From the NCBI GenBank assembly GCA_964106645.2, contig OZ067049.1: a stretch of 64,000 bases of DNA, one strand, 5' to 3'. The notes beneath the pieces were generated by a model. The model saw only the letters and a program-made list of their open reading frames with translations. It was not told the DNA's origin and did not search any database. The DNA is from Podarcis pityusensis (Eukaryota). Made by a program: the position numbers and the translations under genes. Position 1 is the stretch's first letter; each line of letters begins with the position of its first letter. Shown one piece after another: positions 1 through 64,000 of this stretch.

Positions 1-366
1 TCGCCCCCTGCTTCGGGCTGCAGGCTGCCGCCCCAAGCCTCGCGCGCCCGGTGGGACCTCCCGCCGGGCGCGCGAGGCTTGCGGACATCTGCCCGAACCA
101 GGGGGCGGGCTCCACAGCTCGCCCCCTGCTTTGGGCTGCAGGCTGCCGCCCCAAGCCTCGCGCGCCTGGCAGGACCTCCCGCCGGGCACGCGAGGCTTGC
201 GGATAGCTTCCTGAAGCCTGGAGAGCGAGAGGGGTCAGTGCGCACCGATGCCTCTCGCTCTCCAGGCTTCAGCGAAAGCCTGCATTCGCCCCATACACAT
301 TCGCACACACATTTCCCCTTCATTTTTGGAGGGGAAAAAGTGCGTCCTATAGGGCAAAAAATACGG
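1..366. mobile_element. Right part of a non-autonomous TcMar (Tc2/pogo-like) DNA transposon with internal palindromic tandem repeats
   Basis: Ends GTGCGTCCTATAGGGCAAAAAATACGG+TA (CCGTATTTT-type TIR, TA site); internal 118-bp-period GC-rich repeats; left end is outside the window. Confidence 0.6.
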
Positions 367-3300
367 TATATGGCTGGCGGCCGTGCAGCTTCCTTCCCAA
401 GCCTCCGCAGGAGGAGAGTGATCCCGGCAGAGGCTTGGGAAAAGGTTGACAACTCTGGAAAACGGGGTGGAGTGGGACGGCAGAGGGATCTTTGCACCAC
501 AGTGCTGGATATGTTTAAGACAGCCCTGGTTCTTCCTGTTCTAAATCCCACACTCTTACTCATTTCACTTTACTGGCTATTTCCTCAGGCTGCAATTGGC
601 AGATTGTAGTGATATAGGAGCACAGTGTTTTGCAATATAAATTCTCAGGAGTGCAAAGTTCATAAACTTTAGCGTCACCAATTTGCTGCATACATGGTTC
701 CTCCAAAGAATCTTGGGAACTGGAGTTTACCCTTTCACAGAGCTACTATTCCCAGCACTCTTAGCAAACTACAATTCCCAGGTGTCTCTGATAATCTTCA
801 CAAGCGGGTTAAAAACAAACATCCTCTGTGTGGGTTTTACACTCTCCAAAAATCATAGCACATAAGGACAGCTGCCATTTCCACACCTCCCTAAAGAGAC
901 TTTCCCTCGGTCTGTCCCTTGATTTTCCCAAGCTTGCCAGACATATCTCAGAGGGCTCTGCCAAGGTCTAGATCACATTCCTATAAGCATTCACATTCCA
1001 ATGACCCTGGTCCTCCTCCCCCATCCTTCTTAGGCAAGCCTGTCTCGGCGAGACGCCATTTGAAACTGCGTCATAAAACTTTCCTCCGTTCTCCTCTGTT
1101 CTCCGATGTTTACCAATCCTCTCTTTGATCGATAATTCACTCCACACAGTTCTTGAATTCCTGCTTGTGATTAATAAATTGCAATGATTCTTCTTTTGGG
1201 GTGGAGGGTTATTAATACTCACATAAGGCAAAGAAAAAGAAATGTTTTTTCCTCCACCCCCCTTTCCATTTCGCACCAAACATACCAGTCTTTTAATGGT
1301 GATTCATCACTTGATTTATTTGTCCCGCCCATCGCTCCGCTCCCAGAGATCCATTAATCAGCAGTCTTAACTCCCAATCTTCGCTTGTATGTGCTTTAGC
1401 TTCTTTCCAATTATATATTTCCAATTATATGTTTCGAGCTAAAGCAACCAGTGCGCTGATTGGAGACAGCGTCCGGGAAGAGCCGACTTCACACAAGGGC
1501 TTGTGCCAAGTGTCCGCACCCCCTTCTTTCGAATCCGGGGGTGAATTATGGACACCGCTGGTAAGGCAGTCCCCCCCATCCCCTTGGGGGGGGGCAGGAA
1601 GACTGCATACTTCCCATAGCAGCCTCTTAATTACCTCGTGTGGGTCGGAGAGATGTTATTGTCGGCCATCTTCCAATGCGCCCCCTAGTGGCCCCCGGTC
1701 TGCTTCTGTTTCCTTAACAGGATTTTGATTTGACAAAATCAGGAGATGGAGCTTTCTATGCAGTTAGTCTTACCACACACAAGTCAGAGGTTCTTACCCC
1801 ATCCAGCAAGAGGCATTTGTACAGTTCAGGGATGCATTCCAGCCAGACCAGATTTGCATCTCCTAAGCAAGACTAATGCTCTGCATTAGTAGATAGGAGA
1901 TCAGACTTTTTTATGTTGTGGAGTTAAACAAATATTAAAATACACCTGTTGTTTCTACTGCAATCTGGAAAATCTGGTGGTTTTGTTTGGGGTGTTTTTT
2001 TGTGCTGGGTTGTATTTTAATGCCTGTTTGAAATCTTTCTTTTCATTTAAACTGCAAGAATGATATTCACACCCCTTGTATATCACCTCGGATCAGTGAT
2101 CACATTGTTGTCATTTCAGGTGGCTCTAAGGTTTGGATGTGTGCCACCATGACCTTACCATGGCATTGTTGAGACATTTAGCCCCACCCCTATGCTTTCT
2201 CCTGAGACCCCATCTCTACACAAACAGCACTGCCCAGACTTAGTCGCGAATTTCATTGGTATAGAATGCCATGATTTTCTATTTATATCGCATGGCACTT
2301 CATTCTCTCCTCTGCCTTTTGATTTTTAAACCCAGCCACCCTGCCAAACAAGGAAGGTGCCAGGATCGTGCTGTAAATTTCAGTGACAAATCTACAAGCC
2401 GTGTGACCATTTCTCTGGCTGTTCAGTCATGCTATGAACAGGCTATCTAGCAAAATGCTGGGCTAATAAATGCCTGGGTTTTGATGGTGCATATATAGTC
2501 TACAGAAATGGCTTTTGGTGCCACAGCTAAAGCAAGCATCCCATTCTACCAAGCTCAGACTGTATTGTATGAATCAGACTGTACTTTGCATTTTATTACC
2601 ATTTGACTCCACTGTTGACATTCCCTGCACACACACCTTTTTGGGTCAGAGGGAGAAGACTGGGAAGAGGAGGGGTCGGAAGCTGAAGAGGTACTTAGTG
2701 AGCTGCCAGAGTCCGGGGCAGAGAGAAGTGCAGAAGCCGAAGCTGGCGAGTGGGAGGAGTGGCCAAGAGACACAAAAGAGTCTGGTGAAGAGTCACTGGT
2801 GTCTCTTCTGTTGTGTGAAAAGCTCTCCTCCCCCCATCTCCCAGAACCAGAAGAGGGCTGAAACAGGCAGAGCAGTGACAGACTTCATGGAAGCATAGCC
2901 TCCAACTGCTTGAAAACAGCCCTGTGGAGAGGAAGGGACTTAGACGGTTGTGGGAAGGCAGGGACTTTCAGTCTTGGCAACTGATTCATGGGGTAAGACC
3001 TACCAGGGATGAGCTGCTGTGCTCATTTGGTCTGACACTAAGACAAGCTTATAAAGAGTTTACTTCTACTTTCAACAGTGTGATTTACTGCCAGCTCACT
3101 CTGGCATCTAATCCACCAAACCTACAATAACTTGTTTAGTCTTTAAGGAGCCCCTAGACATGGTTATCTTTTGCCAGATACATAAAAGATGTGTATTTTA
3201 CAGAACCTTTTTCTTATCAATTTTTAGTCAAATCACTATTTCTCCCCAGCCCTCTTATATTTAGGATTGTGGTGCACACTGTGTTCTTTACATTGTTGTT

Positions 3301-4236
3301 GGTTTATTTTTAACAGGACACAAAATCCTGACTGTAAGGAGTTGTTCCAAACCTGTCAATGTCACCAACAGTTCAGGTAACCTTTCTTTATTCTTCTATT
3401 CAACCTAGAGATCAACTATTGGGTGGAAAGATGCTCAGTGACTATGAACAAAGGGAGGAAAACCTCTTCACAATGCAAAGCCAAGAGGGCAATGAGAAAA
3501 TTACATCTGTATTTCCACAGAAGACCCTGAAAATGCAGTGACTCATCACTATGGCAACTGAGCCTAAAACATTTTCCCCCCTGGAAAGCTGCTTGAAGTA
3601 TATGAGTATGTGAAGGAACATCATCTTTATGGTGGCTTTTTGATATTCAAAGGGAAACTCAGGTAAGAATCAGAAGATGAGCCAGAGAAATGCAATTTCT
3701 TCAGGTAGCTGTGATTGGTCTTTGGAGGTTTTGTTATTTACAGTCCTTCACCTTACCTTGCTTGGATTTCTTTTTTTAACATGCTATATATCCATCATTT
3801 ACAAGAGAGCAAACACAACCTCTGACTGCAATTCTAGTTTAACTACATGTTAAAATTCCTCTTACTGAGTTTAAGATTTGCTCTTCTGCTGGATCTGAGC
3901 GCAGATAATCCTCTCATACAATATTGACTAAGAAATGTTTGTCCACATTTAAATTGCTATTTTTTTAGCATGTGGTATTAAAAAAAATATCACCAGTGGG
4001 TGGCGTTTGGCTAAGTCTGACTTAAAATGAAGCTAGGCCACTTTTCCCCCTCAATTCGGATTGAAGCTGGGGTGGGGAACTCATAAAAATAAGGACTTTT
4101 TATTTTTCTTTAAAAAATGCAAACTGATGTGGAAATGTGGAGAATTGAATTTAAGATTGGAAAAAAGCAAGAAGCTCAGAAAAATTGAAATTGACAGATT
4201 CAGATTCCTGCATTGCAGGAGATTTGACTAGATGAC

Positions 4237-4558
4237 TGAAATATACTCAGAGTCGAGTGTGAATTTCATGCTCTTTATTCAGCTCATAGTAGCAATGAAT
4301 GAAACTTTCCCCAAAACGTCTAGCTGTATGTACATTATTTACACAATGGGCCCCACGTGATTGGCTAATTCTGGGCTGCTCCTGTAGGCCAATCAGGTTG
4401 TGGATTCACCTCCTCCAGAAGCCTGATGGGCTGCTCCTGCAGGCCAATTAGGTCGCTGATTCACTTCCACTTGAAGCTGGATTGGGTGGCTTCTGCGGAC
4501 CAATCAGACTGCTGAATTCTAGATCCTATTGTTCTAGGATTCAGCTCAGTACATAACA
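4237..4558 (-). mobile_element. Solo LTR (322 bp) nested in a CR1-type 3' tail
   Basis: Termini TG...CA with inverted ends (TGTTATGTACT...AGTATATTTCA on -); 5-bp TSD ATGAC at 4232-4236 and 4559-4563; AATAAA on - strand; repeated CCAAT/ATTGG. The host tail (4202-4600) is contiguous once the LTR is removed. Confidence 0.85.
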
Positions 4559-4787
4559 ATGACCTTCACGGTCCCTTCCAACTCTCCGATTCTATGATTA
4601 CCATTTCCGCTGTACCAACTCTGTACCAAACTGTGCTTCAAAAATTGAATTGCTGTAAACTCTGCATCACACACCCATACACCCACACACCCCATTTCTA
4701 CGTAACTTCAGAGGGATCGAAAGCTACTGGCTTGATTTTTCAAAAATGCCGCATGGATGGGCCCAAGCAGTAGCATTAACAAGCCTA

Positions 4788-5556
4788 GAGGCGGCATTTT
4801 TTCATCTCCGCCAAGCTAAGCAGTTGGCCCCTTATCTCTCTCGCCCTGACCTAGCCACTGTGATCCACGCGACGGTCACCTCCAGACTGGATTATTGTAA
4901 CTCGCTCTACGTGGGGCTGCCCTTGAGACTGACCCAGAAACTCCAGCGGGTGCAGAATGCCGCGGCAAGACTCCTTATGGGGTCTTCGCTGCGAGATCAC
5001 ATTCATCCGGTACTATACCAGCTGCACTGGCTCCCGGTGGAGTACAGGATCAGGTTTAAGGTGCTGGTTTTAACCTTTAAAGCCCTATACGGCCTAGGAC
5101 CCTCGTACCTACGGGACCGCCTCTCCTGGTATGCCCCACAGAGGAACCTACGGTCTGCAAATAAAAACATCCTGAAGGTCCCAGGCCTCAGAGAGGTTAG
5201 GCTGGCCTCAACTAGAGCCAGGGCTTTCTCAGCTGCGGCTCCAATCTGGTGGAACGCTCTGTCACAAGAGACTAGGGCCCTGCGGGACCTGACATCTTTC
5301 CGCAGGGCCTGCAAGACAGAGTTGTTCCGCCAGGCCTTTGGTCAGGGCCCAGCCTGACTCCCACCTCCGGCAACCTGCACAGAACTTTGCTTAACGGTTG
5401 CCATTAATTTGATTTTAATTAATTTTTATAATGAAATGTTTTAGAATGTTGGATTATTTGATTGTTTGATTATTTGTTTGTTGTTAGCCGCCCTGAGCCT
5501 GGCTTTGGCTGGGGAGGGCGGGATATAAATAAAATTTATTATTATTATTATTATTA
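4788..5556 (+). mobile_element. 5'-truncated L2-clade LINE (ORF2 C-terminus + 3' UTR + (TTA)n tail)
   Basis: ORF 4746-5357 contains L2-type motifs SRLDYCNSLY, LQRVQNAAARL, LHWLPVEYRIRFK, RAFSAAAP; ends in (TTA)n. Confidence 0.9.
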
Positions 5557-6134
5557 GAGCAGTTGCTAGAAACTGCATAGCTTGGCACTTGGAGGGGGCT
5601 CCGTGAGGGTTAATAATAGTTTAGAGAACATTATTCCCATTGCTTTATTCTCATTGGGTGCCAGCCTGGTCAGGACAGAGTAAGTGGCTCTACATCCATG
5701 ACTTTAGCCTCTTGCTCACATTTTCATATGCAGTGAAGGTGCCTTCCTGTTCATAACGTTCTGTGACCAGAATGCCACAGGGCTAGGGATTTTGCAGATG
5801 GGGCACCTGCACTGCAATCTTATACACACTTACCTGAGAGTAAGCACCACTTAATGGGATTTACTTCTGAGTAGACACACCTAGGATTGTGTTGCTGGTC
5901 CTCCAAATCATGATTTAGATAGGCAGCAGTAGACGATGTCCCATTTTAAAGAGGAATTTATGTGTTTGTGTACATATGGGTTTTTTAAAAACAAGTTGAT
6001 ACAATATGTAAGTTTTTGCTCACAGTGTATCATAACTCTTTTCTGTACGTCCCACATGTAAATATCTCTCTGTGTGTGGATAGATAAGTAGATAAATAGT
6101 ACTACTTTGCTATTTATATACAACTTTGCATATA

Positions 6135-6565
6135 CAGTGGTACCTTGGTTCTCAAACTTAATCCGTTCCAGAAGTCCGTTCCAAAACCAAAGTGTTCCGA
6201 AACCAAGGCGCGCTTTCCCATAGAAAGCAAAATGGATTGATCTGTTCCAGACATTTAAAAACAACCCCTAAAACAGCAATTTAACATGAATTTTACTATC
6301 TAACAAGATCCATAAAATGAAAGCAATAAACAAAGTACTGCAGTCATACAATCAGTCTGTAGCTGAATGGGGTTCCACACAGTCACAAAAACAAAAAGAG
6401 CTGCAAAAACACAAACACAAAATAAATAGCAAAAACAGACAGACCTCAGCGTAACACTCACAACGGAGCACCTTTGGCTTCCAAAAAAAGTTTGCAGACT
6501 GGAACACTTACTTCCAGGTTTACAGTGTTTGGGTTCCAAGTTGTTTGTGAACCAAGGTACCACTG
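6135..6565. mobile_element. Tigger/pogo-like MITE
   Basis: TIRs CAGTGGTACCTTGGTTC...GAACCAAGGTACCACTG flanked by TA on both sides. Confidence 0.85.
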
Positions 6566-6903
6566 TATTACCTTGGTTAACCTTACCCCAACCCTGCAAA
6601 GCAGGCTAATATTGCAGGCTAAAAAAACTGAGGCTCCAGTGCGGAGGAGTTGAGTGTCAATAATCCTCAGTGGCAAAGCAAGACTTGTCAGGTTTCTAAG
6701 AATGAACATGCCTACTGCTTTTGTTGAGAAATGGTGCCAGCTTTAAGAACCTTCTTACATATTTGCAAAGGATAAAGTTTTGATGAATGAGCCAATAGTA
6801 TGGACTAATCCTTTGAGCAGATTTCTCTATACCAGCATCATAGATCTGCCTGAGTTCCCCTTGACAGAATTCAGCATGTAGTGAGCAGTTGATATTTCCT
6901 TTA

Positions 6904-6910
6904 TATAAAT
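6904..6910 (+). promoter_or_regulatory. Candidate TATA box for the ASB4 proximal promoter
   Basis: TATAAAT ~160 nt upstream of the ASB4 ATG; motif and position only. Confidence 0.4.
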
Positions 6911-7063
6911 AGAACAGGCAGGTCAGCATTACTTGGTGTTTAAAATTATCTTGGCTTTGCTACACCCTAGAGAAATTAGAACACCCTTTTATGCAGACTT
7001 ATAAACATACGCATTTGGCCATTGAAAACAAACGGGAATATAATAACCCCCCACGCAGAAAAC

Positions 7064-7241
7064 ATGACAGAAGCAATGACACGGGCTGAAATTGCTAAGC
7101 GACTGAAGAAAGATTTTTTGAAGGCTTTGCAGTCAAACGACTACAGAACTCTGGAGGAGTTTTTGATTCAGAAGCAGATAGATGTGGACACAGTGTTTGA
7201 AGTGGAAGATGAGAACCTGGTTCTGGCCTCCTACAAACAAG
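7064..7241 (+). CDS. ASB4: ASB4 coding exon 1 of 5 (ankyrin repeat and SOCS box protein 4)
   Basis: ATG at 7064 (aacATGa); encodes [26 protein letters not shown]...[23 protein letters not shown], recognisable as the ASB4 N-terminus. Donor G|gtaaaa at 7241/7242, phase 1. The second ATG at 7076 is an alternative start. Confidence 0.93.
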
Positions 7242-7516
7242 GTAAAAAGAAGAAGTGTTGACACCAGAGTTTAAAGCTTGTGCAATTAAGGAAACAAATT
7301 GGCTATTTGTAGTCTAAGAGTGTTTGTACTTTGAAGGTATTGCTGCATTATCTAACCTTCTGGATCAGAGCTCACTTAACCGGTAAGTTTGGTATAGAGT
7401 TCCCTTTTCAGGTTCAGGACTGCAGGCCAGTGCAGAGGAGGAAGACAGAAGAAACAGCGGGGGGGCAGAAATGTTACAAGGCAGGCCCCAAGTTATCGAG
7501 TGTACCAATGTATTTG

Positions 7517-7759
7517 CAGCAGGTGGCGCTGTGGTCTAAACCACAGAGCCTAGGGCTTGCCGATTGGAAGGTTGGTGGTTTGAATCCCCACAACGGGGTG
7601 AGCTCCCGTTGCTCGGTCCCAGCTCCTGCCAACCTAGCAGTACGAAAGCACGTCACGCAAATGTCAGCGCCCTCGGCCAGTAAAGTGAGATGAGCGCCGC
7701 AACCCCAGAGTCGTTCACGACTGGACTTAACTGTCAGGAGTCCTTTACCTTTACCTTTT
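7517..7759 (+). mobile_element. Sauria SINE (internally deleted copy), ASB4 intron 1
   Basis: GGTGGCGCTGTGGTCTAAACCAC head, GCTCCTGCCAACCTAGCAG core, (ACCTTT)n tail. Confidence 0.8.
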
Positions 7760-7788
7760 TCCACCCAGAGGTTAGAGCTGAGTAAGTC

Positions 7789-7921
7789 CAGTGCTTTTTT
7801 TCTGGCAGTACTCAATGGTACGCAGTACCAGCACCTCCCTCCCACCCCCAATCTTGTGATTTACTTACTGTAGCAACTTCATGATGTGTACTGGCACTTT
7901 TTTTCCTAGAAAAAAGAACTG
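7789..7921. mobile_element. Short hAT-like MITE
   Basis: TIRs CAGTGCTTTTTTTCT...AGAAAAAAGAACTG; 8-bp flanks AGTAAGTC / AGTAAGGA (6/8 match). Confidence 0.6.
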
Positions 7922-9494
7922 AGTAAGGACCGTGTTTTCAACGTAGGCAGCATCCAGATATTTAACCCTTGAATGTAAATCACTGTTTTAACTGCCCACA
8001 TATCTTTGCAATATATCTGAAATCAGAATTTAGATTAAATGCATTAGCTACATGCGAACCATCCAAGAGGCTATTTCCTTGCCCATCCCTTGTTTCTCTG
8101 CCCCTTGCATTAGTGGCTTGCTTTGGTTTGACAGGGCCCAAATCATCAGCAGATACACGTCAGGTGACATTTAGGATAGCTTAGTCACAGAGTAAATTCT
8201 GGCAGGAATAGAAGGTGACGCTTGCAGGTTGGTGCACCCTGTGTAGCAGTCAGCACAAAGAGAAGAGGCTGCACCCACATTCAGAGACCTTGAAAGTATC
8301 TGTACACCGTATCTGTATCGAATTTGCTCAGCCTCCTGCCCCAGCTTGACCCTCCAAGCCACTTTTCAAGCTCCCAAGCTTTCTAAGCTTTTAAGTATAG
8401 CAAAACAAACTTACTGCATTTTTTTGCCAACAAAAAAGGGAAAAGAAGCAAAAGCAGTCCTATCTACTAGTGAGAGAAAAAACAGGTTTCCAACAAGAAC
8501 TGAACACTTGATAACAATCATTTTATTTATCATGTGGTAATCTGATTCGGCTATTGTTTGATTATCTGAGCATGTGAAACCTTTCTTCAGTTGTGTAGCT
8601 GAAAGTGAAACCTGACAATTACATAGTAGTTAAAGGGGAAAGTATGCAAGAAAGCAGTAGAATAATATCAGTCTTTAAAAATGTAACTTGGAGGCTGCAG
8701 TCTTAACCATATCTACCAAGAAGTGAGTCCTTTTAAATTCAGTGGTGTTTCCTCTCAGGTTAGTGGGGTTCAGATAGCAGCCTAACGCCCTCCACTTGAA
8801 GACCATAGGTAGCTTTTGAGGAAACATGGATAGGAATTCACTGCAAGTTGGACGTGATGGAAGCTGGAGTCCACCCAAAAGCCGCAGGTTACCCTTCCCA
8901 GATGTAAGACAACTGAAAACAAATCTTGATCTGCCTATACAAGTTTTGAATCTTTGTTCTGCGTAAAATGTGTGTCTGTGAGGAGGGATTCAAAGAGTCC
9001 CTTGCATGAGCAATAAACACTTTTGCTAACAGATGGGGTGTCCATTTTCTCTCTCCAGCCCCCAGTTCCATATCCTTCCCATTCCAGAGGGTTATTCGGC
9101 CCCCAGCTTTTCATGGGGTACAAAGGACTGCAGCTGGGAGGGAAGCCTCCCTGTGCTAGTGGAAATCAATTCAAAGTTCTCTGGACTGGTTGCTATGGAC
9201 AAAGGGGAATGCCACACTGTGGGGTCATCAGGACAGGACCTTGAGGCAGAAGCCTGCGGTTCCATTCATCAAACTGAGCAAGAGCCCTGCTCCCCAAATG
9301 TAGCAGGCCCGGATTACCACATTTTGAAGTGAAGTAATGCCCCATGCCACCCAAAGCAGGTGTGGCAAACTTGCAGCCCAGCAGATGTTGCTGAAGACAA
9401 CCTGTGTTGTTATACCTGCATCATCCCTGGCCGTTGGCCATGATCGCTAGGACGGATGGGAATTCTGCTTCAGCATTGAGAGGCCCAAAGGTTC

Positions 9495-9774
9495 ATTTGA
9501 AAACATTTGCAGGATTGATTTAAAATATTTTGTTAGCTTATGATTTGATACCTATTTATAAATATTAGAAGTAAGTCTTTTAAGTATGGAGATAAGGTAA
9601 ACAGGGTGGTTGAGAAATGCGAAGATAAAAGTGATTACATATGGAAGTCAGGGAGGGGATACGGGAGGAAGTCAAAGCTCAATTTGAGCAAAGATATATG
9701 TGATGAAGAAATGTTATTTGGTTGTTATAAAGGAAAAAAGAAAATTTAATAAACATTATATGAAAAAAAAGAGA
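9495..9774 (+). mobile_element. 5'-truncated L1-type 3' end (280 bp) with 17-bp TSD
   Basis: Exact TSD GAGAGGCCCAAAGGTTC at 9478-9494 and 9775-9791; AATAAA followed by an A-rich tail. Confidence 0.8.
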
Positions 9775-11019
9775 GAGAGGCCCAAAGGTTCCCCACACCT
9801 GACTTAAAGGGAGGGCACAAGGCCATTTAGTTTGTCTCTAAAGTTTCCCGACACTGCCAGACATTTTCAAATGAACTGGAGCGGAAAGCAGCCATGATGT
9901 CATTCCACTCCTTCAATGTAAGGTGTGACAGTTGCAGTGTGGAATTCAGTTACATGGAAGTGTGAACCACACTGCCCCAGTCTGGATATGATTGGAAGAA
10001 GGAGGAAGTTCTGGAATTTGAAGATTAGCTTATTGGCAGGAGAGAATGATGTTGAACCTATGGTGCGTATTAACATTCTGGGATGAAGCCATGTAGCTCT
10101 ACTGGGATGAGGACCAAGAGATTCAGTGGAGGAAGGGCAAGGGGAGAATAGGTATTTTCTCAGGGCTGTTTGTGTAGTTTAACACTTTCTAGTCTGCAGT
10201 TCCTTCAGACAGGTGGATTGTGGACCCTTCAAAGCAGAGACTTCTACCCTCCTTTCTCAACATATAAATATGCAAAAAAAATCCAGAAATAAGGAATGGT
10301 AAAAATTCTTAAATGAATAAAGAACCTCAACATTCATTAAGTTCAGAAACCTCATTGGGGCAATGCTGCCATGAAGCAGGGTGAAGTGGCCTAACCTGCC
10401 CTGGGCTGAGTGGGGTGATAGATGAAGGCAGGAATTTGATACAGCAAGACTTCTTAAATCAGGGAATGGGGCACCTGTGGCCTTCCAGATATCACCCCAA
10501 GCAACAGGGCCACTGGTGAGTGATGATGGGAGTGGTAGTCCAGTGACATCATTCCTGGGCCTAGTAAGAGGTGACGAGGAGACACAATTTGGATTTTGCT
10601 TCAGGTAGCAAAGTGTCTTGGGCTGGCAATGCATTTTGGTCAAGCAATCTTTTGCACGCTGGAGTCCCAATGTGTGAATGAATCACATCGCTATATCTGG
10701 AATGTTTTACTCCATCTGAAAGAAGAAATCTGACAAAAGTGCCCAATTATTTATGAATGTTTAGTTAAAATGAATGAGGAGTTCTGTATTTGCAGAAGAT
10801 ACGTGTGTGCAGCTGAGCATGCATGTTTCCTAGGGTCCCAGTCTCCACTACTTTATGTGCCATTTCAACCCCCCCATTCAAGTCATGCCATGGCAGTTTT
10901 AAACCTACCTACCAGAGCCCAATATTTCTATTAACTGTTTACTGATTACTGATTGGGAATGATGCTTTTGAAAGGGTCATCATGTACTTACCTACTTGTG
11001 CATTTTTTTTTTAAACCAG

Positions 11020-11319
11020 GATATTGGCTGCCTAGCTATAAACTGCAACATTCGTGGGCCACTGGGCTACACTTATCTGTTTTGTACGGCCACCTGGAGA
11101 GCCTGAGGGTCCTGCTGAAGCACAAAGCGACAATCAACTGCCGGCCCAATGGCAAAGCAGCAATCCACATAGCATGCGAAGTGGGCAACCTGGATTGCAT
11201 CAAGATACTTTGCAGCCACGGAGCGAAAACCAACTGCTATTCGCTGAGCGGTCTGGCGCCACTGCATTTCTGTACGACAAAGCTGTCCATCCCTTGCGCA
11301 CAGCAGTTAATCTGGAGAG
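11020..11319 (+). CDS. ASB4: ASB4 coding exon 2 (ankyrin repeats)
   Basis: Acceptor tttttttaaaccag|GA, donor G|gtaagt; 300 nt, phase 1-1; [24 protein letters not shown]...CAQQLIWRG. Confidence 0.97.
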
Positions 11320-12109
11320 GTAAGTCCAGTTGCAGGCCATCAGCGCTGTAGCCCTTTGGAGTGCAGAGGAGAGAATGACATGGGTTAGCCTTCCACATGG
11401 TGGTGGTGGGGAAGTCATTGCCACTAGAAAGCTAGCATGCCAGGGATGAATTTTGCTTTCTTTCTCCCTGTTAAGTTAGCTGTCAAATATAGGAGATTTC
11501 TACAGAGCAGCCAATTCAAATAAAGCTGGGAGCCCTGCACGGGCAGCCACAAATGGTATATTTCTTTGACATGGTTTTATGCACATTTTAATCTTTACTA
11601 AAATATAGTGACACTTTGTCTTCAAATATCTAAAGACATACAGAAGAGAGGTAAGGCTTGAGCCCCTTTTGCATTATCCTTATAAAATACTATCATGCCA
11701 CTTTTAACAGTCATGGCATCCCTCCCCCCCCCCAAAAAAAAATATCCTGGGAACTTTCACTTGTTAAGGGGGCTGAGAATTGTTAGGAGTCCCTTGTTCC
11801 CTAAGATGCGCATTATTACATTTAGTAAAAGGCTATATTAACAGTGTCATGTTTATCCCACATGATGCCAATAACGTTGACAGCAGGACTAAGATTGCTG
11901 CCATGAGGAATTGTGGGAAAGTCCAAGGGGCTCCTTAAAAATGCGTTGTGAGCTGAAGTGCTACATTCTGAGTGTGACCTACTTTCAGTACGGAATGTAG
12001 AGCCAGTACACATCCTAAAACAATATGGAACTACCTTGAGAGGAGAGATAACAACAGCACTGGACTCTTCAGCTGCAAATGAAATGGAAGGGAACGTTTA
12101 AGTAAACCT

Positions 12110-12284
12110 NNNNNNNNNNNNNNNNNNNNNNNNNNNNNNNNNNNNNNNNNNNNNNNNNNNNNNNNNNNNNNNNNNNNNNNNNNNNNNNNNNNNNNNNNNN
12201 NNNNNNNNNNNNNNNNNNNNNNNNNNNNNNNNNNNNNNNNNNNNNNNNNNNNNNNNNNNNNNNNNNNNNNNNNNNNNNNNNNNN
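12110..12284. other. Assembly gap (175 N) in ASB4 intron 2
   Basis: Run of n; no ASB4 coding sequence is missing (exons 2 and 3 join in frame). Confidence 1.
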
Positions 12285-12550
12285 CATATAATTTTAATTG
12301 CTTGATCAATCTAAACTTGCAGTTTCACCAGTTCTGGTCTCCCTTCACTTCTTTGTTGTCGCCTTGTTGCGTTTTTAAGCATTGTTGCAAATGAAACTTC
12401 CAACAGCAAATGGAGAAAAACAATAGTTCTGAGACAAGAAACATACTTTTATTTGTTCTTGAACTACTGGGATTTGCAACAAATTGTTGCAGTGTGGCTT
12501 GATTTTATTCAGCCGCTCCATTCCATCTCCCCGCAAAAGTCAGTCCATAT

Positions 12551-13376
12551 TGCGTGGACAGGTGGAGTCCCCAGATCCCGAGCGGTCCCCCCCGTCATGT
12601 GGAATAATGACTCAAGACAACGTGCTATGGGATTAAATTGGCCACAACTTTATTAAATTTCCAATGTGGGTAGACCTTGGCTCAGGCATTGGGCGTTCTC
12701 CCTCCCCAGTCCCCAGCCAGGGACCTAGGGAGCATCAGGGTTATCCAGTGTGTGTGGGGGGGATGGGCCGGCTCTGGAGAACATATGTTCAAGCAGAGAT
12801 AGCCGCCTCCGTTACGCCGCCGCCGCAGGGGAGAGCAATGACGACCTTTCGGCGTACGGTCAAAGCCTCCCTTCAGAAACCCCTTTAACGGGGAACCCTG
12901 ATATCGCCGCCGCAAAGAGGAAGATGGACTAAAGGATTCCGCCCAAGGCCTGATACCTCCAAAGTTGTGATGTTTTGCTACGGGAAAGGCGAAACCTGCC
13001 AATGCAGGGGAATTCCTTTCCGGCCCTTTAACAGCGACCTTAACGTAGCAGCGCCTGCATACCTGTGAAGAAAAGTTAACCTGCAAAACCTGTGAAGAAA
13101 AGTTAACCTGCAAAATAAGACATTAACTGAGGGTGGGTAGGGTGGGAGAAGCTCTGGAGCCAAGTGAGGATTCCCAGGTAAGATCCTCCCTCTATTGTGT
13201 GGGCAGGTAATCCCTCCCCTACCTGGCCTGGTCTCCTTGGCAACGCTTCCCCCAGGTGGGATTGGACAACTGACTGAGGTAGGCGGAGACCTCCAGGTAT
13301 CCCACCTGAGGGAAGGCAAAGCCAAGCCTATGCTGATGGGGCCGCTCCAGATCCAGGGGCTGCGCGCGTCCACGCA
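12551..13376 (-). mobile_element. LTR-like element (826 bp), probably Gypsy/ERV-type, antisense in ASB4 intron 2
   Basis: 9-bp inverted termini TGCGTGGAC...GTCCACGCA; AATAAA ~100 nt from the 3' end on -; G-rich tract just 5' of it on -; CpG-rich; 27-bp tandem duplication at 13061-13114. No TSD found. Confidence 0.6.
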
Positions 13377-14038
13377 AAGGGCGCCCCCCCGTTTTAAGCG
13401 GGGTGCGGTCATTCCATTGTCACTGAGCAAGCTCAGTCTTCATTGGGCTATTTTGGTGTGTCTCCTCCCACTTATGGATCCTTCCTTCTTCTGCATGGGT
13501 GCTACGTAAGCAACAACATGCCCCATCTGAACTTCGGGGGGGGGGGGGCGCGACACCTTTTAAGATGATTTAAAGTTTTTTAAATGGATTAAAACCAGCT
13601 GTGCTTTAAATGCACAAATGGTGAAAAGTTGTTGTTTAGATTTTTAAAAAGCATGCGGAAACTTCTGCATGAAATCAGTAGGCGGCATATTTAAAAGACA
13701 GAGAAACACTTCATATCAGGGAGGGTCAATTTCTGTATTCTTGAGAGTTGTCCTGTTTTCCAAGTAGAGCAGTGGTTGTAGGACCAGGAAGTATGTGCTA
13801 GTGATGATGATGATGATGATGATAACATCTATACCACCCTTTATTTGAGAATCACAGGGCAGTTTACAACATAAAACAGCAAAATTATACTATTACTGCT
13901 ACTGCTAGTAGTAGGGATACTGCTAGTAGTAGGGATAGTTAGATTTAGATAGCTGCTCACCAGTAAATATTCCCATGGTAGCAAACCATTGTTAAAGCAC
14001 AGTTAATAATGACAAAAATCAAAAATAAAAGTTCACAA

Positions 14039-14190
14039 GCTGGGGATAGCTGAGTTGGTAGAGTATGAGACTCACAGGGCCGTGGGTTCAAGCCCCATGT
14101 TGGGCAAACGATTCCTGCATCGCAGGGGGTTGGACTAGATGACCCTCATGGTCCCTCCCAACTCTACAATTCCATGACTTTATGATTCTA
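14039..14190 (+). mobile_element. tRNA(Lys-like)-head SINE with CR1-derived tail
   Basis: A box TAGCTGAGTTGG, B box GTTCAAGCC, then GGGTTGGACTAGATGACC...CCAAC...ATGATTCT, similar to the 3' end of the CR1 at 39430-39510. Confidence 0.75.
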
Positions 14191-15704
14191 AGACACTCAC
14201 ACACCTTCCACTGCACCAGAGACAACATAAAAAACTCACTGACACATGGGGTGCATATACTGATTGTCCACTAGATGGGGATGTTGTTTCAAGTGAAATA
14301 TATATATGTGGAGACTTAAACAAGCCTCAGAAGGTTGCTTTGAGTTTGACAAGATTTCTAGAAAATAACACGCAGTCCATGATTGTGCATGTGGCGTCTA
14401 GCTGTGTATATTCAGCAAAAGATGTGCAGGTGTGATTGCAGCACATGAAAACTTACATTTGGGCCAGGCTACTTGATATTTACAGGTGCGTTTACATGTA
14501 AAAGACTTGAGCAGGATGACCACGTGTCATTTATTGGAAGGTCCAAGTCAGGTTTAAAGATAATGAACCCCAAAAAGGGGGAGTAGGAGGGGCCCTGAAG
14601 TTGCCCATCAACAGGTAGCAGCATCTGGACAACAGTCAGAGAAAAAAAATTCAGTCTTTCCCACCATGGTGAGATGCATTTCTGTCTAAATTACAGTAAT
14701 CAGTCCTAAATTTGCATCTATATGTATACATTAACATTGGCCTAGGGTAAAGTATATGTATTAACATATAATGCTTAGCATATGTGGATTTTTTTTTTTT
14801 AATCCCAATTGGCATCTGTACTGGATTTGAAACTGGTGTTTTTAAAAAGATAATTGTTTTTAACCGGGTTCTGGTTTTTTACACATGCAACTGCTTTACA
14901 TACATTTTTATTGCATCATAAAATTACCTCAAGTTGTATCACTGAAGGAGATTGCATAAAATGTCCATATTATTTATTGATTTAATTTATCAAAAATGTA
15001 TCCTCTTTTTTTCTTGGAGAGTGGACAGGCAAGCAGGTAGATGCATTCCCTCTTTGGGAGTGATACGTTATATGGCCCCCTTCTAGACCAGAATCACAAA
15101 TTTAGAAATATTTTTTGTTATAAGAGTGCTTAAGGTTGTGCCAAACCCATCTTTCCAACTTCCTCAGTTAGTGATGGTGGGGGTGGGAAGGCATTCAAAC
15201 ACGCAATCTTCCTCATTTGTTCTGAGACAGACAATCCTAAAAACACAACATAAAGGGGGAGGGAATATTTCTAATTGTGTCTTTATGTAGGAAGTTGATT
15301 TATCCATTTTAATAAACTAAAAAGGTTCCCGCAATTAATTAGGCTGCATAGTTAAACAAATAATAATAATCCATGCACGTACTCATAGAAAAACTGTAGA
15401 TTGCAAGCCCCATCATAAAAGAGGTATATTTTAAATCTTTTCTGTCGGAAAGCAAGGAATGCCGTGCCCAAGATTATCCCTGCTTGCAACACATGGCTGC
15501 ATCATCTAAAATCAGGGGAAGTTTGTTTCTCGCATTTCAACAAATGCAAATACATGCAAATGAAACTAGCTGATTAATTAATTGATTAAAACTCGTGCAA
15601 TTAATTAACATTTCTGTAGTCAGGTGGCAGTCGTGGGGGGGGGGGGGACATTTGCCCCAGTAAAAATTGCTGTTATTTATTTCATACAGCTCAGCACGTA
15701 TATA

Positions 15705-15871
15705 CCATATTTTTCCATGTATAAGACTATGTTTCCCCCCTAAAAAATAATGTCCAAAATTTGGGGGCGTCTTATACACAAGGGCCATCTCCCCCCCATT
15801 TTCTTAAATGGAGTCCCCAAAAATACAGGTCGTCTTATACATGGGGGCGTCTTATAGATCGAAAAATATGG
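15705..15871. mobile_element. Tc2/pogo-like MITE (167 bp)
   Basis: TIRs CCATATTTTTC..TATAAGAC / GTCTTATA..GAAAAATATGG, TA on both sides. Confidence 0.75.
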
Positions 15872-15944
15872 TATGTGTCTTTAACATGGAAAAAGAAATA
15901 GAAAACCCCTTTCCAATGTTCTCTCTCTCTTTTCCTTCAAACAG

Positions 15945-16435
15945 GCGCAGACGTGAATATAAGGACTAACAACCAAGAGGAGGAAACTCCCCTCCACACT
16001 GTTGCTCGTTATGGTATCCCTGAAATGGTGGGCTTTTATGTAGAACAAGGAGCTGCGGTTGATTGTCGAAATGCCCACAGAGAAACACCTCTGGCCTGTG
16101 CGGTCTATTGGGCCCTCAATGGCAAGGAACAGACATACAGCACAGATCACCACCTGATCTGTAGGATGCTGATCGACTATAAAGCCGACGTCAATTCACG
16201 AGACGAGGATTTCCGAACGCCTCTCCACAAGGCTGCTTGGAACTGTGACCGCGTTCTGTTGGACATGCTACTCGAGGCAGGAGCTGAGGCCAACTTCATG
16301 GATGACAACGGATGTGGCCCTTTGCAATACGTCCTGAAAGTGACAGGTGTGCGGCCGAGTGCCCAGCCAGAATTCTGCTTCCAGCTGCTTCTCAATTATG
16401 GAGCTGCCAGGATATATCCTCCACAATTCCATAAG
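15945..16435 (+). CDS. ASB4: ASB4 coding exon 3 (ankyrin repeats)
   Basis: Acceptor ttccttcaaacag|GC, donor AAG|gtgaa; 491 nt; [17 protein letters not shown]...[12 protein letters not shown]...[10 protein letters not shown]. Confidence 0.97.
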
Positions 16436-16718
16436 GTGAAAGCTTGTGTCTACGTATTACATACATATGCATCTGTTTAGATCAGAGATAAGAAACTGCG
16501 TGAATGGAAGTTTGTGGTCTTCCACCTTTCAGATAGATGGTAAACATGTCCTAATTCAGTTTGGGGGATTGGCTGGTTTCTCAACACCAGGCCTTGCAGG
16601 TGCCCTTAATGTTTTGCAAAAATGCTCTTGCATGTCTTTTGCGAGGCTTTTCGCCATCTGGGTCTTGTAAAACCCAGATCACAGGTCAATGCTTTTCCTT
16701 TCTAAATTTGATTACAGA

Positions 16719-16765
<47 letters not shown>
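16719..16765. repeat. (CTTT)n microsatellite
   Basis: About 11 perfect tetramer units. Confidence 0.95.
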
Positions 16766-18074
16766 ATTAATCTCCATGCTAGAAAAAAGCAGAAGGAATT
16801 GCTTTTATATATTTTTACCTTGAACGCAGGCACGGGGAAGCTGTGACAGATGGGGGTTAACATGAGAATTAAAAAAAAAAATCATTCTACATGAAATGCA
16901 TGCAGATAATTCTAACATGATGAGATGAGCGCCTCTAAAACCTCTGTTTAATACGAATAGAGTCAGGATGTCAAAGTTCCAATCACTGCATATACTTTAA
17001 TGGCAGAAATAGTATGCCCCGGGTCACTTCTTCCAGCGCTGTCCTCCTAAACTACTCTGGAAAAGATGTCTTGAGGACTGTAGGCAGCAGTTATTTTCTT
17101 ATGGAAAGTAATTATTCCTCGCACGTGGTGAAAAATTCTTTGGTGCTTCATGTTTTTCAACTGCTAGCTTGCTTTGCCACCCTGGATCTGGCTTCAAGTT
17201 AATAACCATCCATTCATCTGCAAAAGCATAGAATTGTAGTGTTGGAAGGGACCCAGAGGGTCAATTGGTCCAACCCGCTGCAATGCAGGAATCTCAGCAT
17301 ACAGCAGTAGAACAGAACCTCAAGCCTGGAAGCCAAATGCGAATCACTTATCTGGTCTATGTCACTCTTGCCAGAACATGCCCCCTTCCTTCGCTGGTTC
17401 CCTTAAGCTTAGAATCGTTCCCCACCCCTGCCATAGAACTCTTCTTCACAACCATGAAGACTAGAAGTTGCTTTAAAAAGCAAAAAAAGAAAGCTGAATT
17501 TCCTTAAGGTGCTGAATTTTCACACCAGGTACTGTAGTTACATGGCAATCTGTGGGTGGATGGAATTGGCACAGACTTAGAATAACACCTACTGTATGTC
17601 TCTAGGTGTATTAATCTGTTACAGCAAAACTAGGCAGAAGCAAACTATGATTATTTCAAGCTATTGAGTATAGCTGGGACTGATTCTTATAGGAATTGCC
17701 AATTAACAGGGTGGTATTCAGTGCTAATCCTACTCAGAGTGGACTCATTGAAGACAGCAGACATGACTAAGGATTGCAGTCAACAAAGCCCTGCACAGAA
17801 TATACCTATGGAAATCAATGAACCTGCATTAGTAATAATTATTAACTCCAACAGGTCAATAACATTGAATGCCACCCCAGCTTGGGTTCATTAATTTAGC
17901 AAGTCTATTCTGAGTAGGACTTAGTTGACTGTTCTTACTTCTCTGTACTGGAGAAGAGAAGGAAAGTGATATTGCTCAGTGAAGAAGAGCAAAAGCTTTA
18001 AAGAAGAAGAAGAAAAAAACCAGTTTGAGGAGATCAGCAAAATCCAAATAGGTGGTTTCTGTTTCTCTTAGCAG

Positions 18075-18188
18075 GTTTTGCAGGCCTGTTGCTCTTATCC
18101 CAGAGCAGTTGAGGTTATTGTGAATACATATGAACACATCAAGTCCACAGCAAAATGGAGAGCAGCTATACCTGATGATGTCTTTGAG
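18075..18188 (+). CDS. ASB4: ASB4 coding exon 4 (not in the ORF track)
   Basis: Acceptor ttctcttagcag|GTT, donor GAG|gtaaac; 114 nt, phase 0-0; [38 protein letters not shown]. Confidence 0.95.
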
Positions 18189-19025
18189 GTAAACACTTAA
18201 TGATTTCTTGAGTTGCTGATTAAAAAAAACACACAGTTAATGTCTGTGTACTTTAATCTGGTTTTATGTGAAAGTGAACGTTTAGTAGGAAATGAAAGTT
18301 GGAGAACTCTGGTTAGTCAGGGATCACCAGCAACATCTGAAGGACACCCTCTTGGCTGCCTCTGGTTTAAACTATAGTTATTGAACAAGCCTGGATCATA
18401 ATATACAGTTGATCCTATTCAGTTTCATGTCCAAAAAAGGCTATTTCATTGAGTGACAGCTTCATAACATTGCTCTGACTTGGCCAGCTCTGTCCTGCTC
18501 AGTTAGGAGACATCAAATTGCATGGGAGGAATGTGATATCCAGAGCAATTTTCAATTGTTCTTTTAGCCGAAGTTACGCGGGGGTCGGGGTGCATAGAAA
18601 GATACAGTCTCACTTATTAGGTTATTAGGCTGCTATTCAGATAGGTCAGAGCTGGCCCTACCATTGGAGATAGTGAGGCACCTGCCTTAAGGTAGCAGAT
18701 GCTGGAGAATGGCGGCAATGTGGATGTGTTGGAGACCAGAAATATTTGTGCCTGCTGCCCTTAAGTGTGGTGGAGGGTTCTGCCGTGTCTCCAGTGCTGA
18801 AATAAAACTGAACTGCCAGTCCAAATGGAATGGGGAGGTGGGTGTGGGTGTCTTGACTCAGGCGGCAAAATGTCTTGTGCAAGCCCTAAACAGAATAATG
18901 GCAAGAGACTGCATTGAGCACAGAGAAGGTAATGACACATCTTCTCCATATTTTTCCTGGAAAGAGATTTTCCATAGAGAGAAAGGTATTGACCACATTA
19001 TTTATGCATTATTTTGCTTTTGCAG

Positions 19026-19214
19026 ATGTATAACGAATTCTACGAATCTCTGTTTGAGGTGTGTGATAACACACCAAGATCGCTCAAGCATCTAGCCAGA
19101 TGTGCTATTCGAAGAATATTGTTCGATCGATGCCACAAAGGAATCCCTTTACTTTTCATTCCAGCGACACTGAAGAATTATTTGCTCTTAGAACCAGAAG
19201 GAATATTGTACTGA
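19026..19214 (+). CDS. ASB4: ASB4 coding exon 5 (SOCS box, stop)
   Basis: Acceptor ttttgcttttgcag|ATG; [14 protein letters not shown] (BC box)...[18 protein letters not shown]. Exons sum to 1272 nt = 423 aa + stop. Confidence 0.97.
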
Positions 19215-19629
19215 GTTTGTCCAGCAGCCCAATTCTGTAAAACTGGGGTTCACTTGCATGGTAGAAGTTATAATCCAAGGGTTCCTTGATATCACCCAGA
19301 ACAAAAGGTCATGGTCAATTTGTATACAAAGACTTATTTTACATCTGTGGATTACACTAAGTTCTTGAATTTGCTGCAGCCTGAACACAAGCCTATTTCA
19401 TAATCCATTTCACTCCCAGCTTGTGTCAAAAAGAATATACATGGAACTCTGGAAAAGAATTAGGTCAGCTTTTCCATCTGCTTTCAAAACTAAATAATGA
19501 CTGAGCTATGCATATCAGTGCTTTGAAAAGACTAGCTTTCAGTGACCCATACAAAACAAATATCATAAAGACTTAGGCGCTAAATTAAAAGACCATGTTT
19601 TTATTTGAACCTTTAGAATGCGATATACT

Positions 19630-19635
19630 AATAAA
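19630..19635 (+). terminator. Candidate ASB4 polyadenylation signal (AATAAA)
   Basis: AATAAA ~415 nt after the stop; alternative signals exist (ATTAAA ~19584, AATAAA ~20022). Confidence 0.4.
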
Positions 19636-22600
19636 CAACCACATTCTCTGAGTGGATCCTGGTGTAGCCCCAAACAGCATCATTCATGTCAGGGATGATG
19701 GGAGATGTAGTCCAGCAAGAGCTGGGGACTCAAGTTTGAGAAACACTTGCCTTAGGAGATGGATGCTTGCATGTTTATAAATGTGCACCAGCACTTTCTG
19801 GAAGAGATTATGTAATCCAATGACCATTCTAGCCGGAGGTTGGCATGTGTTTAACCGAAAGGCTGCTTCACATGTTACAGATTGGTGAAGTCATTTTGTC
19901 TGCAACAAGCAGGGGGAAAACTACTTTAAAAAAGAAAAAAGCAAGGGTGTTTATGTTAAACAGCCATATTGATGAGAGAGAAAACAAGGCCTGCCACAGT
20001 TCCCCCATGGCGTGTACATGCAATAAAGAGGGCCAGTCTTCCTATCATGGGGCTCCCCGCAAAAAGACAACTGGTAAGTAGCGTGCAATGTCTTCAATTA
20101 GTCCATAATGGCTAAACCTGCTCTAAAACAAGGAGATTAAAGGAAAGGAGCCTGTCAGGGAGATGGGTCTCCTGCTGGGAACAGGACAAAGGTGGGGAGG
20201 AGTCATATTTAAAATCTGAATGTATAATTCTATACTTTGATATTGACAGACTGCATTTTGGAAACAGGAGAACAAAAAGGCGATTTGGATCTGTCACTGT
20301 AGCTGACACTTCCATGCTGTGAAGGAAGAAAAAAAACTTGTCACTGCTGTCCCTAAATGCCCTCCCACTTTTGTCGCCACCCTCCTCTCTCTCTCTGTTT
20401 TGTTTTTTTAAAAAAAAATTCTATGGGCATCTAGCCTTACTTCAAAGTTTTGTTCTAAGCAGGTGCTAGATTATACCCATTGTAGCGCCTGACAGGGAGC
20501 CCAGCAGGATCTCACTGATTATAGTGATAAGAATTTGCAAGCTGTTCAATATCAGAGCAAAACTGGCTTGTGCCCTTTCATTGCCGCTCTTCATTTGTGG
20601 TGAAAGGCCAGGAGGAAATAAAACCCTCCGGCTTTTTTTGTTGTTGTTGCTGCTGCTGCTCCAGATGAGTTTCACTGGCCTGTCTTGATTTGTCAGTTCA
20701 CACAAGCTCGAGAGAACTGACCAAAAACTTGGGACACACAAAACGTGGATTAGGTGATGTGACAGTTGCACATGCAGATGCATAGAAAGGCTTGCAGAAA
20801 TCTCTGCTCCCTGGCATTTTGCTGTGGCACACCTGCAATTTTTGTCACACTCTTGCAGAATAAAAAAAAAAAATTAGCTGCCTTGCCAAAGCCTACAGGA
20901 CCGTCTCAGCCAGGAATAAATATATTGCCTTAGGGGAAATCCTATTGAGATTGAAAGTTTGCAGAAATATGAAATCAACTGAAATCTTACACTGTTGGCA
21001 TAAAATTCAATTGGCAGTCCAGATTCAATCAACTTCATTCATAGAGTGGTAGGGGATGTTCTTTGCCTTGGGCGGTAAGAGATCTTGAGCCAGCCCAGAG
21101 TACCAGTGTGGAAAATGATAATGTTGCTATTCAAAGAGATTGTACATAACTGGTGCAAGAGAGAGCACTGTTCACCTTAGTTATGCATCTAAAGTCCCTG
21201 ACAAGTTTAAGAGCTGGAAAACTGATGTCAAATGGTTTAGTATCATGAAATAATGTAATACTCAGGTGGTATCTCTAGTCACTGTGTTCTAAGTACTAAT
21301 CTCTGGTTGAATTCATATAATGAAACTTTTTGTTTTTCACACCATATATTTAAAGCACTAGAATAAATGGCCATGGCTTCCCCTGAAGAATTATGGCAGC
21401 TGTAGCTCATTACAGGTGCTGAAAGTTGTTAGGAGACCTCGTATTTCCTTCACAGAGCAACAATTCTCAGAGCTCCCTATGAAGAGAGATGGGTTGTTAA
21501 ACCACTCTGGGCTTACAGCCGAGGATAGACCACTTGAAATATGTTTGCAGACTCTTATCTGAGGTAGCCATGGTGAGAGGTGAACCAGGGTGGTCTTTAT
21601 TCCAGATTAGTTAACCCAGAAAACTTCAGTCTCTGACTCCATCCATCCTTGACTCTGGCTCTTCCTACCCCCACCACATGGCCCCTGACAGATTAAACCC
21701 AAGACAATGTAACCTTCAGCAAAAAGAAAAAAGGTTGCCTGCCCCTGGTTTAAGCCATTGCTCAACATTTGGGGACACACAAAGACAGCAATTATGAAGA
21801 GTTTCTTTTCTGCATTTGAAGACTGTCTTTTCTTCACACTGAATAAACACAGTCAGCTGCTTCACATCCAGGGTAACAGGTGTAGCTTTTAGGCTCCAGC
21901 ACATCTCTCTTTTACACTTGACTTAATTTTAGCAATTTTCTGAGCGTGTAAACATGTGGTGCTAATGACATCATAATGACATAATTGCAGGTGGGATAAG
22001 TGAATTGGGCGGCTGAAAATGGGCAAATAGAGCTCTACTAGGTCTTTTTGTCTTAGCTGAGAGAATCTGTTTGCCGTATTTTCCAGGGGACACTTTTCGA
22101 AAAAATGTAATTTCGTTTAAAGATGATCTGAGGATGATTTTGCCGCCTGAAGGTTTTGTGTGTGTGTTTTTTGGTTGGCCAGCATTTGGCCAGCAGGGGG
22201 CAGCACATGACCATTTGACGAGCTAGAGGTCCACAGCCTTTCAAGTTACACTACACAGTGAAAACAAAAACACGTTTGGTTACTCTGAACAATTAAATAT
22301 ATATATTTTTGGTAGGTTGTTTTTTTTTTAATAATAAGGAATGCACCAACCATACAAAATTGCAGGGGCTATCTACATAATGCAAAAGCATTTGTTGTTC
22401 TACCTACACACACACATAGGGCATAGGATGCAGCCAATTTGCTGAATATAACTAGATCTGGGTCTAATCAATGCCTGGATGGGAGGGTGCCTGAAATCTA
22501 CATATGCTGCCTTAAGTGCCATGGCAGAAGAAAGGCAGGATGTAAATGAATTTAAATAATAACACCCCAAAATATTATGCATAGGGCATAGGTGATAACT

Positions 22601-23314
22601 AACAACTGAAGAACAAATAACAAAATACCACACCCCCAGTATCACCGTATATCCATTAAATTCCAGCCAGATATATAAAACAAGTGAGCTCCCTGCAAAT
22701 AACTGCTATTGCCGTCAAATATAATTAATGCAGCTTTCTTGCAGGTATGTGGAATAAGGCTACTGTATCTACCTTATGCATGATAAATTTGTTGTTTTCA
22801 GCAAGGAAAAGATTATTTCCTCCCATTGGTCAGCCATCTCTTGTATGAAGAAAAACATCAACGGATATCTGCCACGTAGGAAACTTTGTGAAACGTAATG
22901 TGCAACGTCGCCCTCTTCACCCGAAACTCAAATGCTTCAGTGGAGTCAAGTAGGCACACTCTTGTACTTTACTTACACATGTGCTGCTCTTTCAAATGAA
23001 AACTTTTAGCTCAAAAATTAGCATAGGGGTGACTGGAGAGTAAAACTGGGGCTGAGGTCCATTGTTTGTAGCAAAATTTCTTAGGGTGATACCGGTATGT
23101 GGCCTTCCTGTCTTGTCTGTCTGTCCCTCAGGACTCTATCCAGGGTGTGCCACACCCCTGGCCTTGCCCCTCACTGACCACACGCCACCCCACCCTCATC
23201 CTTTTCCCTGACTGAAATGTGTCCTTGAATTGTGATGATATCTCTTTTTTGTACGTTTCTTGCTTGGAGAGTTGTGATTGTGTCTGGAACCTTCTGACTT
23301 GTGTAGTTGTGAAG

Positions 23315-23900
23315 TCTTCTTCTTCTTCTTCTTCTTTGGCAATCACTTGTAGCCACGTAAGATTGTCTTCCATGAACACGGTCTTAACAGTGAGTCTGTA
23401 AGTGACTGTGGAGGCCAATTCTGGATCCACACATACTTCCACAGTGGAGACATAGGTTTCTGGGTGGGAGTTGATCATGGTGAGGGTTTGCCAAGTGTGC
23501 CTTCCTCATAGCACGCTTCTCCCTTTAGTTCTGAGTTCGAGTGTCTTCAAAGCCCATGACACCTTTGGTAAAGGCTGTTCTCTAACTGGAGCGTTAGCAG
23601 GCCAGGGTTTCCCAGTTGTTGGTGTTTATGCTACATTTTTTTAGATTTGCCTTGAGAGAGTCTTTGAACCTCTTTTGTTGACCAACAGCATTACGCTTTC
23701 CATTTTAAAGTTTGGAATAGAGTAGTTGATTTGGAAGATGATATTCAGGCATCCGAACAACACGACCAGTCCAACAAACTTTATGTTGAAGAATCATTGC
23801 TTTAACACTGGTGATCTTTGCTTCTTCCAGTACACTGGCCTGTCTTCCCAAGTGAAGTATAAAAATTTTCATTAATGGAATCTTTAAAGGAGTTGGATCC
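23315..23900 (-). mobile_element. Degenerate RTE-clade LINE 3' fragment
   Basis: - strand translation WTGRVVRMP...GQQKRFKDSLKANLKKC...CLHCG..CGSRIGLHSH with in-frame stops; (GAA)n tail. Confidence 0.8.
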
Positions 23901-24227
23901 TCTTATAGACTTAAGGAGGTACCCCTCACAAACCTCTTAAGCAATTTCTCTACATACAAACGAAATCATTTTTTAGCAGAGTTTGCTTTCTGGCGGCTGG
24001 CACAGCAGATCTGTTTTGAAATTAAATGTTAGAAACGATTTTACTGAGGAACTGCTTAAGGTAGCTGCACACTGCTGAATCCCATTGTTTCCTAATATGC
24101 CTCAGGCATAGTGTCATTCCTGGGCATTTGTGGGGGTGGGGGTGGGGAATGGTGGCTTCAAGTGAGGGCCACCATTATTTCCCCCTCAGAATGTACTGAG
24201 ATAATGCTCCAGGCTGAGGCATTATTG

Positions 24228-24458
24228 AGAGCCAGTGTGGCGTAATGGTTAGAGTGTTGGACTATGTCCCGGGAAACCAAGGTTCGAATCCCCATTCTGA
24301 CATGAAGTTCACTGGGTTACGTTGGGCCAGTGACCAGCTCTTAGCCTGACCTACCTCAGAGGTTGTTGTGAGGCTGAACTGGGGAGGAAGAGAAACATGT
24401 ACACCACCTTGAGCTCCTTGGGGGGAAAAGGCAGTATATAAATGTAATAAATAAAAAA
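24228..24458 (+). mobile_element. tRNA-head CORE/MIR-like SINE (Squam3-like)
   Basis: A box TGGCGTAATGG, B box GTTCGAATC, CCTACCTCAGAGGTTGTTGTGAGG core, AT-rich tail. Related - strand fragments at ~25020-25190, ~47360-47510, ~54085-54250. Confidence 0.7.
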
Positions 24459-24771
24459 TATTTTTTTAAAAAAATGGTTGCCACCAGGTGACAGCTTACT
24501 TAAGAAGTGCTGTTGCTGCTACCGCCTCAGGGACAGCAGAAAACAAACAACCTTGCTTTGACTACTCCATTTCCCCTGGTAAGCCCACCCACCCCCTCCC
24601 CAGCAACCAACAGACCCTCAAAAATTGCCACCATTTTTACTTCTAAGTTCCACAGTAAAACTCATTGAAAAGCCCCCCCCCCCATGCACTAATGCCAGAA
24701 CTAACATTGTTGTTTGAGTAAAGTTAACACAAATGCACTGCCCAACAGGCAGCAGTAGCATTTCCTATCTA

Positions 24772-24997
24772 CAGTGGCACCTCGGGTTAAGAACTTAATT
24801 CGTTCTGGAGGTCCGTTCTTAACCAGAAACTGTTCTTAACCTGGAGCACCACTTTAGCTAATGGGGCTTCCTGCTGCCGCTGCGCCACTGCCACGTGATT
24901 TCTGTTCTCATCCTGAGGTAAAGTTCTTAACCCAAGGTACTATTTCTGGGTTAGTGGAGTCTGTAACCTGAAGCGTATGTAACCCGAGGTACCACTA
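24772..24997. mobile_element. Tigger/pogo-like MITE
   Basis: CAGTGGCACCTCGGGTTA...TAACCCGAGGTACCACTA, TA flanks; same family as 49042-49258. Confidence 0.8.
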
Positions 24998-26259
24998 TAT
25001 TTGCTTTCTTATTTATGTATTAATTCATTGCATTTATTGCATTTATATGCCATTTTTTCCTTCAAGGACCTTCAGGAGGGTGTGCCCATGGTTCTCCCTT
25101 TCCCTGTTTTATCCCCACAATAACTCTGTGAGGTAGGGAGACAGCGACTAGCCCAAGGTCACCCAATGAATTTCATGGCTGAATGGGGATTCAGGTTGTG
25201 GTCGACACCCTCCTAGTTGCACCTCACTAGTTTTCTGGGCAATGACGTCTCTTGCAGGGACGTGGCAGGTCAGGCCCACGAGGAAGCACAATCTGGACAG
25301 GTGTTAGAGAACTCGTGAGAGCAGAACATATAATATTATACGGCCGCTTCCCTGCGTAAAAGAGGGATTCTGTGAATCAGTCCTGCGTCAAGTGGCTCAA
25401 GTGATCATCCGCGTGTTTTCTTCTCCAGAAAATCCTCTTTACTACAGCTGTGCAATGAATGCAACTGGTTCAGCTTGCTTTACACTTCAAGTTCCAGAGC
25501 CCAAAATAGCCGCAATTATACACTAAGGGGAGTCAGTTGCTTAAACAGGGCCAAACTACATGTTTCTGCTAATTGCCTTTTTTTGAACATGTGCCCAACA
25601 CCTGTCAGGAGCCTTTTTCAACAAAAAGCAGCCACAGGGGAGGGAGGGTGACGGGGTCCGTGGCATAGGGAACATTGTGGGGTGGCTGGATTAACCCTGA
25701 AGGTGCTGAGGAAAATATCAGTTTGGGGAGGTGATGGGTGGGGGGCAAAACTGTGCTGCAGGAAATGTTTTTAAAGCTCTGTCTCTATGCTGTGGTTCTG
25801 ATCCACATCACTCCCCCCTCCCCTGCTGCTATTCCTAGTTTCCAAGAAGTACCGGTAAGTCTTGTGCTTATTTCTGACTGAATACTTTGCAAAACATGCT
25901 GGGCTTTAACAGCATCTTTGGCCAGCTGAAATGCAACCTTCAGTTTTTAATTTGAAATGCAAATGATCCTGCAAAGGAATGCTACCATTTAGAGTGATGT
26001 AGGAACCCTGTCAAAGAAAAGAAAGGAAGTATCATGCCTTTGCTTGATTATTTCCCATCTTCCCCGACTTCCTTCTAGGATAACCTGTACCAAATAAACT
26101 TGGAAGCCTCATTATTACCTCATTTACCTGCCAGAGCAAGGAGGCTCTGTGACTTGCCCTGATGATCTGGAAGATAAGGCCATCACTCCACCTCTGAAAT
26201 CAAGTTCCTGAACTGTGCTCTCCTGCACGCCTCCACCATTTGGGTGTCTTATACTAGGT

Positions 26260-26760
26260 TGTCATGGACAGGCTGGATGCAGAAGAGTGGTGGGAGGCAT
26301 CAGCTGGGGAACCCCCAGGAGAAGAAGACTCCAGAACCAGGGGATTGGTGGTGGGATGACAATGAGTGGACAGAGGGAGAAGAGAAGGAAGACTGGGAGG
26401 AGGAGGTGTCGAAAGCTGAAGGGGTACAGGGTTTGGTGAACAGGAAGAGGCTGTTGCAGAGAGCAGTCCAGAAGTGGAGGCAGAAGAGAAGGTTGGGTGG
26501 GCGGCAGGAGATAGAGAGGAAGGCTGCTGAAGAAGACAGAGAGTCTCCCCCTCCTGCTGTGACCAGCTCCCCTCCCCTCCGGTCACCAAGAACCCCAAGA
26601 GAAATGAAGAGGGCAGAGTAGAAGGGGTTTGTGTGCAGGCACAGTTTGTGATTGCTTGGGAAAGACCCTGGAGAGGAGGAGGCTTAGAAAGTCAGTTCTC
26701 ACAATTGTCTCATTGGAGCAAGACCTACTGAGTAGAGTTGCTGGGATCACCAGGCCTGCA
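26260..26760 (+). mobile_element. Partial LTR-like repeat (Gypsy-type), purine-rich
   Basis: Begins TGTCATGGAC; GA-rich body like squamate Gypsy LTRs; 3' end and TSD not resolved. Confidence 0.45.
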
Positions 26761-26804
26761 CTGTTTGGGTATCTTGCATGCATGCATGCATGCATGAATG
26801 AATA

Positions 26805-29160
26805 ATTAATGCTTATAATGCACCCATCTGGCTGGGTTGCCCCAGCGCCTCTGGGTGGCTTCCAACACATACTAAAAACATAACAGAACGTCAAATATTT
26901 AAAACTTCCCAATACAGACTTCCGGGTTAGCGCCATTGGCGAATGGCGGAGTTCCTCCGACCGGAGGAACTAGCTCCGTGAAAACTGGGTCTTCCCGCCG
27001 TAGCGAAGGCGGGGACCCGCTAGAAATCCCAGGCGGAGGAAGCTTGGGAACGTGGGGTTCGGCAGGGCACCAGGAGCGCCCCCCCTACTCACCGGGAACC
27101 CCATTTTGGGGCGCCGGAGCGAAGTGGGGTGAGCGGCGCGGTGCTGCGAACTGATTGCTACTTTCACGGAGTGAAGCCGCACAGCCATTGCCAGAGAGCG
27201 CTGACTTTTTCCTGTGGACAATTGGATTTAAAACAAGTACCCGTGAGTAGAAACGGAAAATTGGATCAAGAAATATCTTAATTTGGCATCGAAGCGGGAA
27301 GGTTCAAAACAGGAAGTCCACCTTCTGCTTTTTGTATATAGACTAAAGCAAAAACCTTGTAAGCTAAAGCCTGGAAAGTCGTTAAAAAAGTCTAAATTTC
27401 CTTCATTTATAACTACTGAAACCCCCTTGGAAGCAGGAGAAAAGGGGGGGGGACTTTGTTTAACCCCTGCAGGAGAGGGAGTGAAGAAAGATATGTTTTC
27501 ACCGTCTCTAACCTGGGAACGGGGTGTCAGAGACAGAAATAGTTGGAGAGGTTCATTGACTGTGAATGGAATACTTTGACAGATAGCTAAAGAAGAGAAA
27601 TAAACTGATTCCAATGTTGCCTTTTGCATTCTAAAGAAACAAAATATCTGAAAAATGAAAGTAATTTTCCTTTGCTGGACTTGCCTTAAAAAAAATGGAT
27701 ACAAATAGAAATTGTCTCCTCTAGAGGGAGCTTGTTAAATTGTTGCTGCAGTCTACTTGAGGACTCGACAGCTGTGAGATTAAGATCGTGGGACCAGTCT
27801 TTTTTGACCTTGACTAAATATGAGGGAGGAAGTTTGGGTGCTTGCTTTATGCAAGACAAGTGCCTTGTTGGAACAGATGCATGAGAAGATGGATTTGATG
27901 AATGAGAAAATTGACTTGATGACTGTTGTGGTTAATAACTGTGGACAAACAGGGAATATTGATACAGAAACCATTCAGGGACCAACTCATGAACCTGTAC
28001 TGACTGGGCAAGTGCAGAAGATAATGGAGGAGGATGCGGTTGCACCTCAAATAATACAAATGGAGAGACCCGAGGCCCTACAGGAGCATAAGCTGCTGTC
28101 ATCGAAGATTGAAGTTGGAGTGGGCCAGGGGGAGTCTGGAGCTGAGGAGGTTCTTAATTTTGGAGAGACTTTGAAATATGCTTTTAAATACTTTTTGGAT
28201 TACATTGATGACTGTGGGGAGTGGGACTGTGGGGAATGGGCTGGTTTGATGAAGGGAGATGGAGATAATTTTGGGTTGGAATCCCCCAGAGACCTACTCC
28301 TCAATGAGAAAGGAAAGAAATTAAGAAAGAGACCAACAAAAGACAAGGAAAAGGGCAAGTATAAACAAGAAGAAGAAGATCTGCAGAAGGGACATGGAAG
28401 AGACTTAAGGGCCTCGGACATAAGATTACCAGGTTGATGGACTAGATGGAATGGACAGTAAGGACTGACACGACCCGAGACCAGGAAGAAGAGACGTTGG
28501 ATGAAGACTGGAAGAAAATTTATAAAGAAATTTTTTTTCCCTAGGGAATTGGCCTAAAATTAATGAATATTAGGGAAAATGTTGGAATGAAACTATATGA
28601 CTTTAGTAGAAATGATATCAGGAGTTATGTATAATCGAGTATTAAGCTTTAAGTTTTAAAGTATTTTACGGTAAGATAAGGTTAAATAAACTAAGGTAAT
28701 TTGAATAACAGAACATGGGGAAAAGATGGAAAGGATTTGTTGAGTTAATTAATAGGTTAAATTGTTAAGATAAATTATTTAATGAAAATTGAGAAAGATG
28801 GAAAGAATTTGCTGAAATAACTAATCAAATTAGAATACAAAAAGGGAGGTGTGAGGAGGTCAACGAAACAAGCAAATGGAAGTTAAAGATATGTAATATG
28901 GGATTTGTGTTTTTTTTCTTTTCTTTTTGTATTTTTTTTGCTGTATTGTTGTATTGGTTTTTGTGTTTTGCTTTTTTCCCCTTCCTTTTTATGTATTGTA
29001 GTGTTGTTTTTAATTTTTTCTCCCCCCCCCCGTAATTCTGAAATCTTTAATAATTTTTTTTTTTTTAAAAAAACAACTTCCCAATACAGGGCTGCCTTCA
29101 GATGTCTTCTAAAAGTTTTGTCGTTCTTTATCTCCTTGACATCTGATGGGAGGGCAGCCA
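26805..29160 (-). mobile_element. L2-type 3'-end fragment split by the 26918-29074 insertion (host parts ~26805-26917 and ~29075-29160)
   Basis: The two halves join into a sequence collinear with the uninterrupted copy at 62755-62975 (CCCATCTGGCTGGGTT...AAAACTTCCC..ACAGGG..GCCTTCAG...TTGACATCTG..GGGAGGGC). Confidence 0.75.
26918..29074 (+). mobile_element. Non-autonomous L1-derived retroelement (~2.16 kb) with 15-bp TSD
   Basis: Exact TSD AACTTCCCAATACAG at 26903-26917 and 29075-29089; CpG-rich 5' end starting (G)ACTTCCGG; 205-aa ORF 27820-28437; short ORF2-C-terminus-like remnant; T/A-rich tail; no EN or RT. Confidence 0.8.
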
Positions 29161-32018
29161 GCATCTGCCAAGAACGCTGCTGCTGCCATAGTTAAGCCCA
29201 TCCCTCCTACAAACTTTTTAATTATTTCGTCTCCTGAAAAATTGCCAATGTGCCCATTGGGGGGGGGGCAGTTTGCTCAGCTCTGGCGTTACCCACACTG
29301 CAGTTAAATTGCCACAAATCAAGGTTTACTCAGGAAACGCTGCTCAAATGCAATGGACCAGCAAGGACATTGTGTGCCACTCTGTAGAAAAGTGAGCAAC
29401 ATTCCAAAGGTCGGCGATTCCAATGGAAAGGACCAGGATGAGAGCAACCCTGGGCAATGCTGCCATGGCAAGGAGAACATTCTGTGGACTCTTCCTGTGT
29501 GACCTGGTGGAGTTTCAGACATAAGCTTCCTGATGCAGGAAGGAGCCATGCTAGTTTGTCACCTGGATCACACACCTGGTGCGCTTCCAGACTGTTGCTA
29601 TTTTGGGGTCAGATTCAGTCACGCACTGGCAAAATCAGGTTGCGCAGTTGTAGTAGATTGAGAGCTCTTGCCCCAAACACCCACCTTCCCCAAAGAATGG
29701 GCTTCCTTTGCAGTAGGGAGGGTGATGGGGGAATACACCAGGAAGGCTTTCTTTGATGGAAATACCCTGAGATCTACGGATAAAGGGTAGTGTACAAATT
29801 TAATAAATAGTAAATAATAACACTCCCCCCACAAAGAGACCTGAAAAAATGCATATTAAATTGTTGACGTTATCTATTCTTCCTGCAAACAAATCAGGAT
29901 AAATACTCAATGAACAGAATCTGAAGGGCTCAGCACACCTCGTCACCTTTTATTGATTTATTTCACAAGGTTTTATATACTGCTTAAACAGGAAAAAAAC
30001 CTGAAGTGGTTTATAGCAACAAAATAAAACATATGCAAGAAAGTACTTATAATGAATACTTTAAAAAACAAGTAGATGTATTGTAATTTATCAAAATATA
30101 GGTAAAAATCAACAGTTTTTCGAACCTCAGCCCCCTCAATTGGGGGGGGGGGCTCAACCCCCTGCCCACCAATACTGAGGGGGCTGAAGCCCCTTCCACC
30201 CCCTATAGTTGGTGCTCCTGTTGGCTAACATTTATAGGCATGGAATTCCAGAGATTAGGTGCTGCCCCACGAAAGAATGAATTCCTTGCAATTGCAGGGT
30301 TGTTTAGTTGTTTGTGGTCTGTTCTACACATTCAACACAATGCAGAGCAGTAATATGCTAGAGGTATTGGGGGGCATGGAGCTGGCTAGAGTGGACTGCA
30401 TAACATTAGGTTGCAAGTGGGGGATCTCATTTTTGAATGCTCCCCCTTTGGTAAAAGAAAAGAAATTCACAAAAATAGAAAACCAGCGCAACAGGAAAGG
30501 GCTAGAATACTTCTCTCTAATGTGATAGTCTTCTATTTGTAGTTTGTTGTTTACATGGAGAAGTATTCAAAATCAGAATGCCACCCCTCCTCCTCCTGTC
30601 GTCTACAGTGGTACAGTTCAGCCTATTGCTTCAGCCTTCTATCTCTCATTACTCTCCTATGGAAGAGGGACTATGGAATCTCCACAAACGTTCACACACC
30701 ATCAGAAAAGCAGCACCGGCACACACTGCCCCGCTTTTTAAAACCCAGCACGGCCACTTATTTTCCCATTGGCATGGTGTATCTGTGCCTGGAACTCCAC
30801 CCGTCATATATTACATGTGTGCCAGCTTGCACGTGTGCCAATGTTCAAGGTGCAGGAAAACAATAGACATGGAGGGGGGTGCTAAAAAGTGAAAGTGCAA
30901 GCCCATTTTTCCAAGCACCTGATCTCAAAATGCACCCTTCAGAGATGCGTTGATCTTCTTCTCCTCCTTTTTAAAAAATGAACAAAATTATGAAAAGTCA
31001 GCAGTGTTAACAGATAAAGGAATAAATAGGTCAGAGGCACAAAATGTGCTAGAGGGCAGCTTGAGTTTTGATATGGCAGGCTTTTGACTTTCAAGGAGTT
31101 CCTCTGCCCGCCTGGGGAGGGCTGGGGGTGGGGTGTGCCACTCAGTGACTAATCCTTTGGCCACTGGCTCACACAAACATGTTTTTAAGCTCTTTGTGCA
31201 ATCGGCAGGGAAGGAACACGTTGTTCTCTTTGGCACCCGCCCAATATAACTTGTGAGAATGGAAGAACAATGCCAAGCAAGAAACGACAGCTTCTGCAAC
31301 GGGCTCTGCAAAGCGGAGCAATGTATGTTTACCAAGCATTAGCATCTCAACCTTCCCACCCCCAAATAAGGGATGGAAAAAAGAAATAGAAAGCGGAACA
31401 AGGCAGAAGCGGCAGCTTCTGGCAGAGAACTTGTTTCCTCCTCCTGAAGGTTATTTTCAGCAGTTTTGTAACTTGTATTTACAGCATTGTCTTCTGGATC
31501 GCTCCCTGTTCACCTGACAAAAGAGTCTGCCGCTGATTTAAACCACTCAATTAATTTCCATGCGTCTGGAGCTAAGAGATACCAATGGGAGGCAGGCTTA
31601 ACTTTCCCTTTTTATGCTCGCAGCCTCAAAACAGCTGGAATAATCTTCCGGCTTTATTGAAACGGGCTCCCATATTGCCAAACATTAGGACACCCTTAAT
31701 CCTTCCGTTTTAAAAAGCCTGGCTGTGCCGCATAAACAGAAGCTGCATGGCTGTTAGGGACAGCTCTGAGGCCTTTTCCTCCTGTTTACACATGCAGGAT
31801 TTCAGCTGCTACCACGCATAGTTGGGATGAGACACTGAAAGGGGGGGGCGGATTTAAGCAGGGCAAATTGGTTCTGGAACCCTGCATCCTCGGGATTTGC
31901 AGGCTGGGTTCCCTCCAACTGAAGTCAAGTCAAGGTTCTCCAAGGGGACAGTGTTGTTGTTGTTGTTTCTAAGAAGGGCAAATGATTCCTAGGGGAATAT
32001 GAAACACTTTCCTGACTA

Positions 32019-32582
32019 AGTGGTGGTGTTGTTTAGTTGTGTCCAACTCTTCGTGACCCCATGGACCAGAGCACGCCAGGCACTCCTGTCTTCCACTGCC
32101 TCCCGCAGTTTGGTCAAACTCGTGTTGGAAGCTTTGAGAACACTGTCCAACCATCTCATCCTCTGTCATCCCCTTCTCCTTGTGCCCTCCATCTTTCCCA
32201 ACATCAGAGTCTTTTCCAGGGAGTCTTCTCTTCTCATGAGGTGGCCAACGTATTGGAGCCTCAACTTCACGATCTTCCTTCCAGTGAGCACTCAGGGCTG
32301 ATTTCCTTAAGAATGGAGAGGTTTGATCTTCTTGCAGTCCATGGGACTCTCAAGAGTCTCCCCCAGCACCATAATTCAAAAGCATCAATTCTTCGGCGAT
32401 CAGCCTTCTTTATGGTCCAGCTTTCACTTCCATACATCCCTACTGGGAAAACCATAGCTTTGACTATACGGACCTTTGTTGGCAAGGTGATGTCTCTGCT
32501 TTTTAAGATGCTGTCTAGGTTTGTCATTGCTTTTCTCCCAAGAAGCAGGCGTCTTTTAATTTCGTGACTGCTGTCACCATCT
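32019..32582 (-). mobile_element. RTE-BovB LINE 3' fragment
   Basis: DGDSSHEIKRRLLLGRKAMTNLDSILKSRDITLPTKVRIVKAMVFPV...ESWTIKKADRRRIDAFELWCW is characteristic of BovB; CAA-like tail. Confidence 0.93.
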
Positions 32583-32659
32583 GGAGATGGGTGGGACCAG
32601 AGGGAAAAGTGAGCGGAGTAAGGAAGGTAAGTTTTTCTTTTGTACAGTAGTCTAGTTTC

Positions 32660-32675
32660 TACACACACACACACA

Positions 32676-32714
<39 letters not shown>
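32660..32714. repeat. (CA)n microsatellite
   Basis: About 27 units with one GA interruption. Confidence 0.95.
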
Positions 32715-32720
<6 letters not shown>

Positions 32721-34708
32721 CTCTTTTCTATCCTCCATCCAGCAAGAGGCACTAACACATGGCTACTGGGCAAAAGCACTGAAGGAGAGTACAGAGCAGA
32801 GCTGTTGAGGGGTGTGCCCTAGGGAGTCAAGGTGTGGCTGACAGGTGAAGCCCAGGGAGGGCAAGATAGGCAGGTCTGGAGGTCCACATTTGGCTCTGAT
32901 GCCTGAGGTTGCCCTCCCCTATATTAAATGGATGTGAACTTACAGTACCCAGGATGCTACATGACCACTTGGAGGAATGGTATTTACAAGAAAGGTCTTG
33001 CCCATTTTGATTGCTGGTCCTGGAAATAGAGTGAGGGAATCATAAGAACATAAGAGGGCCCTGCTGGGTCAGATCAAAGGTCTATCTTGTCCAGTATTTT
33101 GTTGTCATATTGGGCGACAAGCTGCCTTTCTGCCAGCATACTAGAGGCTCATCTGGGGTTTCAAGTGCCATCCTGTGGCAGGCAGAACTCTCCGCCAGCA
33201 AAGCAGCATTCATGCCACTTCCAGTGGCCTCTCAGCTGAATTTTGGCCAGCTTTGGGGTTTCCCTGTCCTTTTCAGAGTTTGTTGCAGAAACCAAATTGC
33301 TGGCTCCAAAGGAGCATAAGAATCTGCCTTGTACCAGCTCAAAACATTAGTCTGTCTACACTGACTGGTAGCAGCTCACCAGGGTTTTAGGCAGGACACA
33401 ACCTGAATACTACCTGGAAATCCCAGGGATTGGATTTGAGAGCTTCTCCTTGCAAAGTAGATGGTCTGGCACTAAGCTGCAGCTTTTCTGAATCGGGTCA
33501 GTGTTTTGTCCTCCTAGATACTCTTGCAGAAGCTGACAACTATTTGTTCTCTTCTTCAAGAGTTTTGGTCTGTCTCAGTTTGAGATCAGCTGTCCTATAT
33601 AATAGAAGGCATATTAATCATTATTGCCACTCTCTTCTGTCGGCTCTGGTACACAAGGAATGATAACAATACAACAAAAGTACTTATTTTAGCCTGAGGC
33701 TGCCAGGCATGTCAACAACTTAGCTAAATATATAGAGAGAACAAGCCTTCCTGCCAGGAGAAATCAGAACAGGGAGGAACTCCTTTGAAAATCTTTGCTT
33801 TCTATGAAGGGTAGACCCATGCTTTTTATAAAGAAGAAGAAGAGAAGGCCCTGTAATGCCTTGCTGACAGTAATCTGTGGAGATGGTGATTTAAAGGCAA
33901 GACTCATTTGTACTTCTCCATGCCTGGGTGGAATATAGATTATCTGAGAATGAAGCAAGGAGAGAAAAATTATGAGGCACCCTTACCATTAAACACCAGT
34001 CTGAATTAGTGAATTAGGGCATTTTCAGACAACCGGCTCATTAAGCATCAATCCTGATTTGTTTACAAGGCATTTAGATGATGTTATCCCACACTTTCCC
34101 ATGCATTTCCTCAACATTTTCCTTGCTGCAAGACATTCAGTCTTTTGGGGAGGAAGGTTTGTTGTACTAGACCTCTCAGTCAACTTTAATTGCACAACCT
34201 GAATTTGCTGGTATGCTATCAAATCCCACCTGAAAATGTTCAGAAGTGGTCTTGGATCCTTTTTAAGTTGCTAAATAATGTAAATGAACATGCTGTTTAA
34301 AAACCCTTTAACATTTCAGCTGGATTTGATGTTCTTCTTGTATGTTGGTCGCGACTCCTTGAGGATGCACATGCTCAGAAGCAAAAGATTCCTATTCTGA
34401 ACTTTCCTATCAGCAAAGTGTTTCCATATATTATCTTTCCTTTTCTGTGATTAATTTCAAAGAGTATTACTTCCCTTTTACCCAGTTAAATAAATCTTGG
34501 TATGTTGTTGTAGGGAAGAAAAAAGAAAAACAAGAGTCTTGTCGCAGCTTAAAGAATAACAGATTTATTGCAGCATTGCCTTGCGTGGAATAGAGCCAGC
34601 TTTGTTACTGAACTGGAACAAAGAGAGACAAATAAAGGGTGACTAGAAAATGAACGGAAAGTTAGAACACATTAGGTGAACTGGGCCCCAAATTAACATA
34701 TATATTGT

Positions 34709-34831
34709 CAGTGCTATTTTTCTAGAAAAAGAGGTGCCGGAACTCATCATGAAATGCCTCCCTTGTTCTCTTAGAATGCCAGTGGTGCCCACCTGAGAGG
34801 TGCCGGAACTGAGTTCTGGAAAAAAAGCCCT
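34709..34831. mobile_element. Short hAT-like MITE
   Basis: CAGTGCTATTTTTCTAG...GGAAAAAAAGCCCT termini; partial TSD (TATATTGT / TATTGT); related to 7789-7921. Confidence 0.5.
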
Positions 34832-34833
34832 AT

Positions 34834-35310
34834 TGTTATGAGCTTTTTGGAAGTAGGCTGTATGCTGAGACCCTTCTAACCCTTGGATCCAGCGAGTGGT
34901 GAGGTGATTGCTTGGGTGATGGGCCATTAGGGGGAACAAAGGAATGGGGCTCTGTGTGAAATGGCAAATGGGTTGGGGTGTCCTCCCCCAACTCACAGAT
35001 GGTTAGAAAGACAGAGCCAGAGTTTAGAGTTGAAAATGGCAATGATGCGAGCTAGAGAAAAAGCAGCAAGCTGAAGAGAGAGTCAGAGTGATGTTTGATT
35101 TCTGTTTGAATTCAAGGCTTTGACTAAGGGAGAAACAAGACCCTTTTGGGGTGTTAAGACTGGGAACCCCTCCATCGCTGCCTCAGGTTGCATATATGTG
35201 TAAATAAACCATATGTCAAAATGACACCACAGCCTCTGCTGTGTCTCATCCCCAAAGGGAAACATGAACCCGGGGAAAGCACCTAGAAGCCCTGGAATCT
35301 CACACCACAA
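34834..35310 (+). mobile_element. Possible solo LTR
   Basis: TGTTATGA start, AATAAA at ~35203, CA-rich end; boundaries and TSD not established. Confidence 0.3.
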
Positions 35311-37377
35311 TACGCTTCTCAGGGTACTGGCAGTGGAGACTGGTGTATTGGGGCGAGTGGGGTTCTGCCTTACCAACTTCAGTCTACCCTCAGCTATCCA
35401 AGCATTCCTTTTAGAGGTGAGAGGATCTTTTGTTTTCTTTCTGCCCCATTGGAAGACATGGGGCTATAGCAGACAAGAAGGCAGAGTCCCACAATTTAAA
35501 ATAAAAGCTCAGGAGAGAGAGAGGTTTCTGAGAGCATATCTGCGCAGCCTGAAATACAACATCAAAATGCAGTTCAGCGTTGTTGTTTTTTCTTTTTTGA
35601 AGAGGAGCTTGAAAGCTTGTTCCTCTTCTATAACACATCTCCTCCTCATTTTGAATCTCGATTTCTGGGCACACTTGTATCAAGCAATGCAAAAGTCCTG
35701 CTAGCGTTGGCACAAGAAAGAGGCAGAAGGTTACCTGCCAACACCACATGGTAGCTCCATTTGTCACGTTCGATGGAGGCTGTGTGCAACTTCTGGGTTT
35801 GCCAAAAGCTTCAAGAGACACACACAGAGCTTCTGCTCAATCAATGAGTCATTGAACTACCCACTAGGTACTTTTGCGCTTCAAGCATGGTATTATTTTT
35901 CATAGCTAACTTCACTGCAGTGTGGCTGCCTCGCACTCCCTTATTGACTGAACCAAGAAAAAACAACTATATTTTCACAGTACACCCTCGGTTATTTCCC
36001 AATGGGCAGCAACACTGATGACAAAAGAATGACTCTAAAGATAAACCTTTGAATTGCCCTATATATATATATTTAAAAAAAACCTGGCTATATCAAGTGC
36101 TTCATTCTCTAATTGTTGGTTTTGGGGCCCTGACTCTCATATAGAATTATGGGGTCCTTGCATTGAGATGTTAGGCTTTCTTCCATCACTGTTGTGAAAC
36201 TTACAGCAGCTGGTGATTATTTCTAGGTTATGGAGAATGGGGCCAAATGAAAGATCCATGCAATGCAATATTATAGGAATGCACTCATTACAACAAGCTC
36301 AGAAGCCTCTGAGACTGCCGTTGAGGGATGAGTAGACTGTGGTCCTACAAAGGGTGGTGGATTATAACTCCCAAGATCTTTGGCTACTCCGGCTGGAGCT
36401 GATGGGAGGAGTTGGAACCCAACAACATCTGGAGGGCCACAGATTCCCCTTCCATGGTGTAGTCAGACATTTATAAAGTGGCAAAAATATATTCATTTCT
36501 GGATATTCAGTTTGGGAGGAGCAATATGGACTTGGTTCCATTGCTGTGCCTGGAAATGCAAGTTTTAGGGGTAGGCTGAAGTGCTTTATATAAATGTTTT
36601 CTTGTGAGAAAACTCCACCCCACGCTTTGAAAAAAAGTATTTGTTCTAACAAGGGTAATTGTCTGGAAATTGATGGAAGTCATTCAGTTGCCCCCTGAAG
36701 AAGGCTGCAGCGTGACATTATGGTAAACCATGGTTTATTGTGATGGGAATGAGCCAACACTCTCTCCCCAGTCCACAGACTTATGGACTTCCCACTTTCA
36801 TCTTCCTGGCATGGCTACCAGCAAAACTTTCCTGATTAATTACAGTTTATCATTCTGCCTGAACCCCAAACTGTGGCTAATCTTAACTATGGTTTGTTTG
36901 AAACAAGCCAGCTCCATAAACTAGTTCGAAGATGGTTTGTTTCAAATAAAGTTTGATTTAAAAAAGGACTAAATAAAGTTTGTTGGGTTCAGATGACACA
37001 GCAAGCTGTGGTTAACCAAACATGCAAGTGGAAACTTCTAAACCTCTCCATGTGGATGGGAAACATTCACTCAGGAAGTGACTAGACTACCGTAATTTCT
37101 GTCATGCCTAATAATGGTTTACAACCATCAGAGAGCCCTATGAGTTAAAGGACATTAGGCATATTGGCTGACTTCTTAACCTGCAGCTTTGAATGTGGCT
37201 TACTCTGAACGTTGTTCTGTTTTTTGGGGCAGGGAGTGGTGGTTATCGGCTCATTATCCAACAGGGAGCACATTGATGTAGGGTTGTCACCTGCTGAATA
37301 CAAGTCAAGGTACCAATTTGAATTCATTTAATAAGTAGTATGGGCAACATGGCTTTAGCTTGACAGCATGGTTTAGC

Positions 37378-37622
37378 TCATGGGTAGGTAAACTAAGGCC
37401 TGGGGCCCCGGATCCGGCCCAATCGCCTTCTAAATCCGGCCAGCAGATGGTCTGGGAATCAGCGGGTTTTTACATGAGTAGAATGTGTGCTTTTACTTAA
37501 AATGCATCTCTGGGTTATTTGTGGTGCATAGGAATTCATTCATCCCCCCCGCCAAATATAGTCCAGCCCCCCCACAAGGTCTGAGGGACAGTGGACTGGC
37601 CCACTGCTGAAAAAGTTTGCTA
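37378..37622. mobile_element. hAT-Charlie-like MITE (degenerate)
   Basis: CATGGGTAGGTAAAC start, repeated GGCCC subterminal motifs, AAAAAGTTTGCT end. Confidence 0.55.
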
Positions 37623-37850
37623 AATAGGAACAAGGTGGCCCCCAACTAAAGCTCAGGATTCTGTACCATGGATTCGCTGTCTGGCCTTGGGCATTTTTGT
37701 GGGGTGTGAAACACAGAGCAGTAAAATACAACATTCCTAGAGTGGACGTAAAAAGGGGACCAGCCAGTCGGAACCCACAATTTTATATTTCTAGTCTGTT
37801 TCCCATCTGGGAAGCAGAAACAGCAGCAACCTAGAAGGATGATGTTGCTG

Positions 37851-37853
<3 letters not shown>

Positions 37854-37883
<30 letters not shown>
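37854..37883. repeat. (TG)n microsatellite
   Basis: About 15 perfect units. Confidence 0.95.
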
Positions 37884-37886
<3 letters not shown>

Positions 37887-38396
37887 ACCTGTTGTCAGGA
37901 TCCAAAAGAAACCCACATATTGAAAAAGAACTTTGTAATGAATTATTCCCGAATTTGCTGAATCAAGTGGCACACACTTGTATACTTTGAACTCCACTCA
38001 TCCCTGCCCACTCTCCCTTAAGCTAGCTATTACAGCTGTTATCTGGAGACATTGCCCCAGGAAGGTGGTGTTCCTAAGCTGCCTTATCTGAAAGTTTCCC
38101 TTTATGTAACCTAGTTATATAAGGTGATGTAACAAGACCTTTTTTAAAAAATGAGTTCCTTGAAAGTTTGCAAAGCAAACAAGTGCACGGCAAAGGGCAA
38201 AGTATTTCTAATCAAAAGGTAGACAGGCACTATATAAAGCAGAGAGAGGCTGTGAACAGCTGTAGAATAAGCCTTAGAAACGAATTTCAAGTTATGATTG
38301 TGCAATGTATACATAGATTGATGAATTGTTTGCACAGGGTTTTTGAAAAACTGGCAAGGACTTACATGGACCTTTAAAAAAAAATAAAGCTTCTTT

Positions 38397-39511
38397 ATTC
38401 TTGTAAAGAAGCTGGTAAAATGCGGTCTTGACTATGCTACCACTCAGTGGATTTGTAACTGGCTGACTGACCAAACCCAAAGGGTGCTCATCAATGGTTC
38501 CTCTTCATCCTGGAGAAGAGTGACTAGTGGGGTGCCACAGGATTCTGTCTTGGGCCCGGTCTTATTCAACATCTTTATCAACAACTTGGATGATGGACTC
38601 AAGGGCATCCTGATCAAATTTGCAGATGACACCAAACTGGGAGGGGTGGCTAACACCCCAGAGGACAGGATCACACTTCAAAACGACCTTGCCAGATTAG
38701 AGAACTGGGCAAAAACAAACAAGATGAATTTTAACAGGGAGAAATGTAAAGTATTGCACTTGGGCAAAAAAAATGAGAGGCACAAATACAAGATGGGTGA
38801 CACCTGGCTTGAGAGCAGTACGTGTGAAAAGGATCTAGGAGTCTTGGTTGACCACAAACTTGACATGAGCCAACAGTGTGACGCGGCAGCTAAAAAAGCC
38901 AATGCAATTATGGGCTGCATCAATAGGAGTATAGCATCTAGATCAAGGGAAGTAATAGTGCCACTGTATTCTGCTCTGGTCAGACCTCACCTGGAGTACT
39001 GTGTCCAGTTCTGGGCACCACAGTTCAAGGAGGACACTGACAAACTGGAACGTGTCCAGAGGAGGGCAACCAAAATGGTCAAAGGCCTGGAAACGATGCC
39101 TTATGAGGAACGGCTAAGGGAGCTGGGCATGTTTAGCCTGGAGAAGAGGAGGTTAAGGGGTGATATGATAGCCATGTTCAAATATATAAAAGGATGTCAC
39201 ATAGAGGAGGGAGAAAGGTTGTTTTCTGCTGCTCCAGAGAAGCGGACACGGAGCAATGGATCCAAACTACAAGAAAGAAGATTCCACCTAAACATTAGGA
39301 AGAACTTCCTGACAGTAAGAGCTGTTCGACAGTGGAATTTGCTGCCAAGTAGTGTGGTGGAGTCTCCTTCTTTGGAGGTCTTTAAGCAGAGGCTTGGCAA
39401 CCATATGTCAGGAGTGCTCTGATGGTGTTTCCTGCATGGCAGGGGGTTGGACTCGATGGCCATTGTGGTCTCTTCCAACTCTATGATTCTGTGATTCTAT
39501 TCTATGATTCT
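38397..39511 (+). mobile_element. 5'-truncated CR1 LINE (RT C-half, 3' UTR, (ATTCTRTG)n tail)
   Basis: Uninterrupted frame from [12 protein letters not shown] through [42 protein letters not shown] to the stop at 39422; CR1 octamer tail. Confidence 0.95.
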
Positions 39512-40986
39512 AAGATTTTATAGTTTAAAGTTATTTAGTAGTACGTGAAAAGCATTCTTTCTGTTGAGACCCAGTCCAAACTTGGCAAAACAAGTTCCAT
39601 TTTTTTTTGTTTTTAAATTTGCTGAATTTTCTCCACATAGAAAGCCACAGGCGTCACTTCTGAAAAGGTCACAAAACAAGCCTGGGAAGACTTTTCTGTC
39701 AGGCCTTAACTTTTAAACTACTGCTTAACCAATACTCTAATTCTTGATATTCATTGTTTTCTGGCTATCTTTTTCCTTTCAGCATTGAGAGGAGTGCTTA
39801 CTTTCTAAAACAATGGGTGCTAGAGCTCAAGACTTTCTCCTCCCCATTCTAAACACCCACCCACCTCTAAAAATAATGGCTCAATGTAGTTAAGTAGCAG
39901 ACATTTTCCTCTACTTCAGATGGGCCTCCTGACATTCAAAACCAGCTCCAGGGCTGTCATGACATTCTGGTTATCTGCTCCCACGAGAGATTATGCCCTC
40001 AATATAATTGTGTGGGATGAGTAGGAACTGCCTCTAGTTTTGCATTGTCAAGGGCAGTTGTGGGATTTACGGCTCTCTTAAATGAGCCTGTACACCAAGA
40101 CAAATTGGACTCTGAACAAAACGTTGCAGCATATCACAACCCCAAAAGAGGAATTCTCCAAACCCACAACAGGAATTCTCTAGTTCAGAACAAGGGAGCC
40201 AAGATTGACTTTTTCTTTTCGCACATCATGAGACTTTTCCGTGGTATGTTATAGTGCTACAAAGCTGGAGTTTACATGCTGCCTGTGAACAAAATGATCA
40301 TTTATACCGTAGATAGTGAGCAGGTGAGGATGATGGCACATGGCAAATTAGAAGTGTATTGGCTTTAGCTTTGCCTTCCTTCAAGACATCCCTGTGTGGG
40401 GACAGGGTTGTTGTATGCTGTGAGTATAAAAAACATTTCCCTAATCCTCATTCCCTCCCTCCTGCAATTACTGTAAATTATTAGGGGGCTGAGTAAGTGG
40501 GTTGTGTCTTCCCCATTTATTTTCATACCCCAACATTCCATTATATCCAGAAGCCTTAAAAAAAAAAATTCAAGGTCTTTTGGGGTGCTTTTTTTCTTTT
40601 CATTTACAAAAACTATACACCTGCGTATTTGAGGAACTGCCCAACCATGTAGATAGAAACCACTGCCTTAGTTTTGCTTCCAGACTGCTAAGCGCTCAGC
40701 TACTAGAGTTCACTGTTTGAGAGAAGTGACAATGTTACTGTTTACAAGCTATACAATAGCAGTAATAACCGAGAAACAACTAGAAATAAACAGTTGGACC
40801 AAAAATGGAAGCAACAATGTCCGACCCCCCAATAACAAGGACATGTAATTTTTAAAAATGGACTAAAAAAAATAAAATGCAGACTTAGAAATCAACCATG
40901 TAACAGGCAATCCATTGCTTGCATGATTTAAGAGGAGGGTGGAGAAGAAAAGAGTCAAGCAGTATTTTTAAAAAAACCACCACAAT

Positions 40987-40992
40987 TTTATT
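40987..40992 (-). terminator. Probable PDK4 polyadenylation signal (AATAAA on - strand), giving a ~2.1-kb 3' UTR
   Basis: tttatt on + strand; followed downstream on the - strand by GT/T-rich sequence. No recognisable repeat between here and the stop. Confidence 0.6.
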
Positions 40993-43127
40993 AAAAATCT
41001 TTTAATACATCTCGAGTACACCTGAACTCGAAGGCACACTGTGGAAGAAATAATTCAGTCTTAAAAAATTTGGGTTTTTTTACACTGCATTTTTCACTTT
41101 GTACTGAGCATAAAACAGCACCAAAAGCTTATGTTGCTCAAAGTCAATGGCATACTTAGGCTTGCCTTTACTGCAGCCATATAATTCAGCAAAAGGAATT
41201 CTAGTATCCATTTAGCGTGATAATATGGTCTGTGACAGAAAGATGGCACCTTTGGTTCTTTTCAGAAACACTGCATAGACTGACAGTATAGGTTATTAAA
41301 ACAGTAAAACAACTCATCTTTAGCAGATTGTATGCACTGTATGAAAGGCACAAATTCTATCAGTTATCCAAACATTATGGGTGAACATATGCGGATTATA
41401 TATGAATGACATTCATCTTGTTATTTAATGCTGCCACTGTGATAACACCATAACACTAACTTAATGCACAGCATTAAGACCTCACCCCTTAGTTCTTCAT
41501 CTCAAGTATGCAATAGCAATTAGCATGTCACCTACACACTTGTTTCCTCATAATCAAGCATATACAAATAGGCACTGCAGCAGAACAAAAATCTTCAGCA
41601 TTTCCCAAAACTGAACTACAATGACAACAGGAAGGAACAAAAACATCCAATACTCCAGCAATGTTAGCTGTTAAGCCTTTTGTTGGTACAGGGTACCAAC
41701 TGCACATAATAGCCTCACATGGCTGGGATTACCAATTCAACTGAACCCAATGTCCACAGCAAAAATGGACATCAGCAAATGTGGGAGCTTCATTGCTGTC
41801 CACAACTGAGCAGACACTAAATCTCCACAGATAGCAATCATTTTAAACATAAAGTAGTTTTCGCTCTTTAGCACATTATTGCTTTTTTTAAAAAGAAAAA
41901 AGAAGACTGACCTGGATTGTCACTAGCTGGGCCCTGATCAAATTCTCTGCCTTTTAGCAGCACAATTTGGAATGGAATATTCTCCCAATGATCTCTTCAC
42001 AAAAAGAGACACTCTGCCACCCTCGTTCTTTGCAGTTACACAAAGAAATAGTATTTCTCACAGCTGTTCCTTATGCATTTTCGATACAGGCACAGTATCT
42101 TCCACAACCTGTTTTATCATCACATCCCTGCAAATGTCTCAAGAGTAATCTTAACATTGACAGCATTGAAAGTCACATTTTTTTTCAAATTGAGCTGTGG
42201 CAGGTGGCCCCCAAATTAACATACATGATTCAAATTTACACCCTGAAAACATAGTTGGGTGTGCACACACATACATAGTAACAGTACCATTTAGAGAACC
42301 CATCTCCCCTCTCACAAACAGCTTCATATCCTGCTCAATGACTGGCAATTTAAGTATCTTTAAAATACCCTATTTGTACTGCTGCTCCCTCACTGTACTG
42401 AGCTGTGAGCCATACACCAAGATACAGCTAATAAACTTTTATCTTCACAATATCTAACCGTCACTTCCTTGACATCACTTTAACATTCTTCTCCAAGAAG
42501 AGCAAAATCTCAGCATTAGAAAAGCAATGAAAACGCTATACATAAATACAGCTATTTTACATTTAAAAATTCAAGTAATGTTCACCATTTGGAGCAAGTT
42601 TAGAAATATGCAACTTTCAGCATTGCACTCTTGATCAAGCCAAACAACTGCAGTCAAGGTAGCCTGTTGTCGGTGCTCTTTCAACTAGACTTTGTCGGCT
42701 GAGCATGTCAAATATACTTAAAGTCATAATTTTGTAACAGGATGAAATACCTACTGACTGGATTAGGGGAAAATTGATGTGTACTGGAGTTCAACCACAA
42801 CATAACGTTTTTTGAATATTATCAAGTCCCACCTCAGAAGTCTGAAAACATTAGTACTTGGGAGTGCTAATTTAAATTTCAAAAAGCTAAAAAGAAATGA
42901 TGTGCACATCTTTCTATGCATTTTGATTCTCCTAACATATCCATCATTAGACATGCTGTAGTACAAATACAGTACATGCAGTCTATGCTGTAATCATGTG
43001 TTCCATATAATTTCTTCTCTTGCTAAATCCTGGTATAGAAGAGAAATGACTTCTAGTTATTCGTTTCATTAGTCCTATCTGAAACATTGGTTTGATCCAC
43101 TTTCAGTGTTCTGGAGAACTGCAGATT

Positions 43128-43271
43128 TCATGCAGCTGCAGTCTGCCTTGACACATTCTTTGGTTCTTTACTTGGAACACACCAATCATCTGCTTCTATA
43201 GTGGTTTGGTAATGCTTCGAAACAGACTTGTTGAAAACAGGAAGTTTCTCTACAGAGTCTGTGGAAAGGGC
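43128..43271 (-). CDS. PDK4: PDK4 exon 11 (C-terminal tail, stop)
   Basis: tttccag|GCC; ALSTDSVEKLPVFNKSVSKHYQTTIEADDWCVPSKEPKNVSRQTAAA*; DW motif present. Exons sum to 1239 nt = 412 aa + stop. Confidence 0.97.
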   Translation of the reverse strand, partial: ALSTDSVEKLPVFNKSVSKHYQTTIEADDWCVPSKEPKNVSRQTAAA

Positions 43272-43911
43272 CTGGAAAGCAAGACCAAATATAGTTAGAT
43301 TACACCATTACTATCAATGTAGTAAACTGATTTTTTTACTGAGCCTAGTTATGAGCAAACATACAGCCTGGAACAAGTTTGATTCAAAGTTTGAGACTTG
43401 ATTGTTCTGCCAATCTTTTGAGACTGAAGTTTATGATGGACCACACTTATAACAATCTTAAAGATAGAACACTAACTGATAATACAGGAATGACAAGTAG
43501 TGAGAGAGATTAAACTCAGTATTTGTGGGAAAAGCAAAGTCAGATTATTTTTAATGTGAAGGTGGCCAATCTACATTTATTAAGAACTCTCATTTTGGCA
43601 CATACTTTCAATTATTTTTAAATTTATCACATTGTAATACTTCCATATTTCTATAAAATAGCCAAGATGGCTTGTAATCCAAATAATAAGTTACAATGAC
43701 CTACTTAGACAAAGGCAACAGCAGTCTTTTGAAGAGCATATTCTGCAAAGACTCGCTGATGACTAATGTACAATTGATACAAAGTACTGTCTTTAAAGTA
43801 ATAAACCTCAAGTTACTAATAAATTAAAAACAAACCTGATTCAAATAAGCTGGTGATAGGCACAGTTGCAGCACTACAAAATTACTGGGATTGGGGACGG
43901 GCAGAACATAC

Positions 43912-44025
43912 CTTTAAGTAGATGAGAGCATCTGTTCCATAACCAGAGATGGAACACAGATTGAGGTCCCCATGGAAGTATTTAGCATACAGGCGAGAAA
44001 TGGGTAAGCCATAACCAAAACCAGC
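43912..44025 (-). CDS. PDK4: PDK4 exon 10
   Basis: tttctag|GCT ... AAG|gtatgt; 114 nt; [38 protein letters not shown] (G2 box). Confidence 0.97.
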
Positions 44026-44695
44026 CTAGAAAGAAATGAGGCATTTTGTTAATTGGAACGATGGGGTCCTTCTTTCCTAGGCTAAGTACTGTACAAGTGT
44101 CACACTGTGCAGATCCTATTGGTATGGAGTCCCAACGAAAAATGATGTGCTCTACAATGATTCTTCACAGGAGAAATATGAGGAAAGCAAGTTCTCTCCT
44201 GTATAATGCAGTCGTAGTTTGCATTATAAACAAAGGCAATCTAAAATAATGCAACACTACTGACCTAGTTTTGGAGGCTCCTCAGTGGTTGCTTGTCTAC
44301 ATAATTAGTAATGCTGAACAGAAAGGGGAAGAGGTGGAAATACATGCCAAGTATTGGGTCACTATCAGGTCTGGGAGAAGTAAACCTGCGTATAAATTGT
44401 ACACACCAAACTACAGGAGGTGGCTAAGACAATACTCCTCTCCTCCCAATACAGAAACCCTGATGTGCACCCCCATCCAGAGTCTGAATTTGTGCAACCA
44501 GAACAAGGCTGTTTCTATGAATTGGAAGTGATCAGCATGGTTGAGTCACTACAGATATCAGGCGTGCTTACATGTACACCTGGAAGCATTGTTTTTGTCA
44601 ATCAACTCAGAATCCAAGTCCTTGACAAGAACAAGGGCCGCTACAAAGACTCAGCTCTCATCTTACAGCTTAATTCTTATAGCTTCATCTCTTAC

Positions 44696-44803
44696 CAGAG
44701 GAGTAGAATTCTTTTCCATCACAGGTTTTGGTGCTGTAGAATATGTGTAGCTGAAGAGGCTTTCTATTTTTCTCACTGGAACACCACCCCCTCTATCAGA
44801 TAT
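44696..44803 (-). CDS. PDK4: PDK4 exon 9
   Basis: caactag|ATA ... CTG|gtaaga; 108 nt; [36 protein letters not shown] (G1 box DRGGG). Confidence 0.96.
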
Positions 44804-45279
44804 CTAGTTGAGAACACACACAAAAGGTATTAAATGCATGTTTCTAATCCTTGTTAAAGTATCACTAAAGCCACTAAATCATTTCTGCTTTAAGGATCAT
44901 CCTGTATCAAATTTGCTTATCTTTTCCTTAAAAATCAATACTGTCCAAAACAGTATTTGGCTAGCGACAGCTTGTTGTAATTTTGCTGCAATTCACTACC
45001 CATCTATTCCACACCAAATCTTTTTAAACCTATGAGACTCTGGATGCTTCCAGACGGTCACTATTTTGGGGTGGGATTCAGTCACATACTGGCAATACAG
45101 AAAGTGCTAGGGAAATGCATGGGAAGAGTGAGATAATGCTGGTGATACAACATCATTTAACCTCCTCAAAAACAAATCAGGAAAAATGCTCAATAAACAG
45201 GTTGTCTGGAAGTGCCCCATTTGCAAGTTTATATTATATGTTGCACCTATTGTATTGGGAAAAAAGCCTTGTAAGATAC

Positions 45280-45378
45280 CTTAATTGACAGGTCTTCCTT
45301 TCCAAGTACAACGGTCACCTCAACTGGATCAAGAGAAGGTTTGTTTTCCTGGTGTTCAACTGTTGCTCTCATTGCATT
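45280..45378 (-). CDS. PDK4: PDK4 exon 8
   Basis: cccctag|AAT ... AAG|gtatct; 99 nt; NAMRATVEHQENKPSLDPVEVTVVLGKEDLSIK (completes the GHKL N-box, ELFKNAMRA). Confidence 0.96.
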
Positions 45379-45614
45379 CTAGGGGAAACGAAGAATCAGG
45401 AGGACTTAATTCAATCTGAGTTGCTCTAATTTTTGCCATTTTTAATTCCAGTCAATATACTAAAGTATCATTAGATTTCTATTCCACTTCTTCCTTCCAA
45501 AGGAGTCCAAGGCATCAAGCAAAATAGTAAAAACAGTGCTGAACAAATGCTGCTGCTAACGCACACATAAATATGGAGGCGAAAAATGAATGTTTCATAA
45601 TTGCAAACACAAAC

Positions 45615-45691
45615 CTTGAAAAGTTCAAACAGCATGTGAAAGAGGTGGGATGGTACATATACTATGTGGATAGGCTGTCCAGCTGCCTTTC
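45615..45691 (-). CDS. PDK4: PDK4 exon 7
   Basis: ttcctgcag|GA ... AAG|gtttgt; 77 nt; [25 protein letters not shown]. Confidence 0.96.
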
Positions 45692-46228
45692 CTGCAGGAA
45701 GATGCACAAACAGTAATCAGCACACAGCTGCTATTCAATTTCAAACAATTGTTATTGTGTGTCCACAATAAATGCTTTTAATTAAGATCTGTGCATTTAA
45801 TACTGCATCCTGAAATTTGTTATCCTTTATTATTCTATAGTACTGTAGTTATGAATGTTCTTGTTTTGCAGAAGTTTGTATTGTATTGAAGAAGTACAAA
45901 CTTCCTGCAATCCATCCTTCATGAGCAAAAACATTCTTGAACTATTATAATGGTGGATTTGCAGCTAAGCTAATTTCTTCTTTTGATTTCTTTTAAGGAA
46001 ATGCGGATACCAACCCTATCAGAATTACATGTCCATGTGCTCATTCAGGTCTGGCATATTGCATCATATGAATGAATGCAACCGTGCAAATTTAGCACTT
46101 TCTCAAGGGGGGAAAATGGTAAGCCTCCAATTCTAGACAAGTGGGTCAGCAGTAAGAGCAAAAAGCTTCTAAAGAGGAGAAACCAAAGAGCTACCCTGAT
46201 ACGGTGGAGAAGAGGAAAATGCACTCAC

Positions 46229-46306
46229 CATTCACTTGAGTAAGCTTTAAGTCTGGAGAAGCGAAATAGTATTGGTCACAAAGCATCTGGGCACTCTGGA
46301 AAGCAT
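46229..46306 (-). CDS. PDK4: PDK4 exon 6
   Basis: ttccag|AT ... G|gtgagt; 78 nt; AFQSAQMLCDQYYFASPDLKLTQVN. Confidence 0.95.
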
Positions 46307-47078
46307 CTGGAATTCATTTTAATAAGAAAAAATGAAGCATGATTTAACACAAACTCTTATGCATCATTAGGCATATCCTAGATACTAGACTACTCCAGGC
46401 TGTGCTCTCTAGCATTGAAATAAGGCTTCTGTATACAGAAAGCTGAATTATAACTGTAAGCATTAAGGCACAGAATGCCACTGAAATATCAGTTAAATAT
46501 TACCCAAGACTTCTAACTGCACATGTCTGTCACGTGGAAATCAACAGATCTTGCATGCAGCAGGCTGAATAGGACTGTACCCAACAGAAATGCAATGCCA
46601 CCTGACTGCATGAGAAAATTCTGATGACCCGTTAAAAACAGGCATTCCACCCTTCATTCACTCACTACTGAATGTAAAAGTGTGCAACTTGCCAGGATCC
46701 CTGTCTCATGACGGTCAGAATATGCAGGTAGGTATACACATGAACATATGGAGTCGTCTTATACCATAGTGCAATCGACTCTTCCACCTTCCTAAGCACA
46801 GTTGACTCTTGACTGGCAGAGGCTCTCCAGGGTTTTAGGAAGAATCTTTTCCCAGCCCCACCTGAAGACATATGAGAAGGCACATGGGGCCTTCTGCACG
46901 CAAGGGAAATGCTACAGTCCTTCCCCAAAATATTCTGCACTTAGATGTGAAGCCAGGATACTCATGAAAGACTGACAATTCTTTCACTTTCTAAAACTGG
47001 TAATGCACCTAAGAAAAGGACATATTCTCTACACATAGCTGAAGCCACCAGGGGATGCTGACAATTTCATATACGTAC

Positions 47079-47168
47079 CATGCACCAAATCCACAACGTC
47101 ACAGCAAGGGTCAATGCATCCAATGTGCTTTGGATTACCCACATTGTTATTGTTATCAAAAATAAGCG
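47079..47168 (-). CDS. PDK4: PDK4 exon 5
   Basis: ttcaacag|CG ... G|gtacgt; 90 nt; LIFDNNNNVGNPKHIGCIDPCCDVVDLVH. Confidence 0.95.
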
Positions 47169-47870
47169 CTGTTGAATTAAAAGACAAAATGGTCAATTTT
47201 TTTCCAGGTTGCTCAACACAATTCATTACAAATATCTAAAGGATGATTTTTAGCAATGATAAAAAGGACAAAGTGCCACCTTTTGGAAATTCCTCCCGAA
47301 CTTCAATTCCACCTTTTAAAACCCTGTAATGTCGGGGACAAACCGGACGTATGGCAGCCCTGTCTTATCTCTCCTTCCCACAAGAGCTCATGGTGACATA
47401 GAAGGGACTATCCAACTTTATATTTATAACTGCTCTGTAAGGGATGATGGGCCAAGGGTCAGTGATTTGCTGAAGGCCATCTAGTGAGCTTCATTGCTGA
47501 ACTAGGTTTTATCTGCTATTCTATCTACTACAGTGAAGTGCTTTGGCATTTACATTTTTCTAGTCTGGAGGCATCTGTATCACAATGCATTTCCCTTTGT
47601 GTGTACTACTTTACCAGGTTTTAGTACTGGAGTTGTTATGTACACACATTTCATTGCTTTTTGGCTATACTGTTTATTAACTAACTACTTTCTGCTTTTG
47701 ACCCTTGTTCTCCCTCTCATAATAATTTATATCATTTACACTTGTCATTTTTCTTTTTACAACCAGCAAAGATAAATGATTAATAAAATCCACAGTTCAT
47801 CAAATATTTCTAAGAATGTTTGACAAAAACATTAAAATCAACTTGTCAAAGGGATGGAAAAACAACTTAC

Positions 47871-48055
47871 TGTGCTGGTTTATTAACATTCGAATAGATA
47901 TCCGGTTCATGTAAAAGCGATCCAAGAAGTACTGGATGTTTTGATTGATGAATGGGTCCATCTTGGAAGAATCTCTGTATTCTAGAACCCCTTGTGCCAT
48001 TGTGGGCACTACATCATGGTGCCGATTTCGGACTTTGACAATGGCATCTATGAAA
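47871..48055 (-). CDS. PDK4: PDK4 exon 4
   Basis: ttcccag|T ... A|gtaagt; 185 nt; [26 protein letters not shown]...[21 protein letters not shown]. Confidence 0.97.
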
Positions 48056-48390
48056 CTGGGAAGGGGGGGGATAACTTTAGACTTGGCCTATCTGACGAAG
48101 GCAGCAAAGCAAAACTGAAATAAGTTATTTTTTTCACCATTCATTCTGTCAAGATAATTGAAGCATCTTAATGTTATCGTGACAGTTTATAATTTTATTT
48201 CAATGTGCCATTTTTTGCAGTATCAGGTGTCAGCTATACTGTTAAAAGCTTTTGATCATTATCATATGATCAGTAGTCTCTGTATTCTGAACTGAATAAT
48301 GTTCATGCTTAGTTAGTTGAGCAACCCATCAAGTCAGCTGTTACTGTGAAGCAAGTAAAGCTACTAGCAACACAACTCATAAGAACTTAC

Positions 48391-48462
48391 TTTGATAGAA
48401 CTTTGTGGTCATCTGATTTTTTGTCACGGAACTCCACTAGCTCCATTAGGCTTTCAACATAC
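48391..48462 (-). CDS. PDK4: PDK4 exon 3
   Basis: aacag|G ... AA|gtaagt; 72 nt; YVESLMELVEFRDKKSDDHKVLS. Confidence 0.96.
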
Positions 48463-49041
48463 CTGTTAATATACAAAGTAAACCATGAATTATTCATACA
48501 GGCCAGGGAAAGTTGACTGGAGAGATAAGATTGCTTTAGCAATTCAGTAACTCGGTGACCTCAAGTAGAAGGCAAACTATGAGCAAACAGACCACTAGGA
48601 CTTCAGTTAAGTTTAGGAGTAGAAAAATATATTTTAAATTCCTATGTGCCTGCCTCAATGTTTGTATGCATGCCTCCTAAGCTATCTCCAGCTCACTATT
48701 ATATGTTTTTTTAAAATGTGTGTGGTATCAGTTGGTATACAGCATTGCACACACCAAGGACGCAAACAATGCCACCAAATCTGTGCACAAACACAGCAGC
48801 TGTTAAAACGCAGTTCCTTTATCTTGATTGTGCAGAATGTCATCATTATGATAACACTACATGGGCAGAAGACAATTATGTGAGGTTTCACAGCATCTTA
48901 GTTCACATTTAACAAGCAGCCACGGCAGCTATAAAATGACTACAGAGGATGCCATAGTTGTGCGTCCAGCACGTGCTTTTCTATGCTATGGCCTTGATAT
49001 AATGACCTGCATTTTACTAGCAACCTGTCAAGCTTCAAATG

Positions 49042-49258
49042 CAGTGGTACCTCTAGTGACGAACTTAATTCGTTCCGGAGGTCCGTTCTTAACCTGAAAT
49101 TGTTCCTAACTAGAGGCGTGCTTCCGCTAATGGGGACTCTTGCTGCCGCTGGAACACGATTTCCATTCTCATTCTGGGGCACAGTTCTCAACTCGAGGTA
49201 ACTCTTCCAGGTTAGCGGAGTTTGTAACCTAAAGTGTTTGTAACTCAAGGTACCACTG
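49042..49258. mobile_element. Tigger/pogo-like MITE in PDK4 intron 2
   Basis: CAGTGGTACCT...AGGTACCACTG+TA; body similar to 24772-24997. Confidence 0.8.
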
Positions 49259-49371
49259 TAAAGGTTCTTGTTACTGTTGCAAAGTAAATATGAAGCTTTC
49301 TGAAATTTAAAATACAAAAGCAGGATTAAGTTGAACGTAGTAAAATGTGTTACGTACGTTTTGCTACTTAC

Positions 49372-49513
49372 CAACTTTTTACCAACTGTACTGAAGGAGT
49401 GCTTAACAGTCGGCTAGGGAGGAAGTCGATTTCTTTTAGGATATTTGCTAGCCTCACAGGAAGTTCATGCCGAAGAAAAGAAAAAGATGTTTTCTCGCAT
49501 GCATTAGTTGACC
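49372..49513 (-). CDS. PDK4: PDK4 exon 2
   Basis: tttttcag|GG ... TG|gtaagt; 142 nt; [47 protein letters not shown]. Confidence 0.97.
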
Positions 49514-52353
49514 CTGAAAAACAAAAACCAGCTCGTTTAAGTTGTTTTCCATATAAGCACCATAAGGAATAGCTTCAAGATATCATATGTCAACTTTATG
49601 TTATACAATCAAGTAGCTCAGCTACCAGTGCAAGATCGTGTAGCGACTGCTAGTTATTAGAACTAAAGGATGTTTTGCACAATGGCAGCAGTAAATACAA
49701 AGTAATCTCTGAAAATCATCAGGTGTCTTCTGCTTGTCACACATTTCCCCAATACCAATGTGCTCTTAGGGAACAGAGCTATGATATGACTTACCACAGA
49801 TAAAATCAGCTATAAACTATTATTGATTTAAGCCATATTATATGTAGTTACAATTTCTTGGTAAGGATTAAGAAAAAGGTCTAAGCTGCAATCATATGTG
49901 CACTTCCTTGACAGTAAATTGCACTGAACTTGGTAGGACTTAGTTCTGAGTAAACGTGCACAGGACCATACTTGGGAAAAGTGGACTAGGCCACATCCCA
50001 GCTGTGTTCACCAAGTGTTCAGAAGAATGATGAACACTATCTGTCTCTTGAGATATTAACAAACCCCCACAAATGCATATAAATTTCACAATGCTTTACT
50101 CTATTTTAAGTTCAACAAGTACAGTACTACTTAACATTAAGAGTATGTAATTTTAAAATGCCTTTGGCTTTTCTACAAGTAAAAATTGTGGGCCCTCACA
50201 GAAAATAGAGACGAACAAAAGCCAATCATTGCTAACCAGCCACAACAGATCTGGTGAAACCACAAGCATGTATAGAAAGCTTTGGCAAAATTACTACTGC
50301 TTTAAATAATTCCTTTTAGCTGCAAGTAGCAGACCACACCTAACACACTGGCATGTGTATTTATATATCTAGCAGCTGAGTGATTAATATTTTTTTCTGC
50401 TTATAAGTTGTACAGTTTTAAACTGTATCTACTAAATGAAAAACAGCTTTTTCTATCACACAACAGACACTGATGGCTGAAGAATGACTGAATACAGTGT
50501 CAGCAATAATAAACTAACAAAGCCTACTATGGGTGGCCAGGCTAAAAGTAATAAACTGAGCAATGCTGAAAATTACTTATCCAATTAATCAGAACTAGAG
50601 GACAAAATCCTATTTTCATACTTTGTGACTTGAAGTTATTACCATTTTTTTCCTAGCATTTGTAATAGAACATGTGAAGCAACTTGAGCCAACGAGAATA
50701 GAGTAAACAACTATGAAGATTCCGAGAAAGCACCCTTGAAAAGCTGCCATTTTTTAAAAAAGGTAAAACTGCTTCTTTATAGATTTTAAAAGCTAACATT
50801 AAAAAGTATAGAACCAATTTCAGTGACTAAGAAAAATATAGTTTAGAAACACAGACATGTAGACAAATGTTTACTTAGGTGAACTAATTCCAAATGCTTC
50901 ACATTTGATTGCATAATAGATTTAATAAGTACCATATGAAGGGAAAGAGCATACAATGTTATTTTTTTAACTTGAGAATTGAGAATTCCTGTAAACTAGA
51001 GTAATTTCCTGCAAAACTCTCCCTGCACGTTTGCTTTCTAATAGAACCAAAATTGTTGCATAACAAAATTGTTGCATACCAAAACCACAGAGAAAAAAAA
51101 TATGAAAAAAATCTATATGCTCAACAGGTGGACAGTTCCATGGAGCTCTGTGCAGTCCTGAGATATGCTAACAACAAATGAAAACTTCAGCTGGAGTACA
51201 AGGGCAAAAGATGAATAAACCAAAGGGAGTTTTGGGGATCCTTAAAGATTTGTAGTGCAAGTTTACTCAGAAACAAGGTTAATAGTCAGGGCTGGCCCAC
51301 CAAGGTGAGGAAACCACCTTGGGCAGCATAATCCAGAGGGACAACAGATCTCAATGTAGATCTTTATTCTCCCCTTGCACCTGATACAGATCTTCACTCA
51401 CCCCTTCCTCCCTGGTGAAGAGAGAGGTCACCATTTTGTGGTTTGGCTCAGGTCCTAAAATGTCTTGGGCTGGCCCTGTCAATAGTGCTCACTCCCAGAG
51501 AAGTGTACATAAGGTTGCAGCCTAAGAGATCGTGGCATAAACTCCTTTGGACTAGATCCCATAGCATCAAATGTGTGGATTGCATCAGATGAATTCACTT
51601 GATGAACCAGACTCCAGTCCACAGAAGCTGATGTAACAAAGAACTTGATTAAGCACTTTAAGGTAACCTAGACTTGTTTGCTTTTGGTTTTGCTGTGATA
51701 GATGCACATAGCTACTCCACTGCAATTTGCTTGAATGCAAGCCAGTAAGAAAAGATGGAGATAACATTCCACACCCACCCCATCCCTCTTGGGAGCATTA
51801 TCCAGACACACACACCCCAAAGCAAAATCGTTTTCACCCTCCTTTCGCCCCTGGCCTCAGCTTACACTGCTTTGGAAGCCCAACCCATGAATACAAGGAC
51901 AGAGGACCAGGGGTACCCCCCACTTAACAGAATGAGCCCCCTAATGCAACAGGACTGACTTCCCACAACTTGAAGTGAGTGCAGTCATAGACTTTGCTAT
52001 CTGTAGCAGCTTTTGCCAACCTGGCGCCCCTCCAGATGTTGTCTGGCTGTGTTGTCTGGGGCTGGCAGTCCAACAGCATCTGGGGGGTACCAAGCTGATC
52101 TATGGGGGAGGGGGTCCATAAGACCATTAAGCCTTATGGCCTCTCCACACTAAACTGCACCTCTTATACACACACACACACAGTCATCTCAAGCAGGACC
52201 CTACTAGGCGGTGTCCCAAAAGGCCATCTCTCATCACCAGCGACCACCTCAACCCCCCCCCCACACCCTTTTGCTCTGGCATTGCCCCACAGCGGCCACC
52301 CCGTGCCGCCCCCACTCTCCCACACGCGTCGATCGCACCGCAACTGCCCTCAC

Positions 52354-52483
52354 CGAAATCCAGGAACTGCTTGATGGACAGCGGCGACGGAGAGTAGCGG
52401 GCAAAATGCTCCACCTCTCGATGCGCCCGCTCCCCGCCCGCCAAGGGGGCCGCGCTGCGAATCGCGATGCGAGCGGCCTTCAT
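52354..52483 (-). CDS. PDK4: PDK4 coding exon 1 of 11 (pyruvate dehydrogenase kinase 4)
   Basis: gccATGaag start; MKAARIAIRSAAPLAGGERAHREVEHFARYSPSPLSIKQFLDFG (the MKAAR start is typical of PDK4); donor G|gtgag; 130 nt. Neighbouring ASB4 supports the PDK4 paralogue. Confidence 0.96.
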
Positions 52484-52863
52484 GGCTCCGCGGCGCCAGC
52501 AGCAGCGAACCGATGACCGTGAGCAACGGCTGGAGTGTATGTGTTTCTGCGCGGTTCCTCCGCTCGAACCCTTTCGCCTCGCGCCCTGCACGTGCGGCCC
52601 CTTATTTACCACTTCGACCCCTCCCTCCGGGGGGCGTGTCCGGAGCGCGAGCGCCAAGCCACGCCCCCTCTCCGGAGGCTAACTGCCCCGAGCTGGCTCT
52701 TCCCACAGCCACCTCCCCCCTTTCCAGGTATCTCGCGTGCGTGTGTGGCGACCTTTAGCCCTTCGCCGCTTAGAAGGCTCGGCTGCTGTGGGAGGAAAGG
52801 GAGAGGGGCGTGGCGGAGGAGGTGGCACAGGGAAAGTGGGTGTGTCTTTCTCTCTCTCGACCC

Positions 52864-52879
52864 ACTTGCCCTTGTTTAC
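52864..52879 (-). promoter_or_regulatory. Composite FOXO (DBE) / nuclear-receptor half-site upstream of PDK4
   Basis: - strand GTAAACAAGGGCAAGT: perfect DBE GTAAACAA (52872-52879) overlapping CAAGGGCA, ~390 nt upstream of the ATG. Confidence 0.7.
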
Positions 52880-53270
52880 GCGGTTGGGGGATGGAAGGAC
52901 ACGGTGTCATCCTCCCTCGTCCAAGTCCCGAGCCTTAGTTCTCTCCCCCCCGCCCCCCTCCTGCCGTTGGAGAAACCGTCAAATGACCGGCGCGAGACTG
53001 AGCCGTTGGAGTTGGGAGGGCGGGGGGAGAAGAGAGAATGGAGCGCGGCCAGACCCGCTCGTCATTGGCGGGTCGTTTTACCAGAAAGGGCCAATGGGAA
53101 GGCTGTATCCGTACTGTGGGCGCTTTGACTTCGGGCGGGCCTCGGGCGATAAACAGCTCGGCCCGATTCCTGAGGGAGGAGGCGGGATGTGCCGGTTTTT
53201 CCAAGAAGCAGGAGAACACCCGGCGCGGGGGCGCTTCAAGGGACGGGAAACGAGGCCGAGGGGGTGGGGG

Positions 53271-53674
53271 CAGGGCCGGATTTAGGTTTGATGAGGCCTT
53301 AAGCTACTGAAGGTAATGGGGCCCTTTATATGTCCAGCTGTCCTTTCTCAACAATTTGTCGCTGTTTTTTGTGCTGAATACTGTATATGCTTTATGGTAA
53401 TTGATGGACCTAACAGGTATCTAAAGCCATTTGCACATGCAAAATGCCGGCACCCTATATATAGAAATGAGCAAACCAGTGATATTTTAGGGAGCAGGCT
53501 AGCAGGCGGGGCCCATTGCTTACATCCCAGGAGCCTACACAACACAAAACGCTGTTGCTGTATGTAGGTTTTATTTTACTTGTTTTTTATCTTATATTTG
53601 GAAATGTACACCCAGTTTTTCCCCCTTTAATTTTTTGGGGGGGCCCTAAGCTATAGCTTGTTTAGCTTATATGT
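53271..53674. mobile_element. hAT (Tip100-like) MITE at the edge of the PDK4 CpG island; right TIR missing
   Basis: Left TIR CAGGGCCGGATTTAG is identical to that at 57068; abrupt drop in GC; GTGGGGG on both flanks (TSD remnant). Confidence 0.65.
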
Positions 53675-55237
53675 GGGGGAGCGTGTGGCGGCGGCTGCAC
53701 ATTGTGAGAGAAATGTGCTCGCTCCCTGAAAAGAGAAGAAGTGCCCTTCTGAAAAATTATCCTCCCCCACCCTAGCAAAACATCCTAAATATAAACCATC
53801 CCGTTTTAGCACACAAATCAAGATGTGCTCCTTCCAATGGTTTCACGGACTTGAGGCTGGAAGGGGGTTGTTTTCTGGCGCTGCAATCGGTTAGTTGTCA
53901 CGATAGCATGATTGCAATATCTTCACATTCTTTTGAGGGGAGTTGGTGTTCAAGAAGCGCTGGGAAAGTGAGGCTTTTAAAAGAATGGTAAACGTGGAAT
54001 TAGGCAGCGTTCGAACCATGGAGGTGGGGTTTTTTCCCCCCCAAAGGGTAGCGTCATTCCTTTTTTATATACTTTTTTTTACTTTTATATACCAGCATTT
54101 CTCCATGATGTGCAAGGAGAGGCCACACGTGGTTCCTCCCTTCCCTGTTTTATCCAACAACAACCCTGTGAGGTAGGTTAGGCTAAGAGACAGTGACTGG
54201 CTCAAGGTTGCCCAGTGAGCTTAATGAGTGAGTGGGGATTTGAACTCTCATTCCATAAGTGCCAAAGGAGCCAACTTCTAGGGGCTGTGGGGGCTTCATA
54301 AAGTAGATGGGCATTTCCATTCAAATGGTGTGTGTGCACTGTGTTGATTATGCGGGGTGGCCACTCTTTTCTTCCCAACCCTATACAGTACTGCATATAA
54401 CACCAGTGTCTAACAACAAATGTAACTGAAGAACCTGAAGAGACAGTGCATGTGCTTTTGAAAACAAGGGGAAATTATTATTTTTTTAAAGAAGAAAAGG
54501 AGTGTGTGGCAGCCCCCAGTATTTAAAGAGCCCCCACCCCTATTACATATAAGAACCAGAACATAAACCTATGAAACTAGAAAAGAGCAAAAAATATCAA
54601 TGTTTGGTCTAGATCCTAGGTACTGCACCCTCACTAAAGGAGACTGTATGGATGATTCACTAAATGATTGTAGGATGGTGTGTATACCTGAGCTTATGGC
54701 CTCAAATTCTCTTTATCTTATATGCTGCTTTATTACAAAAATGACGACTAGACTACTGATCCTAAAATGAATAGTTAGTTGCTCAACCACCCCTTCCAGA
54801 ACCACCTCTCTCAACTGACTCTCAACTGCCTCACATTCAAACTCCCTTTCAAATCCTCATCCAATCCTCACTCACCACCAGAATTCCACACTCTCCCTTT
54901 CCCCCTCCCTCCTTGACATTCCCATAATAATTCTGATACAATTACCTTAATAACCCTATTACATTCAATATTTTATACATGATGCTCCCTATAATCATAC
55001 TGTTAGAAGCACTTGAGCTTTCCATTCCTGGTTCCTAGGAAATGGGAGTGAGCAAACTGCAAGTTCTTTATCCCTGTTCTAAAAACCAATTGTCTTCCCC
55101 CAAATGATCCTGGGAATTGTAGTTTGTTAGGGGTTCTGGGGATTGTAGGTCTGTGAAAGGAAAGCCACAATGGCATGAATCATTTCGGGGGAAGTCATGT
55201 GCTTTAAAGGTGCATTGGATGCTCTTTAAAATATAGC

Positions 55238-55445
55238 ATCATAGAATTGTAGAGTTGGAAGGGACCATGAGGGTCATCTAGTCCAACCCCTGCAATGCAG
55301 GAATCTCAACTAGATGATCCATGACCGATGGCCATCCAAGCGCTGCTTAAAAACCTCCAAGGAAGGAGAGTCACTTCTTCAGGCCCTAAGGGCTTCTAGA
55401 GCAGGAGAAAGCAAGCTTGCTCCATCCTCCATGTGACAGCCCTTT
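55238..55445 (-). mobile_element. CR1 3'-end fragment
   Basis: Reverse-complement similarity to 39360-39490; similar short tails at ~17227-17295 (-) and ~55600-55680 (+). Confidence 0.7.
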
Positions 55446-56649
55446 AGACTTTAGTTATTGAAAGGACTGCATGGTGTGGATCTCATATCAGTGTTATGAG
55501 AGTGTAAGCAACAGATTTCTCTCTCCCCTTTCTCCACACCATGCAGAATTACAATGGTAACCAGAAGCCTGGAGTTTGGAGCCCAGCCAGGGCTGGCTGT
55601 GGGCAGGATCCTTGCATTGCCGGGGGTTGTACTAGATGACCCTTGGGATCCCTTCCAACTTTGCCATGCTCTGATTATATCAAGCAGCTAAAGGAACAAA
55701 AAGATGCTTCTGAAACATTTGGGAATCATAGGAACACTCTCCCCATCAGTGGCTTCCAGCAAGAGCTTGCATCTTCCTTAGAAGAGAGGCAGGTCAGAAC
55801 AAGGGGGGGAAGGCTCAGAGTTCAGGTAGGTAGAAATGCCAGTTGAGTGCCCTATACTATAGGAATGCTTCCTTCCCGTGTCCCCCACCCTCATGCGCCA
55901 GACTGGAGCTAGCATGGCTGGGAGCCAGGTGCCTGCTCATTCCTCCATTTTCTTTGCAGGGAGGGAGACTTTCCCCAACATATACTTTGTTCTGGCCAAA
56001 TCCCTGGAGTGACGTAACGACCCTCGGGTACTGGGGCAGAGGGAAGGAAGGGGTCCTTGAGAAACACATTTGGGGAGTCTGTGGCTTCCAGCAAGTGCTT
56101 TTCAGAAGCATTGCTCCCTCCCAACAGGGGAGGCTGAGCATAGCCATCACAGCTAGTTGCCTTTGATAGGCCTCTCCTCCATGCAATTGTCTAGCCCTCT
56201 TTGAAAGCCATCCCATCCAAGATGCTCTTGTGATGCATCTGATTCTCCTATGCTTCCTTGCCCCCGCAAGGAGATGTCTATTGTTAGATCCTTTGGTTAA
56301 CATCTATCTGGGCTGGAAAATATTAAGAATCAGAGGACTGGTGAGCTTCCCTTGAAGCACAACTGATCAAAGACAGGCAGATCTGTTAGCACCTTGATAA
56401 AGATGCTCAGACGACAAAGGATGCTATCATACCCCGCAAGCATCTCAGAAAAAGCTCCCAAGCTGATGGAGAAGAGAGCAGTTAAGTGGTCAGTGGGGCT
56501 CCAGGTTGCCGTTTCTGGATCCCACCACAGCCCTTCCAAGTTGCCCAAGAAATCAATATCATGGCAGTATTTTCCTTGCACCTCCTCCCCATGATCCCAC
56601 GTTGGGCCTTCTCAGACATATGCTGTGTCCGAACCAGCAGATCCCATCA

Positions 56650-57030
56650 AACCAAGTAATCGAGGACCCAGTCAGAAAAGGAGTGTGCACAGTCATACTA
56701 CAAATAAGTAAAATAACTAAACAGGCACTAGAAGTCACCCCAGAACTGGCCCTACTGAACACCTTCCAATATAACTGCCCACTCAGAATAGAAAGAGCTC
56801 ATAACCCACCGACAGCATACAATTCAATATGGCTAACTTAACCCGACAACCCCCCTCACCCACGCACAAACAAATCCCACTGTGGCCAGCCAAAGATGAT
56901 CAACCACACCCTAGGCCACCCCAACCTCTTTCACTATCAAGGAAACATAACAAACGAATAGAAAGAGAACTTCCCCAAGTGATGCTGACAGAAAAACCCC
57001 AAGCATACATTAAATAAAAGAACAAGCTTT
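56650..57030 (+). mobile_element. Degenerate L1-like ORF2 C-terminal fragment
   Basis: A/C-rich strand bias; ISKITKQALEVTPELALLNTF resembles the L1 ORF2 C-terminal region. Confidence 0.4.
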
Positions 57031-57067
57031 TCTACCCCAGTCCCTCTCTCCTGTCCCGTCCCCCGTC

Positions 57068-58257
57068 CAGGGCCGGATTTAGATGAAGAAAGACCCTAGG
57101 CTACTTCACTTGTGAGGCCCCTCCCAATCCCTCACTCTCACGACTAGAAGAAAATGGAAGAGTGTTATAAACAAAATTGAGTGAAGCCAAGTATGATGGT
57201 GGGTATTTAAAATTCTGCAATTCACAATTTCTCCTCTAAAGGACATCAGAAAACTTCATCAAAATTTGTTTATCTAAGTTTGTCACTTTCAATGTAAAGA
57301 ATGCTCAGTGTGGACAACCTCTCTTGAGACATTGTGGCCCTTAATTCATTTTTAATTCTTTTGAGTCTTGAAAAACTCCTCTCTCCGAGCAGTTAGTGAC
57401 CATAAAGCTAAGAAATATTGCTTCCACATTAGGAAAGGCCATCTGAATTTTTCCCTTGTATATAATTTGATAAAGGTCTGTATGAGACAGAGAATGCTCT
57501 ACTGTAAGCCTATGGCTTTTCTCACGCACAAGTGAAAGTGCAAAAGTTCATCAATAAGTTACAGGTCAGTATCTTCTGGGTGTGCTTTCATCAACAGTTC
57601 AACTCCTTGCTGAATTTCTTGCTTAGATGCTATCAGAAAAGCAATAATGGAACAACAAATGTGCAACATCACTGTACGCAGTACTTCTTTTTAAATTGGC
57701 TTCGAGTGCATCTTAGGATGCACTTGAAGGATAAAATAATTTTATCCTAAACTTATCTCTTGAAGAAAGTGCATCTAAGGCATCAGGTGCACTTCTGTCA
57801 TTTTTTTTGCTGTTCCCTCACTCTTTGTCACCTTGTTTTGTAGTTAACATTTGGCTTTTGCTTGTTTCTCAAGCTCATCAAAATCTTCTCTTTAAAAAAT
57901 CCAGAAGTGAACTGTACAAACTTGCACAAGAACTCAATAACAGGTCTGATTTCTGAAGGGCTTTGCTGACCTTGTGAAAATGACCTAGCACACGGATTTA
58001 TATCTCTTAAGATTCTGCAGATTTTGGCTGTGAACTAGGGCCCCACAATTTTTTTTCAAGTTGGGCCCTACAGTTTCAAATTGGGCCCCACTGGCTGGCC
58101 CTGAGTCTCATCGTTGCTGGGCCCGAGTTGCCCTGCTCTTGGATGAAGTCTTGGGTTTGCAATTTTGGGAGAGGGGAGACTGCCCGCTGGGGGGCTGGGG
58201 AGGCCCCCTCGATTTAGAGGCTTCAGTCTACTTAGACTATACATAAATCCGGCACTG
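57068..58257 (-). mobile_element. Internally deleted hAT (Tip100-like) transposon with transposase C-terminal remnant
   Basis: TIRs CAGGGCCGGATTTA...TAAATCCGGCACTG; frameshifted - strand AFPNVE...VTNCS/ERSFSRLKRIKNELRATMSQERLSTLSILYIESD (hAT dimerisation domain). No matching 8-bp TSD. Confidence 0.8.
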
Positions 58258-58674
58258 GGGGCAGGGTTTACCAAGGCCCCCACAATATTTTATTCAAGTT
58301 GGCACCCCTGGTAGGTCCATCTGAGTCCTACAGTTTAATCTCTACACCATGTTGGCTCTCCAACACTTCACCAAATAGGGAGCAAGCTGAAGAGTTCCCC
58401 AGGAGTTTTATTCAGGCTGGATATTAAAGCAAACAAACAGAGGAGGGGCATGGATTAAAAAAAATAAACCCTGAATATACACTCTGTTGTTTCTCTTCCG
58501 CTGTTTTTTCTGTAACACACGAATCCACTTGGAATATGCACGTTATTTGAAAAAAACCACCCATGTAGTCCGCAGGGATGCAGTGGCACCCTTGAAATCT
58601 TCATCTGACTTCTACAAAGCGTCTGAACACACACACAAATTCACATCCTGATCATGAGATGGCAAGGGTGATTA

Positions 58675-61552
58675 CGATACGATATGATACGATATGATAC
58701 GATATGATATCTTTATTGTCATTGTCCCTTGCGGAACAATGAAATTGAAAACTACATAAAACTACATAAAAACTACATAAAACTACCACAAAACTACATA
58801 AAACTACATAAAAACTACATAAAACTACTACAAAACTACATAAAACATTCAAAAACCCCTAAAAACTCTAAAACCCCATTTTAAAACACACTATACTACA
58901 GAAACTCCTTATGCTGAGTTTAGAACCAGAATTGCATTAGTGTAGAAACTGTTTTTCAGGCGGCTAGTCCTGGCCTTTATAACCCTATACCTTCTTCCAG
59001 AAGGCAGAAGCTGAAAGAGATCATTTCCGGGGTGCGTACTATCATGTGCTATCTCTGCCGCTTTCTTATGGCACCTGGCAGCATAGATTTGATATACGGT
59101 GGGAAGAGTGCACCCAATAATTCTCTCTGCAGTCTTTACAACCCTGGATAGCATTGTTTTTTCCGTGGCCGTGCAGCTCCCAAACCACACGCACAGACCA
59201 TAAGTTAGTATGCTCTCCACAGTGCAATGGTAGAATGCCATCAACAGGTCCTTTGAGAGATTGTTTTCCCGGAGGATTCTCAGAAAATATAACCTCTGCT
59301 GTGCTCTCTTCACCAGGTCTTTGCTGTTCTCTCCCCAGGTTAGGTCGTCTCTCAACTCCATTCCCAGAAATCGAAAAACAGAGACCTGTTCCACGCACTT
59401 CCCCTCAATAATAAGTGGCTGAATATTCAATTTACATTTCCTAAAGCCCACAATGATCTCTTTTGTTTTCTTTAAGTTAAGCAGTAAGTTGTTTTTCCTG
59501 CACCACTCCCCCAACTGCTCAACTTCCTTCCTATAGGCCGTCTCCCCCTCTCCAGCCGTAATTAAACCAACCACCGTTGTATCATCTGCAAACTTAATGA
59601 TCTTATTAGTGGGGTATTTGGGGGCACAGTCAGCTGTATAGAGCGTGTATAAAAGTGGGCTCCACACGCACCCCTGAGGCATCCCGTATTCGTGATGAGA
59701 TCCGCAGAGACGTGGGAACCCAACCTGACCCTTTGGGAACAGTTTGATAGAAAGTCTAATATCCACCTGCACAAACATGGTGGAAGTCCCAGGTCTAATA
59801 ATTTGGGCACCAATCTATGCAGAAGAATAGTATTAAATGCAGAACTAAAGTCTACAAATAACAGTCTCACGTAGTTCCCTTGCTTCTCCAAATGAGTCAG
59901 GACAGCATGTAAAGCCATTGCCACAGCATCCTCTGTGGATCTCTTTGCCTTGTACGCAAACTGGTAAGGGTCAAGTCCCACTGGCAGACAAGATAAGATG
60001 CGCTTCCTCACCAGTTTTTCGAAACATTTCATTATAATGGGTGTCAGCGCCACAGGGCGAAAATCATTCAGACTGTCTATCTTTGATGTTTTTGGCAGGG
60101 GTATAATGGTAGCAGATTTCAGACAGGGTGGAACAGTGGCTTGGGCCAGAGACTGGTTAAAAATCTTCGTAAAGATTCCTGCCAGTTGGTCCGAACAATC
60201 TCTTAGCACCCTGCCAGCCACCCCATCCGGGCCCATAGCCTTCCTCATGTTTACCTCCTTTAATATTCGCCTCACTTCTCCCTCTTCCACCCTGGCAGCA
60301 TTTCCTGTAGGTAGTGATGCCAATAGCTCTGGCATCCCTGTTGGAGTCACTGTTGGTGTCACCTCAAATCGGGCAAAGAAGGTATTCAACTCTCCCACCA
60401 AGGAAGCAGTACTCTGTACCACTGATGAATTCCTTGATTTATAACCAGTCAGATGTTGGACTCCCTGCCACATTTGTCTAGTATCATGATTTCTCAGATG
60501 GTCCTCAATTTTTCCTCTGTACTCCGCTTTTGCTTTCCTGATACCTCTCTTCAAGTTCGCTCTTTCTATGCCATACAATACCCGGTCCCCAGTTCTAAAA
60601 GCAGAATTTCTGGCCTTCAATAATCTCCTAACCTCTCCTGTCATCCAGGGCTTCCTATTCGGATACAACTTAACATACTTTTCCCTGGTGACATTTGCTG
60701 TGCAGAGTCTAATATAATCCAGGACCGTTGATGTATAAGTTTCTAGATCTTGATGGTCGAAGATATTCCAGTCGGTCTCCTGGAAACAGTCCTGCAGTTG
60801 CTGAGAGGCTCCCTCAGGCCACACCGTAACCATCCGTGTTTGTATCTGGCCTTGTTTCCTGAGGGGTGTGTATACTGGTGTCAGAAGCAGGGACACATGA
60901 TCTGAACCACCGAGGTGCGCCAAGGTCTTGACCTCATATGCCCGTCTAATGTTCGTATACACCTTGTCAAGAGTATTTTCTCCCCTTGTTGCACACTCAA
61001 TGTGCTGATGGAATTTTGGGAGTACTGCCCTCACATCTGTGTGATTGAAGTCCCCCGCAATAATGTGCACAGCCTCCGGGTATCTGCTCAATTTAGCATT
61101 GATGTTTTCATGCATACTGCTCATGGCCCTGCATGCATTTGCAGTTGGTGCTATGTACACCGCTGTTAACACCACTGTTGTAAATTCCCGGGGAAGATAG
61201 AAAGGTCTGCATTTAATTGTCAGAAATTCCACATCCGGAGAACAATAGGTATCCAACTTGACAGAGTCCGTGCACCAGTTTTGATTTACAAAAATACACA
61301 CACCCCACCTTGTTTCTTGCCAGAATCCTGTGTCCTGTCCCACCGGTACGTTGTAAAACCTTGTAATTCAACAGCTGTGTCTGGAATAGCTGAATTTAAC
61401 CATGTCTCTGTGAGTATCAGCACACAACAATCCTGGATGTCTTCCTCCACTCCTCCACGAAGCCTCCATTCGTCAAGTTTATTTGCCAATGATCTCACAT
61501 TAGCGTAAAAGATACTTGGAAGAGGTAGTTTGCATCGCTGTTTCCTTATCTT
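58675..61552 (-). mobile_element. Rex1/Babar-clade LINE, near-complete APE+RT ORF with two frameshifts
   Basis: LPLPSIFYANVRSLANKLDE, LTETWL, IAGDFN, SDH (APE); KAMGPDGV, DFRPVALT, LFVDFSSAFNTI, PQGCV, KFADDTTVVG, KRAQQRLYFLR (RT). ORFs 61286-61591, 59562-61343 and 58909-59778; 3' minisatellite and (RTATC)n tail. 5' boundary approximate. Confidence 0.9.
58747..58845. repeat. AAAACTACAT(A)-type minisatellite in the Rex1 3' UTR
   Basis: About 9 units of 10-11 bp with a 41-bp higher-order period. Confidence 0.9.
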
Positions 61553-62710
61553 CCTTTTGTCTCTCTTGAAAAGCACATGTAAAACAATCACTCTTTTCCA
61601 CTTCCTCTTTCAGCTCTATGTCCTTTTCAGTATTAATTATGCTGTTCTCTTGCAAAAGCAATATGTGTGTGCGCATGTGCTTTATCACTTCTTGTATCTT
61701 TGTGGGATAGTATGAGGGAGAGGGGTAAGAAGTGACCATTGAACTAGCACACACAGCAGTTCCTCAAAAATCCATGTGCCAGTGGGCATAAAACTGGTTA
61801 GCAACCCCTGATTTATATCATGGAGTGAAGAGGTTTTGCAGACCTGCACCACAATCCTGTAAGCCAGGGGTTGCCAACCCAGCACCTGCGGGTGCAAAGG
61901 CTTAATGGATTGTATTCCAGGATAGGCTATGTATCCTGAATGGCATGCTGGAGAAGCTTTAGCTGGGAACTTTGGGTGGCAGCCAGTAGTTTGGTTTCTC
62001 TCTAGACATGTCCTTTAGTAGGTCAGTCATGGTTACCTACTTTGACTTCTTAATCTGTTTCTTCACTCTCCCAGGTGAACATTGCAGTTTTAAGTGGCTG
62101 GTGTAAATCCTATAGGAGTTTGTCCTTGTCTGAAGGTCTGCAGAAAATGTGGCTACGTTTGATGTTTAGTTGACAATAGATCATGTGATACGCTCTTCAT
62201 GGTAAATATAGTAGTTTGTTGGTATCTGGCATAATAAGACAGTGTTTATATGCCAATTGAATAGTTGCACAGTGGTGTTCAGAAAGTGAACCTGCTGTGT
62301 AGACTTGTGAAGAATCAGTTTGATGATGAGGTGGAAGTTGCTCCAATTCTAGCTGTATTTCTCAAGGTCCCACCCCTCATACTGGTTTCCCTATCCTTTC
62401 TTTATGTATCCAGCTAGTCTGAATGCTAATGCCTCTTCTCTGCAAGGCCATTGGGGTTGGGTTTTTTTGTTTTGCTCTGCTTCCTTGCAGAGGGCAACCC
62501 TCCCCTGCATGAGGTTCAAAATACTCCCATCCTGATGCCCAAAAGTCAGCAGAAAAACTGGAGTTTTTCCAGGCCCTAGTACCACCTGAGATATTTGTAC
62601 ATATAATATACTGTATATCAAGCACTGAATTCCCTCTGAATAAAGGCAAAGAAAAATCATAGAACACACCAGTAAGCCAATTACTAAAGGAGCTGATCCT
62701 TTCAGCAAGG

Positions 62711-62975
62711 AATAATAATAATAATAGTAATAGTAATAATAGTAATAATAATAATTTATTATTTATACCCCGCCCATCTGGCTGGGTTTCCCCGGCCACT
62801 CTGGGCGGCTTCCAACCGAATATGAAAAACAACAAAGCATCAAACATTAAAAACTTCCCTAAACAGGGCCGCCTTCAGTTCTCTTTTAAAAGTAAAATAG
62901 TTGCTTATTGCCTTGACATCTGCTGGGAGGGCGTTCCACAGGGCAGGCACCACTACCAAGAAGGCCCTCTGCCTG
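62711..62975 (-). mobile_element. L2-type 3'-end fragment with (TTA/CTA)n tail
   Basis: Same family as the host of the 26918-29074 insertion; trinucleotide tail at 62711-62755. Confidence 0.7.
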
Positions 62976-64000
62976 AGCTCCTAATCAAATTAATTTGTGA
63001 ATAAAGGCCAAGTGTAATGCAAGTTTTGGTATTACAGCTGCAGTCCTAAGAACACTTGCTTGCTGATTTACATATATGCTCACCAAATATTACACAGGCT
63101 GCCCAAGATGGCAGCTTAGTATTGTAAATGGGTCATTTAGATATACAAAACAGGTTGGTGGCAACAGGTTCTTTTAACTTTCCAGATTTTTCTTTGAAAT
63201 AGTAAATGGAATTAAATTGGGGGAAAATATGGACTGGCATTTTCATGCCAATGGTGTTGTGTGTACTTCCTGCACAATTAGCACACATCCCACAATAATC
63301 ACCCATCTGTAAGCACCCACAGATAAAAATAAGGGCATACAGGTTAACTGTACTTTCCCATAGTAAGAATCATCAAGCAAGTCAGTTCCCTACCCCTGTT
63401 ACATAAGGCTACAGCCTCTTCTTGTGAGCTGTGTGCTGCATTCATTTACAATGCACAAGAAACAATATTTTATAGAGAGCTTGGAAAAGAAGATGAACAC
63501 TGCAGAATGACAACCTGAGACATTCACACTCGCAGAATTTTTAACAAGGCATTCACAAAAGGGGAAAGAAGTGTCAGTGATTGATTAAAGTCAAGAAATG
63601 AGAAATGTTATTGGTAAATAAAAGGTACTGTAAAGGTAAATGACCCCTGGACAGTTAAGTCCAGGCAAAGGCGATTATAGGGACGCGGGTGGCTCAGTGG
63701 TCCTGGTAAATAGGGGCAGCTGGAAGAACATAAGGGCTTAAGTACCATTAAGCTGTGTTCTTAGAAAATAGCTGTAAGTTCAAAAGGCAAGTGGTTGAAC
63801 TTAATAAAACTGCATGCTTATTAAATGCATGGGCAAGGGTTGCCATAATGGCATTTTTTCTCAGAGTTCTCTGCTGGCTTTATCACTAACCAGCCTTATA
63901 TTGCTAGACCTATTTGTTTCGCTGTGCTTGTTTTTCCACTGACTCCTAACATTTTCTGAATTTACTCTCCCCCTTTTGAATCCTCAGACAGCTGTTGAAG

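Follow-up and report, generated by a model that had tools for sequence, protein, structure and literature searches.

Half-L1 elements and other ORF1-only LINE dependants

The half-L1 elements (HAL1) of mammals reportedly go back to descriptions by Smit in 1999 and by Bao and Jurka in 2010. As they appear in passages of PMC5753468, PMC3627910, PMC5786205 and PMC8535693, they encode ORF1p, an RNA-binding chaperone; they are L1-derived and non-autonomous, have one ORF1-derived protein and neither endonuclease (EN) nor reverse transcriptase (RT), retain their promoter, kept coding over long amplification and originated repeatedly and independently. HeT-A (Jockey clade) and Ag-Sponge (CR1 clade), which belong to other LINE clades, are classed in a passage of PMC5786205 as ORF1-present bipartite LINEs; they, too, have a single protein of ORF1/Gag type, for which multimers with the helper protein that enhance transposition were proposed, and that passage mentions no loss of the RNA-binding part. 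Interaction of coil-only or divergent-coil proteins with full ORF1p is described for human L1 in passages on truncated ORF1p (PMC5605252) and on coil heterotrimers (PMC10588031); there, however, such proteins are products of dead copies or of constructs, and L1 is suppressed by them, whereas the family described here was amplified to thousands. No squamate half-L1, and no half-L1 without RRM, is reported in the openly available full-text literature searched, and HAL1 is not mentioned in passages of PMC5203782; a library consensus for the element may well exist already.

The element lies in the genome of the lizard Podarcis pityusensis (contig OZ067049.1), in a stretch of 64,000 nt that was analysed as a whole and is called the window. 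The original prediction took it for HAL1-like, and in layout it is: it is derived from L1 with 5′ UTR and 3′ end kept, contains no endonuclease or reverse transcriptase (about 3.8 kb being absent), was amplified as a unit into many copies with their own target-site duplications (TSDs), and holds a single ORF1-homologous ORF kept open during amplification. Its mobilisation in trans by L1 ORF2p is presumed, with TSDs of 9-24 bp, an A-rich target start, the extra 5′ G in 17 of 21 copies, an A-tail and the presence of a helper as indirect signs. The likeness ends at the protein, which is acidic and has lost its basic N-terminus together with the bulk of the RRM, whereas HAL1 is described, in secondary passages, with a whole RNA-binding ORF1p (coil, RRM and CTD); nor is the host of HAL1 a squamate. 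The element works like HAL1 and yet is a variant, not a plain member, the distinction being drawn from HAL1 descriptions. It extends half-L1 elements to squamates. Two other classes were rejected: an autonomous L1, because ORF2 is reduced to an 86-nt relic, and a SINE, because the head is an L1 5′ UTR and not small-RNA-derived and the ORF is under selection.

The insertion and its host repeat

The 2157-bp insert occupies exactly positions 26918-29074 and is bracketed, as predicted, by an exact 15-bp TSD; its parts are collected in Table 1. The 5′ end is CpG-rich (the first 330 nt have a GC content of 0.61 and a CpG observed/expected ratio of 0.92), the 3′ part is AT-rich, the ATG-started ORF of 205 aa is present, and a motif scan found no EN or RT motif within the insert. 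The claim that insertion was into an L2-type tail stands in part: a host repeat was split, and its joined flanks match an uninterrupted relative in the window at 162 of 202 aligned bases, but its L2 label stays tentative, as no RT linking the repeat to L2 was met in the nine host-tail matches among the fetched loci. The same host repeat harbours further copies of the element elsewhere (L122 and L002 flanks). The 3′ UTR contains an internal duplication of 32 nt (28722-28753 and 28794-28825, 84%) that is single in the helper L1, and at about 38600 (+) and about 59600 (-) the window holds a pair of RT fragments with FADD motifs that belong to other LINE clades.

Table 1. Features of the element and its surroundings (positions in the window unless a locus is named)
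Feature	Position	Strand	Basis or remark
Left target-site duplication	26903..26917	+	15 bp, AACTTCCCAATACAG
Right target-site duplication	29075..29089	+	AACTTCCCAATACAG, identical to left copy
Older host repeat into which the element inserted	26797..29175 (flanks 26797-26917 and 29090-29175)	.	Relative at 62747-62962
L1-derived 5′ UTR	26918..27819	+	75% over 1-479 to L073; 73% over 1-751 to L210
CpG-rich head of 5′ UTR, likely internal promoter	about 26918-27247	+	CpG content
ORF, 205 aa, shrunken L1 ORF1	27820..28437	+	hhalign and pairwise scores
aa 1-42, about six heptads, only confidently helical part	27820..27945	+	omega 0.34
aa 43-98, eroded remainder of ORF1 coil, predicted disordered	27946..28113	+	omega 0.74
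aa about 99-115, remnant at former RRM of about 92 residues, boundaries approximate	28114..28164	+	
Eroded CTD (aa about 116-186), acidic to begin with, and with a Lys-rich stretch	28165..28377	+	
aa 195-202, conserved tail motif	28402..28425	+	From repeat in parent ORF1 tail; omega 0.03
Junction of ORF1 tail and ORF2 3′ end	28428..28444	+	Short microhomology on both parent sides
Non-coding relic of last ORF2 codons	28435..28520	+	81% over 86 nt to L073
L1-derived 3′ UTR	28521..29074	+	Ends in AATAA-type signal, T-run, short A-tail
Family E copies	L191-L200, e.g. L192:356-2597 (G000:C4, about 54064258-54066500)		

A family mobilised in short form

Searching the genome with the insert gave 7,900 candidates, and among the best 40, which were scored and include the window copy itself, 38 extend to both ends at 91-97% identity, 36 of them as a single match that starts no later than base 4 and runs at least to base 2091, and two more in two pieces. 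Under a strict rule (a TSD of 9-24 bp abutting both ends) 21 of 30 inspected loci have their own TSD, all different; one or more extra bases ending in G are found at the 5′ end in 17 of these 21, and the insertions show an A-rich target start and an A-tail. For a degenerate pattern of eight codons near the ORF end the genome holds 2,967 exact matches, compared with none for its reversed control; copies cut off 3′ of this motif escape the count. The family has roughly 3,000 copies. When the first 60 matches on C1 were taken in order, 49 extended to the 5′ end, and an ORF of at least 190 aa was found in 34 of the 49; in a set selected on DNA the ORF is whole in 25 of 30 copies. Most sister copies encode 206 aa, one codon being missing near the start of the window copy. 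Protein searches found three Podarcis lilfordi hypothetical proteins (87, 76 and 34% identity) and a fourth relative (39%), each leading to further TSD-flanked elements of 2.0-2.2 kb with the same layout, two of which match P0003 exactly. A set of proteins annotated as hypothetical in lizards is accounted for by the family. The family has radiated widely, and in subfamilies that share about 70% DNA identity the ORF is still open. Subfamily B (L032-type) has, at the former RRM site, an extra in-frame segment of 33 codons. One element copy (L203, G000:C19:26670005-26676805) lies within an autonomous L1.

A single ordinary L1, deleted after it had inserted and left with an ORF by chance, would account for the L1 origin of the parts, the only point in favour of such a course; it is refuted by dozens of loci with the same structure and different TSDs and by the thousands of motif matches, and its probability is negligible. 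That the family was mobilised in its short form, as a non-autonomous L1 derivative, is supported, and in this the original prediction was right.

Descent from co-resident L1s

An RT query derived from the flanks yielded 88 scored L1 matches, many with a frame of 1251 aa; the fourteen that were fetched (L061-L074) are L1s of 6.1 kb with an ORF1 and an EN-RT ORF2, and the 1251-aa ORF2 matches RVT_1 (E 1.8e-38) and Exo_endo_phos (E 1.7e-13). A second L1 lineage (L201-L210, up to 6.3 kb) is nearer to the element. Both are young full-length lineages, several members having both frames open; the ORF1 tail of L201-L210 contains a repeated RASDRRSP unit. The helper ORF1 profile matches the RRM-CTD of human ORF1p (2ldy, E 5e-4) and the structure model of helper ORF1 the human ORF1p trimer (E 1e-9), by which the positions of coil, RRM and CTD are placed.

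Element and co-resident L1s have in common the 5′ UTR (73-75%) with its start GACTTCCGG, the coil, CTD and tail of ORF1, the ORF2 tip (81% over 86 nt), the 3′ UTR with a AATAAATAT-type end, and the TSD length; unlike the element, the L1s measure 6.1-6.3 kb and have a full ORF1 (omega 0.24) and ORF2. The DEDWKK peptide does represent the last residues of ORF2, as had been suspected, the match being to an intact-type L1 ORF2, and the missing 3.8 kb of L1 (endonuclease, RT) fall at the element junction. The RRM-region motif of complete L1s has 141 exact matches versus the 2,967 of the element motif, a ratio of element to helper of about 20:1 that is rough, as the RRM motif was made from the fetched L1s, is less degenerate and contains CpG. 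In the older subfamilies the 5′ UTR is far removed from that of the young L1s. In Podarcis muralis, two annotated TRIM39-like proteins (P0012 and P0013) contain 72% of an L1 ORF1 at 66% identity and are either a RING/B-box fusion or a gene-model artefact.

A shrunken ORF1p

The ORF had been thought to be either a divergent ORF1 or captured sequence; the former is borne out and the latter is not. From coil start to tail, hhalign aligns it with helper ORF1 at a probability of 97% (E 3.8e-11), a profile comparison with 39 ORFs gives 98-99% to ORF1, and in all six of the proteins compared the pairwise score to the L210 ORF1 is above that of any of 200 shuffles (233 for ORF versus ORF1, the shuffle maximum being 74). 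General databases gave little: no Pfam family matched the ORF at E<=10, the best match to a PDB sequence with the element profile had an E of 0.09, and the ESM Atlas gave one match at 0.77, which is uninformative. A genome search with PF02994 gave no match and is uninformative as well.

The element ORF begins at the methionine that stands in front of the coil in ORF1, at about aa 51-54, so that the basic N-terminal 50 aa are missing; the coil is colinear with that of ORF1 apart from small deletions, and its identity to present-day helper ORF1 is modest. The N-terminus had been called heptad-like, and the hydrophobic heptad positions are indeed conserved; a 21-nt tandem repeat of 2.2 copies in this region (27876-27922) suggests that heptads may have been gained by duplication. 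The RRM is reduced from about 92 residues to about 16, and the CTD is recognisable with its conserved aromatic residues lost. An AlphaFold model has a mean pLDDT of 42, and aa 2-44 are its only credible helix. The tail motif was considered as a novelty of the element and rejected as such, since a precursor exists in the closer L1 lineage (L201-L210). The family is a natural deletion series of ORF1, in which the first heptads and the tail motif were kept and the RRM and the basic N-terminus dropped.

It is quite unlikely that the protein acts as a self-sufficient miniature ORF1p, forming homotrimers through its heptads and using the Lys-rich remnant of the CTD to bind its own RNA, in the way presumed for classical HAL1 proteins. 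The heptads are conserved, the Lys-rich stretch (aa 161-183) has a net charge of +8, and aa 101-186 are under some constraint (omega 0.64, p 0.006), all of which would fit; but the protein is acidic (pI of about 4.8 versus about 9; 4.65-5.4 in nine of ten element proteins and 8.97 in one, compared with 8.3-9.2 in ten ORF1s), the RRM is missing, up to 22 residues have disappeared from the Lys-rich stretch in subfamily B, and no folded domain is predicted, albeit by a low-confidence model.

Selection on the open reading frame

Retention of the ORF and dN/dS across copies had been put forward as a check; the frame is kept open, and omega is 0.57 (LRT 72) over aa 1-194 in a set of 39 intact ORFs, of which the ordered sample supplied 34 and five are references, broken copies being excluded. 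The other two sense frames give 0.94 and 0.90, and pseudo-codons of the 5′ UTR give 0.91, 0.93 and 0.82, the last of which departs from 1 (p 0.0007). Regional values were taken from 16 copies chosen without the motif, a set that includes protein-similarity rows and hence has a mild bias: omega is 0.34 for aa 1-42, 0.74 for aa 43-100 (no significant departure from 1), 0.64 for aa 101-186 and 0.03 for aa 195-202, where codons change synonymously between subfamilies. Selection on the element protein is concentrated in the first six heptads and the 8-residue tail; helper ORF1, for comparison, has an omega of 0.24 as a whole, with its coil, RRM and CTD at 0.15-0.20. A tail value from the motif-picked set was discarded as circular, 34 of the 39 rows having been chosen by that motif, and replaced by the 16-copy value; NG86 ratios of about 0.4 were discarded because they ignore transition bias and so overstate selection.

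Shared indels point the same way: in the ORF six of eight keep the frame, compared with 10 of the 47 that lie in the 5′ UTR (p 0.005; 41 full-length copies, with 8 divergent ones omitted), and shared frame-shifting indels number two in the ORF and 37 in the 5′ UTR. For the inner branches, the chance that a neutral frame would stay free of stops is about 1e-18 by substitutions alone. The length stays at 191-211 aa throughout, while segments were gained and lost in frame. After insertion, the 34 of 49 intact frames fit neutral decay (the no-stop probability is 0.59-0.75 at the median tip length of 0.017); the omega of 0.52 on tip branches may come from unsampled source lineages.

These values bear on the idea that only translation matters, in which an open frame would keep the RNA stable and ribosome-bound, where ORF2p takes poly(A), while the protein does little. 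The overall omega is high (0.53-0.57 versus 0.24 for helper ORF1), the middle of the protein is near neutral, length is held despite the in-frame gains and losses, and a second family, treated below, retains even a scrap of ORF2 in frame. Residue-specific constraint on the heptads and, with synonymous codon change, on the tail would not be expected from translation alone, and we consider this explanation unlikely, if less so than a self-sufficient protein. Even more improbable is a benefit to the host, with the truncated coil as a dominant-negative damper on L1. According to passages of PMC5605252, human L1 can be suppressed in trans by truncated ORF1p in which the coil is present, the count of complete-type L1 motifs is low (141), and omega on the tips is below 1; yet the intact fraction is about that of neutral decay, selection is found on the lineages that multiplied, and no single conserved locus is prominent. 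Damping of L1 by the truncated coil may occur as a side effect.

A second RRM-less derivative

A search with another ORF1 fragment found a further family, E, in which all ten fetched copies (picked for a frame of 305 codons) encode 283 aa, with the N-terminus and coil of ORF1 fused in frame to the C-terminus of ORF2; RRM, CTD, EN and RT are gone. The protein has a pI of 10.1, seven of the ten copies have a TSD at about 2.2 kb, and the junction has 251 exact matches in the genome. In a 5′ UTR tree of 22 rows, from which rows without a detected anchor motif had been dropped, family E nests within the young helper lineage; a clade of family E and the window family is rejected (p-AU 0.0007), and a single origin of the window family is not rejected (p-AU 0.37). 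Omega is 0.31 in the ORF2-derived part and 0.48 in the coil, on a short tree. Family E is a younger, independently derived family with the same outcome, coil kept and RRM dropped; the loss of the RRM was repeated.

How the protein may act

A protein kept by a selfish element must help that element's own RNA, to which selection has to return; and as the RRM is lost, the nascent chain is the simplest plausible link in cis. The reading to which we lean, if with little more than even confidence, is that the heptads act as a hook on the nascent coil, entering ORF1p trimers of the helper and bringing the element's own RNA to ORF2p. The RNA would be transcribed from the internal 5′ promoter and capped; on translation of the cut-down ORF1 the N-terminal heptads would emerge first from the ribosome and could join the ORF1p trimers that a complete helper L1 makes, with the rest of the chain still in synthesis; the hooked mRNA would thereby reach helper ORF2p, which would perform target-primed reverse transcription in trans. 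Internal promoter, capped RNA, trans-mobilisation by ORF2p and target-primed reverse transcription are established L1 biology. Action as a nascent chain would also account for the way in which the approximately 160 residues behind the heptads retain length and frame yet change in sequence.

Passages of PMC10588031 describe distinct human ORF1p coils that heterotrimerise only on co-expression, and one of PMC5786205 proposes that ORF1-only elements multimerise with helper proteins. To be set against the hook are the suppression of L1 in trans by human ORF1p consisting of N-terminus plus coil (in part of PMC5605252) and the expectation, in part of PMC10588031, that hybrid trimers are inert. Six upstream ATGs in the element 5′ UTR (seven in helper L210), the modest coil identity, the distance of the older 5′ UTRs from those of the young L1s, the sparse RNA reads treated below, the omega of the ORF2 part of family E, the tip omega of 0.52 and the one 5′ UTR control frame that departs from 1 were also counted against it. 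It is possible, though on balance doubtful, that the coil hook is a distinct strategy of LINE dependants for beating the cis-preference of L1 and arose twice from the same L1 lineage. The element bears on two open questions, namely how the preference of L1 for its own RNA is escaped and what role the fast-evolving coiled coil of ORF1p has; since the genome holds both young copies and helpers with their frames intact, hooking, translation alone and dominant-negative action could be separated by trans-complementation.

RNA reads of a related label are sparse, have patchy low depth, are from both strands and represent diverged subfamilies; they contain no spliced joint at the CCGTGAGTA of the 5′ UTR. 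This splice-donor-like site (27240-27249) is conserved between element subfamilies and helper L1 5′ UTRs.
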